64,000 bases of DNA, from contig OY775910.1 of NCBI GenBank assembly GCA_963675245.1, forward strand, positions 928,001-992,000, written 5' to 3'. The DNA is from Acholeplasmataceae bacterium (GTDB lineage: Bacteria > Bacillota_I > Bacilli_A > Acholeplasmatales > Acholeplasmataceae). Each line of letters starts with the position of its first letter. The first letter of the stretch is position 1. The position numbers and the translations under genes are program-made. Below the pieces are notes generated by a model. The model ran no database searches. It was given only the letters and a program-made list of their open reading frames with translations, and had not been told where the DNA came from. Positions 1 to 64,000 of this stretch are shown one piece after another.

Positions 1-1
1 T

Positions 2-223
2 GGCATTAAAATTACGGGGTTAATCAATAATTCAAATTTATTGAAAGAAACAAGATTTGAAGATATTATGTATGGCGCTGAAATTATTAAGAACGTTTCA
101 CGTGTGACCAAGATACCATTACTTTATACATGTATCGAAGAAACACTTAACCTAAATCATTATGGTTTACCTGGAGATATTTTGAATTTAAAGAGATATT
201 TCGGGAAAAAGTGGAGAAGTTAA
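2..223 (+). CDS. C-terminal part of a protein running off the window start, probably the P-loop/ATP-binding protein often found upstream of vor/kor operons
   Basis: Frame is open from nt 2 (GIKITGLINNSNLLKET...); directly upstream of the ferredoxin gene. Confidence 0.5.
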   Translation, partial: GIKITGLINNSNLLKETRFEDIMYGAEIIKNVSRVTKIPLLYTCIEETLNLNHYGLPGDILNLKRYFGKKWRS

Positions 224-238
224 CAAGGAGGAACTACA

Positions 239-463
239 ATGCAAAAAGGCAACGTATTATTCGACTATGATAAGTGTAAAGGATGCTTATTGTGTGTTGA
301 ATTTTGTCCAAAAGAAATTCTATATCAGGACAAAAAAGAAATTAACAAATCAGGGTATAATGTGATTAAAGTCACAGACATGGATCGTTGTATTGGCTGT
401 GGCATTTGTGCGATGATGTGTCCTGACTCTGTGATTACAGTTGAGGTGGGAAAAAATGAGTAA
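239..463 (+). CDS. 2[4Fe-4S] ferredoxin-type delta subunit of 2-oxoacid:ferredoxin oxidoreductase
   Basis: CKGCLLCVEFCP and CIGCGICAMMCP motifs; AAGGAGG SD upstream. Confidence 0.93.
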   Translation: MQKGNVLFDYDKCKGCLLCVEFCPKEILYQDKKEINKSGYNVIKVTDMDRCIGCGICAMMCPDSVITVEVGKNE

Positions 464-1523
464 AGTATTAATGAAGGGGAATGAAGCGATTGCAGTTGCA
501 GCCATCAAAGGTGGTGTAGATGCATTTTTTGGTTATCCGATTACCCCTCAAAATGAAATCCCTGAATATTTATCTAAACATCTATTAGCTGAAGGTCGTG
601 TTTTTGTTCAAGCTGAATCTGAAGTTGCTGCTGTTAATATGGTCTATGGTGCGGCAGGCGCAGGTGCCAGAGTGATGACATCTTCATCATCTCCAGGTAT
701 CGCATTAAAGCAAGAAGGCATCTCATATATCGCTGCAGCGGAACTACCATGTGTCATTGTTTCTGTTATGCGTGGGGGCCCAGGACTTGGCGGTATACAG
801 CCTTCTCAAGCCGATTACTACCAAGCCACTCGTGGTGGTGGCAATGGTGATTATCAGCTTATTGTGTATGCACCTGAAACGATTCAAGAATCAATAGACA
901 TATTAAAAGAAGCATTTGATATTGCTGACATATATAGAAATCCAGTGCTTGTATTAGTTGATGGATTGATTGGACAAATGATGGAGTCTGTAGATTTGGA
1001 TCGTCCAGTAAAAAAAAGAGAAATTCCTGAAAAAGAATATGCAACCACTGGAATGAATCACCATGAAGGACGACATGTCGCGAACTCTCTACATTTAAAT
1101 CCTGCAACACTTGAGGCCCATAATATAAAATTACATCAAAAATATGAACGCATAAAACAAGAAGAAACGAGATTTGAAACAATTGGAATAGAAGATGCTG
1201 AGTATGTGATTGTTGCTTATGGAACGATGGCACGCATTTGTCGTTCTGCTATTGAAATGTTAGCTGAACAAGGCATTAAAGTTGGTATGATTCGTCCGAT
1301 ATCACTTTGGCCATTCCCTAAAAAAGCATTTGATCTCATTCCTAATAGTAGTAAAGGTGTTTTATGTGCAGAAATGAGTATGGGACAAATGCTTGATGAT
1401 GTCTTGATTTCAAATAAGAATAAATTTCCAGTTGCTTTTTATGGTCGAACAGGTGGTATGGTTCCTGAACCAGAAGAAATCGTTGAAGCAATTATGAACT
1501 TTGAAGACAAGGTGGTGAAATAA
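456..1523 (+). CDS. vorB: 2-oxoacid (3-methyl-2-oxobutanoate-type):ferredoxin oxidoreductase alpha subunit
   Basis: KGNEAIA, GYPITPQ, QAESE, TSSSSPG, RGGPGLG motifs; ATG at 456 follows GAGGTG. Confidence 0.9.
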   Translation: MSKVLMKGNEAIAVAAIKGGVDAFFGYPITPQNEIPEYLSKHLLAEGRVFVQAESEVAAVNMVYGAAGAGARVMTSSSSPGIALKQEGISYIAAAELPCVIVSVMRGGPGLGGIQPSQADYYQATRGGGNGDYQLIVYAPETIQESIDILKEAFDIADIYRNPVLVLVDGLIGQMMESVDLDRPVKKREIPEKEYATTGMNHHEGRHVANSLHLNPATLEAHNIKLHQKYERIKQEETRFETIGIEDAEYVIVAYGTMARICRSAIEMLAEQGIKVGMIRPISLWPFPKKAFDLIPNSSKGVLCAEMSMGQMLDDVLISNKNKFPVAFYGRTGGMVPEPEEIVEAIMNFEDKVVK

Positions 1524-2272
1524 TGGAAGTTAAATATCAAAAATCAAAAGGTTTAACTGACACACCTCTAACATATTGCCCTGGGTGCACCCATGGGATC
1601 GCTCATAAATTAGTCGCTGAAACATTAGAAGAACTTGGCGTATTAGGCGAAGCGATTGGTGTAGCAAGTGTTGGTTGCTCTGTCTTTTCGTATGAGTTCT
1701 TTAATTGTGATATGCAACAAGCACCACATGGTAGAGCATGTGCAGAAGCGACTGGTATTAAACGTGTAAGACCTGATAACATCGTTTTTACATATCAAGG
1801 TGATGGTGATCTTGCATCTATTGGTATTGCAGAAGCGATACATGCCGCTAATCGTGGTGAAAATATTACAGTCATTTTTATTAACAATGCGATATATGGT
1901 ATGACAGGAGGTCAAATGGCACCAACTACTTTGCTTGGTCAAAAAACGACCACATCTCAAAGTGGTAGAGAAGTTATGCAACACGGTAATCCGATTAAGA
2001 TATCAGAAATATTTTCTCAAATTGATGGTGTTGCTTACTTAGAAAGAGTTGCTTTATATGATCCAAAGCATGTCATTAAAGCGAAGAAAGCAATCAAAAA
2101 AGCATTCACATATCAAATGGAAAAACGTGGATTTACAATGATCGAAATATTATCTACATGTCCAGTGAATTGGGGTATGCATCCTATTGATGCACTCAAA
2201 TGGGTTAAATCTGATATGGAACCTGTCTATCCACTAGGAGTATTTAAGGATAAGGGTGATCAAAATGCCTAA
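1523..2272 (+). CDS. 2-oxoacid:ferredoxin oxidoreductase beta subunit (TPP-binding)
   Basis: YCPGC, VGCS, HGRA, GDGD...NN TPP motif, YGMTGGQ. Confidence 0.93.
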   Translation: MEVKYQKSKGLTDTPLTYCPGCTHGIAHKLVAETLEELGVLGEAIGVASVGCSVFSYEFFNCDMQQAPHGRACAEATGIKRVRPDNIVFTYQGDGDLASIGIAEAIHAANRGENITVIFINNAIYGMTGGQMAPTTLLGQKTTTSQSGREVMQHGNPIKISEIFSQIDGVAYLERVALYDPKHVIKAKKAIKKAFTYQMEKRGFTMIEILSTCPVNWGMHPIDALKWVKSDMEPVYPLGVFKDKGDQNA

Positions 2273-2831
2273 AGAAACACACATACGAGTCGCTGGATTT
2301 GGTGGTCAAGGTGTGATGATGTTTGGTCAAATGCTCGCTTATAGTGCAACTATTGACGATTTGAACACATTATGGTTTCCATCCTATGGTCCAGAAACAA
2401 GAGGGGGAACAGCAAATTGTACTGTTATAGTATCTCCTGAAGATATTGGATCTCCGGTGTTTCAGAATGCAAATCATTTCATCGCGTTCAATATGCCATC
2501 ACTCACTAAGTTTCAAGAAAAAGTAACTGAACAAGGATTGGTCCTTTATAACTCATCTTTGATTAAAGAAGAAGTGATCAATGAAAAAGCTTTGGTTGTT
2601 GGCGTACCGGTAAATGAGATTGCAGCTCAATTAGATAATGAAAAAGTCATGAATATGGTCATGCTTGGTGCATATCTCGAACTAACTCATCTATTTAATC
2701 AGCATACGGTTGATGCAGCACTAAAGAAATTCTTAGGAAACCGGAAATCACATATGCTTGATATTAATCTTGAAGCGATCGAGCAAGGAAGACAATATAT
2801 AAAAGGATTAAAGATAACATATGTTACATAA
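2265..2831 (+). CDS. 2-oxoacid:ferredoxin oxidoreductase gamma subunit
   Basis: AGFGGQG, PSYGPETRGG, NMVMLGA motifs. Confidence 0.92.
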   Translation: MPKETHIRVAGFGGQGVMMFGQMLAYSATIDDLNTLWFPSYGPETRGGTANCTVIVSPEDIGSPVFQNANHFIAFNMPSLTKFQEKVTEQGLVLYNSSLIKEEVINEKALVVGVPVNEIAAQLDNEKVMNMVMLGAYLELTHLFNQHTVDAALKKFLGNRKSHMLDINLEAIEQGRQYIKGLKITYVT

Positions 2832-3705
2832 CTTTTACGAACTAAAATCTGCTGCATTAAAAAAGCAACCACAAAGAATGGCGGTTGTTTTTCCACATGA
2901 TTTATTTGTGATGGAAGCTGTTTTAGATGCTTATAAAGCAGGTGTTGTTAAACCAATTTTAATTGGTGATCAGTATATCATCAGTGAATTATTAGAACAA
3001 TTTAACGATATAAAAATCATCCATGAAAAAGATCCTTTGAAGGCTTCTCGCATAGCGATGGATTTAGTAAATACCGAACAAGCAGATATTATCATGAAAG
3101 GTTTGATTGATACACATTATCTATTAAAAGCGGTTGTCAATGATCAATTTGGCATTAAAAAAAGCAAGCTATTATCTCATGTTGGTTTAGTATCATATTC
3201 AGATTTCAATCGTGTTTTATTTATCACAGATGGTGCCATGAATATTGCACCAAATGTTAATGATAAAATTCACATTATTGAAAATGTTATATTTCTTGCA
3301 CATGCACTTGGCGATGATAGACCAAAAGTAGGTTTAGTTTCAGCGGTTGAAAAAGTAAATCCTAAAATGCAATCAACAGTTGATGCGAAAGAAATTCTTT
3401 CTCATTATAAGAAAAATGAGAATTTATCATTTGATATTGATGGACCTTTTGCAATCGATAATTTAGTGAGCTTGGAATCTGTGCTTCATAAAGGGTTGTC
3501 TGGTCCTGTGGCAGGAAATGCTAATATATTAGTGTTTCCAAATATTGAATCTGGTAATGTTTTTTACAAGACATCTGTCTTCTTAGCACATGCAGAATCT
3601 GCAGGTATTGTGATGGGTGCCAAGGTACCAATCGTTTTAACAAGCAGAGCGGATACAAAAGAAGCGAAATTAAATTCTATTTATTTGGCGGTGGTAATAT
3701 CATGA
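2821..3705 (+). CDS. ptb: Phosphate butyryltransferase (phosphate acyltransferase)
   Basis: MKGLIDT, LSHV, DGPFAIDN, PNIESGN, PIVLTSRAD; adjacent to buk. Confidence 0.88.
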   Translation: MLHNFYELKSAALKKQPQRMAVVFPHDLFVMEAVLDAYKAGVVKPILIGDQYIISELLEQFNDIKIIHEKDPLKASRIAMDLVNTEQADIIMKGLIDTHYLLKAVVNDQFGIKKSKLLSHVGLVSYSDFNRVLFITDGAMNIAPNVNDKIHIIENVIFLAHALGDDRPKVGLVSAVEKVNPKMQSTVDAKEILSHYKKNENLSFDIDGPFAIDNLVSLESVLHKGLSGPVAGNANILVFPNIESGNVFYKTSVFLAHAESAGIVMGAKVPIVLTSRADTKEAKLNSIYLAVVIS

Positions 3706-4781
3706 CAAATTTGATATTAGTGATTAATCCAGGATCAACTTCAACGAAGGTTGCATTATATAAAAATGAGAATGTGTTTGCAGAAAAAACATTAAGACAT
3801 AGTGCTGAAGAACTATCTCAATATAAGAATATTATCGATCAAAAGGATACCAGAAAAAGGCTTATTAAAGACTTTTTAGACGAATATCATATGACGATAG
3901 ATATGATTGATATATTTGTTGGAAGAGGTGGTATCTTAAAACCATTAAAGCAATCAGGTACATATCTAGTTAATGATGAAATGATATCAGATTTAAGTCA
4001 AGCAAAATACGGACAACATGCCTCTAATCTTGGAGCAATCATCGCTTATGAATATGCGAAAGAATATGATAAACCAGCATTTATTGTAGATCCAGTATGC
4101 ATAGATGAAATGAACGATATAGCACGTATATCAGGATTAAAAGGTATTGAGAGACAATCAACTTATCATGCATTAAATCAAAAAGCGGTTGCAAGAAAAC
4201 ATGCTGAAAAGATAGATAAAGCATATAAGGATTTAAATCTTATCGTGTGCCATCTAGGTGGTGGTATCAGTGTTGGGTTGCATATGAAAGGAAAAGTAGT
4301 TGATGTCAATAATGCATTAGGTGGAGATGGACCTTTCTCGCCAGAAAGAACGGGGACCATTCCAACTTATCCGCTTGTTAAATTGTGTTTTTCTGGTAAG
4401 TATAGTGAACATGAGATAAAGAAAATGTTGGTCGGACATGGTGGTTTAGTATCTTATGTTCATACGACTGATGCTGTCGAAATAGAAAAGAGAATTCAAG
4501 CAGGTGACACTGAAGTAGCATTTTATTTCAACGCGATGGCGTATCGAGTAGCTAAAGAAATAGGTGGATTATATTTTATTGCTTCTGGAGAAATAGACGA
4601 TATATTGATTACAGGTGGATTAGCTTATAATCAAACATTCATGTCTTATCTTAAAGCTTATATAGAACCGATAAAGCCTTTTGTGGAATATCCAGGTGAA
4701 TTTGAAATGCAAGCGTTAGTACTTGGCGCATTACGTGTCATAAATAAAGAGGAAGAAGCGCATATTTATCACAATCATTAA
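3702..4781 (+). CDS. buk: Butyrate kinase
   Basis: INPGSTSTK, VGRGG, HASNLG, HALNQKA, HLGGGISV, GPFSPER motifs. Confidence 0.95.
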   Translation: MTNLILVINPGSTSTKVALYKNENVFAEKTLRHSAEELSQYKNIIDQKDTRKRLIKDFLDEYHMTIDMIDIFVGRGGILKPLKQSGTYLVNDEMISDLSQAKYGQHASNLGAIIAYEYAKEYDKPAFIVDPVCIDEMNDIARISGLKGIERQSTYHALNQKAVARKHAEKIDKAYKDLNLIVCHLGGGISVGLHMKGKVVDVNNALGGDGPFSPERTGTIPTYPLVKLCFSGKYSEHEIKKMLVGHGGLVSYVHTTDAVEIEKRIQAGDTEVAFYFNAMAYRVAKEIGGLYFIASGEIDDILITGGLAYNQTFMSYLKAYIEPIKPFVEYPGEFEMQALVLGALRVINKEEEAHIYHNH

Positions 4782-4788
4782 AATAGTG

Positions 4789-4817
4789 TTGACATGTGAA
4801 CATTTTTAATCTATAAT
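4789..4817 (+). promoter_or_regulatory. Sigma-A promoter of the trpB leader
   Basis: TTGACA (4789-4794), 17 nt spacer, TATAAT (4812-4817). Confidence 0.88.
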
Positions 4818-4834
4818 CAATACAAACCATTAAA

Positions 4835-5078
4835 TCAATGAGTGGAAGTAGTAAATTATTTTTTCGTAATCAAAGAGAGTCGGGTATGGTGAAAACCGAT
4901 ATTACAAAAATAATCGAATGGATCCATGAGAGAAAATCCGAAATGTAGGATTTTACGGGTGCTCCCGTTATAGAGCTAGGATATGATCGTATCCGATGAG
5001 GGTTCTTTATAAGAACTAAAAAAAGGTGGCACCACGTTAATAACGTCCTTTATGCAAATAGCATATTGGACTTTTTTG
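4835..5078 (+). promoter_or_regulatory. T-box riboswitch, Trp specifier
   Basis: AGTA and AGAGAG stem I motifs; specifier loop GAA-TGG-A (TGG at 4919-4921); antiterminator AAGGTGGCACCACG...CGTCCTT; U-tailed terminator at 5044-5078. Confidence 0.93.
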
Positions 5079-5178
5079 TTGATATAAGGAGACTTGAAAT
5101 GGGACCTTGAAGGAATCGATTCACTAAAATTTAACTATATTAGATCAAATAATAATAAAATCAAAGGAGATAATTAAA

Positions 5179-6363
5179 ATGACAAATTATGAATATGGAA
5201 GATTTGGCGGACAATTTGTACCACCAGTCGTCGTAGCAGCATTAAATGAATTAGAACGTGTATTTAACGAAGCGAAAGAAGATCCTAAATTTATCGCTGA
5301 ATACTTGTATTACTTAAAACATTATGTAGGACGTCCTAGTCCGTTATATTTCGCTGAGAATCTAACGAAGAAATATGGTGGCGCTAAGATTTATCTTAAG
5401 CGAGAAGATTTAAACCACACTGGTGCACATAAGATTAACAATACGATTGGACAAATCTTATTGGCTAAACGTATGGGGAAAACAAAAGTCATTGCAGAAA
5501 CTGGCGCTGGTCAACACGGAGTTGCTACTGCGACTACTGCAGCAATGTTTGGTATGGATTGTGAAGTTTTCCAAGGTGCAGTTGATATGGAAAGACAAAG
5601 ATTAAATGTTTTCAGAATGGAAATGTTAGGAGCTAAAGTAACTGGTGTTGATCAAGGCACAGCAACACTCGCTGATGCTGTTGATTTTGCAATTGGTAAA
5701 TGGGTTGAACGTATTGAAGACACATTTTACTTATTAGGCAGTGCTGTTGGGCCACACCCTTATCCAACCATCGTTAAGTTCTTCCAAAAGATTATTGGTG
5801 AAGAAGCAAGAAAACAAATACTTGAACAAGAGGGGAAACTTCCTGATTACTTATTTGCGTGTGTTGGTGGTGGATCAAATGCAATTGGTTTATTCACTGA
5901 ATTTTTGAAAGATGAAGACGCAAAAATTGTTGGTGTTGAAGCTGCCGGCAAAGGTTTAGAAACAAAAGAACATGCGGCAACTTTAACTTTAGGAAAAGAA
6001 GCTGTTATTCATGGTATGAGTACCAAAGTTGTTTTAGATGATGATGGTAAGATTAGTCCAGTATACTCAATTTCAGCAGGTCTCGATTATCCTGGCGTAG
6101 GTCCAGAACATGCTTTCTTACAAGACACAAAACGAGTATCTTATGAATCTTGTACGGACGAAGAAGCTGTTAATGCCTTCCTTGAACTCTCTCGCGAAGA
6201 AGGTATTATTCCAGCTATTGAATCGTCTCATGCGGTTGCTAATGCCTTAAAACTTGCACCACAGCTTAAACCAGATCAAATTATTATTATCAATTTATCA
6301 GGTCGGGGTGATAAAGATGTTGAAGCAATTGAAAGATATTTGAATCAAAAAAGTTCGAACTAA
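5179..6363 (+). CDS. trpB: Tryptophan synthase beta chain (stand-alone)
   Basis: [15 protein letters not shown] (PLP lysine), [38 protein letters not shown]. Confidence 0.97.
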
Positions 6364-6391
6364 AAAAAATGCCAGTCCAGCTGGCATTTTT
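6364..6391. terminator. Bidirectional intrinsic terminator between convergent genes
   Basis: AAAAAAATGCCAG-tccag-CTGGCATTTTTT. Confidence 0.85.
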
Positions 6392-6903
6392 CATGAATGA
6401 TTTAAATGATCAACAATATGTGCGATTAAATTAAGAATAATACCATCAACAACGCTGATTGCACCAACGATATATCCCCAATTGAATGTAGGATAGATAA
6501 TTGAAGCCATGAAAAACCCAATAGCAATCACATATAAAACATAAGCACAAATATTAATCACACGAGGTTGAATTCTAATGAAAGACCGTTTATGATATTT
6601 TTCTATTTGTGCAAACTCCTCACTGGTAACGTCTAACGGTGTCATGACAACAAAGGCATTTTCTTTTAAATCATATTTAATCCCTATGACATCTCCAGTT
6701 GCCTTTTCAATAACATACTGTAAATTCTCTGATTTTCTGATAGTGCGATTAGGATAGATTGGTTCAAATAACTCTTCGACATGTGGGCCAAGGTAGGACT
6801 CATAGAGGTTTGCATTAATTAAAACATCGGCTCTATAAGTCATTTCTCTCATGTTCATGCGTTTATTTTGCATATCTAAGTATGCTCTTATCTTTTCATG
6901 CAT
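6391..6903 (-). CDS. Hypothetical membrane protein with two C-terminal hydrophobic segments
   Basis: 170 aa ORF with GAGGTG SD; fills the gap between neighbouring genes. Confidence 0.7.
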   Translation of the reverse strand: MHEKIRAYLDMQNKRMNMREMTYRADVLINANLYESYLGPHVEELFEPIYPNRTIRKSENLQYVIEKATGDVIGIKYDLKENAFVVMTPLDVTSEEFAQIEKYHKRSFIRIQPRVINICAYVLYVIAIGFFMASIIYPTFNWGYIVGAISVVDGIILNLIAHIVDHLNHS

Positions 6904-7056
6904 CGTATCACCTCATTTGCCTTTAGTCTATCACAAACGCTTTGAAATTAAAATATTTTCGTAACCTAATATCATATGCGTTTGCATATTTGAATAAGTA
7001 AGATTAAAATTAATATAAAGAGACAAACGTACTCTAGTTCTATAGGAGGTAAAAAA

Positions 7057-7599
7057 ATGAAACCTGTTATAATTTCTTTTTCAGAGACGATGAATAACGA
7101 AAGAGTGGCGAGTCAAGTCGCGAAAGATCTTAACATTGATTGGATTAAGTTAAAAGAAACTAAAAAGAGAAGTTTATTCACAAACATTATTGATGTATTA
7201 TTTGGCAGAAAACCAAAAATCGCACTTGATCTATCACTATTAGAGCCATATGATTTTCTTGTGTTTATGGGTCCTGTTTGGATTGGTCATCCAGCAAGTC
7301 CCTTTAGAAGAATATTTCAATATTTAAAGACCAATCCTAAAAAATATGGTTTGATTACGGTTTGTGGTGGTAATTGTGATCTAGTTAGTAATCCAAAATT
7401 AAGTGAATGTTTAATGAAGAGAACTGGACACGAACCACTATTTGTTAAAGAATTAAAACTATTTGATTTAATGCCACCAATGGATCAAAAAGAATTGAAC
7501 GAAAAACTATTTAAATATGAAATGTTGCAAGAAGAGATAGACGAATATGTTAATCAAGCAAAAACATTTTTAAAAGACTACCTTGAGGAGCACATATAA
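7057..7599 (+). CDS. Flavodoxin-like protein
   Basis: N-terminal FSETMNNERVA loop, YD..VFMGPVW, TVCGG; AGGAGG SD. Confidence 0.65.
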   Translation: MKPVIISFSETMNNERVASQVAKDLNIDWIKLKETKKRSLFTNIIDVLFGRKPKIALDLSLLEPYDFLVFMGPVWIGHPASPFRRIFQYLKTNPKKYGLITVCGGNCDLVSNPKLSECLMKRTGHEPLFVKELKLFDLMPPMDQKELNEKLFKYEMLQEEIDEYVNQAKTFLKDYLEEHI

Positions 7600-7646
7600 G
7601 TGTTCTTTTGTTATAATGGATGTATGTTAAAGAAAGGTGGTGTATT

Positions 7647-8816
7647 ATGAAACAAGTACATAGTCAACATGTTGATGATGAATCATATTTTGACAGTTAT
7701 GAAGAAACATCTTTCTTAAAAACTTCTTATGAAGAGCAAATTAAACTTAAGTCACAATATATTAATACTCAATTTCAAAGTCTAGATATTAAGTCAGATA
7801 TTAAACCAATCATTTTAGCTGATCATCCACAACATTACAGACATAAAGTAACTTCCTCAGCAACCAATACAAAAGCAAATGGAAAATGGCAATTGAAATT
7901 AGGTTTCTATATTGAAAACACGCATAAAATTAAACCTGTTTTTGAAAGTATTTTACAACATAAAGCAATCGAAAACACATTAAAAAATATTGAAACAATT
8001 CTTCAAAAAAATAAATTTACTGCATACGTGAAAGGGCACAGCAGAGGGATTATCAAGCATGTGCTTATCAAGCGGTCATATGATAGTGGTGACTTACTGG
8101 TTGTCTTTGTTACACAAGGTAGAATCTTTCCTAATTCAAAACAAATAATTGGGATGATTCGAGAAAAAAATCCGTCAATAAAAACAGTCGTTCAAATTAT
8201 TCAAAACACAGATACTCACATCGTTTTATATGGTGAAGATAAAGTGCTTTATGGACCGGGATATATTATTGATAAAATAGATGATTTATCATTTAAGTTA
8301 TCTGCAAAATCATTTTATCAAGTGAATCCAGAACAAATGATGAAACTATATCATAACGCATTTGATTTAGCAAATATTAACAAGAGTGAATTAGTTGTTG
8401 ATTGTTATTCCGGTATTGGAACGTTATCTTTGTTAGCCGCTAAAAAAGCTAAGTCAGTCGTCGCAGTTGAGATGAATGCCACTGCAGTAAAAGATGCGAT
8501 AGAAAATGCGAGTCGAAACCACATTAATAATGTTAAATTCATTAAAGATGATGCAGCACATTTTCTAGAAACATATCAAGAGCGGGTGGATGTGTTATTG
8601 ATTGATCCACCACGTATTGGTGTAAGTATGAATTTCATTGAAGCTATCAAGACATTGAAACCTAAAAGAATTGTTTATATTTCTTGTTTCGTTGAAACAC
8701 AAATCAGAGACATCAAACAGTTAAATCATTTATATGATATAGAAGCGGTTCAGCCTGTTGATATGTTTCCATACACTTCACATATCGAAAATATCGTATT
8801 ATTAACTTTAAAATAA
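7647..8816 (+). CDS. rlmD: 23S rRNA m5U methyltransferase (RlmD/RumA family) lacking the TRAM domain
   Basis: SFYQVN, DCYSGIG, DPPRIG, YISC, VDMFPYTSHIE. Confidence 0.88.
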   Translation: MKQVHSQHVDDESYFDSYEETSFLKTSYEEQIKLKSQYINTQFQSLDIKSDIKPIILADHPQHYRHKVTSSATNTKANGKWQLKLGFYIENTHKIKPVFESILQHKAIENTLKNIETILQKNKFTAYVKGHSRGIIKHVLIKRSYDSGDLLVVFVTQGRIFPNSKQIIGMIREKNPSIKTVVQIIQNTDTHIVLYGEDKVLYGPGYIIDKIDDLSFKLSAKSFYQVNPEQMMKLYHNAFDLANINKSELVVDCYSGIGTLSLLAAKKAKSVVAVEMNATAVKDAIENASRNHINNVKFIKDDAAHFLETYQERVDVLLIDPPRIGVSMNFIEAIKTLKPKRIVYISCFVETQIRDIKQLNHLYDIEAVQPVDMFPYTSHIENIVLLTLK

Positions 8817-9055
8817 TTAGAATGATTTTCACGAGGAAACCATTCTAATGTATTATTAATTCTGTTATATGAGTGATAAATCATTAACACGAATTTTTTT
8901 GTAAATAATTAAAATAATAATAAATATGACACAAATTTGTCAAGATTACGCGATACAATAAGTTTATAAAATTAATATATTCGGATTGACATCGAATAGG
9001 AATTCAAAAATCTTCTTAAATTTTAAAATGATCTTTGAAAGGGGATATGAAGGTT

Positions 9056-9871
9056 ATGATTAAAAAAACGTATTTATTATTATTGATACTCTTTAGTGCA
9101 TTAGGACTATTTGGATGCAGTGATAGTTCCTATGAACCAAATGGTGATGAGTATGAGAATGGATCAGAAAATAGTGTATTAGTTGCAAATGAAACAGCAC
9201 CGGAACGCTTGATGATCTACACAGTCGATATTTCTTTTGATGTAGATGATCTGAATGAGGCTTCAACGATGTTAAAAAGCATGATTGAAGATGATGAATG
9301 GTTTGATGAAGAAACACAGACATCACACATTCACTATTATAGTGTACGTGTCAAAACTGAACGACTAGATACATTTATTGGCGCATTACAGAGTCTGTTT
9401 ATGCAAAGTTCATATGAAAAGAAAGGTGAAGATATATCACTTGAATATCAAGACACAACAAACAGAATCGCTGCTTTAGAAGCACAAATGGCACGTTTAT
9501 TGGTTCTCTATGAAAATGCATCATTGTCAGATATGATTATTATTAATGAGCAAATTTCTGAGATTGAAGTAGAATTACAATCACTTCAAAGCACAATCAG
9601 TGAGTTTGATAGTCTTGTCATGTACAGTACGGTGCATGTTACTTTTCACGGTAGCACTGTCATTACTAGATCTCCTTTTATCAACAGGGTAGGCAATGGT
9701 TTCATAACGGGCTTAAATTCTCTATTGAATTTTTTAGATGGATTTGTGATTGTCATTGTAACAATTTTACCTTTTGTCGTGATCTTTGGTGGATTAGGAC
9801 TTGGCGGTTATTTTATTTATCATAAGCAAAGAAAAAAGAAGATTGCGAACAAGCATGAGAAAAAGGAATAA
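9056..9871 (+). CDS. DUF4349-like lipoprotein with coiled coil and C-terminal TM
   Basis: Lipobox LFGC; EDIS..YQDT..RI..LE...RL..L pattern; TM followed by basic tail. Confidence 0.75.
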   Translation: MIKKTYLLLLILFSALGLFGCSDSSYEPNGDEYENGSENSVLVANETAPERLMIYTVDISFDVDDLNEASTMLKSMIEDDEWFDEETQTSHIHYYSVRVKTERLDTFIGALQSLFMQSSYEKKGEDISLEYQDTTNRIAALEAQMARLLVLYENASLSDMIIINEQISEIEVELQSLQSTISEFDSLVMYSTVHVTFHGSTVITRSPFINRVGNGFITGLNSLLNFLDGFVIVIVTILPFVVIFGGLGLGGYFIYHKQRKKKIANKHEKKE

Positions 9872-9888
9872 TTTAATAACCTATTAGA

Positions 9889-9924
9889 TACAGTTTAGAG
9901 TTTACTCGAAACTGTTTTCTTTTT
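9889..9924 (+). terminator. Intrinsic terminator
   Basis: ACAGTTT...AAACTGT stem followed by TTTCTTTT. Confidence 0.65.
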
Positions 9925-10004
9925 ACTTATAAAAAAATTGAGAAATGTGATTAAAACAGTATAATATAAATAATAGGAATAACGTGTATAAAAGGAGAGT
10001 AAAC

Positions 10005-10334
10005 ATGAAATTAAAGGTAAAAGGTACTGCCAGCAATATAAGGAATATTATTACTGATTATTTTAGCGACTATAACATTATAAACAATTCACAAGTAACA
10101 AACGATACCTACTTTTTAGTGGTTGAAAAATACTTTATTAGAAACAGTAGTAGGGCATCACTTTCAATCGTAATCAGTGAATCTGAATTTGGGGATACGA
10201 TGGTTGAAGCGATTGGCTCTGGTGGTGGACAAGGTTGGCTGTTTAAGTTTGATTGGGGTGCAGCAGGATCTTTTGAAAATAAAATTAAAACAATTTTAGA
10301 TCAACATCATATATCTTATCAAACGATAGTTTAA
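10005..10334 (+). CDS. Conserved hypothetical protein (DUF6054-like)
   Basis: EKYFIRNSSRASLS, GSGGGQG, FDWGA motifs; AAGGAG SD. Confidence 0.7.
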   Translation: MKLKVKGTASNIRNIITDYFSDYNIINNSQVTNDTYFLVVEKYFIRNSSRASLSIVISESEFGDTMVEAIGSGGGQGWLFKFDWGAAGSFENKIKTILDQHHISYQTIV

Positions 10335-10350
10335 TGGATAGGTGGTTTAA

Positions 10351-10476
10351 GTGGATATAAAAACCAGAGCAACTAAATTTATTAATGAATATGCAAGACC
10401 TATTGAAAAAGAACAGTTTAATTATTTATTTAATGGTGCTAAGAAGGATGACTATATAGATGAAAGTAGCTGCTAA
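10351..10476 (+). pseudogene. N-terminal remnant of a conserved hypothetical (prenyltransferase-repeat-like) gene, cut at the RHS island border
   Basis: AGGTGG SD then GTG; translates MDIKTRATKFINEYARPIEKEQFNYLFNGAKKDDYIDESSC*, resembling the FI..NARP(L/I)E...F.Y.F N-terminus of that family as I recall it. Confidence 0.55.
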
Positions 10477-10495
10477 GGATGTTTATTTGAAGTCA

Positions 10496-10537
10496 AAACG
10501 GATCATCGCAGTTATGTGATGGTCTGTTTAATTTTTG
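10496..10537 (+). terminator. Terminator-like hairpin at the left edge of the island
   Basis: AAACGGATCATCGCA...TGTGATGGTCTGTTT followed by AATTTTT. Confidence 0.55.
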
Positions 10538-10810
10538 TAATGAGTATTAAATCATAGATATATATCAATCAAATATATACATTAACAATGATGTTTCATT
10601 TGTTGCCCAAGTGGGGTTTCTTAACATTAATCAATAGTATGACATATGCGCCGTTAAAATAAAATGATAATACTGATAAAATATAAATAATAAAATATTA
10701 AACTACAACATGCGGGGGAAAAAGCATCATTGTAAACATACATCTTGAGAGAAGTTTGTCCGTAAAAAGGGGACTTTTTTTGTTGTAATTAAATCAAAGG
10801 GGTGTAGTAA

Positions 10811-13800
10811 ATGAATCGCAAACTTTTTAAAGATGGTGTTAGTAAAGATGTTATGCTTGTATTATATGGCATGAACAAGAGATGTCGAAAAGTGGTATTA
10901 GCTATTATGTCATTTTTAATGATTGTTGGTAGCGTACTTCCAAGCAATTATCAGGTAATTTATGGAAAAGAAGATCAAGAACCAATATATTCAGATGTAA
11001 ATATTAACGAAAACAATCAACAATATGATACAACAACAGATTCGAGTTTTGATATAAGAAATATTGAAATCAAAGAAGAAGTAATAAGTCTAAGAACCAT
11101 CAATTCCAAAACGTTTAGAAGAGTAGATGGCACATATGAACTTGCAATATATGGCACACCTGTACACTATAAAGAAAACGGAAAATACAAAGAGATAGAT
11201 AATTCTTTGTTGATAGATGAAGAAAAAAGCGAATATAAAAATAAAGCGAATGCGTTTGATATTAAATTTCCAAAAACACTAGATAATAATAAGTCAATTA
11301 AATTATCTAAAGATGAATATAGTATTGAATGGTCAATAAATAATCTAAGTAATGAAACAAATATTACACATAATGACATTGAAAAAACAAAAAGTATTAT
11401 TAAAGAACTGATTAACAATAATGACAGAGTGATTTATTATGACATTTTCAATCATGTAGACTTGGAATATATTGTGAGTGGTAATCAGGTGAAAGAGAAT
11501 ATTATCATTAATGAATTTAGCAATGATTATTCAATTGAATTTACATACAAAACTAATAATGTAGAACTTAAACAAAATAATATTGGAGAGTATGAATTTA
11601 TTAACTCAGCGGGAAATACTGTTTTTTCATTAAGTGAATTTTATATGATTGATGCAAATGGAAAAACATCATTTGATATTGATGTTCAAGTCGTTAATAT
11701 TAAAAATAACCAATATCAAATAATACTTTCCCCAAATATAGAATGGTTAGGTAATGCAACTTATCCTGTGATCTTAGACCCTACAATAAGTGTTGATTCA
11801 GAAACAATGATTCAAGATACATGGTTAGAACATACAACTATTTTAGGTATACCTTTCAATTATAATCACTACGATAACTATGTGTTGGCTTGTAATGATG
11901 GTAGTAACGTAATTGGATATATCAATTTTGAAGTACCTGAATTCTTAAAAGATTTTGATGTAAATTATGCAACCCTAAAACTAACAACAATGATGGATGT
12001 TGAAGGGATGCTATACTTAAGAGAATTGCCATATTACTATGAAGATATGAGTGAATTACATTGGAATACAAAACCAACAGCAAGTACAACCATAGCTAGT
12101 AATGAGTACGTTAATGATTTTAGAGAGGGATCAGAAAACACATATAGCATCGACATCACAAAATCTGTAAAAAAATGGAATGAAGCTAATATTGATGAAA
12201 TGCCAGGGTTTGAGTTGAAAACAGATGCAGATGCATTATATGGAGATTTAGTATTTTACTCGATGGATGCAATTGTTGGAACTGATTGTGAATCAGGAGA
12301 AAAACCAGTAATTGAGATTGGATATATGGATACCGAGGGAATTAAAGATTATTGGACATATAATTCACAAGATGTAAGTTATGCTGGAACAAGTTATATT
12401 GCTGATTATACACAAGATTTATATATGATTCGAAATGATTTTGACTTTTCAACCGATCGTCAATCGCTAGGGTTAAACTTTGCATTTAGTAATTATGAAG
12501 TAAACAATAACGATGTAGGATATGGTAAAGGTTGGAATATTAATTACAATTTAAAATTAAATTATTCACAATCTGAGGGATATTACACTGAGGACTATTC
12601 GGGAAATAAAGTACATTATCATTTAACCACTACTGATTCAAGAGTGTTTAAAGATGAAAACAATCAAACATATTACCGTAACCGTAACTATATAGCCGAT
12701 GATGGTTCTGGAACGGTGTTAATTGAAATGTATACCGATCATAATAAAACTATACTCATTACAAAAGATGGCACCATTTATGATTTCGGCAATTATTATA
12801 GACAAGAACTACTTTATTTAAAGAAAATTTCACATTACAATAATGATTTATCAATAACAATTGACCGAAATTCAGATACCTCTCCGATTCTAAATTTTGT
12901 GGAAGATTCAAGTGGTAATCGCTTGGTATTTAGTTATGATAATAATATATTGAAAAGTGTTACACTTAAAAGCAAGGATATCAATAATGTATACCGATCA
13001 ATTGAAAAGGTTTTTTATGAATATTACAACGGATATTTAAAGAATGTCTATTATGTATCAGACTATGATAAAAACGAGAATTTAGATGCAATTACAGCAT
13101 TACCCCACTTATCACTAGTTAATCAATATGCAAGTTATACATATCAAAGCACATCGCATTATTTAGAGAGTGCAGAAGTTAATTATGTTCAACCAAATTT
13201 GTCAATTTCTTTAGGTGAGAAAGTCGTTTATCATTATTACTCAAACACAAATAAAATTTCCTATTTTGAGTCATTCTTTGATACAAGTAAATATTCACAA
13301 GTAAACTACGACAATAGCATACTTCAAACTAAAATTACAGACCACTCAAGCAATTATGTGGTTTATCGATTTGACGAGTATGGACATACAATATTCATGA
13401 TTGATCAACAGGCAAACATGATATGCTATCAGTATGCCGACATATTTAGATTACCAATATTAGATGAAGCTGAAAGATATGATTATAACATGAATCATCG
13501 TGTTGTTCGTAGTTCAGCTCCCAAATCAGTTCAAAATTATGACATAAGTAGCGATGATTTTGAAAGCGGGTTTAATAGTTCGTGGTATCGAGGATCTAGT
13601 TCAACATCAACAGTTGAACAATCTAGTATGTCATCTAGTGTTGGGAACTATTCCTTACACATTGTTAATGAATACACATATACTAATGGTTATGCAAGAA
13701 AAATGGTGACAGTTGATGAAGGGTACTATACGATATCTGTTGATGCAAAGCATAACGGATCAGAGTCAAGCAACACTGTATACATGCAAGTAGGAACACA

Positions 13801-16800
13801 AAGAGTTTATGTTCCTAATGATGGAGAGTGGCATCATTTGTCAATTGATTTTTTTGCAAGTAACGCAATGACACTGTACACATATCTCAGAAGTTATAGT
13901 GAGGGAGATGTCTATTTTGATCATCTCAAGATTTATCGAAGCAACAATACTTCTTCTGAAGACAGAATGTATAACCCATCTTTTGAAGAGGGGATAACAA
14001 GTAATTGGGTAATTCCGAATGAGTCAACAACCGCGCTTCACAGTAACTATTATGATGTTAATGAAAGCTCATATGAAGATATATTAGGCAATTATTCTGT
14101 GTCGTTAAACGGAATAATGACATTGACGATAGATGCAGATACACTTAAAGATTACAGAGATGATAATATTGATGCTTTTACCATCGGTGCATGGGCGAAA
14201 AATATATCGAATATTCAGTTCAATAATACAAGTTCAAACATTATGTTTGGAATCAATGTATATCAATATGACAGTGAAGGAAAAATCATTTATACTGTGG
14301 ATGATGATCCATACGATCCAAATGAAGACCCACTTTCAAATAATGAAAATTATCGACATCCCCCACTTAATTCGAATGAAGTAGGATTCAGTACACCAAC
14401 GTATATTGGTTTTAACTTGTTAGATGACAATTGGCAGTTTGCTTATCAATCGATTACGCTTTCTGAATTGTGTGAAAGTATTGGAATTACTTTGGTATAT
14501 AATGGCGTAAATTCAGTATTATTTGATGGTATCACACTTCACACAAATACAAACGAAACTATAAATCTCTACGATGATTATAATCGAATCACTGATATTT
14601 TGTATGAAGACGGCACATCGATTAGTTACACATACCCATCTGGGACAGACCAATATACTCAGATTCCTTATATGGTTAACGATAGAGATGGAAATGAAAC
14701 GGAGTATTCACAGGCCCATAATCAAATTACTGGTATTGAATTTAATAATGTTAAACAATCTCCTGTCTATAATGCCAGTGGACAGATGACTGCTTATCAT
14801 TTGGGTACAGGAGGTGATCCTGATGCTTATTTCACAACATCGACTACATATATTCATAGTAGTCAATACCTATCAACATATACTGATGAATTCGGAAGTA
14901 CAACGACATATTATACGGATACAGTGACCGGATTGCTAGCATCTATCAATAATGCAGATAATTCAGTATTTCAATATGATTATTATGATGATGGTTTGCT
15001 TAAAAAAGTGTATTCAAATTATTTGAATGATGGTGTAAGTGAAACTAGTGAAGTGACATATATTTATAACGAATACAATCAATTGAAAGAAATTGTTTTA
15101 GATTCAGGATATAGTTATAAAATTGATTATGATGGTCTTGGTAGAATGGAGACGGTAAAAGTTAATAACGACACACTCATGTCATACACATACATTGTAG
15201 ATGTATATGGTACGAACGTCATTGAATCACAAACCTACGCAACTGGTGATACGATTTATTTTAATTATGATGATGAAAATGAGTTGATTATGAACATTGA
15301 TTTTCAGGCAAGTGGACAGACGAGAGAAACAAGATTTGTCTATCAATATGATGAATATGGCCGTGTAGAAACATACCAAGATTTGATTATTGGAACCACA
15401 GAATATTATCACTATGATCAGTATGGAAACTTAGATATTGTGACTTATGATAATGGAGATATGTTCATTTATAATTATGACGAGGAAGGTTATTTAATTG
15501 ATATAACATGTGATCTCAACAACGAAATTCATTCAACTACTTACGACTATGAAAATGATGACTACAATTGGTTATATAATCAAACAACAGTTTCAGGTAC
15601 TAATGATATCAATTTGATTTATGGCTATGAAGACAGTTCAAGCATCGTAGATCCCGTTTATAGATTACTAAATATTATGTATAAAATTGGAACCACAGAA
15701 ATCATTAAACAAAGTTTTGATTATGAAGATTACACATCTAGAATTGAAATGATAACCTATGAACTTGGCGATAATAGCAACTTCAGGTACGTTTATGATT
15801 TTGATGATTTGGGCAATATTAAGCAAGAACAATATTATGAAGGAACAAATGGTAGTTATAGTTTAAAATACCAAAAAGACTATAGATATGATGGTATAAA
15901 TCAACTAATACAAGAAGATTTAAGGAATTACAGTCTGGCTGAAAATGCATTTGATGAATCAAACTGCTCTACTTATTACAAATATGATAATAAAGGTAAT
16001 ATCACAAATATTGAAAAATATTTATATGGTAAGAGTGAAGATGATGAGCAGATTATGTATATTCCAGCAAGCAATCCATATTCACCTTATATAGAGAATT
16101 ATGGATATTATGAGCTAGATGTTATGTACAATGACGGATATTTTTATAATGACATTTATGAACTTAATTTATATGAGACACCTTCATTTTCCTTTCTATT
16201 TTATGATCTAGATAATCAACAATTGATTTATGAAAATCAAATATATATAGATTATGATCTGAACGATATAGATGCAAGTGAGGAAGGTTACTATCTTATG
16301 GATGTGTATGCCGGATACTATGGCAATTACGATCTTTATTTTAGTGTAATTGTTAAAGTAGGCAATCCGGTTGTAGGAACATTACAACCGATTGAACCAG
16401 AAGTAAGTACAACTTTCAATTATGATGATGAATGGTTAGATCAGTTAGAGAGTTTCACTGTTGATGGTACAACAAGTATTTTGTCGTATGATAATCAGGG
16501 TAACCCAACAAATATCACAAACTTCTACTTTGAGGGAACTAAATATCATCACGCAACATTATCATGGGAAGGACGACAATTAGTCGGTATTGACATCTTT
16601 AATACATCAGTAAATAAGATAGTGAACATTTCATACACATATAATGATCAAGGTATAAGAACAAGTAAATATATCGATAAAAATGGTAATGGAAGTATCG
16701 ACTCAGGAGATATGAAATATGATTATGTGTTATCAGGAGATGTTTTAATTTCAGAAATTCAATATATATATTTTGATTCATGGGTAGAAAACTATCAAAT

Positions 16801-17821
16801 TATATATACATATGATTACGATGGATCACTAATTGGATTTACTTATTACAATAGTGTAACTACTGCAGACTATTTATATGCTTTTAACATTCAAGGTGAT
16901 ATCACGAAGATAATTAACACTAGTGGTGTAGTCGTGGTAGAATATACATATGATGCCTATGGCAATATTCTAAGCACTGTGGGGTTGTTAGAATCTACCA
17001 TAGGTGAATACAATTCAATGCGTTATCGTGGTTATAAATACGATGAAGAGATTAATATGTATTATCTTAACAGCAGATACTATAATCCAGAAATTGGTAG
17101 GTTTATAAATGCAGATGGCATGCTTGGTGAGATTGGTCAATTAGGAACAACCAATATGTATGCATACTGTGCAAACAATCCAGTGATGTATTTGGACATA
17201 AGCGGATATATGCCTGAATGGCTTCTATGGGTAGGTGTTTCTGTGCTTGCAGTAGCGGTTGTTGCCGTATCTGTAATAACTGCAGGAGCCGTGATTGCTG
17301 CAGCACCAGCACTGGCATCATTCATGTATACTGCAGCAGTTGCATATACCGGAAGTTTAGTGAGTGGATCAATTGCAGCAACTGCTGTTTCTGTTGGTGC
17401 GGCGGTGATTGCAGGATCAACAATAGCCATTGGGATTAATGAAGGTATCAACATAATAACTGGGAATAATTATTTACGAAATGCCATGGGGAATGAAGTA
17501 TACAATGGGTTTACTCTGACGGTTGGAGCATTAGCCTATTCATATATTGTTGCAGGATCAATATATCCATATCCAACGACAGGTAATACACAACCTAATA
17601 ATTTAAAATCAAGCATAACTATGAATGCTGCAAAAAAATATCCAAATTCAGGAACAAGTTTATATGGTAAAGTTCCAATGAGAGATCCAAAAATGCCAGG
17701 ATGGTTAGGATGGACAAAATATCAAATGAGTTTTGATGGTAATACCGTTCATTATGTAGGTAATAGATATTTTCCTAAATGGTATCCGTTTCAAATGTGG
17801 TATGATTTTAAACTTAAATAG
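10811..17821 (+). CDS. Large secreted RHS/YD-repeat polymorphic toxin (WapA-like; DNRLRE-like and CBM-like modules)
   Basis: Hydrophobic N-terminal signal; RTINSKTF, VKENIII, YPVILDP; GYGKGW; many YxYD repeats; core end YTYDAYG...RYRGYKYD...YYLNSRYYNPEIGRFINAD...NMYAYCANNPVMYLDISG; hydrophobic segment and variable C-terminus. Confidence 0.93.
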   Translation: MNRKLFKDGVSKDVMLVLYGMNKRCRKVVLAIMSFLMIVGSVLPSNYQVIYGKEDQEPIYSDVNINENNQQYDTTTDSSFDIRNIEIKEEVISLRTINSKTFRRVDGTYELAIYGTPVHYKENGKYKEIDNSLLIDEEKSEYKNKANAFDIKFPKTLDNNKSIKLSKDEYSIEWSINNLSNETNITHNDIEKTKSIIKELINNNDRVIYYDIFNHVDLEYIVSGNQVKENIIINEFSNDYSIEFTYKTNNVELKQNNIGEYEFINSAGNTVFSLSEFYMIDANGKTSFDIDVQVVNIKNNQYQIILSPNIEWLGNATYPVILDPTISVDSETMIQDTWLEHTTILGIPFNYNHYDNYVLACNDGSNVIGYINFEVPEFLKDFDVNYATLKLTTMMDVEGMLYLRELPYYYEDMSELHWNTKPTASTTIASNEYVNDFREGSENTYSIDITKSVKKWNEANIDEMPGFELKTDADALYGDLVFYSMDAIVGTDCESGEKPVIEIGYMDTEGIKDYWTYNSQDVSYAGTSYIADYTQDLYMIRNDFDFSTDRQSLGLNFAFSNYEVNNNDVGYGKGWNINYNLKLNYSQSEGYYTEDYSGNKVHYHLTTTDSRVFKDENNQTYYRNRNYIADDGSGTVLIEMYTDHNKTILITKDGTIYDFGNYYRQELLYLKKISHYNNDLSITIDRNSDTSPILNFVEDSSGNRLVFSYDNNILKSVTLKSKDINNVYRSIEKVFYEYYNGYLKNVYYVSDYDKNENLDAITALPHLSLVNQYASYTYQSTSHYLESAEVNYVQPNLSISLGEKVVYHYYSNTNKISYFESFFDTSKYSQVNYDNSILQTKITDHSSNYVVYRFDEYGHTIFMIDQQANMICYQYADIFRLPILDEAERYDYNMNHRVVRSSAPKSVQNYDISSDDFESGFNSSWYRGSSSTSTVEQSSMSSSVGNYSLHIVNEYTYTNGYARKMVTVDEGYYTISVDAKHNGSESSNTVYMQVGTQRVYVPNDGEWHHLSIDFFASNAMTLYTYLRSYSEGDVYFDHLKIYRSNNTSSEDRMYNPSFEEGITSNWVIPNESTTALHSNYYDVNESSYEDILGNYSVSLNGIMTLTIDADTLKDYRDDNIDAFTIGAWAKNISNIQFNNTSSNIMFGINVYQYDSEGKIIYTVDDDPYDPNEDPLSNNENYRHPPLNSNEVGFSTPTYIGFNLLDDNWQFAYQSITLSELCESIGITLVYNGVNSVLFDGITLHTNTNETINLYDDYNRITDILYEDGTSISYTYPSGTDQYTQIPYMVNDRDGNETEYSQAHNQITGIEFNNVKQSPVYNASGQMTAYHLGTGGDPDAYFTTSTTYIHSSQYLSTYTDEFGSTTTYYTDTVTGLLASINNADNSVFQYDYYDDGLLKKVYSNYLNDGVSETSEVTYIYNEYNQLKEIVLDSGYSYKIDYDGLGRMETVKVNNDTLMSYTYIVDVYGTNVIESQTYATGDTIYFNYDDENELIMNIDFQASGQTRETRFVYQYDEYGRVETYQDLIIGTTEYYHYDQYGNLDIVTYDNGDMFIYNYDEEGYLIDITCDLNNEIHSTTYDYENDDYNWLYNQTTVSGTNDINLIYGYEDSSSIVDPVYRLLNIMYKIGTTEIIKQSFDYEDYTSRIEMITYELGDNSNFRYVYDFDDLGNIKQEQYYEGTNGSYSLKYQKDYRYDGINQLIQEDLRNYSLAENAFDESNCSTYYKYDNKGNITNIEKYLYGKSEDDEQIMYIPASNPYSPYIENYGYYELDVMYNDGYFYNDIYELNLYETPSFSFLFYDLDNQQLIYENQIYIDYDLNDIDASEEGYYLMDVYAGYYGNYDLYFSVIVKVGNPVVGTLQPIEPEVSTTFNYDDEWLDQLESFTVDGTTSILSYDNQGNPTNITNFYFEGTKYHHATLSWEGRQLVGIDIFNTSVNKIVNISYTYNDQGIRTSKYIDKNGNGSIDSGDMKYDYVLSGDVLISEIQYIYFDSWVENYQIIYTYDYDGSLIGFTYYNSVTTADYLYAFNIQGDITKIINTSGVVVVEYTYDAYGNILSTVGLLESTIGEYNSMRYRGYKYDEEINMYYLNSRYYNPEIGRFINADGMLGEIGQLGTTNMYAYCANNPVMYLDISGYMPEWLLWVGVSVLAVAVVAVSVITAGAVIAAAPALASFMYTAAVAYTGSLVSGSIAATAVSVGAAVIAGSTIAIGINEGINIITGNNYLRNAMGNEVYNGFTLTVGALAYSYIVAGSIYPYPTTGNTQPNNLKSSITMNAAKKYPNSGTSLYGKVPMRDPKMPGWLGWTKYQMSFDGNTVHYVGNRYFPKWYPFQMWYDFKLK

Positions 17822-17833
17822 GAGATGAAACGT

Positions 17834-18250
17834 ATGAAAGTAAGAATCGTTGATATGTATAAATTTCAAGAGAATAATGCAATTTATTTTGGACTTGATT
17901 TTAATTATTCTCAAGAATTTAACGTTTATGCAATTATGCAATCACATCGAAAAAAATACATACTTATTTATTTAAAACAAATAACAACATTAGGTTTTTA
18001 TCAATTGGGTGATGAATTCAAAATTATTGATGATGAAATTGATGAGCATTGGGTATTTGAAAAGAAATACAAAGGTGGTTATCAAATTTGTGGTGGTGGA
18101 GTATGTTATTTTCAACCAATCAAATATAAGAATGTATATGCGCCTCAATGGATGATTGAAGATAAAAGATTCTTCTTAGAGTTAATAGAAGAACCCAAAA
18201 TAGCTTTAAACAAATTCATGGATTACGAAATAAATAAAAAAATTTCATAA
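17834..18250 (+). CDS. Putative cognate immunity protein of the RHS toxin
   Basis: Small aromatic-rich ORF immediately after the toxin stop; AGGAG SD (17820-17824) fits the ATG at 17834. Confidence 0.65.
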   Translation: MKVRIVDMYKFQENNAIYFGLDFNYSQEFNVYAIMQSHRKKYILIYLKQITTLGFYQLGDEFKIIDDEIDEHWVFEKKYKGGYQICGGGVCYFQPIKYKNVYAPQWMIEDKRFFLELIEEPKIALNKFMDYEINKKIS

Positions 18251-18303
18251 ATATTTGTTAATCACGTCCATCTATTACAGTGGTTATGCCTGACTAAATT
18301 ACT

Positions 18304-18948
18304 CCGTTGATGTATTTGGACATAACCGGACATTCATGGGAATCGTTTTGGAATGGTGTTAGAGATTGGTTTAGCGAACATCAAACCGAAATTATTATTG
18401 GTACCGCATTTATAGTAGCAGGTATTTTGACAATGGGAGCTGCTGCTGCAATCGGTGGAGCAACATTTGCTGGTGTAATGACTGCGATGGGATCAGCAGC
18501 ATTATCATCAGCGATTCAAGTTGGAATCACCATGGGTATTAGTGCGACAATTGGTGGTACAATCTCTGCCATTTCGGGAAATGGGTTTTGGGGTGGCTTT
18601 GGTGATGGACTAGCTAGTGGGTATATGTGGGGTGGAATATTCGCCGGAACTGCTCAATTGATTAGTGGTGGATTCAAAATTGCTGCTACATTTGGAGCTA
18701 AAACTGGTATCAAAGGCGGTTTTAAATTGATGTCTAATGTCAAAGTTTTGTCTCCTAACAACCTTGGACACTATGAAGCAGGTGGTACTTTATTGAAGGT
18801 AGGAAATATTGTGTCAAGATATGGAAAAAACGTCCGATTTGATGTAGGAGCTAGAACGTTTTTACATTTGAATATTCAACTTGCAAAAAATTATCATTTA
18901 TATTTTGCGAAATATTTAGCAGGTATCATAGGAGGACTTCAATCTTGA
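18304..18948 (+). CDS. Orphan RHS C-terminal toxin module
   Basis: Begins PLMYLDITGH, matching PVMYLDISGY of the main toxin with an 18 nt exact DNA match; Gly/Ala-rich hydrophobic segment then an unrelated C-terminus; no clear SD. Confidence 0.8.
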   Translation, partial: PLMYLDITGHSWESFWNGVRDWFSEHQTEIIIGTAFIVAGILTMGAAAAIGGATFAGVMTAMGSAALSSAIQVGITMGISATIGGTISAISGNGFWGGFGDGLASGYMWGGIFAGTAQLISGGFKIAATFGAKTGIKGGFKLMSNVKVLSPNNLGHYEAGGTLLKVGNIVSRYGKNVRFDVGARTFLHLNIQLAKNYHLYFAKYLAGIIGGLQS

Positions 18949-19415
18949 AAAAAATAATTAAGCGTATTGAAATTATAACTAATAGTGTGAATTTATGGTT
19001 TCCAGATTTAATGGAAATAGAAAAATTTTCTGAGATATTTAAACTCTTCCATGCGAAATATTTGTTTGCAAAGTTCTATTTAGAGAGCGACGTAGCTATT
19101 GAAAACGATTTTAATTTTAACGATAGTGCTATTAGGATTCTGAAAAAAAGTCACTCAAAAAAAATGAATCAGTATGCAGTGTGTTTTCCGCTAGAATATT
19201 CAGTTTATCTTATCAGTATTGCAGATAAGTATAACACGACTTTAGAAATAGTAAGTGGTATATTAGAGGATTGGGAGATATTTCTGTTTGAACATAATTT
19301 GTCAAACAGTCCAGTGAGTTTTGTTGTGAATGATAATAATGGTTCGGGATTAACATTTGATTCAAGAAAGTTCAACACACAAAATATTATTGATAACATA
19401 GAAGAAATAATTTAA
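18945..19415 (+). CDS. Putative immunity protein of the orphan module
   Basis: Overlaps the orphan stop codon (TTGA); AGGAGG SD at 18930-18935. Confidence 0.65.
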   Translation: MKKIIKRIEIITNSVNLWFPDLMEIEKFSEIFKLFHAKYLFAKFYLESDVAIENDFNFNDSAIRILKKSHSKKMNQYAVCFPLEYSVYLISIADKYNTTLEIVSGILEDWEIFLFEHNLSNSPVSFVVNDNNGSGLTFDSRKFNTQNIIDNIEEII

Positions 19416-19540
19416 CTATGGCAGTAATTTATAATACGCTAACAAAATTTGTTTCCATGATTCAAGTATAGTTGATGAATTGATATAATATAGGTAACTA
19501 AAAAACTAAGTACAACGTTATGGCGCTATTTATGTACATG

Positions 19541-19725
19541 ACTCCAGTGATATACAAAGATAGTGCAATACACTCATGGGAATCATTATTGGAACTGCAT
19601 GTATAATTTCAGATATTTTTGATGTGGGTGCTACTGTAGCAATTGGAGTTGTAATATTTACAGGTGTAACAACATTAATGGGATTGGCAGCGATATCCTT
19701 CAGCGATTTAAGTTGGAATCAGCTT
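19541..19725 (+). pseudogene. Decayed second orphan RHS C-terminal module, paralogous to 18304-18540
   Basis: TPVIYKDSAIHSWES then, after a deletion, IIIGTACII...GATVAIGVVIFTGVTTLMGLAAIS, matching IIIGTAFIV...GAAAAIGGATFAGVMTAMGSAALS; frameshift and stop (TCAGCGATTTAAGTTGGAATC vs TCAGCGATTCAAGTTGGAATC). Confidence 0.8.
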
Positions 19726-19862
19726 TGTATCATAAGTGTGTGGCTAAACCAATTGATTATATCATATCACATGTTATAAGTGACAACGTTCAGACATTAG
19801 CAAATTTCAATACTAAATTTTTTGATTATAATGAAGTGATCATAAAAAAACTAAAATATTAA

Positions 19863-20045
19863 AAAACATATGAAGAAATTAATCAGCAAGTCATTAGTTT
19901 ATTATCATATATAGAGAGTCACGACATGTGGGATATTAATTTTTCTTGGGGACAATATAATGACGTATTTAAAACCATTAAACCGTTTTGGCAGTCTATT
20001 ACAACCATTAAAAATTATCGTTTCATTTGTGACAAAGTTATTTAA
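19863..20045 (+). pseudogene. C-terminal remnant, probably of the same gene as 10351-10476
   Basis: Translates KTYEEINQQVISLLSYIESHDMWDINFSWGQYNDVFKTIKPFWQSITTIKNYRFICDKVI*, with the W.I.(W/F)SW.QY...F......W pattern; no proper start. Confidence 0.55.
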
Positions 20046-20114
20046 ATCATCTTATGATATAATTAGGAAAAGACCATTGCTTTATTGGTTTACTATATGA
20101 AAGCGAGGCTGATT

Positions 20115-20420
20115 ATGGATTACAAGTCGCGATTTGCAAACGAAGACATAGATGTCTTATATGATATGTTGTTATTGTTAGAATCAAAAGAAGAGTGTTA
20201 TAGACTCTTCGAAGATTTATGCACAATTAAAGAAATTCAGGATATGGCTTTACGATTAAAGGTAGCTCTAATGTTGAAAGAAGGAATTTCTTATCAAGAA
20301 ATTGCTGATAAGACTTCAGCTTCAACGGCAACGATTTCAAGAGTGAGTAAATCTTTGATTTATGGTGCTAATGGATATCAACAATTATTAGATAAATATA
20401 AAAAGAACAAGACCAAGTAG
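20115..20420 (+). CDS. YerC/YecD family TrpR-related repressor (HisR-like)
   Basis: EECYRLFEDLCTIKE, Y.EI...T.ASTATISRV..SL.YG..GY. Confidence 0.92.
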   Translation: MDYKSRFANEDIDVLYDMLLLLESKEECYRLFEDLCTIKEIQDMALRLKVALMLKEGISYQEIADKTSASTATISRVSKSLIYGANGYQQLLDKYKKNKTK

Positions 20421-20442
20421 GTTTTGTTTTTTTAATAAAATA

Positions 20443-20482
20443 CACTTTTGCACTTTACAATGATAAAGTATTAAAGTATAAT
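20443..20482 (+). promoter_or_regulatory. Promoter overlapped by a tandem HisR/YerC-type operator
   Basis: TTTACA (20454-59), 17 nt, TATAAT (20477-82); palindrome CACTTTA-N6-TAAAGTA at 20451-20470 with extra half-sites 8 nt outward on both sides. Confidence 0.75.
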
Positions 20483-20503
20483 GGTGCATGAGGTGAAGAA
20501 AAA

Positions 20504-21292
20504 ATGAAGAAAATATTAACGATTTTAGTTGTTTTAGTCACAGTCATTCTACTAGTGGGTTGTACAAATGATATACCAAACACATTAGATGAGATTGAAG
20601 CGAGAGGTTATTTCATTGTTGGATTAGACGATACATTTGCACCAATGGGATTTAGAGACAAAGATGGCAACATTGTTGGATTTGACGTTGATCTAGCAAA
20701 AGAGTTTGCTGATCGACTTGGTGTCGAAGTAAGATTTCAACCAATTGATTGGGATGCAAAAGTTCTAGAATTGAATAGTGGCACAATTGATATGATTTGG
20801 AATGGTTTAACCATTACAGATTCAAGATTAGAAGAAATGAGTTTCTCTAATGCATATATTGCCAATACACAAATGATTATGACACGTGATGGATCGACGA
20901 TTAATACAATTGCTGATTTAAGTGGTTTAACTATTGGTGTTCAAACATCTTCAGCAGCGCAAGAAGCTGTAGAAGCAAACGCCGCTTATGATTCATTTGG
21001 CTCCGTATTAACATACGATGATTATAATCAAGCGTTACTAGAATTACAAAACGGTTTGATAGATGCTGTGGTAATCGATGAAATTATGGGTCGCTATGTG
21101 ATTAGTCAATCTGATTATAATTATCAAGTAGCAAGTGAAAACTTTGGTGCTGAAGAATATGGTATTGGATTTAGATTAGAAGCAACCGATTTAAGGGATG
21201 CCTTTAATCAAGTCTTATCAGAGATTATTACTGATGGTACAGCTGCAACTATTAGTACGACTTGGTTTAATGAGGATATCTTCCTAGATTAA
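20504..21292 (+). CDS. Polar amino-acid ABC transporter substrate-binding lipoprotein (possibly histidine)
   Basis: Lipobox LVGC; GLDDTFAPMGF, GFDVDLA, IDWD, DMIWNG, EEYGIG. Confidence 0.9.
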   Translation: MKKILTILVVLVTVILLVGCTNDIPNTLDEIEARGYFIVGLDDTFAPMGFRDKDGNIVGFDVDLAKEFADRLGVEVRFQPIDWDAKVLELNSGTIDMIWNGLTITDSRLEEMSFSNAYIANTQMIMTRDGSTINTIADLSGLTIGVQTSSAAQEAVEANAAYDSFGSVLTYDDYNQALLELQNGLIDAVVIDEIMGRYVISQSDYNYQVASENFGAEEYGIGFRLEATDLRDAFNQVLSEIITDGTAATISTTWFNEDIFLD

Positions 21293-21939
21293 TGGATTAC
21301 TTAATTGAAATTATTTCATATTTGTCTCGTGGAGCAGGCGTATCAATATTAATATTTATTGTTACGCTTGCTCTCTCTTTCCCTATTAGTTTATTACTAT
21401 CCAGGTTATATCGGGTCAATATGATATTAAGAAAAATCATTCAATTCTATACGTGGTTGTTCAGAGGAACACCACTCATTTTGCAACTCTTTTTCTTTAT
21501 GTATGGCTTACCAGTATTAGGCATACCTGTTGATCGGATGATGGTTGCGTATGTGACGTTCGCCTTGAACTATGGTGCTTATTTTACAGAAATATTAAGA
21601 GCGGGTATCGAAAACGTTGCTAAAGATCAGATTGAAAGTGCAGCGGTCATGGGGGCATCTCATCGAGTGATTTTTAATCGTATTATTTTTCCTCAAGCCA
21701 TTCGGATCCAATTACCAACCATAACAAATGAAGTGATTACACTGATTAAAGATACGTCATTAGTCACGGTGATTGCGATATCTGATTTGATGAGAGGCGT
21801 TAGGGAAATAGTTTCTAGAGATTTTACAATATCACCATTCGCGGTTGCTGCAGTTTTCTATTTAGTATTCAGTTTTGTAATTGTTAGTATTTTGAGAAGT
21901 GTAGAGAAAAAATATGATTTTCTAGAAAATACCATTTAA
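21292..21939 (+). CDS. Polar amino-acid ABC permease
   Basis: FRGTPLILQL, AYFTEILRAG, LIKDTSL. Confidence 0.92.
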   Translation: MDYLIEIISYLSRGAGVSILIFIVTLALSFPISLLLSRLYRVNMILRKIIQFYTWLFRGTPLILQLFFFMYGLPVLGIPVDRMMVAYVTFALNYGAYFTEILRAGIENVAKDQIESAAVMGASHRVIFNRIIFPQAIRIQLPTITNEVITLIKDTSLVTVIAISDLMRGVREIVSRDFTISPFAVAAVFYLVFSFVIVSILRSVEKKYDFLENTI

Positions 21940-21942
21940 ATG

Positions 21943-21966
21943 AAGTAGACGCAGGTCTGCTTTTTT
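21943..21966 (+). terminator. Intrinsic terminator
   Basis: AAGTAGAC-gcag-GTCTGCTTTTTT. Confidence 0.8.
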
Positions 21967-22065
21967 AATGTAGAAAAGTCTAGTTAAAAGATAGAATCAT
22001 ATGTGCAATCTTAACATTTTTGTTGTACAATAACATCAAGATAAATAAATCCTGAGGTGTTCAAA

Positions 22066-22800
22066 ATGTTGATTTTAGCGGCTATACAGGACTATGCTGT
22101 ATCAAGGGAGTTAAATACATTATATATTATGCTCGATATTGTGTTTCTAGGTGTTCTAGGTTACTTGTTACTAAAGACTAAAAGAAAACTAGCATTTTAT
22201 TTTGGTGTAGCTGGAGCGCTACTTTACTTCTTTGTTGATTATGGTATTTTTTACTTACTATTAGGAACTAGAGAAGTTATTGGTGCGAATACCATGTTAT
22301 TCCTGCTTTGGCTATCAACGAGTTATGGGTTTACTAATTTTGTTTGGATATGGTTATTATTAGATCGAGATAAAAGGTTAATTGAGTGGTCATCTTTGAT
22401 ATTAGTTGGATGGTTAAGTGTAGCACTTATTGCACAAAGCTTTGGTTCTAACTTCGCTGTTATTCAAATCACAAGAAATGTTGGAAGTTATCATGGATGG
22501 ATGGCCATCATGCTCTTTGCTGGTTATGCATACGTCATTGTTAGAAATCTAGTAAGCAAAGATGAGGAAAGAATTCCGATACTTAGGTTACTCATGATAG
22601 GTATTATTGTCCAGTTTTCTTGGGAAACAATTTTACTAATCACAGGTATTAGACCACAAGGGTGGAATCCACTAGTCATTAATTCATTATTAGAAACAAA
22701 TTTAGGTATTCCATATTTATACTTTATTCATAAAGCTTTAAAAAAACGATTCTCAGAAGCACCTGAGATGGGTTTAGCAAGAGAAGTAGCAACCAATTAA
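22066..22800 (+). CDS. Hypothetical integral membrane protein (about 7 TM)
   Basis: Repeated hydrophobic segments; GAGGTG SD. Confidence 0.75.
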   Translation: MLILAAIQDYAVSRELNTLYIMLDIVFLGVLGYLLLKTKRKLAFYFGVAGALLYFFVDYGIFYLLLGTREVIGANTMLFLLWLSTSYGFTNFVWIWLLLDRDKRLIEWSSLILVGWLSVALIAQSFGSNFAVIQITRNVGSYHGWMAIMLFAGYAYVIVRNLVSKDEERIPILRLLMIGIIVQFSWETILLITGIRPQGWNPLVINSLLETNLGIPYLYFIHKALKKRFSEAPEMGLAREVATN

Positions 22801-22811
22801 ATCATTTGAAC

Positions 22812-22851
22812 AAGCCATGGATGATCTTAAAATATCCATGGCTTACTTTTT
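22812..22851 (+). terminator. Intrinsic terminator
   Basis: AAGCCATGGAT...ATCCATGGCTT followed by ACTTTTT. Confidence 0.75.
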
Positions 22852-22913
22852 GTAAGCTTTTGAAAGGTTTATTTGATTTTAGCATGGTATGATAACTATG
22901 GAAGGTGATTAGA

Positions 22914-23738
22914 TTGCCAAAAATCAAACAAATAGCATTACGAGTTAAACAATTAGATAACGTGACACAATTTTATAAGAATGTATTAGGAATGACTTTG
23001 CATGTCTCATCAGATAAAGAAGTGACTTTAGGCACAAAAGATCGTATTTTATTGAAATTGATAACAGATCCATCATACACAGATCCTAAAGAACCAGTGG
23101 CAGGTTTATATCATGTCGCCTATCTTTTACCTGAAAGAAAATACTTAGCATCATTTTTAAACCACATTATTGATGAAAGAATACCTGTTGAAGGTGCATC
23201 TGATCATGGTGTGAGTGAAGCGATTTATTTAAGAGATCCCGAAGGAAATGGTATTGAAGTCTATGTCGATAGACCAAAATCAATGTGGCCAATGAAAAAT
23301 GGGCAAATTGAAATGTATACAAATGCGATGGATATAGCAGATGTCATGATACTTAAAGAAACATTCAAAGGGTTACCATTAGGTACAAGAATCGGACATG
23401 TACATCATCATGTAAGTGACATAATATCTCATGAAGTATATTATAAAAAAGGATTAGGGATGGACTTAGTATTACAATATGGTGGTAGTGCATCATTCCT
23501 TTCATATGATGGTTATCATCATCACGTAGGCATTAATGTTTGGAAAGGAAGAGGCATTCATTCTCCTAAGAAAACAGATTTTGGATTAGATGTTGTCACG
23601 ATGTCTTATGAACATGCATCTGATATTGAAAAAATTGCAAATCAGTTAAGTGAAAACAACTATCTTGTTAACAAACAAGATGGCAACCTTTATACAGAAG
23701 ATCCATCAGGTCACGGTTGGTTGCTTGTCTTAGAATAA
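22914..23738 (+). CDS. VOC family protein (CatE-like catechol 2,3-dioxygenase/glyoxalase)
   Basis: GLYHVAYLLP, DHGVSEAIY..DPEGNGIE, IGHVH, GYHHH.G.N.W. Confidence 0.88.
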   Translation: MPKIKQIALRVKQLDNVTQFYKNVLGMTLHVSSDKEVTLGTKDRILLKLITDPSYTDPKEPVAGLYHVAYLLPERKYLASFLNHIIDERIPVEGASDHGVSEAIYLRDPEGNGIEVYVDRPKSMWPMKNGQIEMYTNAMDIADVMILKETFKGLPLGTRIGHVHHHVSDIISHEVYYKKGLGMDLVLQYGGSASFLSYDGYHHHVGINVWKGRGIHSPKKTDFGLDVVTMSYEHASDIEKIANQLSENNYLVNKQDGNLYTEDPSGHGWLLVLE

Positions 23739-23807
23739 AATAACGTAAAAACGTTTTCAACAAATATGGGTATTGTTTTTTTATAAAAATTGACTATAAT
23801 CATATTA

Positions 23808-24140
23808 AGCGATGAACAAGAGTAGTATTGCAATGCGTCATGCCTAGAGAGTTGATGGTCGGTGTAAATCAACGTTACGATTGTAAGAACGTGCTTGGGA
23901 GCTTTTAAATCGAAGTTTTGAGGTTTAAACGTATGCCGGCGTTAACGGTTTGAGTGCTATGATAATCATAGAACTAAGGTGGTACCGCGATATTTTCGTC
24001 CTTAGATTTTTTCTAAGGGCGTTTTCTTTTTGGTACGATCACTTATACATTGTATGAGTTGTTTTATGTTATTGTAGAAACAAGGTGGTACCGCGGAATT
24101 TCCGTCCTTGGCATATATTATGCCAGGGACGTTTTTTTAT
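23808..24140 (+). promoter_or_regulatory. T-box riboswitch, Arg (CGT) specifier, with two antiterminator/terminator units
   Basis: Stem I with GAA-CGT-G (CGT at 23890-92); AAGGTGGTACCGCG at 23976-23989 and again at 24082-24095, each followed by CGTCCTT and a U-tailed hairpin. Confidence 0.9.
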
Positions 24141-24176
24141 TAAAAAAAATTAAAAAAAGAAAAAGAGGTAAGAAAA

Positions 24177-24974
24177 ATGAAAAAATTATTTATGGTAGGT
24201 GTACTTGTACTTACAGTTGTATTTTTACAAGCATGTTCAGCATCAAATGTCTATACGTATGTGATTGATGATTCATATACAGAATTTATCACGATGGGAA
24301 CATCAGCAGATTATGCACCATATGAATGGCCAATGGCAGTTGATGGTGAACAAACAATTGTTGGCATTGATATTGAAATTGCTAAAAAGATTGCTGCTGC
24401 AGTTGGTAAGAATTTAAAAGTTGTTAATAAAGGATTTGATTTCTTATTAGAAGATTTGGTAGATGGCAAAGTAGACTTTGTTATCGCTGGAATGACACCA
24501 ACAGAAGAACGTGAAGAACAAGTTGATTTCTCTATCGTATACTATGAAGCAACACAAGTTATTTTAATGAGTGCTGATGATGTTGATACATATGAAACGA
24601 TTGAATCACTTGATCAAGATACCGTTAAAATTGGCGCACAATTAGGGTCTATTCAACAAGATTTAGTTGTTGATACATTCAGTCATGTTCAAACACAATT
24701 TGTTCAGACATTACCTGATTTAGTATTAAACTTAACAAGTGGTCAATTAACAGCTGTTGTCATGGAGAAACCAGTTGCTGATGGTTATGTGTTAAACCAA
24801 ACAGGTCTAGCAATTAGCAGTATCTCGATCGGAGATCCAGATGGTGGTTCAGCAGTTGCCGTCCAAAGTGGTGATACTGAATTGTTAGCGATTATTAATC
24901 AAGTGTTACAAGGTTTAATTGATTCAGGAGAGATGGATCAAATCGTTGCAGACGCAATTCTTTTAAATAGTTAG
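24177..24974 (+). CDS. Polar amino-acid (likely arginine) ABC substrate-binding lipoprotein
   Basis: Lipobox LQAC; GTSADYAPYE, GIDIEIA, AGMTPTEER; Arg T-box upstream. Confidence 0.9.
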   Translation: MKKLFMVGVLVLTVVFLQACSASNVYTYVIDDSYTEFITMGTSADYAPYEWPMAVDGEQTIVGIDIEIAKKIAAAVGKNLKVVNKGFDFLLEDLVDGKVDFVIAGMTPTEEREEQVDFSIVYYEATQVILMSADDVDTYETIESLDQDTVKIGAQLGSIQQDLVVDTFSHVQTQFVQTLPDLVLNLTSGQLTAVVMEKPVADGYVLNQTGLAISSISIGDPDGGSAVAVQSGDTELLAIINQVLQGLIDSGEMDQIVADAILLNS

Positions 24975-24977
24975 TCA

Positions 24978-25655
24978 ATGGATTTCGGTTTTCTTCTTGA
25001 TCCATACTATATCAGTATTTTCTTAAGAGGACTTGGGATGACACTGCTCTTAGCAGTCATCTCAGTCATCTTGGGATCACTTTTGGGTCTTATACCCGCA
25101 TTCATGCGGTTATCTAAACATAAAATATTAAATATCATAGCGATGTCATACACAGAAGTCATTCGTGGGACACCGCTTTTGGTCCAAGTATTGTTGATAT
25201 ATTCTTTTGTGAGAATTCCTGTAACGATTGTCATGGGAATCGATTTATCAAGTTTTATACCAGGTATGATTGCATTGCTTATCAATTCAAGTGCTTATGT
25301 ATCTGAAGTCTTCAGAGCTGGTATTTTATCGATTGATCGTGGTCAAACAGAAGCTTCTTTGAGCTTGGGTATGAATGAAAAACAAACGATGTTTTTAATT
25401 GTCTTACCACAAGCCATTAAAAACATCATTCCTGCATTGGGGAATGAGTTTGTAACGATGATTAAAGAAACCTCTATATTTATGTATTTAGGTATAGCTG
25501 AATTGATGTATAGTGCTGTCATTGTTAGAAGTTCGACATATGCTGTTAAAGAATCATATATTGTCGTTGCTGTACTATATTTCTTGTTGACATTCCCAAC
25601 ATCTAAATTCATGGGATACTTAGAAAGGAGGTTCAAGAAAGCAGATGCAAGATAA
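24978..25655 (+). CDS. Polar amino-acid ABC permease
   Basis: [30 protein letters not shown]. Confidence 0.93.
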
Positions 25656-26385
25656 AATTTTAATCAAAGATTTAAATAAAACATTTAGTGATGGCACAGT
25701 GGCTTTAAAGTCTTGTTCATTAGAAATTGATTACAAACAAGTTACAGTGATTATTGGACCTTCAGGATCAGGTAAATCAACGTTACTTCGCATGCTCAAT
25801 TTAATGGAAAAACCAACAGCTGGAGATATACTATTTGATAACGTATCAATTCTTGATAAAGACTTTGATGCTCATAAACATCGTGAGAAAGTGGGTATGG
25901 TTTTTCAAAACTTTAATTTATTTCCACATTTATCGGTATTGAAAAACTTAAATGTTGCACAAATGAATGTGTTAAAAAGAACAGAAAAAGTTGCTACAGA
26001 AATTTCAGAGGGGTTATTATATCAAGTCGGTTTATTAGAGAAAGTAAATAATTACCCTAATCAATTATCTGGTGGACAGAAACAAAGAATCGCAATAGCA
26101 AGAGCTTTAACAATGCATCCTGATATCATTTTATTTGATGAACCGACCTCTGCACTTGATCCTGAAATGATTGGTGAAGTATTGAAGGTTATGAAAGATT
26201 TAGCCGCTTCAGGTATGACGATGGTCGTTGTGACACATGAAATGGATTTTGCAAAAGAATTTGCAGATAAAGTCATCGTGATGGATGAAGGAAACATTAT
26301 TGAAGAAGGCACGCCAGAAGTGATTTTTAATCAACCACAAAATCCTAGAACAAAACTGTTTTTAAAAAGAATTTTAGAACGATAA
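25645..26385 (+). CDS. Polar amino-acid ABC ATPase (GlnQ family)
   Basis: [35 protein letters not shown]. Confidence 0.95.
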
Positions 26386-26476
26386 ACTAACCATTTACTG
26401 CAATGCATATTAGATTTATGAGGCAGATTTCCATGATATAATAATGATAAATAAGTTATATTATTTGGAGGGTTTT

Positions 26477-26965
26477 ATGAGTCTGTATCAAATTAGCGTT
26501 GAAAACATTAATCATGAAGTTGTTTTATTAGAAAAATTTAAAGGTAATGTCTTACTAATAGTTAACACTGCGACAAAATGTTTTTTTACACCTCAATATG
26601 AAGGGCTTCAACAACTTTATAAAACATATCATGATCAAGGATTTGAGATTCTTGACTTTCCTTGTAATCAGTTTGGTAAAGATGCCCCTGGTTCTATAGA
26701 AGAGATTGATGAATTCTGTGTAGAAACATATGAGACAAGTTTTCCTAGATTTCAAAAAATTGAAGTTAATGGTAAAGATGAAAATATCTTATTTACTTAT
26801 TTGAAAAGACATGAAAAAGGATTCTTAAACCAAAAAATCAAGTGGAATTTTACGAAGTTTTTAGTAGATCAAGAAGGTCGCGTCATTAAACGTTATTCGC
26901 CACGTACAAAACCAGAGAAGATTGCTAAAGACATTGAGAAATTATTAACAGAGAAAAAGGCTTAG
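26477..26965 (+). CDS. Glutathione peroxidase family protein (Cys type)
   Basis: VNTATKC, FPCNQF, IKWNFTKFL. Confidence 0.93.
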   Translation: MSLYQISVENINHEVVLLEKFKGNVLLIVNTATKCFFTPQYEGLQQLYKTYHDQGFEILDFPCNQFGKDAPGSIEEIDEFCVETYETSFPRFQKIEVNGKDENILFTYLKRHEKGFLNQKIKWNFTKFLVDQEGRVIKRYSPRTKPEKIAKDIEKLLTEKKA

Positions 26966-26975
26966 GAGAATTGAT

Positions 26976-28046
26976 ATGTTTTTAGCGATTAAAGAATTAA
27001 GATATACAAAAACGAAATTTATCCTCATTATAACGGTTATTGTACTGATTAGTTATTTGGTATACTTTTTGACTTCATTAGCTTATGGTCTCGCATCATC
27101 ATATACGAATGCCGTTGAAAAATGGGAAGCGGATGAAATTATCATGACAGTTGATGCCAATGATAGTTTAATGATGTCTTTTATGAATCAAGACGGGTAT
27201 GATGCGGTTAATACGACAGGTGAAAAAGCGAGAATAGGATTATTCCCAGCGGTAATTAATAATCCAACCGCTGATGTAGATACAGATACACGAATTAATG
27301 TTTATTTTTTTGGTATTGATAGTGGAAGTTTTATTCAACCATCAGAATTGAGCAATCTCACATTATCTGGTAATGACGTCATCGTCGATGAAGAATTACG
27401 ACAAGAAGGATATGAAATTGGTGATTTATTTGCTGTTACTGGTACAGATGAACAATATAAAATCATCGGCTTTTCAACAAGAACAACGTATCAAACAGCA
27501 CCAGTTGTTTACATGGCGCTTGATACATGGCAAGCCTATAGATACGGCACAACTAACGCACCGGACTTATATAGTGGCATCATTATTAGAGGAGAAGCTA
27601 GCGGTTTAACAGATGATTTAACAACCTACACAGTAGAAGACTTTATAGGTTACTTACCAGGTTATACAGCACAGGTTCTCACATTTTCAACAATGATTGT
27701 ATTCTTAATCATTATTTCAGCTTTTGTATTAGGCATATTTATTTATGTATTAACCATTCAGAAAACAAGCATGTTTGGTGTGATGAAAGCACAAGGCATC
27801 TCCAATGGACACATTGGTGGTTCTGTACTCATTCAAACCATTTTACTCGTTGCATTTGGTATCATTATCGGCTTATTCTTCACAGCCTTAACAGGATATT
27901 TCTTGGGTGATGTTATTCCATTTGCAGTGAATATCATGTTTTATCTCATCATCACTGGTGCGTTCTTCGTATTTGCAGTATTTGGAGGATTATTCTCTGT
28001 GAATGCTGTCTTGAAGATTGACCCATTAAAGGCTATTGGAGGTTAA
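26976..28046 (+). CDS. ABC permease, FtsX/HrtB-like
   Basis: MFLAIKE N-terminus, YVLTIQK...FGVMKAQG, KIDPL..IG end. Confidence 0.85.
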   Translation: MFLAIKELRYTKTKFILIITVIVLISYLVYFLTSLAYGLASSYTNAVEKWEADEIIMTVDANDSLMMSFMNQDGYDAVNTTGEKARIGLFPAVINNPTADVDTDTRINVYFFGIDSGSFIQPSELSNLTLSGNDVIVDEELRQEGYEIGDLFAVTGTDEQYKIIGFSTRTTYQTAPVVYMALDTWQAYRYGTTNAPDLYSGIIIRGEASGLTDDLTTYTVEDFIGYLPGYTAQVLTFSTMIVFLIIISAFVLGIFIYVLTIQKTSMFGVMKAQGISNGHIGGSVLIQTILLVAFGIIIGLFFTALTGYFLGDVIPFAVNIMFYLIITGAFFVFAVFGGLFSVNAVLKIDPLKAIGG

Positions 28047-28047
28047 T

Positions 28048-28722
28048 ATGAAACCAGTTATTGAAATGATCAATGTCACAAAAGATTTTTTACAAAACGA
28101 TAATGTAATTAATGCCCTTAAAATAACCAACTTCAAAGCATATGAAGGAGAACTTATTGGCATTATGGGTCCATCTGGTTCTGGTAAATCAACGTTCTTA
28201 ACTATTTTAGGTGGTCTTCAACGACCAACAACCGGTAAAGTGCTATTGAATGGTAAACCATTTAGTGAACTAGGTACAAAAGAAAAATCTAAACTTCGTT
28301 TATACAATATCGGCTTCATTTTACAAGCATCGAACTTAATTCCATTTTTGACAGTGAAAGAACAAATGGTGCTTTATAATAAAATAACACGGACAAAAAT
28401 AAACGAAGAATGGATGAAAAAATTATTTTTGAAATTAGACGTTGATAAACTTATAGATAAATATCCAAATGAATTATCAGGTGGTGAACGACAACGTTCA
28501 GCGATTGCAAAAGCACTCTACCATCAACCTTCAGTTATTTTCGCAGATGAACCTACCGCTAGTCTAGATACCAAAAAAGCATATGATGTTGTAAAACTCC
28601 TCGCTAAAGAAACGAAAGAACAAAAGAAAGCAACCATCATGGTGACACATGATGAAAGAATGCTTGAATATTGTGATAGGGTTTATGTCATGATTGATGG
28701 CGTTATGGAACAAAAAAAATAA
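28048..28722 (+). CDS. ABC ATPase, LolD/HrtA-like
   Basis: [38 protein letters not shown]. Confidence 0.92.
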   Translation: MKPVIEMINVTKDFLQNDNVINALKITNFKAYEGELIGIMGPSGSGKSTFLTILGGLQRPTTGKVLLNGKPFSELGTKEKSKLRLYNIGFILQASNLIPFLTVKEQMVLYNKITRTKINEEWMKKLFLKLDVDKLIDKYPNELSGGERQRSAIAKALYHQPSVIFADEPTASLDTKKAYDVVKLLAKETKEQKKATIMVTHDERMLEYCDRVYVMIDGVMEQKK

Positions 28723-28742
28723 GAGCCAATTGGCTCTTTTTT
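28721..28742. terminator. Bidirectional terminator
   Basis: AAGAGCC-aatt-GGCTCTTTTTT between convergent genes. Confidence 0.75.
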
Positions 28743-29322
28743 ATCGATCATTTATACCTTTACCATCTAGGATATGATCTTCATATTTTTCAATACGATT
28801 TCGTCTGGTTTCTGATTGTTTTGCTGATGAGAAGTATAGCGCATAAGCACGTTGTCTACCAGGCGTTAATGCTTCAAATGAGGCTTTAAGTTCAGGTTTA
28901 TCTAGGAATTTTTTGAGTAACTCATCAGGCAATTCAAAGGTTTTTGAGTCTTTAAATTGAACTTTAACACCGGCTTTTTGAAGATTGATAGCTTCATGAA
29001 TATAGGACAATATGGTTTGCTCATGATCAATAATATCGTTTACGTTTTCGAATTTCATGTAACGCATTGCTTGAGAATTTTGTCCTGGAGAAGTAAGCAT
29101 ATGTTTAGAGTCTTTTAGTAAAGATCCAGTGAAAAAACTAACTGACACAGCAGCTTTAAATGAGTGAATCATCACTAAGTTTGTACCATCTAACATATAA
29201 CAAGGTTGTTGCCACTTTAATGTTTCTTCAAGAGGTGTTTTTAAGAGGATATTTCTAAGAGCAAGCAATTCAGCTTGCCATGTTTCTTGAGTATTTATAT
29301 ATGTTGTAACTTTATCATCCAT
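28741..29322 (-). CDS. YdeI/OmpD-associated family protein (DUF1801 domain)
   Basis: E.LKW.QPCY, G.NSQ..R, F.ALTPGRQR.Y......AKQ..TR..R. Confidence 0.88.
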   Translation of the reverse strand: MDDKVTTYINTQETWQAELLALRNILLKTPLEETLKWQQPCYMLDGTNLVMIHSFKAAVSVSFFTGSLLKDSKHMLTSPGQNSQAMRYMKFENVNDIIDHEQTILSYIHEAINLQKAGVKVQFKDSKTFELPDELLKKFLDKPELKASFEALTPGRQRAYALYFSSAKQSETRRNRIEKYEDHILDGKGINDR

Positions 29323-29603
29323 CAGCATACACCTTCTTTCATTTTTATTATAGCAAGTATTCATAAAATCAAAATATAACATGCATTTATATAGCAGTAT
29401 AAACCATGTTGAAAAACAGCATTAATAAGACATTTTTAGTATATAAATCATTTTATATCTATAAAATGGATTCGTTGACATAAGAGGATACATTCATGTA
29501 AAATAAACGATAGGCATGTATACTTTGAATACGTCGTTATCTTATGAGTATTTGATGTAATCTTGATAAGATTTATCAATATAAATATGAAAGTGTGACT
29601 AAT

Positions 29604-31055
29604 ATGAAAAAAGCGAATATCGGAATGATTGGACTTGCAGTCATGGGAGAAAATCTCTCTTTGAATATGCTATCAAAAGGCTTTAGCGTAGCGGTTTATA
29701 ACTTAGAAACAGAGCGCGTAGATGCTTTTGTAAATGGACGTGCTAGAGGAAAAGCAGTGATTGGTACTTATAGTATTCAAGAACTGGTTGAGCATGTTGA
29801 AAGACCTAGAAAAATTATGATGATGATCAGAGCGGGAAAACCTGTTGATATCGTTATTGACCAATTATTACCCTTTTTAGAAAAAGGAGATATCATTATT
29901 GATGGTGGAAACACACATTATTCAGATACGATTAGACGTGCAAAAAAAGTAGAAGCGTTAGGGATTAAATATATAGGCTCTGGTGTTTCGGGTGGCGAAG
30001 AAGGCGCATTGAATGGACCTTCAATCATGCCTGGTGGATCTGAAGGTGCATGGCCATTTGTTCAACCAATATTCCAAGCAATTGCAGCTAAAACCGAAGA
30101 TGGTGATATATGCTGTGATTGGATTGGTGAAGATGGTTCTGGTCATTTTGTTAAAATGGTGCATAATGGGATTGAATATGGTGATATGCAGCTGATTACT
30201 GAAATTTATCACATCATGAAAAATATGCTTGGACTTCATGCAGATGATATGAGTGACATCTTTAAAACATGGAATCAAGGTGATTTGGAAAGTTATTTAG
30301 TTGAAATCACAGGTAATATTCTGTCATTTAAAGATGAAGATGGAGAGCCACTAGTTGATAAAATTTTAGATAAAGCTGGACAAAAAGGTACTGGTAAATG
30401 GACAGCCATCTCATCACTAGAAGAAGGTATTCCACTAACCCTTATTGGTGAAGCAGTTTATGCAAGATGTTTATCAGCGATGAAAGAAGAAAGAGTCATT
30501 GCTAGTAAAGCATACAAAAAGAATGCACAAAAGCCAGAATTAACTAAGGATGTTAAGGCTTGGATTAAAGAACTTGAACATGCATTATATGCAGCCAAGA
30601 TTATTAGTTATACACAAGGATATATGTTAATGAAAGCTAGTGCTGAATCGAATCAATGGCATTTAAATTATGGTGGCATTGCACTCATGTGGCGCGGAGG
30701 ATGCATCATCCGTTCTAAATTCTTAGGAAAAATAAAAGAAGCTTATGATAAGAATCCACAATTATCAAATTTATTGTTAGACGATTTCTTTAAAAAGGCG
30801 ATTGAAACTAGAATTGATAGTTTAAGAAGTGTTGTCACAAAAGCGATTAGTCATGGTATTTATGTGCCATCGTTAGCAGCTGCGATTAATTTCTTCGATG
30901 GTTATACATCAAGCGTATTACCACACAATCTATTACAAGCACAACGCGATTACTTTGGTGCACACACATATAATAGAGTTGATAAAGAAGGTGTGTTCCA
31001 TACGAATTGGACAGGAAAAGGTGGTTCTACATCGAGTACCACTTATGATGTCTAA
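29604..31055 (+). CDS. gndA: NADP-dependent 6-phosphogluconate dehydrogenase
   Basis: GLAVMG, DGGN, GVSGGEEGA, KMVHNGIEYGDMQ, QKGTGKWT, QAQRDYFGAHTY. Confidence 0.97.
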   Translation: MKKANIGMIGLAVMGENLSLNMLSKGFSVAVYNLETERVDAFVNGRARGKAVIGTYSIQELVEHVERPRKIMMMIRAGKPVDIVIDQLLPFLEKGDIIIDGGNTHYSDTIRRAKKVEALGIKYIGSGVSGGEEGALNGPSIMPGGSEGAWPFVQPIFQAIAAKTEDGDICCDWIGEDGSGHFVKMVHNGIEYGDMQLITEIYHIMKNMLGLHADDMSDIFKTWNQGDLESYLVEITGNILSFKDEDGEPLVDKILDKAGQKGTGKWTAISSLEEGIPLTLIGEAVYARCLSAMKEERVIASKAYKKNAQKPELTKDVKAWIKELEHALYAAKIISYTQGYMLMKASAESNQWHLNYGGIALMWRGGCIIRSKFLGKIKEAYDKNPQLSNLLLDDFFKKAIETRIDSLRSVVTKAISHGIYVPSLAAAINFFDGYTSSVLPHNLLQAQRDYFGAHTYNRVDKEGVFHTNWTGKGGSTSSTTYDV

Positions 31056-31084
31056 AAAAATTATTCGTTTTATATATATATTTA

Positions 31085-31113
31085 AGAAAACGCGTCAATA
31101 GATGCGTTTTTCT
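31085..31113 (+). terminator. Intrinsic terminator
   Basis: AGAAAACGCGTC-aata-GATGCGTTTTCT. Confidence 0.7.
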
Positions 31114-31194
31114 ATTATAATCCAAGATTGGAAAGCAATGAAACTCTAACATGTTATAATGTATTTATAATGATTTAAACATAGGTGAATACAC

Positions 31195-32433
31195 ATGGAT
31201 CAAATTAAACGGTTTGACTTTAATAAGAAACCTAAAAAGGAAAAGTTTTTTTTAACACCACTCGCTTATATTTTAAGTTTTCCTGAAGTTTGGCAAAGAC
31301 ACCTCAAAGTGAATAAGGTGAATATGAAGGGATTAAAACCACCATATATTTTACTATGTACACATCACGCATTTGTTGATTTTAAAGTAACCACTGCTGC
31401 TATATTTCCACATCGAGCAAATTATATAGTCGCCATTGATGGGTTTATCGGTCGAGAGTGGCTTTTAAGAAATGTTGGTGGCATCGGTAAACGTAAATTC
31501 ACTAGTGACCAACGTTTGATAAGACAAATTAAACACAGTTTGGATCAATTAAAATATATCTGTGCTATTTATCCGGAAGCGAGATATTCACTGATAGGTA
31601 CCAATGCGATATTACCAGAAGCACTTGGTAAAATGATAAAAATGTTTAAACATCCGGTGGTTGTATTAAATATGCATGGTGATTATCTATCTCAACCCGT
31701 TTGGAATTTAAATAAGCGAAAAGTTAATTTGGTTGCTGATATGACGCAAATTATTACAAAAGAAGAAATTAGATCGATTTCTGTCAATGAAATTAATCAT
31801 CGTATTAATGATGCATTTCAATATGATGAGTATAAATGGCAGTTTGATAATAAGATTAAAATAGATGATCCCAATAGAGCTAAAAACATCCATAAAGTGT
31901 TATATCAATGTCCAGCTTGTTTAGCAGAACACGAGATGGATTCTGATGGTAGTCAAATATGGTGTAATCATTGTCATAAAACATATGAAATGGATGTTTA
32001 TGGTAGATTAAGCGCAGTTGAAGGAGAAACAGAATTTCCACATATACCTGATTGGTATGAATGGCAAAGAGAACAAGTTAAACAAGAGATATTGAGTGGC
32101 AAGTACTATTTTGAAGATAAAGTCAACATTGATTCTTTACCGAACGCTAAAGGATATATGCCATTAGGTGAGGGATCTTTAACACATGATATACATGGTT
32201 TTCATTTAAAGGGACAAGATATTGATGGTAGTTTAGACTTAATCAAAGAACCTTTATCCATGTATGGCCTTCATATCGAATATGATTATATGGGACGTGG
32301 AGACTGCATTGATTTATCAACACTCGAGGATACATATTATATTTATCCTTTAACAAAATCTAATGTGGTTACAAAACTGCATTTTGCAGTTGAAGAAATT
32401 TATAAAATAGAAAAAGAAAAACTGAAAAAATAA
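31195..32433 (+). CDS. PlsC-family acyltransferase with a zinc-ribbon-containing extension
   Basis: HX4D motif (HAFVD in THHAFVD), YPEA; CPAC...CNHC. Confidence 0.75.
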   Translation: MDQIKRFDFNKKPKKEKFFLTPLAYILSFPEVWQRHLKVNKVNMKGLKPPYILLCTHHAFVDFKVTTAAIFPHRANYIVAIDGFIGREWLLRNVGGIGKRKFTSDQRLIRQIKHSLDQLKYICAIYPEARYSLIGTNAILPEALGKMIKMFKHPVVVLNMHGDYLSQPVWNLNKRKVNLVADMTQIITKEEIRSISVNEINHRINDAFQYDEYKWQFDNKIKIDDPNRAKNIHKVLYQCPACLAEHEMDSDGSQIWCNHCHKTYEMDVYGRLSAVEGETEFPHIPDWYEWQREQVKQEILSGKYYFEDKVNIDSLPNAKGYMPLGEGSLTHDIHGFHLKGQDIDGSLDLIKEPLSMYGLHIEYDYMGRGDCIDLSTLEDTYYIYPLTKSNVVTKLHFAVEEIYKIEKEKLKK

Positions 32434-32447
32434 GAGGTTTAATTAAC

Positions 32448-32924
32448 GTGAAATATTGTCCTAAATGTGGTCGAGAACTTCATCAAAAAGCACACATTGA
32501 AGGTCGTGATGTTCGTGTATGCACATGTGGATATATCGATTGGGATAATTGGGTTAACGTATCAGCTGTAACGGTTGCATATAATGAAGATAATGACATT
32601 TTAATGGTTCGTATGAAACGCACGGGAAAATTAACATTTCCCGGTGGTTACAGAAATATTGGTGAATCATTAGAAGATGCGGCAAAGCGAGAATGTCTTG
32701 AAGAATCTGGCTATGTAGTCGATGATTTAAAATTATTTAATGTATATACACTTGACCGATTAAGACTCGTTTGGATCATTTTTAAAGCTAAAGTTGTCTC
32801 AGGTGATTTTATTGATAATGATGAGGTAAGTGAGGTTGTCTTTATTAATAAACATACATTGCCTAAAGATAGTGATTTAAGAGGGTCTTTGTCGATTAGA
32901 TTATTAACAGAACTGTTTAACTAA
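32448..32924 (+). CDS. NUDIX hydrolase with N-terminal zinc ribbon
   Basis: YCPKCG...CTCG; PGG...GES...AAKRECLEESG Nudix box. Confidence 0.9.
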   Translation: MKYCPKCGRELHQKAHIEGRDVRVCTCGYIDWDNWVNVSAVTVAYNEDNDILMVRMKRTGKLTFPGGYRNIGESLEDAAKRECLEESGYVVDDLKLFNVYTLDRLRLVWIIFKAKVVSGDFIDNDEVSEVVFINKHTLPKDSDLRGSLSIRLLTELFN

Positions 32925-32932
32925 TAATAGGT

Positions 32933-33009
32933 CGGGAAGTGGCTCAGCTTGGTAGAGCACTCGGTTCGGGACCGAGAGGTCGCAAGTTCAAATCTTGTCT
33001 TCCCGACCA
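32933..33009 (+). tRNA. tRNA-Pro (anticodon CGG), CCA encoded
   Basis: CGGGAAG/CTTCCCG acceptor stem, CTCGG-TTCGGGA-CCGAG anticodon arm, TTCAAAT T-loop. Confidence 0.97.
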
Positions 33010-33078
33010 TTTTGTATCTTGAGTAATGATATTGACCTATTGTATAATAGAAGGTACGAAAGGCAAAAGGATACTAGT

Positions 33079-34899
33079 ATGATCATTGTCTATGTGATTG
33101 ATAATTACGGGGAACTATCAAATGGAACAACCATTACAGCACTTCGCTCTAAGGAACAATTAGAAAAGCGAGGACATACAGTGAGGGTTGTTACCTCAGG
33201 TCCAGTTGAAGGACCTGATATTTATCATTTAGAAAAAAGATATATTCCAATTGTTTCTGCTGTTTCAGAAAAACAACAAATGTATTTTGCGAAACCAAAT
33301 AAAAAAGTGATGACCGAAGCATTTAAAGATGCTGATGTTGTACATTTCTTTATGCCATGGAAAGTCTCAAGAGTTGGTATCAAATTATGTAAAAAATTAG
33401 GTGTTCCATATACAGCCGCTTTCCACACACAGCCTGAAAATATTACATTTGGTATGGGATTGGGACGATGGGGAAGTCCCGTTGCTTGGCTCATTTATCG
33501 CAAGTTTTGGCATCAGTTTTATCGTAAAGTAACGCATGTACATTGTCCAAGTCCATTTATTTCTTATGAACTTAAAAACCAAAGATACAATAATCGTTTT
33601 CATGTCATTTCAAACGGTATTGATAGTGTTTATCGTCGAGGTGAAGTTCATGAACATGACCATTTTCAAATTTTATCGACAGGTCGTTATGCATTAGAAA
33701 AAAGACAGGATATTATTATCAAAGCGATTGGACAATCTAAATATCGCGACAAAATTAAATTAATTCTGGCTGGTCATGGACCATTTGAAAAAAAATATAG
33801 AAATCTTGCTAAAAAATATCAGGTAGATACAACATTCGCTTTCTATACACAAAAAGAACTGATCGCTAAAATTCATGAGAGTGACTTATATGTTCATGCA
33901 GCGGATGCTGAAATTGAAGGTATCGCTGCGTTAGAAGCGATTGCTTGTGGGTTAGTCCCCGTTATCGCCGAATCAAACAAAAGTGCAACTGCACAATTTT
34001 CGATTGATGATCGAAACATATTTAAGGCAAATCAACATAAAGAATTATCGGAAAAAATCGATTATTGGTTAGATCGACCATATGAACGTAAAGAGATGTC
34101 TATTAAATATGAAGCACATGCTAATAATTTCCGCTTAGATCATGCAGTATCATTATTAGAACAAATGTTTAAACAATCGGTTGAGGATTATAAGCGTGCT
34201 GTTGTTGCAAAACAAAAAGATCAACGCAGTTATCGGAAGAATTTTAAGCAATCGTGGATAAAACGTACTGCTTCATGGCTTGTTTATTATGGTGTCGCCT
34301 TACCAATTTTAACGATTTATTTAAGATTAATTCGTGGTGTTAAGATCAAGAATAGAAAAAATCTTAAAGAACTTAAAGGCGGCGCAATCATGGTTTCAAA
34401 TCACGTACATACACTTGATTCTGTGATGAACGCTATTACCATTTTCCCTAAAAAACCGGTGTTTACAAGCATTAAATCTAATTTCAAATTGCCTGTTGCA
34501 GGAAGACTTGTTAATATTTTAGGATCAATGCCTGTTCCTGAAACACCATCAGAAATGAAAGTATTCTTTTACGAGTTATCAAAACAAGTCCGAAAAGGAA
34601 GAATTGTACACTTCTTCCCCGAAGGTGAATTGATTAAAGGTGATAGTAAACTTAGAGATTTTAAACGTGGTGCGTTTATGCTAGCAGAAGAAACGAAATC
34701 CCCAGTATTACCTGTAGGTATTAGTTTTCATGAAAAAAATAGATTCTTCCCACTAGTGGGTAAAGATCGTATTGTGATAAATGTAGGTAAACCTATTTAT
34801 CCCGATGTATTTAAATTAAAAAGAGAATCCATTGAAGATTTAAGTGATCAATCATTTGACGCGATGGACGAACTTATTTCATACGAAATGGTGTCATAG
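33079..34899 (+). CDS. Fusion of a GT4-type glycosyltransferase and a PlsC-type acyltransferase
   Basis: N-part: NGT, FHTQPEN, ISNG, GR..EK, EIEGIAALEA; C-part: NHVHTLD, FFPEG, FKRGAF, PVLP. Confidence 0.85.
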   Translation: MIIVYVIDNYGELSNGTTITALRSKEQLEKRGHTVRVVTSGPVEGPDIYHLEKRYIPIVSAVSEKQQMYFAKPNKKVMTEAFKDADVVHFFMPWKVSRVGIKLCKKLGVPYTAAFHTQPENITFGMGLGRWGSPVAWLIYRKFWHQFYRKVTHVHCPSPFISYELKNQRYNNRFHVISNGIDSVYRRGEVHEHDHFQILSTGRYALEKRQDIIIKAIGQSKYRDKIKLILAGHGPFEKKYRNLAKKYQVDTTFAFYTQKELIAKIHESDLYVHAADAEIEGIAALEAIACGLVPVIAESNKSATAQFSIDDRNIFKANQHKELSEKIDYWLDRPYERKEMSIKYEAHANNFRLDHAVSLLEQMFKQSVEDYKRAVVAKQKDQRSYRKNFKQSWIKRTASWLVYYGVALPILTIYLRLIRGVKIKNRKNLKELKGGAIMVSNHVHTLDSVMNAITIFPKKPVFTSIKSNFKLPVAGRLVNILGSMPVPETPSEMKVFFYELSKQVRKGRIVHFFPEGELIKGDSKLRDFKRGAFMLAEETKSPVLPVGISFHEKNRFFPLVGKDRIVINVGKPIYPDVFKLKRESIEDLSDQSFDAMDELISYEMVS

Positions 34900-34936
34900 A
34901 GGCGATATGCCTCTTTCACTTTAAAAGGGTAAAAAC

Positions 34937-35692
34937 ATGAAAGATGATTATGTTAAAAAGAATGCAAAAACTATCGATAAGTGGGTATCAGAAGGATGGG
35001 AGTGGGGAATTCCTATATCACACGAACAATATGTAGAAGCGCAAAAAGGAAATTGGGAAGTCGTTTTAACCCCTATTAAAACAGTTCCTAAATCATGGTT
35101 CCCTCCATTAAAAGGTTTAAGCGTATTAGGTTTAGCAAGCGGTGGCGGACAGCAAATGCCGATTTTTGCTGCACAGGGTGCTATGTGCACTGTCTTTGAC
35201 TTATCAACGAAACAACTTGAATCAGAAAAATTAGTTAAAGAACGTGAAGGCTATGACATTGATATCGTTCAAGGAGATATGACGAAACCATTACCATTTG
35301 AAAGTGAATCTTTCGACTTAATTTTCCACCCCGTATCAAACGTTTACGTCAAAGATGTCAGACATGTATTTAAAGAATGTTATCGTGTCCTTAAAAAAGG
35401 TGGCATTTTACTTGCTGGTTTAGACAACGGAATTAATTTTATTGTCAATTATCCAAACGAAAAAGAAATTGTTCATCGTCTTCCTTTTGATCCAACGACT
35501 GATGAAGCATTAATGGCTATGATGGAAGAAACGGATTCGGGCGTACAGTTTTCTCATTCATTAGAAGAGCAAATAGGTGGCCAACTAAGTGCAGGGTTTC
35601 ATATCGCAGATATTTATGATGATATTAATGGTGAAGGATATTTGCATGATATGAATATTCCTACCTTCTTCGCAACCAAAGCGATAAAATAA
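34937..35692 (+). CDS. Class I SAM-dependent methyltransferase
   Basis: VLGLASGGGQQ, GDM..PLPF...SFDLI.HP, RVLK.GG. Confidence 0.9.
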   Translation: MKDDYVKKNAKTIDKWVSEGWEWGIPISHEQYVEAQKGNWEVVLTPIKTVPKSWFPPLKGLSVLGLASGGGQQMPIFAAQGAMCTVFDLSTKQLESEKLVKEREGYDIDIVQGDMTKPLPFESESFDLIFHPVSNVYVKDVRHVFKECYRVLKKGGILLAGLDNGINFIVNYPNEKEIVHRLPFDPTTDEALMAMMEETDSGVQFSHSLEEQIGGQLSAGFHIADIYDDINGEGYLHDMNIPTFFATKAIK

Positions 35693-35695
35693 TAT

Positions 35696-35719
35696 AAGAC
35701 GGTATTTACCGTCTTTTTT
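35696..35719 (+). terminator. Intrinsic terminator
   Basis: AAGACGGTA-tt-TACCGTCTTTTTT. Confidence 0.8.
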
Positions 35720-35797
35720 AATTTAACATTTTGATTTATGCGCTGTATAATATAACCATATAACATTCGATTTAAAAACATACATAAGGAGATTTAC

Positions 35798-36685
35798 ATG
35801 GAACATATTATTGAAATCAAGAATCTCACAAAAGACTATGGTAATCATAAAGGCATTTTTGATGTCTCTTTTTGGGTTGGTAAAGGTGAATGTATTGGCT
35901 TTTTGGGACCGAATGGTGCCGGAAAAACAACAACGATGCGCCATTTGTTAGGTTTTATTAAGAATCATACAGGGGTTGTAACCATTAAGGGACTTTCTTG
36001 TTTTGAAAACCAAAAAGTACTTCAAGAATCAATTGGTTATTTACCAGGTGAAATTACATTTATAGATGAATTTAATGGTGAACAATTTATACAGTTTATG
36101 GCACGCATGAAGCGTGTAAATGATTTAACTTATGCAAATGAATTAATCGATACATTTGAGCTTGATACAACCGTATCAATTAAGAAGATGTCAAAAGGAA
36201 TGAAACAAAAATTAGGTATCGTTATCGCATTTATGAGCAAACCTAATATTTTATTATTAGATGAACCATCTAGTGGGTTAGATCCATTGATGCAAAATAA
36301 GCTCATTGAACTTGTCAATAAACACAAAAAAATGGGGGCGACCATTCTTTTATCTTCACACATGTTTGAAGAAGTTGAACGAACATGTGATCGTGTCTTG
36401 ATAATTAAACAAGGATATATAGTTGCTAATGAAAATATTGAAACGTTAAAAACAAATCGTCATAAACGTTTTATTATTAGTTTTAAAAATGAAGAAGAAG
36501 CAAAAAAATTTATGAATAATGAGACATGCAAAAAAATATCAAATACCATTATAAGTATTGATTTAAATACCGATATAGATAGTTTTATTAAAATGATTAG
36601 TCATTACTCAATTGTTAGTTTGGATGTACCGAGTCAATCCCTTGAAGAAATTTTCCTACAATATTATGGTGGTGATATGGCATGA
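35798..36685 (+). CDS. ABC-2 type exporter ATPase
   Basis: GPNGAGKT, MSKGMKQK, LDEPSSGLD. Confidence 0.93.
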   Translation: MEHIIEIKNLTKDYGNHKGIFDVSFWVGKGECIGFLGPNGAGKTTTMRHLLGFIKNHTGVVTIKGLSCFENQKVLQESIGYLPGEITFIDEFNGEQFIQFMARMKRVNDLTYANELIDTFELDTTVSIKKMSKGMKQKLGIVIAFMSKPNILLLDEPSSGLDPLMQNKLIELVNKHKKMGATILLSSHMFEEVERTCDRVLIIKQGYIVANENIETLKTNRHKRFIISFKNEEEAKKFMNNETCKKISNTIISIDLNTDIDSFIKMISHYSIVSLDVPSQSLEEIFLQYYGGDMA

Positions 36686-37479
36686 TTAACTGGACATTAT
36701 ATAGTAAAGAAATGAAAAGCAATCTTTTCCTCGCCATTATATTTGCTGCGATTATAACATTATATGGCACGATGATTGTTGCGATGTTTGATCCTGAACT
36801 GTCAGATATATTCAGACAATTTTCTGATTCCATGCCAGGTGTCATGAATTTAATGGGTTTTGGTGTGATTCCTGATACGATGACTAATTTTATTTATGCA
36901 TTACTTTATGGCTTTTTATTTATTGTGTTTCCGATGATCTTTTCAATATTAGTCATCCAACGTTTGGTGTATCGTTATATTGATAAAGGATCGTTGGCAT
37001 ATTTATTATCTACACCTAACAGTCGGTTTCAAATTATCTTTACACAATTCTTTGTAATCCTGAGCTACCTATTGATACTCGTTGTATATTCGTTTACTTT
37101 AATTACAATAACCGCTGTCTTATTATATCCAGGCACATTAGATATCGGTAATTTCTTATATGGTAATTTGTCGTTATTATTAATGTTGTTATTTATTGCC
37201 AGTTTAACTTTTTTCTCATCTGCAGTCATTGGCGGTAAATATACAACTGGTATTACCGTCGGATTACCAGTGTTATTCTTTGTTTTTAAATTGATATCGA
37301 ATTTAGGTGATGACTATAAAATAGTCCGGTATCTTACACCATTTTCTTTGTTTAATGTAAATCTAATATCGACATATGATCCAATGTCGTTTGTGTTTAA
37401 CGGTATTTTGTTAGTCAGTACAATTGTTATTTTCGGTGCTACATTTTATCTTTTTGAAAGAAGAGATTTATCAATTTAA
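36682..37479 (+). CDS. ABC-2 type exporter permease
   Basis: Six hydrophobic segments, DKG.LAYLLS.P.SR, FERRDL end. Confidence 0.87.
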   Translation: MINWTLYSKEMKSNLFLAIIFAAIITLYGTMIVAMFDPELSDIFRQFSDSMPGVMNLMGFGVIPDTMTNFIYALLYGFLFIVFPMIFSILVIQRLVYRYIDKGSLAYLLSTPNSRFQIIFTQFFVILSYLLILVVYSFTLITITAVLLYPGTLDIGNFLYGNLSLLLMLLFIASLTFFSSAVIGGKYTTGITVGLPVLFFVFKLISNLGDDYKIVRYLTPFSLFNVNLISTYDPMSFVFNGILLVSTIVIFGATFYLFERRDLSI

Positions 37480-37496
37480 GACAAGTGGAGGTTATG

Positions 37497-38174
37497 ATGT
37501 CCATACTTAAGGTTTTAGAATTAGAAAAATCATATCGTCAGAAAAAAGTGATTACACCTGTTTTAAGAGGTGTTGACTTTAATATTAATGAAGGTGAATT
37601 TGTATCTATCGTAGGACCTTCTGGATCAGGTAAAACCACACTCCTTTATGTTTTAAGCGGATTAGAAGATTATCAAAAAGGATCAGTTGAAATGTTCGAA
37701 AAAGAACTTTCAACGTATTCTGAAAGTGAAAAAGCTGAATTAAGAGCTAAACGTATTGGTTTTGTTTTCCAATTTTATAATTTAATTCCTAACTTAACAG
37801 TTTTAGAAAATGTGATGTTAGCATCAGTCATAGGCAAACAAAAGACCAAAAAAGAGATATCAGATCTATTATCACTTGTGGGTATGAGCGAATATGAAGA
37901 TAGATATCCATCACAGTTATCCGGTGGGCAGCAACAAAGAGTCGCGATTGCGAGAAGTCTCATTAATGATCCAGATTTAATATTTGCAGATGAACCAACT
38001 GGTAATTTAGATGAGAAAACAAGTCACACCATTATGGCATTATTCCAATCTTTACATAAAACATTACATAAGACCATTGTCATGGTTACACATAATGAAA
38101 GCCTAACAACCTATGGAACGAGAAAATTATCCATGCACGATGGAAAGGTCGTCAATGATGAAAAGGTGGTTTAA
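37497..38174 (+). CDS. ABC ATPase (LolD/MacB type)
   Basis: [34 protein letters not shown]. Confidence 0.93.
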
Positions 38175-40677
38175 AAAAGCCGCCTTCAGCTTTTTGTTTG
38201 CTTGGCGGAATCTAAGTGCACATCCTTTTAGAACACTTTTATTGATGATAGGTTTTCTAGGTGTTTCCATCACGATATTGATTTCAATTTCGATGAATGA
38301 TTTGCTGTATACTTATTATTATGGAAATCAAATAGAAACGTATCAAGATATCGATTTAAAAGTCGCGGTTGATAATGATAGTAGTTCTCGCTTTTTTAGA
38401 ACAACACCGCTTCAAAGTTCTAATATAGATGAATTTACGGATGGCATCTATCCGTTTTTTGAGTTTGATGTTCTTACACAAATCACAGAAGAAGATCGTG
38501 TTTATGTGCATGTTTTTGCATCATCAATAGATATGCTATCACATCTATCAAATCAACATATACAAACAAGTCAATTAGCAAATAATGAAGTCATTATTAC
38601 ATCCTCATATGCAAATGCTCATGATTTAAGTATTGATAATCAAATTTTATTACAAGCGGGTCAAGAAGAGCGTTATTTTATTGTGAAGGAAATTCTTGAT
38701 GATGGAAAATTATTCACCGGTCATAGTATCTTCATTGATAAACAATCTTCATTTTCTTTTTTCTTAACGGCATTAGATCCAGCTTTAGCAGAATTCCCGC
38801 CTATTTTATTAACGAATATTTACAGTGTGCTTTATGTTGATATCAAAGATGATGTGACGGTTAGTGAGGGTATTACAGCATTTAAAGCAATTAACGAATA
38901 TGAATCGCTAGATTATATTAAAGCGATTGATGACGTCGCGATTAATCAATTAATCAACCGAAATATTGCTTTAGTTAACGCACTATTAAGCCTTGTGTTT
39001 ATCGCGATTATATTTGTTTTACAAACGACACTCAATGTCTATTTTCACGAGCGAAAAGCAAATGCTGCAACCATTCATGTGCTTGGTGGACGATATCGTT
39101 ATGCATTTGGTATTTTAGGTATAGAAATCTTTTTTCAACAAGCTATCGCATTTATTATTGCAGTGATTACGACAAATATTAGTTTCAAAATCGGCATGAC
39201 CTATTTATCATCAGCATGGATTTATCAATTAACAGTTGATCGCATACTTATGGCGTTAGGTATAACGCTTGTTGTAATACTATCTATGTTTGCATATTAT
39301 GCATACCGTTATATGAAATCAGTTGATATGACACTTATTAGACGCATTGGTAATGAAAGACGACTAAATATGAAAGCACATATCATCATCGCACTTATGA
39401 GTTTATTACTTTATGGTGTGAGTTATTGGCAAATGTTAGTTGACCTGTTCGGTCATACGTTAAGTCTATTTAGAATTTTATTTGTGGCTTCATTCCTATT
39501 ATCATTTCCATTTTTTATTTATGATCTATGTGTTCACTGGTTATCTAAATATAAAGAACGAAAAAAAACGTATTATCATATGAAGATTTTTTCTGGCAAA
39601 AAAGGTTTTTCTCTATATTTTTCGATGACACTAATTGTCTCACTCATTATTTTCTTGCTCGTATTCATGATCCAACATTTGAATCAAAGAGAAGAAACGT
39701 TCGCAAATGAATATCAGTTTGATATGATTGTCACAAGAATGACAGGTAACGAAGAGACAATCTATCAAGATATTAATCATATGGACAATGTAGAACATGC
39801 AAACCGAGCAGATATTTATGATGCAGTTGAAGTACCTAACCAAGTGCTCAGTATTGATTATGTGATCTCAATGGATATTTATGATATTCAAACATATTTT
39901 GATTTTGTAGATCTTGAAGATCAAATCGTTCGGTTAAGTCAGAAATTAGAATCATCTATTATATTACCAATAAGGTATAAGGAAATATTTAACTATCAAG
40001 TCAATGATGTTGTCGTCTTAACACTTAATCCCGATATACCTGAACAATCATTTATCATTGCAGGATTCTTTGAAAAGCAAGGACTTGATGTCGCTTTTAC
40101 GAATCTTTATATGATTGATCAGGAGGTTCAAGACAACGCAAATAGTATTTTGATTACAGCAAAAGGAGATCGACATATTCTTTTTAATGATCTACTGGAT
40201 TCGTATAGTAAACAACTTGTCGTTGTGATTGATTTTAAGACGACGTATGTTGATGTATATGTATCCCAAATGAATCTAGTTAAAAATTTTATTATCGGTT
40301 ATATATTAGTATTAATTGCATGTTTTATTATGACGTTATCCAATCATCAAACGATGTTAAATATGACATTAGAAGCGGATCATGCGAGAATGTTAGCTAT
40401 GGGATATGGATATCAAGAATTATCCAAGGATACGATAAAATCAGATATGATGATATTAAGTTTGATGTTATTTGTATCCACTCTTAGCTACCTACTCATA
40501 TTTGATCAAATTAAGGGATTGTTTTCAGCCTTTGGAGCTTATGAATCGATTCGCTTTAATGTGACATCAATCTTTATTGGTATAAGTATCAATATTGTTC
40601 TATATATTGTATTGATAACGATGAGAATATTAAATGAACGAAAATTAAACATTAGTAAATATTTACGAATACTTTGA
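38155..40677 (+). CDS. FtsX-like duplicated ABC permease
   Basis: AWRNL....RT N-terminus; two extracytoplasmic domains each followed by TM blocks; overlaps the ATPase gene. Confidence 0.8.
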   Translation: MMKRWFKKAAFSFLFAWRNLSAHPFRTLLLMIGFLGVSITILISISMNDLLYTYYYGNQIETYQDIDLKVAVDNDSSSRFFRTTPLQSSNIDEFTDGIYPFFEFDVLTQITEEDRVYVHVFASSIDMLSHLSNQHIQTSQLANNEVIITSSYANAHDLSIDNQILLQAGQEERYFIVKEILDDGKLFTGHSIFIDKQSSFSFFLTALDPALAEFPPILLTNIYSVLYVDIKDDVTVSEGITAFKAINEYESLDYIKAIDDVAINQLINRNIALVNALLSLVFIAIIFVLQTTLNVYFHERKANAATIHVLGGRYRYAFGILGIEIFFQQAIAFIIAVITTNISFKIGMTYLSSAWIYQLTVDRILMALGITLVVILSMFAYYAYRYMKSVDMTLIRRIGNERRLNMKAHIIIALMSLLLYGVSYWQMLVDLFGHTLSLFRILFVASFLLSFPFFIYDLCVHWLSKYKERKKTYYHMKIFSGKKGFSLYFSMTLIVSLIIFLLVFMIQHLNQREETFANEYQFDMIVTRMTGNEETIYQDINHMDNVEHANRADIYDAVEVPNQVLSIDYVISMDIYDIQTYFDFVDLEDQIVRLSQKLESSIILPIRYKEIFNYQVNDVVVLTLNPDIPEQSFIIAGFFEKQGLDVAFTNLYMIDQEVQDNANSILITAKGDRHILFNDLLDSYSKQLVVVIDFKTTYVDVYVSQMNLVKNFIIGYILVLIACFIMTLSNHQTMLNMTLEADHARMLAMGYGYQELSKDTIKSDMMILSLMLFVSTLSYLLIFDQIKGLFSAFGAYESIRFNVTSIFIGISINIVLYIVLITMRILNERKLNISKYLRIL

Positions 40678-40805
40678 TATTGAAAGTGTTCACTTGTTAA
40701 TGCACGTTATTAGATGTATAATTAGGCTGAATATTGGCAGAAACACATGTATACATCTTTGTTACATATAAAAAATTGGATATTAAGCACATAGGAGGAA
40801 AGTCG

Positions 40806-43800
40806 ATGAAAAAAGTAGTAGGTTTTCTCTTTTTGGTTGCAGTGAGTGTATTTTTATATTCATGTACTGGCTTAACGCTAGAAGCCCCCACTGTAACATT
40901 ATCTGGTGATACGATTAGTTGGAGTGCTGTGCCTACAGCCACTCAATATTTCGTATATATTTATGAAACGAGTACTGAACCTGGAACAGATTTTGAAACG
41001 ATAACTACAACAAGTTTTGATTTATCAACATTATCATTAACTGATGGCACATATAATGTCTATGTCATTGCATCAAGCGGTGCAAGTTTCTCAGCTCAAT
41101 CTAATTTGGTTGAATATATTGTGAGTGGCGGTAGTGGCTTATCACTTAATGCCCCTACCGGTGTAACAATTACCGGTCATATACTTACTTGGAATGCTGT
41201 TACTGATGCAACTGGATATAAGGTTGTCATTGGAACTACAGAAGTAAATACAACATCCACAAGTTATGATTTATCCACAGTTAGTTTAGCTGATGGTGCG
41301 TATAATGTTTATGTCATCGCGACAGCTGGGTCTTCACGATCCACAAATTCCGCAACGGTGTCATATACAGTTTCAGGTAGTGGTGTTAGTGTACCAACTA
41401 CACCAACCAATGTATCAATCACTGGAAGTATCATTTCCTGGACCGCAGTTACAGATGCAGTTAGTTATATCGTTACAATTAATGGCACTAACGTTTCTGT
41501 GACAACAACAAGTTATGATTTAAGTAATCAAACATTAACGGCAGGAAACTATCCAGTAACTGTCATTGCCGTGAATACTGCAGGACAGTCAGCTGCGACC
41601 GCTGCAGTTACTTACACAGTAACTCAAATGTCAAGTGTTAATGCAATTATTGCAGGTGTATTACCAATAATTAATCCAGTTTATGAGCCAAATATGGTTT
41701 TATCAGACTTTGATGAAGCGTATGAATATGCGGACTATATGCAAGTCGTAGCAATCGTTACGATATATGCAAATGCGTCAGAAGATGTTAATCTTGCTAC
41801 AGCTGATGCGATTGGTGTATTCTCAGATATGGCTACTTTAATGGATTCTGAAGATCCACTTTTCACTAATCTTGAAACATTCATGGCAACAACATCAATG
41901 TTTGAAGATAATCATGTGACACCTGAAGTACTTGCACATATTTTAACCGCAGTAGGTACAGAAGCGTTGGCACTAGGTTCGAGCCAAATGATGTCATCAA
42001 TTGAAACATTAGAAACAGAATTATTAGCATTACAACAAACATTAGCATTGAATACTAGCTACCAGGAAATGTTAACGATAATCGATAGCAATACACCAGT
42101 AACTGCAGAAGCAATTGCTGCACTACTAGATGCAAATGATGATTATACGCGTGAGTTGTTATACATCTTCCTAGATAAATGTATTGATATTAACAATAAT
42201 GACATGTATTCAAATGATTATTATTATCGTGATTATCTTGACAATCAAGATGTTGATATGATGATTTCAATCGCGGAAGAAGTTGCAGCTGGAGATGATG
42301 CATCATTTATCGATAATGCAACTACTTACAGAATGATGTTTGACGGTATCAATTATTTATTTAGTCAAATTGATGAGACAAATGACCATATTTATGAATT
42401 AAATATGTTAGCTGATCGTTTAGATGGTTTAGATGTCATGCTTAATGATAGTCCTGAAACTATCGAATCGGCACTATCAACAGTTTTTGAATTTATGTTT
42501 ACTGTGAGAGCTTCAATGCCTGCAAATATCATTGAGTTAATAGATACAGCATTGGATAGTGAAAATGGTTTATCTGGTTTATCTACAGCTGACATCATTC
42601 TTATCAAGAATGAATTTGTGGACATTATATCTGACGCATTACCAGATGAAGCAACATTCCAAACATTCTTTCAATCAATGTTGATGATTGGAGAAATTGC
42701 GTTAAACAATGACATTTCAAATATACCTGATCATGCCGATTATTTAGGTTCAGTTAGTTATAATATGATTAACATTGAATTGATGTTCATTGGTGACATT
42801 ACGTTAGATGATGTAACAGAAATTCAAGCCTTAATTACCGCATTTGAAACGGCGTATGGTGAAGATGGAAATCCTTTAGAAAATCCAACTCCACTTATTG
42901 ACATGATTGTCTACGCTAGAACATATCTAAATGATTTTATAACACTTCATCAAACAGATGTTGATACATTAGAAATACTCTTAGGATCTACTGGAACAGA
43001 AGCTGTATATTTAGAAATTTTATCGCAATTAACTGCTTTTGCAACAGATCAAAATCCAAGAGAACTAGATATGATTTTATATATTCTTGATGCGCTAAAT
43101 TCAGAGTATGATCATATCATGACAATATTAGGTATTGCACCTGACATTGCAGATGGCTTACTTACAGCATTTGTAGATTCTGAAGCAAGTATCTTTGGTG
43201 TCATTATGGCGATGCAAAACATGGAACAACCAACATTAAGTGATATTGTGACAGCGCTAGAGTCATTAATAGATGAAGCAGCACTTTATCATGATGTGTT
43301 GGCAAGCCAATTCACACTTGCAAATATTGAAAGCATATTGTCGATGATGGTTATACCTGCGATGGCAGAATCTGGACTTTACGCTGATGATACGATGGTT
43401 GCTACAATTCAATCATTCATTCCTGATGTTGCTCAAATTATTTTAAATGTAGCATCCATAGAAGGTGATATGTTTGATGCACTTCAAACCCTCGTGATTG
43501 GCGATTATATTAACGAAACGAATGGTTTCACAGAACCTGTAGATGTTGGTAGTGCCTTAGCCTTTATTCATCTATTTGATAGTGTGTTGACACCAGCTAA
43601 TGAAACGTTGATTGATGATACACTTGATATTATCTTTATTGATATATTAGGTGACGCAACCTTACAAACTAATATTGGTGTTGCGTCATGGCAGTCCATC
43701 TTTAGAGATATGTTAGAAGATGAAACCATCACATTAACTGATCCAATCAATCTTGCAGAAATTCAAACACACTTATCTGACATTAGATTAAGAATAGAAA

Positions 43801-45473
43801 CAGTGCTTGATGAGTTTATGTCGTCAGTTCATGCATTCGCGTTAATTGATGTTACAACATTAACACCTGAACAAGAAGTTAGTGTGATGCAATTTGCCGC
43901 TCAATATGAATTATTTATCAATACCAGCCCAGAACACGAAGATCAATTGGCAAATGCGATTCCATTGACTGAAGGTGTTGTAGATACAAGTCTTTATTTA
44001 ACTGATGAAATGTATTACACATTTACACCAACAGTCTCAGGTTATTATGAGTTTACAGCAACATTTAGTGAAGAACATAGTGCATATGTGGAAGCATATG
44101 GCGGTATGAATAACATGTGGTTCATTTCTAATTGGAACGATGGTACGAGTATTAGTTTGAGTGGTTTTATGAATCCAAATGAAACGGTATATGTTGTTTT
44201 AGATATTGAAAATGCTGCATATGTTGATGTCGATGCAGTCATGACAGAACTAGATGTTCCAGAATTAACACTTGACGTACCAGTTGACATGTCTTTCAAT
44301 GATTATATATCAAATTACTATGTATATACACCAACGACTGATGGTTATTATGAAGTGACGATAAACGGTGCAGGTGAAATTCATGGTCAATTAAGGATTA
44401 TTGATAACGACGGTAATTACATTGTTGATCGTTATGTGGATGATAACATGGAAACACATTTCTACTTAGATGCCGCTATTGGAGTACCATTCTTCTTTGA
44501 AATTGTAGTTCATGAATGGAGTTCACCACTTACAATTGAAATAAGTGAATTTATGGCGACCTCATTAGAAATGGATGTTGCTGCAACGGTTCCAAGTAGT
44601 ACTAGTGCACAATATTATGCGTTTACTGTACCAACAGGAGGTCCATACACAATTGAACTCACATCAACACAAGATATTACATTTGATTTAAGACACTTTG
44701 GCAATCGTGGTGATTTGCAAAATGGATCATTTGAAATCATAGCTAATGATACATTATATCTTACTAACTTCTTAGCACCAAATCAAGTCTATATACTTGA
44801 AGTTACAAATATGACAGATACAGTAACGTTTGATATCACACTTACCGGATATGCAGCTCAAACAGTGACCTTAATTAATGATGCATCAATACCGGTCACT
44901 GCTGATCATGAATACTTCTTCGAGCTTGTCATAGATGAACATAGCTTATATCAAATCGATTTTACAACAACTGCAGAAACGTGGATCTTGGGAGATGTTT
45001 TAAAAACAGATGGTGAATATATTTATGGTTTTAGCAACGCTGTTGATCTTGCTGAAGGTTTCCACCCAGAATATTATTTTGTGCCAGGAACATATTTTGT
45101 AAGATTTAGTGTCAATGCTGATGTGACTATTGATGTTGGCTTGCAGATTCTAGAAACGCCAGTTGCGCATCTTGATGAAGAATTATTCATCGAAATTCAA
45201 GGCTATACAGATGTTATTATGCTATTCACACCAAATGTATCAGGAGAGTATATGATTTATTCTTATTCATCAGAGCCTTCTGATCCTTATATTGAAGTGT
45301 TTGATATGAACGGTTATGCTTTCATGTATGATGATAACAGCGGAGAAGGTTTAAACTTCGAAGTCTATACCTATCTAGAAAGTGGACAAACATATGCGAT
45401 TCACTTTAGTAACTATGATGATATGGTGTCGTATAATGCAAGGATTGAACTAGTTGAAGAATATATGAATTAA
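40806..45473 (+). CDS. Giant acidic lipoprotein: three FN3-like repeats, helical middle region, C-terminal beta-rich (PPC-like) repeats
   Basis: AGGAGG SD; lipobox LYSC; three copies of P..V..G..(I/L).W.AV..A..Y...S(Y/F)DLS..L..G.Y.V.VIA; repeated Y.FTP...G.Y units. Confidence 0.8.
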   Translation: MKKVVGFLFLVAVSVFLYSCTGLTLEAPTVTLSGDTISWSAVPTATQYFVYIYETSTEPGTDFETITTTSFDLSTLSLTDGTYNVYVIASSGASFSAQSNLVEYIVSGGSGLSLNAPTGVTITGHILTWNAVTDATGYKVVIGTTEVNTTSTSYDLSTVSLADGAYNVYVIATAGSSRSTNSATVSYTVSGSGVSVPTTPTNVSITGSIISWTAVTDAVSYIVTINGTNVSVTTTSYDLSNQTLTAGNYPVTVIAVNTAGQSAATAAVTYTVTQMSSVNAIIAGVLPIINPVYEPNMVLSDFDEAYEYADYMQVVAIVTIYANASEDVNLATADAIGVFSDMATLMDSEDPLFTNLETFMATTSMFEDNHVTPEVLAHILTAVGTEALALGSSQMMSSIETLETELLALQQTLALNTSYQEMLTIIDSNTPVTAEAIAALLDANDDYTRELLYIFLDKCIDINNNDMYSNDYYYRDYLDNQDVDMMISIAEEVAAGDDASFIDNATTYRMMFDGINYLFSQIDETNDHIYELNMLADRLDGLDVMLNDSPETIESALSTVFEFMFTVRASMPANIIELIDTALDSENGLSGLSTADIILIKNEFVDIISDALPDEATFQTFFQSMLMIGEIALNNDISNIPDHADYLGSVSYNMINIELMFIGDITLDDVTEIQALITAFETAYGEDGNPLENPTPLIDMIVYARTYLNDFITLHQTDVDTLEILLGSTGTEAVYLEILSQLTAFATDQNPRELDMILYILDALNSEYDHIMTILGIAPDIADGLLTAFVDSEASIFGVIMAMQNMEQPTLSDIVTALESLIDEAALYHDVLASQFTLANIESILSMMVIPAMAESGLYADDTMVATIQSFIPDVAQIILNVASIEGDMFDALQTLVIGDYINETNGFTEPVDVGSALAFIHLFDSVLTPANETLIDDTLDIIFIDILGDATLQTNIGVASWQSIFRDMLEDETITLTDPINLAEIQTHLSDIRLRIETVLDEFMSSVHAFALIDVTTLTPEQEVSVMQFAAQYELFINTSPEHEDQLANAIPLTEGVVDTSLYLTDEMYYTFTPTVSGYYEFTATFSEEHSAYVEAYGGMNNMWFISNWNDGTSISLSGFMNPNETVYVVLDIENAAYVDVDAVMTELDVPELTLDVPVDMSFNDYISNYYVYTPTTDGYYEVTINGAGEIHGQLRIIDNDGNYIVDRYVDDNMETHFYLDAAIGVPFFFEIVVHEWSSPLTIEISEFMATSLEMDVAATVPSSTSAQYYAFTVPTGGPYTIELTSTQDITFDLRHFGNRGDLQNGSFEIIANDTLYLTNFLAPNQVYILEVTNMTDTVTFDITLTGYAAQTVTLINDASIPVTADHEYFFELVIDEHSLYQIDFTTTAETWILGDVLKTDGEYIYGFSNAVDLAEGFHPEYYFVPGTYFVRFSVNADVTIDVGLQILETPVAHLDEELFIEIQGYTDVIMLFTPNVSGEYMIYSYSSEPSDPYIEVFDMNGYAFMYDDNSGEGLNFEVYTYLESGQTYAIHFSNYDDMVSYNARIELVEEYMN

Positions 45474-45491
45474 AGAATTTTATTGACATAT

Positions 45492-45518
45492 AAAGGCAAG
45501 CTGAGGCTTGCCTTTTTT
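45492..45518 (+). terminator. Intrinsic terminator
   Basis: AAAGGCAAGC-tgag-GCTTGCCTTTTTT. Confidence 0.88.
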
Positions 45519-45594
45519 GTAAATAAAATATCAAAATATTGTTAAAGATATATATAACCTATATAATGGAGACAATACATAAGGAGGTGGTTTT

Positions 45595-46503
45595 GTGGAT
45601 TATATACTTGAAGTGAAAGATCTTTACAAATCATATAAAGACATTAAAGCCGTCAATGGGATATCGTTTTCTGTGAAGAGAGGAAGTTTGTTTGCTTTTT
45701 TAGGACCAAATGGTGCAGGCAAATCAACGACCATTAATATCATCACGACATTGCTTGATAGAGATAAAGGTGAAGTGATATTAAATGGAAAAACTAATGA
45801 TACCTATTTTAGAGAAAAGATTGGTGTTGTATTTCAAGATAATGTCTTAGATGATCTTCTTACGGTTAAACAAAATTTAATTTTAAGAGGTTCACTGTAT
45901 TTAAATAACAAAGCTGCTGTTCACAAACGATATGAGGAATTAAAATCCTTTTTAAATTTAGAAGAATTCGAACATCAACCATTTGGAAAATTATCAGGTG
46001 GTCAAAAAAGAAGAACAGAAATTGCAAGAGCTTTATTTGCGAATCCTGAACTCTTATTAATGGATGAACCAACAACAGGGTTAGATCCTGAGACGAGACA
46101 AACAGTTTGGAAAGTCATTGATGAACTTAGAAAACGAGATGGATTAACGATTTTTTTAACCACGCATTATATGGAAGAAGCAGTAGGTGCTGATCACGTT
46201 GTCATTATCGATAAAGGTCTCATTAAAGTTCAAGGAACACCTGCAGCTTTAAAAGATCAATATAGTCATGATCGATTAGTTATCGTACCACACGATAAAA
46301 AAGCATTTGAAGCATCACTTCAAAAGGAAAATATAGTGTATAAGAAAATAGCAGATCAGTTTGTTATAAAAGTTGATGAAACAGATGAGATGTTTAGATT
46401 ATTAGATACATACAGAAAAAACATAAAATCATTTGAAGCAATTAAAGGGACGATGGATGATGTGTTCATCAATGTTATTGGGGAGGTGAATGGTAATGTT
46501 TGA
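45595..46503 (+). CDS. ABC-2 type exporter ATPase
   Basis: GPNGAGKS, LSGGQKRR, DEPTTGLD, LTTHYMEEA. Confidence 0.93.
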   Translation: MDYILEVKDLYKSYKDIKAVNGISFSVKRGSLFAFLGPNGAGKSTTINIITTLLDRDKGEVILNGKTNDTYFREKIGVVFQDNVLDDLLTVKQNLILRGSLYLNNKAAVHKRYEELKSFLNLEEFEHQPFGKLSGGQKRRTEIARALFANPELLLMDEPTTGLDPETRQTVWKVIDELRKRDGLTIFLTTHYMEEAVGADHVVIIDKGLIKVQGTPAALKDQYSHDRLVIVPHDKKAFEASLQKENIVYKKIADQFVIKVDETDEMFRLLDTYRKNIKSFEAIKGTMDDVFINVIGEVNGNV

Positions 46504-47380
46504 GTTATGGTCATTAACGAAAAGACACATGCTTAGATATTTAAAAGATCGTGCCGCTGTTTTCTTCTCATTCTTGAGTGTACTTATTTTACTGGCACTT
46601 TACATTTTATTTATTGGTCGTTCATATACGGATGGATTGCCTGACATCTTTCCAGAAGAACTTAAAACTTTCTTAGTTGTGAGTTTAACGATGGGTGGGG
46701 TCTTGGTGATTAATTCAATGTCCTTATCGTTAGGAATCATGGGGACTTTTGTAGAAGATATAGCTAAACGAAATATTGATGCATTTCTAGTGACACCTAT
46801 TAAAAGATGGAAAGTCATTATTAGTTATTATTTATCAGCAATCATTGTGACGAGCGTTTTATCATTAGTGATGTGGGGATTAACAATTGCTTATGTCGGT
46901 ATTGCATCTGGATATTGGTATAGTCTTATGGTTATACTAAAAGCGTCAGGTCTTCTAATTCTTTATACATTTATCTCATCATCAATCATGATTTTCTTAG
47001 TGACCCTATTAAAATCAATTAATGCATTTGGTGCACTGTCTGGTATTTTAGGAACTTTAGTAGGTTTTACATCAGGTATTTATATGCCACTCGCTATTTT
47101 AGGTAAGGGGATGCAGTATGTGGCTTCAATTAACCCTTTCACACATATGAGTGTACTTTTAAAACAGGTTTTATTGGAAGAACCGTTAGCGGAAACAATC
47201 GGTTACTTTGGTGGAAATATGGATGCTTATAATAATATGCTAAACATGTATGGCAGCGTAAATAATGGTATCTTCGGTGTTGATGTATCACTCATCTGGT
47301 CATTTTTAGGTATTGGCGTATTATCGGCACTATTATTAGCGTTTGCGTTTAATAACATGAATAAGAAGATAAAGAGTTAG
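46496..47380 (+). CDS. ABC-2 type exporter permease
   Basis: VFFSFLS, F.VTP..R, GF..GIY.P; six TM segments. Confidence 0.87.
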   Translation: MFELWSLTKRHMLRYLKDRAAVFFSFLSVLILLALYILFIGRSYTDGLPDIFPEELKTFLVVSLTMGGVLVINSMSLSLGIMGTFVEDIAKRNIDAFLVTPIKRWKVIISYYLSAIIVTSVLSLVMWGLTIAYVGIASGYWYSLMVILKASGLLILYTFISSSIMIFLVTLLKSINAFGALSGILGTLVGFTSGIYMPLAILGKGMQYVASINPFTHMSVLLKQVLLEEPLAETIGYFGGNMDAYNNMLNMYGSVNNGIFGVDVSLIWSFLGIGVLSALLLAFAFNNMNKKIKS

Positions 47381-47455
47381 ATGAAATAAAAATATTAATT
47401 AGCGGTATAATGAAAGTAAAGTTATATCGCTTTTTGTTTATATGAGGAGGCATTT

Positions 47456-48466
47456 ATGAGTAAATTACCATATTTTAAACCGAAATCATTAATATACACA
47501 GGTACACATGTTGAAGGAAAAGCTATCATAAGACACTATCATTATGATGAGATATACTTTAAAGCCTATGATACATTCACACCTGATAAGACATATAAAA
47601 ACTATATTCAAGTGATTGGTTTAACGGATACTGATATGATTAAAAAGATTCAAGAAACATATCAGATAGAACCGTTTATCATGGAAGATATTTTAAATGT
47701 GAAACAACGATTGAAATTTGATTATCACGAAGATTACATTTTTGCTACTTTGCATAACAGATATATAGATAAAGAAGATGTCAAAGCTGATTATCTTTCT
47801 ATTTATGCTGTGGATCATACGGTCATATCGTTTCATGAAACTGAACCCGCATATTTAACATCACTTATTCCTTTATTGAAAGATTACAAAGAATTAAAGT
47901 CGCAAGGCTCTGATTTATTGTTTTACCACATCTTGGATATGATTACAGATGATCATATTGAACTGTTAGACTTTTATGATCATCAAATGAATGCATTTGA
48001 AGAAGAAGTATTGGAATCCAAGAAATTTGAACAATCGGAATTTTATCTTTTAAGAAAAAGAATGCTTCAACTTCATAGTATTATTACACCTATGTACGAA
48101 CAAGTTGATAAAATGTTACAACGAAAACTACCTTTATTAACGGCGCATAGTTTAGGTTATTTTGATGATTTAAAAGATCACTTAAAACGATTAGATTCAA
48201 AACTCTTTCAATCAAGAGATATGATGCGTCAATTACTTGATTTACATATGAATAATCAATCAACTAAAATGAATAAAATCATGTCGACTTTAACATTGTT
48301 TTCTGCGATTTTCATACCACTCTCTTTCCTTACAGGATTCTTCGGTATGAACTTTCATTACTTTGAGGCATTGGATTTTCCATATGCGATTATCACATTT
48401 ATTATCAGTTGTGTGCTCATTGCTGGAGGTATGTTTATCTTCTTTAAAAAACGTCGTTGGTTTTAG
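47456..48466 (+). CDS. corA: Magnesium/cobalt transporter CorA
   Basis: EDILN..QR.K, N.IM..LT, GFFGMNF signature. Confidence 0.92.
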   Translation: MSKLPYFKPKSLIYTGTHVEGKAIIRHYHYDEIYFKAYDTFTPDKTYKNYIQVIGLTDTDMIKKIQETYQIEPFIMEDILNVKQRLKFDYHEDYIFATLHNRYIDKEDVKADYLSIYAVDHTVISFHETEPAYLTSLIPLLKDYKELKSQGSDLLFYHILDMITDDHIELLDFYDHQMNAFEEEVLESKKFEQSEFYLLRKRMLQLHSIITPMYEQVDKMLQRKLPLLTAHSLGYFDDLKDHLKRLDSKLFQSRDMMRQLLDLHMNNQSTKMNKIMSTLTLFSAIFIPLSFLTGFFGMNFHYFEALDFPYAIITFIISCVLIAGGMFIFFKKRRWF

Positions 48467-48484
48467 GACCCTTAAGGTCCTTTT

Positions 48485-48512
48485 TTTACATGCTATTTAC
48501 AAAAGTATTACT
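48485..48512 (+). promoter_or_regulatory. Pho box (PhoP-type direct repeats) upstream of pstS
   Basis: TTTACA (48485), TTTACA (48496), ATTACT (48507) at 11 nt period; TACAAT -10 at 48545-48550; follows the corA terminator. Confidence 0.7.
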
Positions 48513-48585
48513 AAACAGTGATAGATAGATTTCATCAGTTCTCATACAATAGAGATGATCACAGGAAAATTATAAGGAGAACATA

Positions 48586-49530
48586 ATGAAAAAAGTCGTT
48601 TTAGTATTAATCACTGTCTTAGCATTGACGTTAAGTGCATGTACAAGTAATGAAGGATTTGATGCATCATCAGATATTTCAGTTTATACAAGAGATACAT
48701 CTAGCGGTACAAGAGCTGGATTCATGGGTAAAATTGGTTTTGAAGAAGCAGAAGCTGATGATTCAGTTTTAGCTGATGGATTTATTATTGCTGGTAATGA
48801 TGAAATTATTTCAGCCGTTCAAGATGATTTATATGCAGTTGGTTATGTCTCACTTTCAACGTTAGATACAACATTATTTAAAGGGTTGAATTTTGAAGGG
48901 GTTGCTCCAACTGAAGCAAACGTACTATCAGGTGAATACTTATTAGCTCGTAGATTCAATTATATGTTACGTGATGACTACTCTGTTTATGGCGATGATG
49001 CAGAACGTATTGAAGATTTAGCAAATGCATTTGTTGCCTATATGGGATCATCAGAAGGACTAGCTACGATTAAAGCAGCTCATGGTATCGTTGATGTCAC
49101 TTCAGGTCAACCTTGGGCTACAGTTAAATCAGGTCAAGATTGGGAAGCAACTGTTAATGGAGATAACAGTGACTTAACGATTAAATTCGGTGGTTCAGAT
49201 TCTGTTGAAAAAATTGCAAAAGCATTATCTGCTGACTTTGCACCTAAAGCTGGTAATTTCATTCCTGAACATAATCATACAGGTTCATCAAATGCTTATA
49301 AAGGGTTGAATGGTGAAAACAGTGCAGTGAATGATGCATTATCTATTATGATAGGTTTCGCTTCAAGAGAATTTAAAGATACAGAACCTGCAAATGTGAC
49401 AGGTGTTGTTGCAATTGATGCAATCGTTGCTATCGTTAACTTAGAAAACCCAGTCATGAATATGACAGCTGAAGATCTAAAAAATATCTATAGTGGTTCA
49501 ATTACAACTTGGGAATCATACATATCTTAA
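48586..49530 (+). CDS. pstS: Phosphate ABC substrate-binding lipoprotein
   Basis: Lipobox LSAC; RD..SGTR, GYVS, GGSDSV, TGSS, ASRE, A.DAI. Confidence 0.88.
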   Translation: MKKVVLVLITVLALTLSACTSNEGFDASSDISVYTRDTSSGTRAGFMGKIGFEEAEADDSVLADGFIIAGNDEIISAVQDDLYAVGYVSLSTLDTTLFKGLNFEGVAPTEANVLSGEYLLARRFNYMLRDDYSVYGDDAERIEDLANAFVAYMGSSEGLATIKAAHGIVDVTSGQPWATVKSGQDWEATVNGDNSDLTIKFGGSDSVEKIAKALSADFAPKAGNFIPEHNHTGSSNAYKGLNGENSAVNDALSIMIGFASREFKDTEPANVTGVVAIDAIVAIVNLENPVMNMTAEDLKNIYSGSITTWESYIS

Positions 49531-49605
49531 ATCGTTATTAACTTAATTTAGTAAAAAACACCAGTCTAAGGATTGGTGTTTTCGCATGTTAAAAAGGAGC
49601 CATTT

Positions 49606-50592
49606 ATGCAATCAGTAAAAGAACACATCACCGCAAAAAACATCAGAAGAAAAAACCGTGCTGATCTGATTTTTAGACATATTTTTAGAGCTGCAAGTTT
49701 ATTATCCGCATCTTTTGTTATTATCGTTGTTATTGTGATTGCTGTAAGAGGAATAACACCATTTGTTTCGTCTTATGTTGGGTATAACAACTTAACCGGT
49801 CAAATCATTTTAAATCCAGTCAATCCTATTAGATTTATAACTAAAATGTCGTGGTTATCAGGTGCTGTAGGGGCTTCCAGTGATTATGGTGTCGGTTTTG
49901 CAATTTTAAATACAATCATAGCTGTATTAATGTCACTTATTATCACTGTGCCAGTGGCTTTGTTAACAGCACTTTTAATTGCAAAAGTCGCACCAAAAAG
50001 AATATCAAACTTTTTAAGTACTGTCGTTGAGCTTTTAGCCTCCATACCATCTATTATATATGGCGTGATTGGTTTAGGTGTGATTACGAATATTGTCGGA
50101 TGGATTGGTAATCTTTTTAATTATCAAACCTCTGCGGGTCTTTCACTATTATCCACAGTACTGGTTTTATTTATGATGACATTACCGACAATTACTGCGG
50201 TTGCTGAAACATCAATTAGAGCCGTTAAAAATGATATTATTGAAGGATCATTGGCGTTATCAGCAACACCGATGCAAACCTATTTTAAAGTCGTTTTAAC
50301 AAGTGCAAAAAGCGGTATTTTTGCAGGTGTGATTTTAGGTGTTGGTCGTGCTTTAGGTGAAGCAACTGCGGTTTCTATGGTATCAGGTAACTCTTTTAGT
50401 GGCGTGACAATAAACCCATTAGCAACTACATCCACATTGACATCACGCATGTTAATGGGTATTAAAGAAACGACTGGTATCGATTATGATATACGTTTTT
50501 CGGTTGGACTTGTACTCATGGTTGTCATTTTAGTTACAAACGTCCTACTTCGTTGGGTCATGAAGAAAGTAGGTAACTTAGATGAAAACTAA
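49606..50592 (+). CDS. pstC: Phosphate ABC permease
   Basis: ELLASIPSIIYG, E.SLAL.AT, GRALGEATAV. Confidence 0.93.
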   Translation: MQSVKEHITAKNIRRKNRADLIFRHIFRAASLLSASFVIIVVIVIAVRGITPFVSSYVGYNNLTGQIILNPVNPIRFITKMSWLSGAVGASSDYGVGFAILNTIIAVLMSLIITVPVALLTALLIAKVAPKRISNFLSTVVELLASIPSIIYGVIGLGVITNIVGWIGNLFNYQTSAGLSLLSTVLVLFMMTLPTITAVAETSIRAVKNDIIEGSLALSATPMQTYFKVVLTSAKSGIFAGVILGVGRALGEATAVSMVSGNSFSGVTINPLATTSTLTSRMLMGIKETTGIDYDIRFSVGLVLMVVILVTNVLLRWVMKKVGNLDEN

Positions 50593-51811
50593 CATTAAAA
50601 AAAGTAAACAAACTTATGATAGAATCGCTAAAACATCTATTTACAGTATGGGTTTCATTGGCGTGTTGATACTTGCAATGGTGATTATCTATGTACTTAT
50701 GACAGGTGCATCACTCGTCAATTGGGATATGCTAACTGGAGATTCTCAAGATATTAATACGAATGTCTATTTAAATGTTGGTCCAAGTCATTTTGAAGCT
50801 GAACATGAATTAGGTGATGAAATATATTATTCATCAGCATGGGGTGTAGGTTTTGTTAATGAGATCAACCGGGCTGGACATGATATTGTCGAAATTGCTT
50901 ATATTCATTCTGATAGTCCATTCTTAAACGCGTTAGATAAAAACAATAGTGATGAAAATGGAAATCCAACGGTGATTAGGCTAAATGAAAATACATCGAT
51001 ACAAACCGCTATTTTTAACAATTTCACCTCATTCACGTTTTATACAGATGGAGCTGAAGCGGTTAGAGATGTCTTTCAACAAGCTACACAAGTTGATGAT
51101 GTCACCGTACAAGTTGTTGGTGGCGGGATTAGAGGGTCAGTCTTAACAACATTGTGGATGATTTTGATTACATTGATACTAGCGGTTCCCATAGGGGTTG
51201 CTACTGCAATATACTTTAATGAATTTGCGAAAAACACAAGATTCTCGAACATGATTAAATCACTTGTTGATATGTTAACAGGTGTTCCATCGATCATTTA
51301 TGGATTGTTAGGTGCAGCGGTTTTTATACCGTTACTTAATTCAACGGGGTTGACAGCAGGTGGTTCAATCTTAAGTGGTGCAATCACTATGGCTGTCATA
51401 TTGCTTCCAACGATTATTAAAAGTACAGAAGAAGCACTTAAAATCATTCCAAATGATTTAAGACAAGGTTCATTGGCTTTAGGGGCAAATGAGACGCAAA
51501 CTATATTCAAAGTCGTCCTTCCTAATGCAATACCAGGTATATTGACTGGAGTACTGTTAGGGATAGGTAGAATAATGGGTGAATCGGCAGCGTTAATCTT
51601 CGCTGTTGGTGCTGTAACAAAAGACACAGTTTCACTGACAGAACGCTCGTCCACCTTAGCGGTTCATATATGGGTTATAATGGGAGGAGAGGCACCAAAT
51701 TTCGAACTAGCCTCAGCCATCGCCATTATTATGTTAATTGTTGTATTTATCATAAACTTTATTGTTAAGTTATTTGCTAAACGACTACAGAAAAACATGA
51801 ATTGGAGTTAA
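50582..51811 (+). CDS. pstA: Phosphate ABC permease with extracytoplasmic insertion
   Basis: [30 protein letters not shown]. Confidence 0.92.
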
Positions 51812-51815
51812 CACA

Positions 51816-52589
51816 ATGAATAATAATATACAAAATAAAGCAGTATTTAAATTAAATAATATCAATTTATTCTACGATGAATTTCAAGCAATTAAGAATA
51901 TATCGATGGATATAAACTATCATGAAGTCACAGCGTTCATTGGACCTTCTGGATGTGGAAAATCAACATTTATTCGTATTTTAAATCGTATGAATGATTT
52001 AATTTCTTCATGTAAGGTCACAGGGGATGTGCTATATGAAGAACAAGATGTCTATAGTAAAGACTTTGATGTGATTGAATTACGATCTAAAGTAGGTATG
52101 GTATTCCAAAAACCTAACCCATTTCCAATGAGCATTTATGATAATATTGCATATGGTCCAAAATGCCAAGGGATTAAAGATAAAAAAATACTTGATGAGA
52201 TTGTTGAAAATTCACTTAAGAAGGCTGCATTATGGGATGAAGTCTCTGATCGATTAAAAAATTCAGCGATGAGTTTATCTGGTGGTCAACAACAACGTTT
52301 ATGTATCGCAAGAACCATCGCGATGGAGCCTGAAGTGATTTTAATGGATGAACCAACATCGGCACTAGATCCGATTTCAACAGCTAAGATTGAAGACTTA
52401 ATTGTTGAATTAAAAAAAGATTATACGATTGTTATCGTGACGCATAATATGCAACAAGCTGCAAGAATCTCAGATAAGACGGCATTTTTCTTGTTAGGTG
52501 AGCTTATTGAATTTGAAGATACTGCAATGATGTTTTCAACACCCAAACATAAAAAGACTGAAGACTATATTACTGGTCGTTTCGGATAA
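51816..52589 (+). CDS. pstB: Phosphate ABC ATPase
   Basis: [41 protein letters not shown]. Confidence 0.97.
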
Positions 52590-52602
52590 TAGGAGGAAAA
52601 TC

Positions 52603-53265
52603 ATGTCACTAAGACATACATTACAAGAATCAATTGAAGAATTAAAACAAGAAGTCACAGGGATGGCAGATCTTGCACTTCATAATTTAAGGGAAGGATT
52701 AAAAGCATTTAAAGATGCTGACATGGAACTTGCCAAACAAGTCATTAAAGGTGATGATGATGTTGATTTTTATGAAGAAAAGATTGCCAAGCAAGCTTTA
52801 AAGATCATTTGGAAAGAACAACCAGTAGCAACTGATCTACGGTTTGTTACAGGTGTCTTAAAATTAATTACAGATTTAGAACGTATTGGGGATCATGCGA
52901 GTGACATTGCAGAAATGACACTTCATTTAGAGGGCAAGCAAAACAAACGCGTGTTACCTATTACATCAACAATGGCTGAAATCGTTGAAAAAATGGTTTT
53001 AAAAGCGATTGAAGCTTTAATAAGAATTGATGTGGAATTAGCAAATGAAGTCATAAAAATGGATGATGATGTTGACAGTTTGTTTAGAGAATTGATACTA
53101 AAGATGACATCAGAATTAAAACATGATAAAATTGACCCAAATGATGCCATCTATACATCAATGGTCGCGAAGTATTTTGAACGTGTTGGTGACCACGCCG
53201 TCAATATTGCACAATGGATTATTTTTATCGAAAAAGGCACACATAAGAATACACTGTTATTCTAA
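52603..53265 (+). CDS. phoU: Phosphate signalling protein PhoU
   Basis: QPVATDLR, DLERIGDHA, ERVGDHAVNIA. Confidence 0.96.
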   Translation: MSLRHTLQESIEELKQEVTGMADLALHNLREGLKAFKDADMELAKQVIKGDDDVDFYEEKIAKQALKIIWKEQPVATDLRFVTGVLKLITDLERIGDHASDIAEMTLHLEGKQNKRVLPITSTMAEIVEKMVLKAIEALIRIDVELANEVIKMDDDVDSLFRELILKMTSELKHDKIDPNDAIYTSMVAKYFERVGDHAVNIAQWIIFIEKGTHKNTLLF

Positions 53266-53276
53266 GGAGGATAAGC

Positions 53277-53939
53277 ATGCCACTTATATATTATGTAGAA
53301 GATGATCAAGCAATCAGTCATATCATTGAAAAGACCATTGAAAATGCCAGCTTAGAAGGTCAAGGGTTTTCAACAGGTGAAGCATTTATGGCTGCTTTCC
53401 GGAAACAAAGACCCGATTTTATTTGTTTGGATATTATGCTTCCTGATGTGTCAGGGATTGACCTACTAAAACTCATCCGTAAAGTGGATCGTGATGTACC
53501 CATTATGATGGTTTCTGCATTACAGAGCGAAATGGATAAAGTCATTGCTTTAGATGCAGGTGCTGATGATTATCTGACGAAACCTTTTGGTGTTTTAGAA
53601 TTAACATCCAGAATTAGAGCGAAGTTAAGAAAAACACAAGGTCCTATGACATATCTTTTTAACAATGTCATGATGGATGATCGTAAACATCAAGTTAAAA
53701 TTAATGATGAAGATGTTTACTTCACACAAAAAGAATACGACATTTTAAAATTATTATTAAAAAACGAGCATGATATCGCATCTAGAGAAGCGATTTTTAA
53801 GAGTGTTTGGGATACTGACTTTATCGGTGAAACAAGAACACTTGACATGCATATCAAATCGTTACGAAAAAAATTATCTGAACATGGCGCAGACATAGCG
53901 ATTAAGACTGTACGAGGCGTCGGTTATCATTTAAAATGA
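53277..53939 (+). CDS. phoP: OmpR-family response regulator (PhoP/PhoB)
   Basis: VEDD, LDIMLP, GADDY.TKPF, RTLDMHI..LR.KL, TVRGVGY; lies in the pst operon. Confidence 0.85.
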   Translation: MPLIYYVEDDQAISHIIEKTIENASLEGQGFSTGEAFMAAFRKQRPDFICLDIMLPDVSGIDLLKLIRKVDRDVPIMMVSALQSEMDKVIALDAGADDYLTKPFGVLELTSRIRAKLRKTQGPMTYLFNNVMMDDRKHQVKINDEDVYFTQKEYDILKLLLKNEHDIASREAIFKSVWDTDFIGETRTLDMHIKSLRKKLSEHGADIAIKTVRGVGYHLK

Positions 53940-55621
53940 AAAGGGCAATTATAAGAAACAATCTCTTGTTATTATTAGGAGCGTTTTTTATCTTTTTCAT
54001 CGTTGTCTTTTTTTCTTTATATACATTTGAAAAAAGGAATCAAGAAACCTTTATGGGGTTTTTATTAAACGAAGTCAATATTGCATATGAACAATACACG
54101 GGCACCGATAGTGAATTCGTTGATGATTATGGTTATGAAGATCGTAGAATCACCATTATGGATGAACATGCAGTCGTATTGGCTGATTCACACCATTCAG
54201 AAATAGGTTATGACGAAAGCGATCAATATGAGATTCTTAATTTAGGTCGTGTGGCATCCAGAGAATCTGCACATATCGGTGAACAGTTATTATATATCGC
54301 GATGCAATTAGATGATGGTGCTATCTTAAGAGTATCTATCCCACTTGCAACACAAACAAGATTATATAGCATTATCATATGGACATTAACGTTTGGTACG
54401 GTTGTGATTGGCGTCATTTATTATTATGGCTTAAAACAGGTCAATAAGAATCTTTTAAAACCTTGGAATTCTGTTAAAGAAGGACTGTTAGCATTAAATC
54501 AAGGTAAATATCAATTAATGAGTTTAACAAGCCCTTATCCTGAAATTAATGATATCCTTCATGAAATGAATACGATTAATGAAGAAACGTCAAAACATCT
54601 ATATCAAATTGAAGCCTATCATCATCAACTTGATCGTATTTTAAATAGTTTACAACAAGCAGTTCTATTGTTTAATGGCGATGAGAAGTTGACGTATTTT
54701 AACGCTGATGCAAAAGAACTCTTTAAATTAGATGATGATGACTTAATCGCACCTAGCTATTGGTTTATTAGAGATAATGACTTAAAACAAGCCATTCATG
54801 AAACGAATGTCAGTGGTGATGATTTAATCATGGACGTTTTATATGATGAAATCATATATGAAGTCAAAACGATTCATTTAGAGACAATAGAGGAATTTGG
54901 TGATCAACCTCGTATTCTTGTCATTCTTAAAGATGTGACACAACAAAGGCAACTTGAACAAGTCAAACGCGATTTTATTGCTCACGCTTCTCACGAGTTA
55001 AAATCACCTTTAACGGTTATTAAAGGTAATGCAGAACTGATTGAATTGGATATGTTGAAATCAAAGGAAGACATTAAAAATTCTGCCATTCAAATTAATA
55101 AGCAAACGATTCAAATGACAGCGTTAATTGAAGATATGCTTATGTTATCAAGGCTTGAAAACTTGACAGATAAACCACACGATGCATATGATCTATCTGT
55201 AATCTTAAGCGATGTTGTTGACCAGTTAAGCATAGAAGCGAAACAAAAAGATATGACATTAAATGTAGATGCTTCAAAAGTCACGATGATTTGTGATCCT
55301 CTAGATATACATAAATTGTTTAAAAATCTCATTGAAAATGCGATTAAGTATAGTGAAAATAAAAAAGCGATTCATATTAAATTAAAAAAAGAACAAAAAT
55401 TTATCACGTTTATTGTCAAAGATCATGGCATAGGAATACCCAAAGAACACCAACAAAGAATTTTTGAAAGGTTCTATCGTATTGACAAAGGAAGACTGGA
55501 TAAAGGCACAGGCTTAGGATTAGCCATTGTTAAGCATATCACACATAAGTATCATGGCGTCATTGGTTTGGAATCAAGTCTTCAAAATGGTACAGAAATT
55601 ACGATAAAATTTCATTTGTAG
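53936..55621 (+). CDS. phoR: Sensor histidine kinase (PhoR)
   Basis: Two TM segments, SHELKSPL, NLIENAIKY, DHGIGI, FERFYR, GTGLGL. Confidence 0.87.
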   Translation: MKRAIIRNNLLLLLGAFFIFFIVVFFSLYTFEKRNQETFMGFLLNEVNIAYEQYTGTDSEFVDDYGYEDRRITIMDEHAVVLADSHHSEIGYDESDQYEILNLGRVASRESAHIGEQLLYIAMQLDDGAILRVSIPLATQTRLYSIIIWTLTFGTVVIGVIYYYGLKQVNKNLLKPWNSVKEGLLALNQGKYQLMSLTSPYPEINDILHEMNTINEETSKHLYQIEAYHHQLDRILNSLQQAVLLFNGDEKLTYFNADAKELFKLDDDDLIAPSYWFIRDNDLKQAIHETNVSGDDLIMDVLYDEIIYEVKTIHLETIEEFGDQPRILVILKDVTQQRQLEQVKRDFIAHASHELKSPLTVIKGNAELIELDMLKSKEDIKNSAIQINKQTIQMTALIEDMLMLSRLENLTDKPHDAYDLSVILSDVVDQLSIEAKQKDMTLNVDASKVTMICDPLDIHKLFKNLIENAIKYSENKKAIHIKLKKEQKFITFIVKDHGIGIPKEHQQRIFERFYRIDKGRLDKGTGLGLAIVKHITHKYHGVIGLESSLQNGTEITIKFHL

Positions 55622-55649
55622 CTTTCATTAATTTTCATTAAAAAAAGAG

Positions 55650-55678
55650 TTGAAATATTAAGTCAAATTCTCTATAAT
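55650..55678 (+). promoter_or_regulatory. Sigma-A promoter of the nrd cluster
   Basis: TTGAAA (55650-55), 17 nt, TATAAT (55673-78). Confidence 0.82.
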
Positions 55679-55684
55679 GGATAT

Positions 55685-55810
55685 ACACATCAAATAATGA
55701 TGGTGCATTATGGGGATAAGGCATAATCGAGAGGGCGTGCAGACTAGCTGCAAGTCTTTTCAGTTACCTCTTACACTCATAAAGCATACTATGTATGCTT
55801 TATTTTTTTC
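55685..55810 (+). promoter_or_regulatory. Structured 5' leader with intrinsic terminator and competing antiterminator (unassigned attenuator/riboswitch)
   Basis: Perfect 11 bp stem ATAAAGCATAC/GTATGCTTTAT plus T6, between promoter and first gene; 55703-55714 can pair with 55776-55787. Confidence 0.7.
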
Positions 55811-55830
55811 ATAAAAAGGACTGATAACAC

Positions 55831-56205
55831 GTGGTTGTAACTTATGATACATTAACTGGACAATCGAAACGTTTCGCGACTAAAATCAGTGATCGGATAG
55901 AGGACGTGAATAGATATATTCCCAATCCTGATGACGAAATACTACTCGTTACTAGAACCTTCCGATTTGGCGAAATACCTGATACCACCAAACGCTTCTT
56001 AGACCGCTTTAGCAAGCAGGTTATCGCAGTTTGCGTTTCTGGAAATAAAAACTGGGGAAAAGCCTTCGGTGCTGCAGGTGATAAAATTCAAGCGCAGTAT
56101 GGCATACCATTGATACACAAATTTGAAGCATCTGGTTTTGATACAGATGTCAATATGGTCCAAGCGTGGATAGAAAACTACCAAAATAGAAAAGGGGAAC
56201 AATAG
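55831..56205 (+). CDS. nrdI: Class Ib RNR assembly flavoprotein NrdI
   Basis: YDTLTGQ..RF, T..FGEIP, SGNKNWG..FG.A, KFE.SG...DV. Confidence 0.93.
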   Translation: MVVTYDTLTGQSKRFATKISDRIEDVNRYIPNPDDEILLVTRTFRFGEIPDTTKRFLDRFSKQVIAVCVSGNKNWGKAFGAAGDKIQAQYGIPLIHKFEASGFDTDVNMVQAWIENYQNRKGEQ

Positions 56206-56207
56206 TT

Positions 56208-58169
56208 ATGGCAATGTTTAAGACAACAGAAGATTTAATCAAGAAATTTGTAGGGGCAGAAGAAGATAAGTATACAGATTATTTAAAAAGAGAAAATAGT
56301 AACTTTGTGGTCTCTTTACCACTTTTAAGAAAAAATATCTCCAACAAAGCTGAAGAAGAATATTTAATGAATCATATTTTTCCAAGAAAGCTAGTTGATT
56401 TATATGAAGACGGTGTCGTTTATATTCACGACAAACAACTATCATCTTACTGTCAATCTGTTTCATGTAAAGATGTTGCTACAAAAGGGATTCCATCGAT
56501 TGCTAAAAACATGTTAGAATCTGATGCAGCTTCTTCATTACCAACACTCATTCGTCATTTTTCAAATGTCGTAACGTTAATGAGTCAACAAGTTTCTGGT
56601 GCGGTCATGTTATCACAAATGACAACTGTTATGGCAAGTTATCTTTATGAAGAAGAAATGAATAGACAGTTTTATACCGAACATACGTTAACTAAAATGA
56701 TGTATCAACTTATTTATGAACTTAATTTACCACTTCGTTCTGGTTCAGAAAGTGCTTTTTCAAACTGTACATTAGAATTCGGCAAACCTTCAGAAGAAAT
56801 CAAAGATGAATATGTCATCATTGGTGGTGAAGGTATGAATTACAAATACAGTGATATTCCGAGTGACTATTTTGATCGAATCAATATCGCATTTATCAAT
56901 GCGATGGCAAAAGGAACGAAAAAAGGTATTCCATTAACGTTTCCGCTTATTACCGTGCAAATTGATGATAATTTCAATTATGATAATGATGTTTTCCATC
57001 ACTTATTAGATAGAATGTATCAATGGGGTGGTGTCTATTTTGAAAACTTTAGAACGAGACCTTTTACTGATCATTACTACACGCAATTAAACCCTTATAT
57101 TAAACCAAAAGACCCAAGTGTTTCAAGAAGTTTATGCTGCCGTTTAAATATTGACTTATCCGTTCTTTCCAGAGCTGGTGGTGGTATCTTTGGATCGTCA
57201 GTAGGTAATGTTGGCGCGATTCAAGTCTTGAATTTAAATATGAACCGTATGTTAATTGAATTCGGTCATGATAAAAAATTACTTAAACTAAAAATACGTG
57301 AATACCTGGAAGTGATGGAAGAAGGACACATGGCGAAACGCGCATGGGTCGAAAATCACAAGTTCTTATATCCGACATTCTTCGCATTCAACCACGATCT
57401 TAAAAACTATTTCAATGTCTTCGCCGTGACAGGTATGCATGAAGGGTTGATTAACAGTGGTTATCCAGAAGGTTTAAATGATGAAAATGGTAAACCATTT
57501 GCACATGAACTGATGCAATACATTTCAGAAATCATTAATGACTTTATTGTTCGTGATCATGTCGCTTGTGGTATTGAATATGCTCCTGCTGAAAATGCTG
57601 GTATTAAACTTGCGAGAAGTGATGTCAAGTGGGCAAGAAAAAATGATCGAGAAATCTTTGTTCAAGGACATGACGATGACGTTTATTTAACCTCAGGATG
57701 CATGTTACCATTTGGTGAAGAAGATTTCACGAAACAAGTTGAGAATGCTGCTGAATTCCAAGGTTATGCGACCTCTGGTTCAATTCTTCATCACTTTATT
57801 GAATCAAAGATTGAACCTGAAGTTCTATCGTCATACCTTCAAAATTTATTCTCAAAACCAATTAATTACATTACGCTTACACCAACCATTACGAGTTGCT
57901 TAGAATGTGGTACTAAGATTGTAGCCAAAGATGCGAAAGATGTCGTTACATGTCCAGTATGTGGGTCAACTGATATTGCATCTTACTCACGCGTCATTGG
58001 TTATGTACGTATGATTGCTCGTCAAAATGTAAAAGTTACTGAAGAGGGTTACTATCAGGGAGAATATAATTTCTGGAGTAGAGCTAGACGCCTGGATTGG
58101 GCTCAAAGACGCCGTTTCAATGATAATGATGCAGCACCTAAAGAAGTCGAACAACCATCAGTTGAATAA
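56208..58169 (+). CDS. nrdD: Class III anaerobic ribonucleoside-triphosphate reductase, NrdD2-like, no ATP cone
   Basis: ENSN, YIHD...YC, TFP, SLCCRL, EYAPAE, CLECG...CPVCG zinc site, SRVIGY glycyl-radical loop. Confidence 0.92.
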   Translation: MAMFKTTEDLIKKFVGAEEDKYTDYLKRENSNFVVSLPLLRKNISNKAEEEYLMNHIFPRKLVDLYEDGVVYIHDKQLSSYCQSVSCKDVATKGIPSIAKNMLESDAASSLPTLIRHFSNVVTLMSQQVSGAVMLSQMTTVMASYLYEEEMNRQFYTEHTLTKMMYQLIYELNLPLRSGSESAFSNCTLEFGKPSEEIKDEYVIIGGEGMNYKYSDIPSDYFDRINIAFINAMAKGTKKGIPLTFPLITVQIDDNFNYDNDVFHHLLDRMYQWGGVYFENFRTRPFTDHYYTQLNPYIKPKDPSVSRSLCCRLNIDLSVLSRAGGGIFGSSVGNVGAIQVLNLNMNRMLIEFGHDKKLLKLKIREYLEVMEEGHMAKRAWVENHKFLYPTFFAFNHDLKNYFNVFAVTGMHEGLINSGYPEGLNDENGKPFAHELMQYISEIINDFIVRDHVACGIEYAPAENAGIKLARSDVKWARKNDREIFVQGHDDDVYLTSGCMLPFGEEDFTKQVENAAEFQGYATSGSILHHFIESKIEPEVLSSYLQNLFSKPINYITLTPTITSCLECGTKIVAKDAKDVVTCPVCGSTDIASYSRVIGYVRMIARQNVKVTEEGYYQGEYNFWSRARRLDWAQRRRFNDNDAAPKEVEQPSVE

Positions 58170-58183
58170 GCATATAATTGATC

Positions 58184-58210
58184 AGCATCCCAGTTTGGGA
58201 TGCTTTTCTT
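58184..58210 (+). terminator. Internal terminator-like hairpin between nrdD and nrdG
   Basis: AGCATCCC-agttt-GGGATGCT followed by TTTCTT. Confidence 0.7.
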
Positions 58211-58223
58211 ACAAAGGATAGTT

Positions 58224-58898
58224 ATGAAGCCAATTAAGTATTATGAAAAAATTATTTTCTCACTAAGCGAGATTGAGAACCATCCCGTTCTTTTAGTGCA
58301 TGCGTTAACAGGATGTATGTTTCATTGTTATAAATGTTTCAACTATGAGGAACTCATTGAAAAGAAACATGATAAGTTTTATACCATTGATGATGTCTTA
58401 AAAACGATTGATAGACAAAAGAATATAATTGATTATATTTTATTTAGTGGGGGAGAGTATTTGCTTGCTCCAATTGAAAGTTTAATTCATGATTTAGAAC
58501 AAGTTAGAATGATCACTGATCGTAAAATTATCGTGTATACGACTGGCTATGAATTAGATAAAATGAAAGAACTTGTCAAGAGAAAGTTAATTGATGGTTT
58601 CCATATTGATATGAAACTCCCGTATCATTTATTAACGACAGATGATTTTGACCTCATAAAAAAAACCATGGGGATTCATGTAAAAGATCTAAAATTGATT
58701 CATAAATTAATGGAATCGATTGAATTTGTCGTTCAAAATGATAAGGGTTATAGTCAGGTTCGTTCAGTCAAATATCCATTTTTAGATGAGTCTGCATTTA
58801 TAGAGTGCAAATCATTTATAGATAGGCTTAATCGTTTGTATAATAGAAACATACCTTATTTTGCGAATCGGTTTTTGGATCCGTCTAAGGGGATATAA
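58224..58898 (+). CDS. nrdG: Radical SAM activase of class III RNR
   Basis: GCMFHCYKC (CX3CX2C), FSGGE, IDMK; follows nrdD. Confidence 0.85.
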   Translation: MKPIKYYEKIIFSLSEIENHPVLLVHALTGCMFHCYKCFNYEELIEKKHDKFYTIDDVLKTIDRQKNIIDYILFSGGEYLLAPIESLIHDLEQVRMITDRKIIVYTTGYELDKMKELVKRKLIDGFHIDMKLPYHLLTTDDFDLIKKTMGIHVKDLKLIHKLMESIEFVVQNDKGYSQVRSVKYPFLDESAFIECKSFIDRLNRLYNRNIPYFANRFLDPSKGI

Positions 58899-58914
58899 AT
58901 AAAGGGGTGTTTTT

Positions 58915-61014
58915 ATGGATAGAACGAGTATACCAGAGTGGATTTTACTCAATAATCAAATCGTTGACGAACATGGTGGGATTCGTGATTTGAATAAAGA
59001 TAAGGAAGCAGTAAAATCATATTTTTTAAATGAGGTCAATAAACGAACTCAATTTTTTCATTCGCTTGAGGAACAACTTAACTACCTCATTCGTAATGAT
59101 TATTACGAAGCAGAATTCTTAGCACTATATACGATGGAACAGATTCAAGCCATCTTTGATATCGCTTATCATAAACGTTTCCGTTTTCCTACTTATATGG
59201 GTGCGTTTAAATTTTACAATGACTACGCCTTGAAGTCGCGTGATAAAAAGGTCTTTTTAGAACGGTATGAAGACCGTTTATCTGTAACTGCTTTATATCA
59301 CGCAAACGGTGACTTTGAGATGGCAAAACGTATTATCGAACGTTTAATCAATCAAGATTTTACACCAGCTACGCCAACACTTTTAAATACGGGAAAAAAG
59401 AAGCGTGGTGAATTTGTATCTTGTTTCTTATTAGAAGCAGGAGATTCACTTAATGACATTTCACGTATTTCTGAATTTTCTATGCAGTTATCAAAAATTG
59501 GTGGTGGTGTTTCGATTAATTTAAACAACTTAAGAGCTAAAGGAGAAGCGATTAAAGATATTCCTAATGTATCTAAAGGTGTTGTAGGGGTTGCCAAGTT
59601 GCTTGATAATAATTTCAGATATGCAGATCAAATGGGTCAACGTACAGGGGCAGGCGCTGTTTATTTAAATGTATTTCATGCTGATATTGAAGATTTTTTA
59701 AATATCAAGAAGTTAAACGCTGATGATGATATTCGTGCAAAAACATTATCAATGGGTGTCGTCATTCCTGATAAGATGATTGAACTTGCAAGAGAAAATA
59801 AAGATATGTATGTTTTCTACCCACATACTGTCTTTAAAGCATATGGTAAAGATTTCTCTGATATTTCAATTGATATGAATCACTGGTATGATATTTTAGT
59901 GGATGATCCACGTGTCCGTAAGAGAAAGATTAATCCTCGTAAGCTATTAGACGCGATTGCGTCACTTCAAGGTGAATCAGGATATCCATACATTATGTTT
60001 TCTGATAATGTCAATCGTGTTAACGCTATGGCAGATCCGGTCAAATTTTCAAATTTATGTACTGAAATTCTACAACCAACAAAGACATCACATTATTCTG
60101 ACTATGATAAACATGATGAAGATGAAATTGGTATGGACGTCTCATGTAACCTTGCTTCAGGTCATATGGGTAATATGATTAAACATAACACCATCAAAGA
60201 AACTGTGTTTGCAGCGATGGATGTGATGAACTCCGTATCAGAACAAACAAATATTACATATGTTCCAGCGATTGCAAAAGCGAATCGCTTAAATCGCAGT
60301 GTAGGTTTTGGTATCATGGGTCACCATGGTTTTATTTCTGAAAACTTTATTCCTTATGGTAGTGATGAAGATATTGATTTAGTGGATGTATTCTTTAGTA
60401 TAGTTAACTATTATTCATTAGTTCATTCAATGGAAAAGGCAAAATTAACAAAACTTAAATTTTATAATTTTGAAACATCAACCTATGCTGACGGATCATA
60501 CTTTAATGATCGAAAAGCAGTATATCCAAAAACAGAACGTGTCAAAGAAATCATGAAGGATATCTATGTACCAACAGATGAAGATTGGCGACAACTTAAA
60601 GAAGATGTCATGACATACGGATTATATAATTCTCATCGTCTCGCTGTCGCACCTAATGGCTCTATCGGATATGTCATGAGTGCTACCCCTTCTTTAACAC
60701 CAATTAAACAATTGGTAGAAGAACGTACTTATGGTAATTCTAAAACGTATTTCCCAATGCCTGCATTAGAAACAGCAGAATTTATGTATGAAACTGCATA
60801 TGTGATGGATAACTACAAAGTGATTGATGTCATCGCGACTGCTCAGAAACATGTTGATCAAGGGATTTCCTTTGAATTAGCCATTACATCAGACATTACA
60901 ACAAGAGACCTTCAAAAATATTATTTATATGCACATCATAAAGGGATTAAAACACTTTATTATACGCGCACTAAAAAGTTAAAACTTGAAGAGTGCGAAG
61001 CGTGTGCGGTTTAG
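58915..61014 (+). CDS. nrdE: Class Ib ribonucleotide reductase alpha subunit
   Basis: LNN, ERYEDR, PATPT, SCFLL, GQR.GAG, SNLCTEI, SCNL, TLYY, C-terminal CEAC. Confidence 0.97.
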   Translation: MDRTSIPEWILLNNQIVDEHGGIRDLNKDKEAVKSYFLNEVNKRTQFFHSLEEQLNYLIRNDYYEAEFLALYTMEQIQAIFDIAYHKRFRFPTYMGAFKFYNDYALKSRDKKVFLERYEDRLSVTALYHANGDFEMAKRIIERLINQDFTPATPTLLNTGKKKRGEFVSCFLLEAGDSLNDISRISEFSMQLSKIGGGVSINLNNLRAKGEAIKDIPNVSKGVVGVAKLLDNNFRYADQMGQRTGAGAVYLNVFHADIEDFLNIKKLNADDDIRAKTLSMGVVIPDKMIELARENKDMYVFYPHTVFKAYGKDFSDISIDMNHWYDILVDDPRVRKRKINPRKLLDAIASLQGESGYPYIMFSDNVNRVNAMADPVKFSNLCTEILQPTKTSHYSDYDKHDEDEIGMDVSCNLASGHMGNMIKHNTIKETVFAAMDVMNSVSEQTNITYVPAIAKANRLNRSVGFGIMGHHGFISENFIPYGSDEDIDLVDVFFSIVNYYSLVHSMEKAKLTKLKFYNFETSTYADGSYFNDRKAVYPKTERVKEIMKDIYVPTDEDWRQLKEDVMTYGLYNSHRLAVAPNGSIGYVMSATPSLTPIKQLVEERTYGNSKTYFPMPALETAEFMYETAYVMDNYKVIDVIATAQKHVDQGISFELAITSDITTRDLQKYYLYAHHKGIKTLYYTRTKKLKLEECEACAV

Positions 61015-61022
61015 GAGAGTAT

Positions 61023-62123
61023 ATGCCAAAAACAAAAAAGATAACCAAACCGAATAAACCTTTTTTTGAGCCACCAATCGATTTTACAGGTGGCAATTGG
61101 AATGTGAACGAAGATACATTTACACAGTTTTTCTATGAACAAAATTTAAGTCAGTTTTGGCGTCCTGAAGATATCAGTTTACAACCTGATTTAAACGTGT
61201 GGCAAATTTTACCTGAAGAAGTTAAATTAGCATATGCACAAAACTTATTAATATTAACCTTTTTAGATACCTATCAAGGGGATATAGGCATGCCTGTTGT
61301 GTCTCGCTCAATGGATGAAAAATATCATCAAAGAAAAGCCGTTATTAATTTTATGGCTGCGATGGAAAATGCCGTACACGCGAAAAGTTATTCAAATATT
61401 TTCATGACGTATTTACCTACGACAACTATTGATGAACTATTCAATTGGGGTGAACAAAATGAAAACCTTCAAAATATTATGAGTTTAATCGTTGGCACAT
61501 ACGAAACGTTAGATCGTTATAATTATTTAAAAAAATATGATGCTGAACAAGTGACCTTCTCAACTGAAGATTTTAATGAAGCACAATGGAAGGCTATGGC
61601 AGCGAGCGTCTTTTTAGAAACATGGTTATTCTACAGTGGTTTCTACTATCCATTATATTTTTATGGTCAAGGAAAGCTGATGCAAGCAGGAGAAATCATT
61701 AACTTAATTTTAAGAGATGAAAGTATTCATGGCTTATATATCGGCAGGCTTGCTCAAGAAGTATATGATACATTTAATGATGAGAAACAAAAAGAATTAA
61801 AAATCTGGTTAGATGACCTTCTAGATAAGCTCTATAAGGAACAATCTGCCCTTGTAGAGACAGTTTATGATCCAGTTGACCTCTCGCACGATGTGAAGGT
61901 CTTCGTTCGATATAACGCCAATAAAGCGTTAATGAACCTAGGGTTTGACCAAGCATTTCCAAATGAAGAAGTGAATCCGGTTGTTATTAATGGATTAAAT
62001 ACAGAAACAAAGACAATGGACAATTTCTCAATGAAAGGAAATGGTTATCAAAAAATGAAAAGTGAAATGTTAAAAGATTCAGATTTCTATTTTGACACAA
62101 AGCCAATTGGAGGTAACAAATGA
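61023..62123 (+). CDS. nrdF: Class Ib ribonucleotide reductase beta subunit
   Basis: QFW.PE, LDT.Q, MENAVHAKSYS, FLE..LFYSGF, RDESIHG, RYNANKAL, FSMKGNGY. Confidence 0.96.
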   Translation: MPKTKKITKPNKPFFEPPIDFTGGNWNVNEDTFTQFFYEQNLSQFWRPEDISLQPDLNVWQILPEEVKLAYAQNLLILTFLDTYQGDIGMPVVSRSMDEKYHQRKAVINFMAAMENAVHAKSYSNIFMTYLPTTTIDELFNWGEQNENLQNIMSLIVGTYETLDRYNYLKKYDAEQVTFSTEDFNEAQWKAMAASVFLETWLFYSGFYYPLYFYGQGKLMQAGEIINLILRDESIHGLYIGRLAQEVYDTFNDEKQKELKIWLDDLLDKLYKEQSALVETVYDPVDLSHDVKVFVRYNANKALMNLGFDQAFPNEEVNPVVINGLNTETKTMDNFSMKGNGYQKMKSEMLKDSDFYFDTKPIGGNK

Positions 62124-62383
62124 GTCAGGTTTATATGCTGGCAAAACCAAATTGTCCAAATTGCCAAAAACTTAAAATGTTTTTAAAATTTGCTTTACAA
62201 GATAAATATAAAAATGATATACAAATCATTGATAAAGAAGAACATGCTGATCAATATGTTGACATGGTTAAAAAGTTTCAAGTATTATCAGTACCTGTAT
62301 TAATCCATGGGGATGATGTGTTGGTTCAAGTGGATCCATCTAAGGTAACAAACTTTTTAGAAAAATATATCGGTAAAAAATAA
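62120..62383 (+). CDS. nrdH: NrdH-like redoxin
   Basis: CPNC active site, SVP cis-Pro motif; overlaps the nrdF stop. Confidence 0.8.
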   Translation: MSQVYMLAKPNCPNCQKLKMFLKFALQDKYKNDIQIIDKEEHADQYVDMVKKFQVLSVPVLIHGDDVLVQVDPSKVTNFLEKYIGKK

Positions 62384-62411
62384 AAAAAAGCCTAGTGGCT
62401 TTTTTATTTTT
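62383..62411. terminator. Bidirectional terminator after nrdH and after the tRNA 3' fragment
   Basis: AAAAAAAGCC-tagt-GGCTTTTTT. Confidence 0.75.
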
Positions 62412-62415
62412 AATA

Positions 62416-62463
62416 TGGCAGGCCCAGCAGGATTTGAACCTACGGTGAGGGAGTCAAAGCCCC
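62416..62463 (-). repeat. 3' half of tRNA-Gln(TTG); attachment site of an integrated element
   Basis: Reverse complement reads GGGGCTTTGACTCCCTCACCGTAGGTTCAAATCCTGCTGGGCCTGCCA (anticodon loop, T-arm, acceptor 3' strand, CCA); D-arm and 5' acceptor strand are absent. Confidence 0.85.
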
Positions 62464-62475
62464 GATAGGTAGATT

Positions 62476-62501
62476 AAGCACTCAATGATGAGTGCTTTTT
62501 T
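62476..62501 (+). terminator. Intrinsic terminator just inside the att site
   Basis: AAGCACTCA-atga-TGAGTGCTTTTTT. Confidence 0.8.
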
Positions 62502-62511
62502 GTTCTCATGG

Positions 62512-62595
62512 GCCTTAATCACAGCAAAGGGATATAAGACTTCTTTCCTCCCCCCCACAAAAAAAGAATTATTGTTCAGTTGCTGTGATTAAGGC
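62512..62595. repeat. Perfect 16 bp inverted repeat with a 52 nt spacer
   Basis: GCCTTAATCACAGCAA (62512-27) / TTGCTGTGATTAAGGC (62580-95). Confidence 0.9.
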
Positions 62596-62741
62596 TCACC
62601 TCTAGACTTTTTCTCACTATTGGTGAGTCAATAAAAAACGGCTAAAAAATGCGATTTGATAAGGCTCAATAGTTGGTTTCTTTGCCGTTACCATTCTGTT
62701 GAGTCGTATCAAGTCGCTTTTTGCTAAAAAGGAGTTTTATT

Positions 62742-63593
62742 ATGGCTAAGAATGATAATACAAAATATTGGTGGATAAAATTGGAAACAAACTTTTTTTA
62801 TCAAAATGCAATTGACTTTTTAATGTCTCAAAAGAATGGAAGTAATTATGTTGTTTTATATCAAATGTTATGTTTGAATTCTGCGAATACACAAGGTCGA
62901 TTAGAGCAAAAAATAGGCGATATGATAGTCAAATATGATGTTGCCAAAATTCAACGCGACACAAAGTATTTTGATCTTGACACCATTAGAGTAGCTTTAG
63001 AATTATACAAAGGATTAGGGCTTGTTTATGAAGAAAAGGACGGTACACTATTAATCATAAATCATGATGAAATGGTTGGATATAAAACCGGTGGTGCAAT
63101 ACGAAAAGAACTTGCAAGAAAATCAAAGAGGGACAATCTAGGGACAAATGTCCCCAAGAGTATAGAGTTAAGAGATAAGAATAAAGATATTAAAGATAGA
63201 GATTTAATAACACCCCCTAAATCCCCCAAGGGATATGTGAGTGATAATAAACTTAAAGAAAATATCTCTATTCAATCTCAATTTGATTTATTTTGGAAAG
63301 AATATCCAAAACACATAAATAAGCAAGCTTCTTATGAGCAATTTAGAAGTATGAAGTTAGATAATGGTATGTTAACTACGCTAATAGAGAATCTCAATAA
63401 ACAAAAAAAGTCTATTGAGTGGTCGCGTGAACAAGGTAGATTTATACCTTCGCCGCAAAAATATTTAAAAGGTAAGTTATGGGAAGATGAGCTAACTTAT
63501 CAAATAACAGTTGGTCAACTAGGTGTTGATGAAGAAATAGAACGTCAAATGGATAATATATTCAAAAAACTACCATTTGGCAAAGGGGCATGA
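62742..63593 (+). CDS. Phage replisome organizer (replication initiator)
   Basis: KYWWIKLETNFF N-terminus, low-complexity linker with PPKSP, F..FW.EYP...K...W......FIP.P..YL....WED C-domain; AAGGAG SD. Confidence 0.85.
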   Translation: MAKNDNTKYWWIKLETNFFYQNAIDFLMSQKNGSNYVVLYQMLCLNSANTQGRLEQKIGDMIVKYDVAKIQRDTKYFDLDTIRVALELYKGLGLVYEEKDGTLLIINHDEMVGYKTGGAIRKELARKSKRDNLGTNVPKSIELRDKNKDIKDRDLITPPKSPKGYVSDNKLKENISIQSQFDLFWKEYPKHINKQASYEQFRSMKLDNGMLTTLIENLNKQKKSIEWSREQGRFIPSPQKYLKGKLWEDELTYQITVGQLGVDEEIERQMDNIFKKLPFGKGA

Positions 63594-63595
63594 AA

Positions 63596-63784
63596 ATGGG
63601 AAATGATGACATAAAAATTGGAAAAGTTGTGACTCAAAAAGAAACTAATCGAGAAGCTAGAATATATGACATTGATAAAAGTATTAATTATGTGTTTTTG
63701 CTTGTCAACATTGGTTATCAAAATAATGAAGTTGCGACAGTTCAAATAAAAGAATTCTTCGATTATTATGAAACGAGGTCATGA
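63596..63784 (+). CDS. Small hypothetical protein of the integrated element
   Basis: ORF coupled to the rep stop codon; AAGGGG SD. Confidence 0.55.
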   Translation: MGNDDIKIGKVVTQKETNREARIYDIDKSINYVFLLVNIGYQNNEVATVQIKEFFDYYETRS

Positions 63785-63785
63785 T

Positions 63786-64000
63786 ATGTTTGGAAAAGAA
63801 AAAAAGCATACTTTAAGAACGAAAGTAATTACAGTTATTCATTCTGAAATTGTTGGTTTTAATAAAAAAGGTTTAGCAATTACAAAACCTCGAAAACGAA
63901 TGTATACTTTTTATGGCTCATCATTTAAAGATTTAAGGCTAAAGATAATCGCATTTAAAATTGATAATTATTTGAAATATGACACACGATTAAATGCCAA
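63786..64000 (+). CDS. Hypothetical protein, truncated by the window end
   Basis: GAGG SD, ATG at 63786, frame open to 64000 (MFGKEKKHTLRTKV...). Confidence 0.55.
   Translation, partial: MFGKEKKHTLRTKVITVIHSEIVGFNKKGLAITKPRKRMYTFYGSSFKDLRLKIIAFKIDNYLKYDTRLNA

Follow-up and report, generated by a model that had tools for sequence, protein, structure and literature searches.

Directly upstream of the ribonucleotide reductase (RNR) genes of an Acholeplasmataceae bacterium, we identified a leader of about 125 nt, predicted to consist of a small 5' hairpin, a 73-nt hairpin and a terminator. We read this leader, with a probability of about 0.5, as a cis-acting transcription attenuator that serves the whole RNR operon from its own promoter and whose effector is most likely a trans-acting factor that acts on a conserved G-run. 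How well a cell is supplied with DNA precursors depends on ribonucleotide reductase, which most bacteria regulate through NrdR together with ATP-cone allostery. In the genome studied here, a single strong terminator precedes both reductases and the full set of their helper genes, and the leader probably acts as an on/off switch for the synthesis of DNA precursors in this lineage. A regulated attenuator at this position would be the principal control known for deoxynucleotide synthesis in the lineage, and its effector would reveal by what means nucleotide status is sensed in a minimal genome. The interpretation given in a preliminary description of this DNA was partly supported. The sequence confirmed that a leader close to its promoter, equipped with a strong intrinsic terminator and an upstream strand that can compete with it, lies ahead of the whole RNR cluster, and all the elements named were present; of the two mechanisms suggested, an RNA switch or a protein-dependent attenuator, a factor-dependent or kinetic attenuator fits, whereas an aptamer fits less well.

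All features lie on the + strand of the window, by which we mean the whole 64,000-nt stretch of DNA analyzed. The leader promoter (55650..55678) consists of a -35 element TTGAAA (55650-55), a 17-nt spacer and a -10 element TATAAT (55673-78), with 11 of 12 consensus matches. Promoter-like sites were not enriched in the region 55000-56500 (10 versus 6.9 +/- 2.9 in shuffles), and the promoter call therefore leans on cross-species conservation: the arrangement TTGnnn-17 nt-TATAAT precedes all 14 homologous leaders. In 12 of them, the trinucleotide ACA occupies nt 7-9 downstream of the -10 box, so that segment 1, the presumed RNA 5' end ACAC, would be the very 5' end of the RNA. Segment 1 and the predicted hairpin P0 together occupy 55685..55702, the P0 stem being formed by CAUCA (55688-92) and UGAUG (55698-55702). 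Segment 2 (55703..55717) contains the antiterminator strand GUGCAUUAU and, next to it on the 3' side, the invariant G-run GGGGAU (55712-17), and across the segment GTGCATTATGGG (55703-14) is complementary to CTCATAAAGCAT (55776-87) at 11 of 12 positions. The complementary strands ATAATG (55694-99) and CATTAT (55706-11), which had been put forward as a competing hairpin, are, judged by eye, kept in G006 but not in G005.

Both the MFE and the centroid structures contain a long irregular hairpin of 73 nt (55709..55781), with the helices UAUGGG/CUCAUA, UAAGG/UCUUA, UAAU/GUUA and GAGAGGGC/GUCUUUUC and the apex UGCAG-ACUAG-CUGCA (55738-52); in the sequence, GAGAGGGC is complementary to GTCTTTTC and TGCAG to CTGCA, as inner stems. 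Segment 3 (55776..55789) joins a pyrimidine tract, CUC, to the terminator 5' arm AUAAAGCAUAC, whose partner may be either segment 2 or the 3' arm. The terminator T2 (55779..55809), with the sequence ATAAAGCATAC-TAT-GTATGCTTTAT (55779-55803) followed by T6 (55804-09), is by sequence an intrinsic terminator with an 11-bp stem, a 3-nt loop (UAU) and a U6 tract, and termination is predicted there. A terminator scan of 55000-56500 returned three sites, compared with 0.6 +/- 0.6 in shuffles, and ranked the leader site first with 11 pairs. Downstream follow the nrdI ribosome-binding site (RBS) AGGA (55817-20) and the GTG start codon at 55831 (together 55817..55833), a start that aligns with the ATG of G005. 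The putatively regulated genes (55831..62383), assigned using Pfam, are nrdI, an nrdD without an ATP cone, an nrdG-like radical-SAM activase, nrdE, nrdF and an nrdH-like thioredoxin-fold gene. The distance from the U tract to the nrdI start codon is only 21 nt, leaving no space for a further promoter, and the RNR genes are thus predicted to depend on read-through, with no internal promoter of their own.

To place the leader in its relatives, we searched about 190 genomes of the family and order and found homologous leaders in 14 of them, representing five Acholeplasmataceae genera and standing ahead of RNR genes in every case. Within its own genus, the leader lies between phoR and nrdI in all ten genomes, including the one studied here, and a second genus is represented by G019. 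A covariance model found the leader in G024 (E 7.8e-4) and G025 (E 1e-3), and the leader of G026 was found by inspecting 20 further nrdD upstream regions. The first gene after the leader is nrdI in 11 genomes and an ATP-cone nrdD in the other three; the assignment was made with Pfam for G024 and G025, and the first gene of G026 is of the same nrdD type, its N-terminus being 77% identical to that of G024 NrdD. Because the first genes differ in this way, the leader follows the RNR genes and not phoR or nrdI. The same observation qualifies an argument of the preliminary description, which had pointed to the lack of an ATP cone in both reductases: no ATP-cone domain was found anywhere in this genome, but an ATP-cone NrdD stands behind the same leader in G024, G025 and G026. 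In the genera g14 and g19, ATP-cone nrdD genes are preceded by conserved leaders of a different kind.

Wider searches returned no further members. The covariance model, run over the order (151 genomes) and 40 relatives of G024, gave only weak matches to ordinary terminators or coding sequence, and seven of the eight weak matches in the family were inspected and all proved unrelated (the eighth, in G083, fell outside this inspection). A pattern scan of genome contigs revealed no new leader among the matches listed (80 loci), and a metagenome scan gave four loci without a new leader, two of them copies of the G004 and G005 leaders. The leader is also carried by L147, a complete chromosome whose record is titled as a bacterial strain. 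Within its own genome, it is single-copy: the other matches are A/T-rich pieces of at most 25 nt, and its motif patterns are unique. A repeat or mobile element of the REP/MITE-like hairpin type was ruled out on the basis of this single full-length copy.

The near-invariant parts of the leader are the terminator stem, the GGGGAU motif and the adjoining strand RUGCUU, which pairs with the terminator 5' arm in most species. The G-run columns were invariant or nearly so in both alignments examined, A3 (11 leaders) and A5 (14 leaders). The motif can be written WRGGGGAU and occurs in one to three copies per leader, some of them in hairpin loops, such as GCAU-GGGGAU-AUGC in G009 and CUAUA-GGGGAU-UAUAG in G001; a similar motif is also the RBS of RNR genes in relatives. 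In the genome studied here, GGGGA precedes 2.5% of ORFs versus 27% for AGGAG, which sets the G-run apart from ordinary ribosome-binding sites. When non-coding regions were scanned for C-rich sequences that could pair with the G-run, the only matches were to rRNA, tRNA, terminators and reverse-strand RBSs, and no RsaE/RoxS homologue was found as a small RNA partner. Hairpins with a GGGGAT loop elsewhere in the genome amounted to five non-coding candidates, at least one of them an ordinary RBS and none leader-like.

We next consider the predicted folding. The RNA from 55685 to 55812 folded at -41.2 kcal/mol (z = -5.38), and none of 200 dinucleotide shuffles was as stable. The z values of the homologous leaders ranged from -1.1 to -5.7, with z <= -2.3 in 9 of the 13 folded, and a comparable long hairpin was predicted in all 13 of these other leaders. 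RNAalifold applied to MAFFT alignments predicted the terminator alone, and a 5-sequence MAFFT alignment onto which MFE pairs were mapped brought just the terminator and the inner helices into register; helix-level compensation could be seen only by eye (UAUUUA/UAAAUA, UUUUAG/CUAAAA and UUUAAG/CUUAAA). Across the 14 leaders, 98.4% of the cells of the terminator stem AAGCAUAC/GUAUGCUU are paired, with six of nine pairs never varying and no compensatory pairs. The invariant arms enclose a loop or spacer of anywhere from 2 to 7 nt, which argues for an RNA hairpin rather than a DNA operator. A reading of the palindrome as an operator was ruled out on this variable spacer and on the palindrome being unique in the genome.

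When the transcript studied here was folded up to the terminator loop, six of nine arm bases paired with GUGCAUU, and the same arm pairing was reached in 19% of cases when the upstream part was replaced by mononucleotide shuffles. Within one sequence, the antiterminator pairing is thus not beyond chance, and its support consists in conservation across species. In such prefix folds of all 14 leaders, at least six terminator-arm bases were paired upstream in 12 (with 3-39% of shuffles reaching this, per sequence, in those 12). The partner of the arm was the strand beside the G-run in ten leaders and another strand in G003 and G025; G008 paired three of nine arm bases and G002 none. In G002 and G003, a decoy, AAGUAC, located just 5' of the terminator is predicted to capture the RUGCUU strand. 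Of the 96 cells of the RUGCUU/AAGCAY helix over the 14 leaders, 83.3% are paired, compared with 23-62% when the helix is slid, and there is one compensatory pair, A-U to G-C, in G026; 137 of 500 shuffles matched the score of the helix, and the 14 leaders come from related genomes and are not independent samples. Comparison with the upstream regions of relatives, as proposed in the preliminary description, therefore showed that the leader and its alternative pairing are conserved but gave no statistical covariation: at the level of sequence, the putative antiterminator is characterized by conserved complementarity and one compensatory pair. In the 11 leaders compared, the terminator state was predicted to be stabler than the antiterminator state by just 0.9-8.2 kcal/mol. 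In the terminator state, P0 is predicted to extend onto the GUG of segment 2, an extension that may act as an anti-antiterminator.

These elements can be arranged as a four-segment attenuator with three alternative pairings, 1:2, 2:3 and 3:4, in which the presumed RNA 5' end ACAC serves as segment 1, RUGCUU with the invariant G-run GGGGAU as segment 2, the pyrimidine tract with the terminator 5' arm AAAGCAUAC as segment 3, and the 3' arm with the U tract as segment 4. The G-run would first pair with the pyrimidine tract, closing the long hairpin, and from that anchor the helix would zip into the emerging terminator 5' arm. The resulting 2:3 antiterminator would allow read-through into nrdI-nrdDG-nrdEF. 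If segment 2 were instead captured by segment 1 or by a factor bound to the single-stranded G-run, the 3:4 terminator would form and transcription would end about 21 nt before nrdI. We infer that the effector is a trans-acting factor, most likely a protein, that recognizes WRGGGGAU and promotes termination, with a logic like that of TRAP, PyrR or CsrA-type control, and that would give the feedback given elsewhere by NrdR.

PyrR-pyr and TRAP-trp are protein-dependent terminator/antiterminator leaders of Firmicutes. Like them, the RNR leader is promoter-proximal, has an upstream strand that competes for the 5' arm of an intrinsic terminator, carries on or beside that strand a short conserved purine-rich motif that is repeated in several leaders, and allows a third, earlier pairing as an anti-antiterminator. 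Unlike them, it gave no PyrR match in Rfam, its motif, WRGGGGAU, differs from both (G/U)AG repeats and the PyrR loop, its targets are RNR genes, and its binding protein is only postulated. Leaders controlled by CsrA/Rsm, with GGA motifs in hairpin loops, are similar in their G-rich motifs ending in GGAU, which number one to three per leader and lie partly in hairpin loops, and in the use of a similar motif as an RBS, here of RNR genes in relatives. However, control here would act via a terminator and not primarily by RBS occlusion, and CsrA control was ruled out because CsrA (PF02599) had no match in this genome, while the same profile was positive in three control genomes. The CAT_RBD domain of BglG/LicT-type RAT antitermination (PF03123; control positive in four genomes) also had no match here, so that neither of these two profiles supplied a candidate RNA-binding regulator in this genome. 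ANTAR (PF03861) had no match either, but its control matched nowhere.

The leader shares with NrdR and its boxes the same target, all RNR operons, and the same presumed purpose, deoxynucleotide feedback; it differs in being an RNA leader, whereas NrdR is a DNA-binding ATP-cone protein. The NrdR profile (TIGR00244) gave no match in this genome and none above the cut-off in 151 family genomes, with positive results in 9 of 14 known genomes used as a control. Tandem 16-bp NrdR boxes mark promoters of that regulon; an NrdR box, searched with a consensus and three mismatches allowed, was absent from 55600-55830, the one match in the window being at 22117. Consistent with the preliminary description, which had matched no NrdR control here, an NrdR regulon was ruled out on these grounds. 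Literature listings and abstracts contained nothing on NrdR regulation of ribonucleotide reductase in Mollicutes or on riboswitch control of the enzyme in Acholeplasma. A broader proposal makes the leader the first representative of an undescribed RNR-specific regulatory RNA, with feedback via a nucleotide-related ligand or a new WRGGGGAU-recognizing RNA-binding regulator. We regard this as tentative, possible rather than probable; if it is true, the leader takes over dNTP feedback in Acholeplasmataceae, where NrdR was not found.

One alternative is that the hairpin and G-run form the aptamer of a metabolite or ion riboswitch, with a dNTP, a deoxynucleoside, an NTP or a metal shifting the balance between 2:3 and 3:4. 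The position and architecture of the leader are typical of transcriptional riboswitches, its association with RNR genes alone extends over five genera, and neither NrdR nor an ATP cone was found in this genome. There is also a precedent in Mesoplasma florum, where two reports (PMC3159443, PMC5435998) describe a 2'-dG-II riboswitch that precedes and controls RNR genes. In both cases a leader RNA would govern RNR transcription through termination, and the host is a relative of Firmicutes that has no cell wall and a small genome, but the Mesoplasma RNA has the three-way junction of purine riboswitches, whereas here there is one long irregular hairpin and no purine match in Rfam. A scan of 55500-56000 against Rfam 15 (E <= 10) gave only a meaningless NRON match at 10 bits, and 11 related loci (E <= 1) gave none, while the scan recovered two T-box leaders and one tRNA elsewhere in the window. 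The earlier statement that no cobalamin or 2'-dG riboswitch could be recognized thus held, and identity with a known riboswitch or other Rfam family, among them the cobalamin, purine/2'-dG, PyrR, T-box, Mn2+ and c-di-AMP families, was ruled out. Against a new aptamer, invariant columns outside the terminator number only four in A3 (G15, T58, T59 and T81) and three in A5, the internal loops and helix lengths of the predicted long hairpin vary between clades, the predicted fold has no multi-helix junction, and the distribution is narrow at 14 genomes. Given the few conserved bases and the variable hairpin loops, a factor-dependent or kinetic attenuator fits better than a metabolite aptamer, and we consider a riboswitch unlikely.

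Another explanation does without sensing: the hairpin would serve stability or processing, and a leaky constitutive terminator would end pst-pho transcripts and fix RNR transcription at a low level. The terminator scan placed no terminator between phoR, which ends at 55621, and the leader, whose terminator is the first one 3' of phoR and may share the role of ending pst/pho operon transcripts. The lack of a predicted antiterminator in G002 and of statistical covariation points the same way. However, the leader and promoter of G025 follow a gene that is not a histidine kinase, suggesting that the leader travels with the RNR genes rather than with phoR. Furthermore, the RUGCUU strand and the G-run are kept while their flanks have diverged, even though NrdI is only 57-61% identical between the two clades of the genus; predicted upstream pairing can sequester the terminator arm in 12 of 14 leaders; and any expression of the operon must pass a terminator with an 11-bp stem and U6. 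An explanation without sensing is accordingly also doubtful.

Quite unlikely, in our assessment, is factor-free NTP sensing by RNA polymerase, in which NTP-dependent start choice or elongation speed would decide whether segment 1 is present and paired and, through this, whether the terminator forms. The pyrimidine genes pyrC and pyrG are precedents for such "repression without a repressor". The position of ACA after the -10 box is in keeping with it, as is a conserved GUUCUUUUUU after the apical hairpin, which looks like a pause site and is present in six of the seven genus-mates outside the G000 clade. On the other hand, the 1:2 pairing comprises only about 3 bp in the G000 clade, and there is no homopolymeric initial sequence that would allow reiterative transcription.

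The possession of a promoter, a stable fold and a strong terminator would also suit an independent trans-acting small RNA gene of about 125 nt, from promoter to terminator, with nrd expressed by incidental read-through. This is very unlikely, as the leader always lies directly 5' of the first RNR gene in the same orientation, with 20-25 nt between U tract and start codon in the 14 leaders that hold just the RBS and no promoter, and as it has moved with the RNR genes to different first genes.

Extremely unlikely is ribosome-mediated attenuation through a short uORF overlapping the antiterminator strand: the G-run looks like a ribosome-binding site, 6 of 11 leaders have an AUG 8-11 nt 3' of it (G009, G007, G001, G004 and G008, and G019 by eye), and the uORF MMVHYGDKA noted in the preliminary description exists and is kept as MIVHYGDKA in G006, but it is frame-shifted in G005 and has no counterpart elsewhere, the peptides varying by species (MYK*, MINTYIYV* or 33 codons), the G000 clade, G002 and G003 having by eye no workably spaced start, and GGGGA being a rare RBS type in this genome. 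A leader-peptide attenuator was ruled out on these differences in frame, length and sequence. The RNR leader does resemble trp-type attenuators in its 1:2, 2:3 and 3:4 pairings ending in an intrinsic terminator; it differs in that no leader peptide is conserved, segment 1 is the presumed RNA 5' end, and a hairpin of ~70 nt is inserted between segments 2 and 3. The short sequences involved, the explicit alternative pairings and the presence of the leader in the complete chromosome L147 make the question directly testable.

The intergenic region between the PhoR-like histidine kinase gene (53936-55621) and nrdI (55831-56205, forward strand, GTG start) spans 209 nt, and all the elements named in the preliminary description were located there on the forward strand. 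A -35 TTGAAA (55650-55655) is followed after a 17-nt spacer by a -10 TATAAT (55673-55678), and the terminator ATAAAGCATAC-TAT-GTATGCTTTAT (55779-55803) by six T. Between them, the proposed antiterminator strand GTGCATTATGGG (55703-55714) complements CTCATAAAGCAT (55776-55787) at 11 of 12 positions, the long hairpin has the inner stems GAGAGGGC/GTCTTTTC and TGCAG/CTGCA, and the smaller pairings CATCA/TGATG (55688-55702) and ATAATG/CATTAT (55694-55711) are present. The leader terminator ranked first in a consensus scan, which returned three terminator-like sites in 1.5 kb versus 0.6 ± 0.6 in shuffles. In the predicted RNA fold of 55685-55812, the terminator is preceded by a 5-bp hairpin at the 5' end and an irregular hairpin of 73 nt (55709-55781). 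The energy of this fold is -41.2 kcal/mol (z = -5.38), which none of 200 shuffles equaled. Downstream, nrdI, nrdD, a radical-SAM activase gene, nrdE, nrdF and a small thioredoxin-fold gene are all co-oriented. Because the gap from the T tract to the nrdI start is just 21 nt, AGGA included, this ribonucleotide reductase (RNR) operon would be expressible solely via transcription across the terminator.

The leader was matched at full length by BLAST against 61 genomes only in two close relatives, G006 (87%) and G005 (82%); in the other seven genomes of the genus, the match was restricted to the terminator. Read directly, those seven loci have a uniform order of phoR, promoter, a 130-156-nt leader and nrdI-nrdD. 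The genus leaders align with that of the window through successive blocks: RUGCUU-AA-GGGGAU; a small apical hairpin and, after it, GUUCUUUUUU, which reads GUCUUUUC in the window's clade; a stretch rich in C and A; and the terminator. Among nrdI loci from other genera, 1 of 20 (G019) carries the leader. A covariance model (R1), built from the leader core with 11 training sequences and searched over 151 family genomes, recovered all 11 and two new loci, G024 and G025, in which a TTGnnn-17-TATAAT promoter precedes the leader and an ATP-cone nrdD follows it; among further upstream regions of ATP-cone nrdD genes, 1 of 20 (G026) has it. Those of the other weak matches that were inspected proved to be ordinary terminators or coding sequence. 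No additional leader came from covariance searches of 151 genomes of the order and 40 genomes related to G024, from a pattern scan of GTDB contigs (among the matches listed) or from a metagenome scan. In total, at least 14 leaders, all relatives of one another, were identified in five genera, each directly upstream of the first RNR gene and all 14 with their own promoter; since the family genomes are samples from larger groups, absence refers to the genomes searched. The original reading of a terminator/antiterminator leader of the RNR cluster outside any known class is supported and extended to five genera.

The leader had no match in Rfam 15 at E <= 10, and 11 related loci had none at E <= 1. 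The same library detected two T-box leaders in the window (4829-5053 and 23803-24006, forward strand; 130 and 142 bits) and a tRNA gene (32933-33006, forward strand), showing that the scan works. The leader is a single copy in the 1.63-Mb genome, in which the terminator palindrome and the G-run motif are also both unique. NrdR had no match in this genome, none of the 151 Acholeplasmataceae genomes scored above the cut-off, and an NrdR-box consensus had no match near the promoter. The ATP-cone domain (PF03477) was not found anywhere in the window's genome (99.96% complete); with neither cone nor NrdR found, none of the usual RNR nucleotide-sensing modules was detected there. The claim that both reductases in the window lack a cone is thereby confirmed for this genome, but as a rationale for the leader it fails elsewhere, because the leader precedes an ATP-cone nrdD in G024 and G025. 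CsrA, BglG-type proteins and an RsaE-like RNA were searched for and not found; an ANTAR search gave no match, with its control also without signal. In the portions of the literature available to us, nothing linked Acholeplasma, RNR and riboswitches, or NrdR and Mollicutes.

Across the 14 leaders, the terminator stem AAGCAUAC/GUAUGCUU is paired in 98.4% of cells, with six of nine pairs invariant and no compensatory changes. Its loop or spacer varies from 2 to 7 nt, which favors an RNA hairpin and argues against the palindrome being an operator for a dimeric DNA-binding protein. Upstream of the terminator, the G-run and RUGCUU are the sole strongly conserved blocks. The partner of the G-run, a pyrimidine tract just 5' of the terminator, is species-specific (CUC, CCC, AUCCU, CUUC, CCCUU, CUUAUCC and others), with C or U opposite the Gs in every case. 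The rest of the long hairpin is clade-specific yet folds (z from -1.1 to -5.7; z <= -2.3 in 9 of 13 leaders folded), and helix-level replacements such as UAUUUA/UAAAUA, UUUUAG/CUAAAA and UUUAAG/CUUAAA were recognized by eye. RNAalifold predicted the terminator alone on MAFFT alignments, in which the helices are out of register.

Each leader was also folded up to the terminator loop only, mimicking the RNA as polymerase would have made it. In 12 of 14 such prefix folds, at least 6 of the 9-10 bases of the terminator 5' arm were already paired upstream. The partner is the strand beside the G-run in 10 of 14 leaders (GUGCAUU, UGUGCUU, AUGCUUU, UGGGUGCU, or UGUGUGUUCA in G026). The arm pairs with the RNA 5' end in addition to the homologous strand in G019, with the 5' end alone in G003, and with a strand just 3' of the first G-run in G025; three bases are paired in G008 and none in G002. 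In G002 and G003, a decoy AAGUAC two bases upstream of the terminator captures the RUGCUU strand. When all 14 leaders are aligned, the RUGCUU/AAGCAY helix of seven pairs forms in 83.3% of the cells versus 23-62% with the partner slid, and it shows one compensatory change, A-U to G-C (G026). The observed score was reached in 137 of 500 shuffles because both strands are nearly invariant, and when leaders are considered singly, 3-39% of shuffles of the upstream region tie up the arm just as well. The case for antiterminator pairing is thus one of conserved complementarity at a conserved position, not of covariation.

For 11 leaders, the stability margin of the terminator state over the antiterminator state was calculated to be only 0.9-8.2 kcal/mol. 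Freed in the terminator state, RUGCUU pairs with the first RNA bases, as in ACAC/GUG (window), CACAGC/GUUGUG (G009) and ACACAU/AUGUGU (G026). In 12 of 14 leaders, nucleotides 7-9 downstream of the -10 element are ACA (55685-55687 in the window); G025 has ACC instead, and in G026 the triplet is shifted by one base. These conserved initial bases would form part of the proposed pairing. Together, these features lead to a four-segment scheme, 1:2 / 2:3 / 3:4, where 1 is the RNA 5' end, 2 is RUGCUU with the G-run, 3 is the pyrimidine tract with the terminator 5' arm, and 4 is the 3' arm with the U tract. The G-run:pyrimidine helix would close the long hairpin immediately beside the terminator arm, so that the 2:3 helix could grow by zipping from it while the 3' arm is still missing. 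Formation of 2:3 would give read-through, and anything holding the G-run or RUGCUU strand away would allow the terminator to form. Here, we infer the transcription start, 3' end and regulation from sequence.

The G-run is invariant while its partner varies freely, occurs in one to three copies per leader, some in hairpin loops, and is not the common ribosome-binding site type here (GGGGA precedes 2.5% of ORFs versus 27% for AGGAG), suggesting that something else recognizes it as sequence. A similar G-rich motif, AAGGGGAUAU, lies upstream of nrdD in G024 and nrdI in G015, and of 20 nrdD upstream regions, nine of them from one genus, 13 contain GGG[GA], versus 13.6% of crude ORFs in the window's genome. 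Such a pattern hints at a trans-acting factor that has sites in the leader as well as in the ribosome-binding site, an arrangement like CsrA-type control. We propose that the leader is a new form of a known control, attenuation, for the RNR operon, with a putative effector.

NTP levels might instead act through the RNA 5' end, by a mechanism that needs no factor. A metabolite riboswitch would fit the position and the association with RNR genes, but the few invariant bases and clade-specific loops fit it poorly. The terminator may also simply be constitutive, leaky and shared with the pst-pho operon, a reading that would leave unexplained the leader's own promoter, the kept RUGCUU strand and the movement with RNR genes to other contexts. 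The short upstream ORF first considered as an alternative is not conserved among relatives, and an independent small RNA is unlikely given that the leader invariably lies 20-25 nt upstream of the first RNR start codon. In the G009 and G007 leaders (L012 and L013), a 33-codon ORF starts 11 nt after the G-run, spans the two hairpins and overlaps the nrdI start in its terminal UAAUG; read by eye, the frame that this AUG opens in G004 and G008 closes after three codons (MYK*).

Other leaders precede RNR genes in the family. In genus g14, ATP-cone nrdD genes (L231-L236, L239-L241) have a different conserved leader of ~120 nt, with a 5' AUACUCAA-CAUC, a long hairpin with arms that differ between species in step with each other, a near-invariant GAUGGUGAUUAGUAnCUCUAAACAAUAUGUGAAAAG(A)GGG that leads into the start codon, no obvious terminator and, in L241, the sole locus of this type scanned, no Rfam match. 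Because it has AUAC..CAUC and GAUGGUG.AUUA in common with the window's leader, the two may be diverged relatives that differ in output. A third type, upstream of nrdD in genus g19 (L237, L242), has a long-stem terminator at its end, ...CAGAGCGUUUUUUUUGUACCCAAAA. Leaders with terminators seem to be common upstream of RNR genes in this family, where NrdR was not found. A conserved A/T-rich box just upstream of the -35 of RNR promoters (~55626-55649 in the window) reads ATTTTCATTAAAAAAAG in G019, G024 and the clade of the window; the other members of the window's genus have ATTTACAAAAAAAG, and g14, g19 and G026 have a palindromic TGTAAGCATTTACA-like box at this position. The box may serve as an UP element or bind a putative regulatory protein.

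The cone-less NrdD type (gene 56208-58169) occurs in 11 of 151 family genomes, those of the genus and G019, with 87-97% identity over its first 200 residues; the adjacent NrdI (55831-56205) shows 57-82% identity within the genus and 50% in G019. This reflects either unusually strong constraint on NrdD or its recent spread. In genus g2 (29 genomes, 0.4-1.1 Mb), 28 genomes have the NrdI match within an open frame of 823-878 aa and the other within one of 137 aa, suggesting fusion with a larger RNR subunit. Finally, an ORF with a phage replisome-organiser N-terminal domain (62721-63593, forward strand), directly after the nrdH-like gene, could be the boundary of a prophage or of another mobile element.
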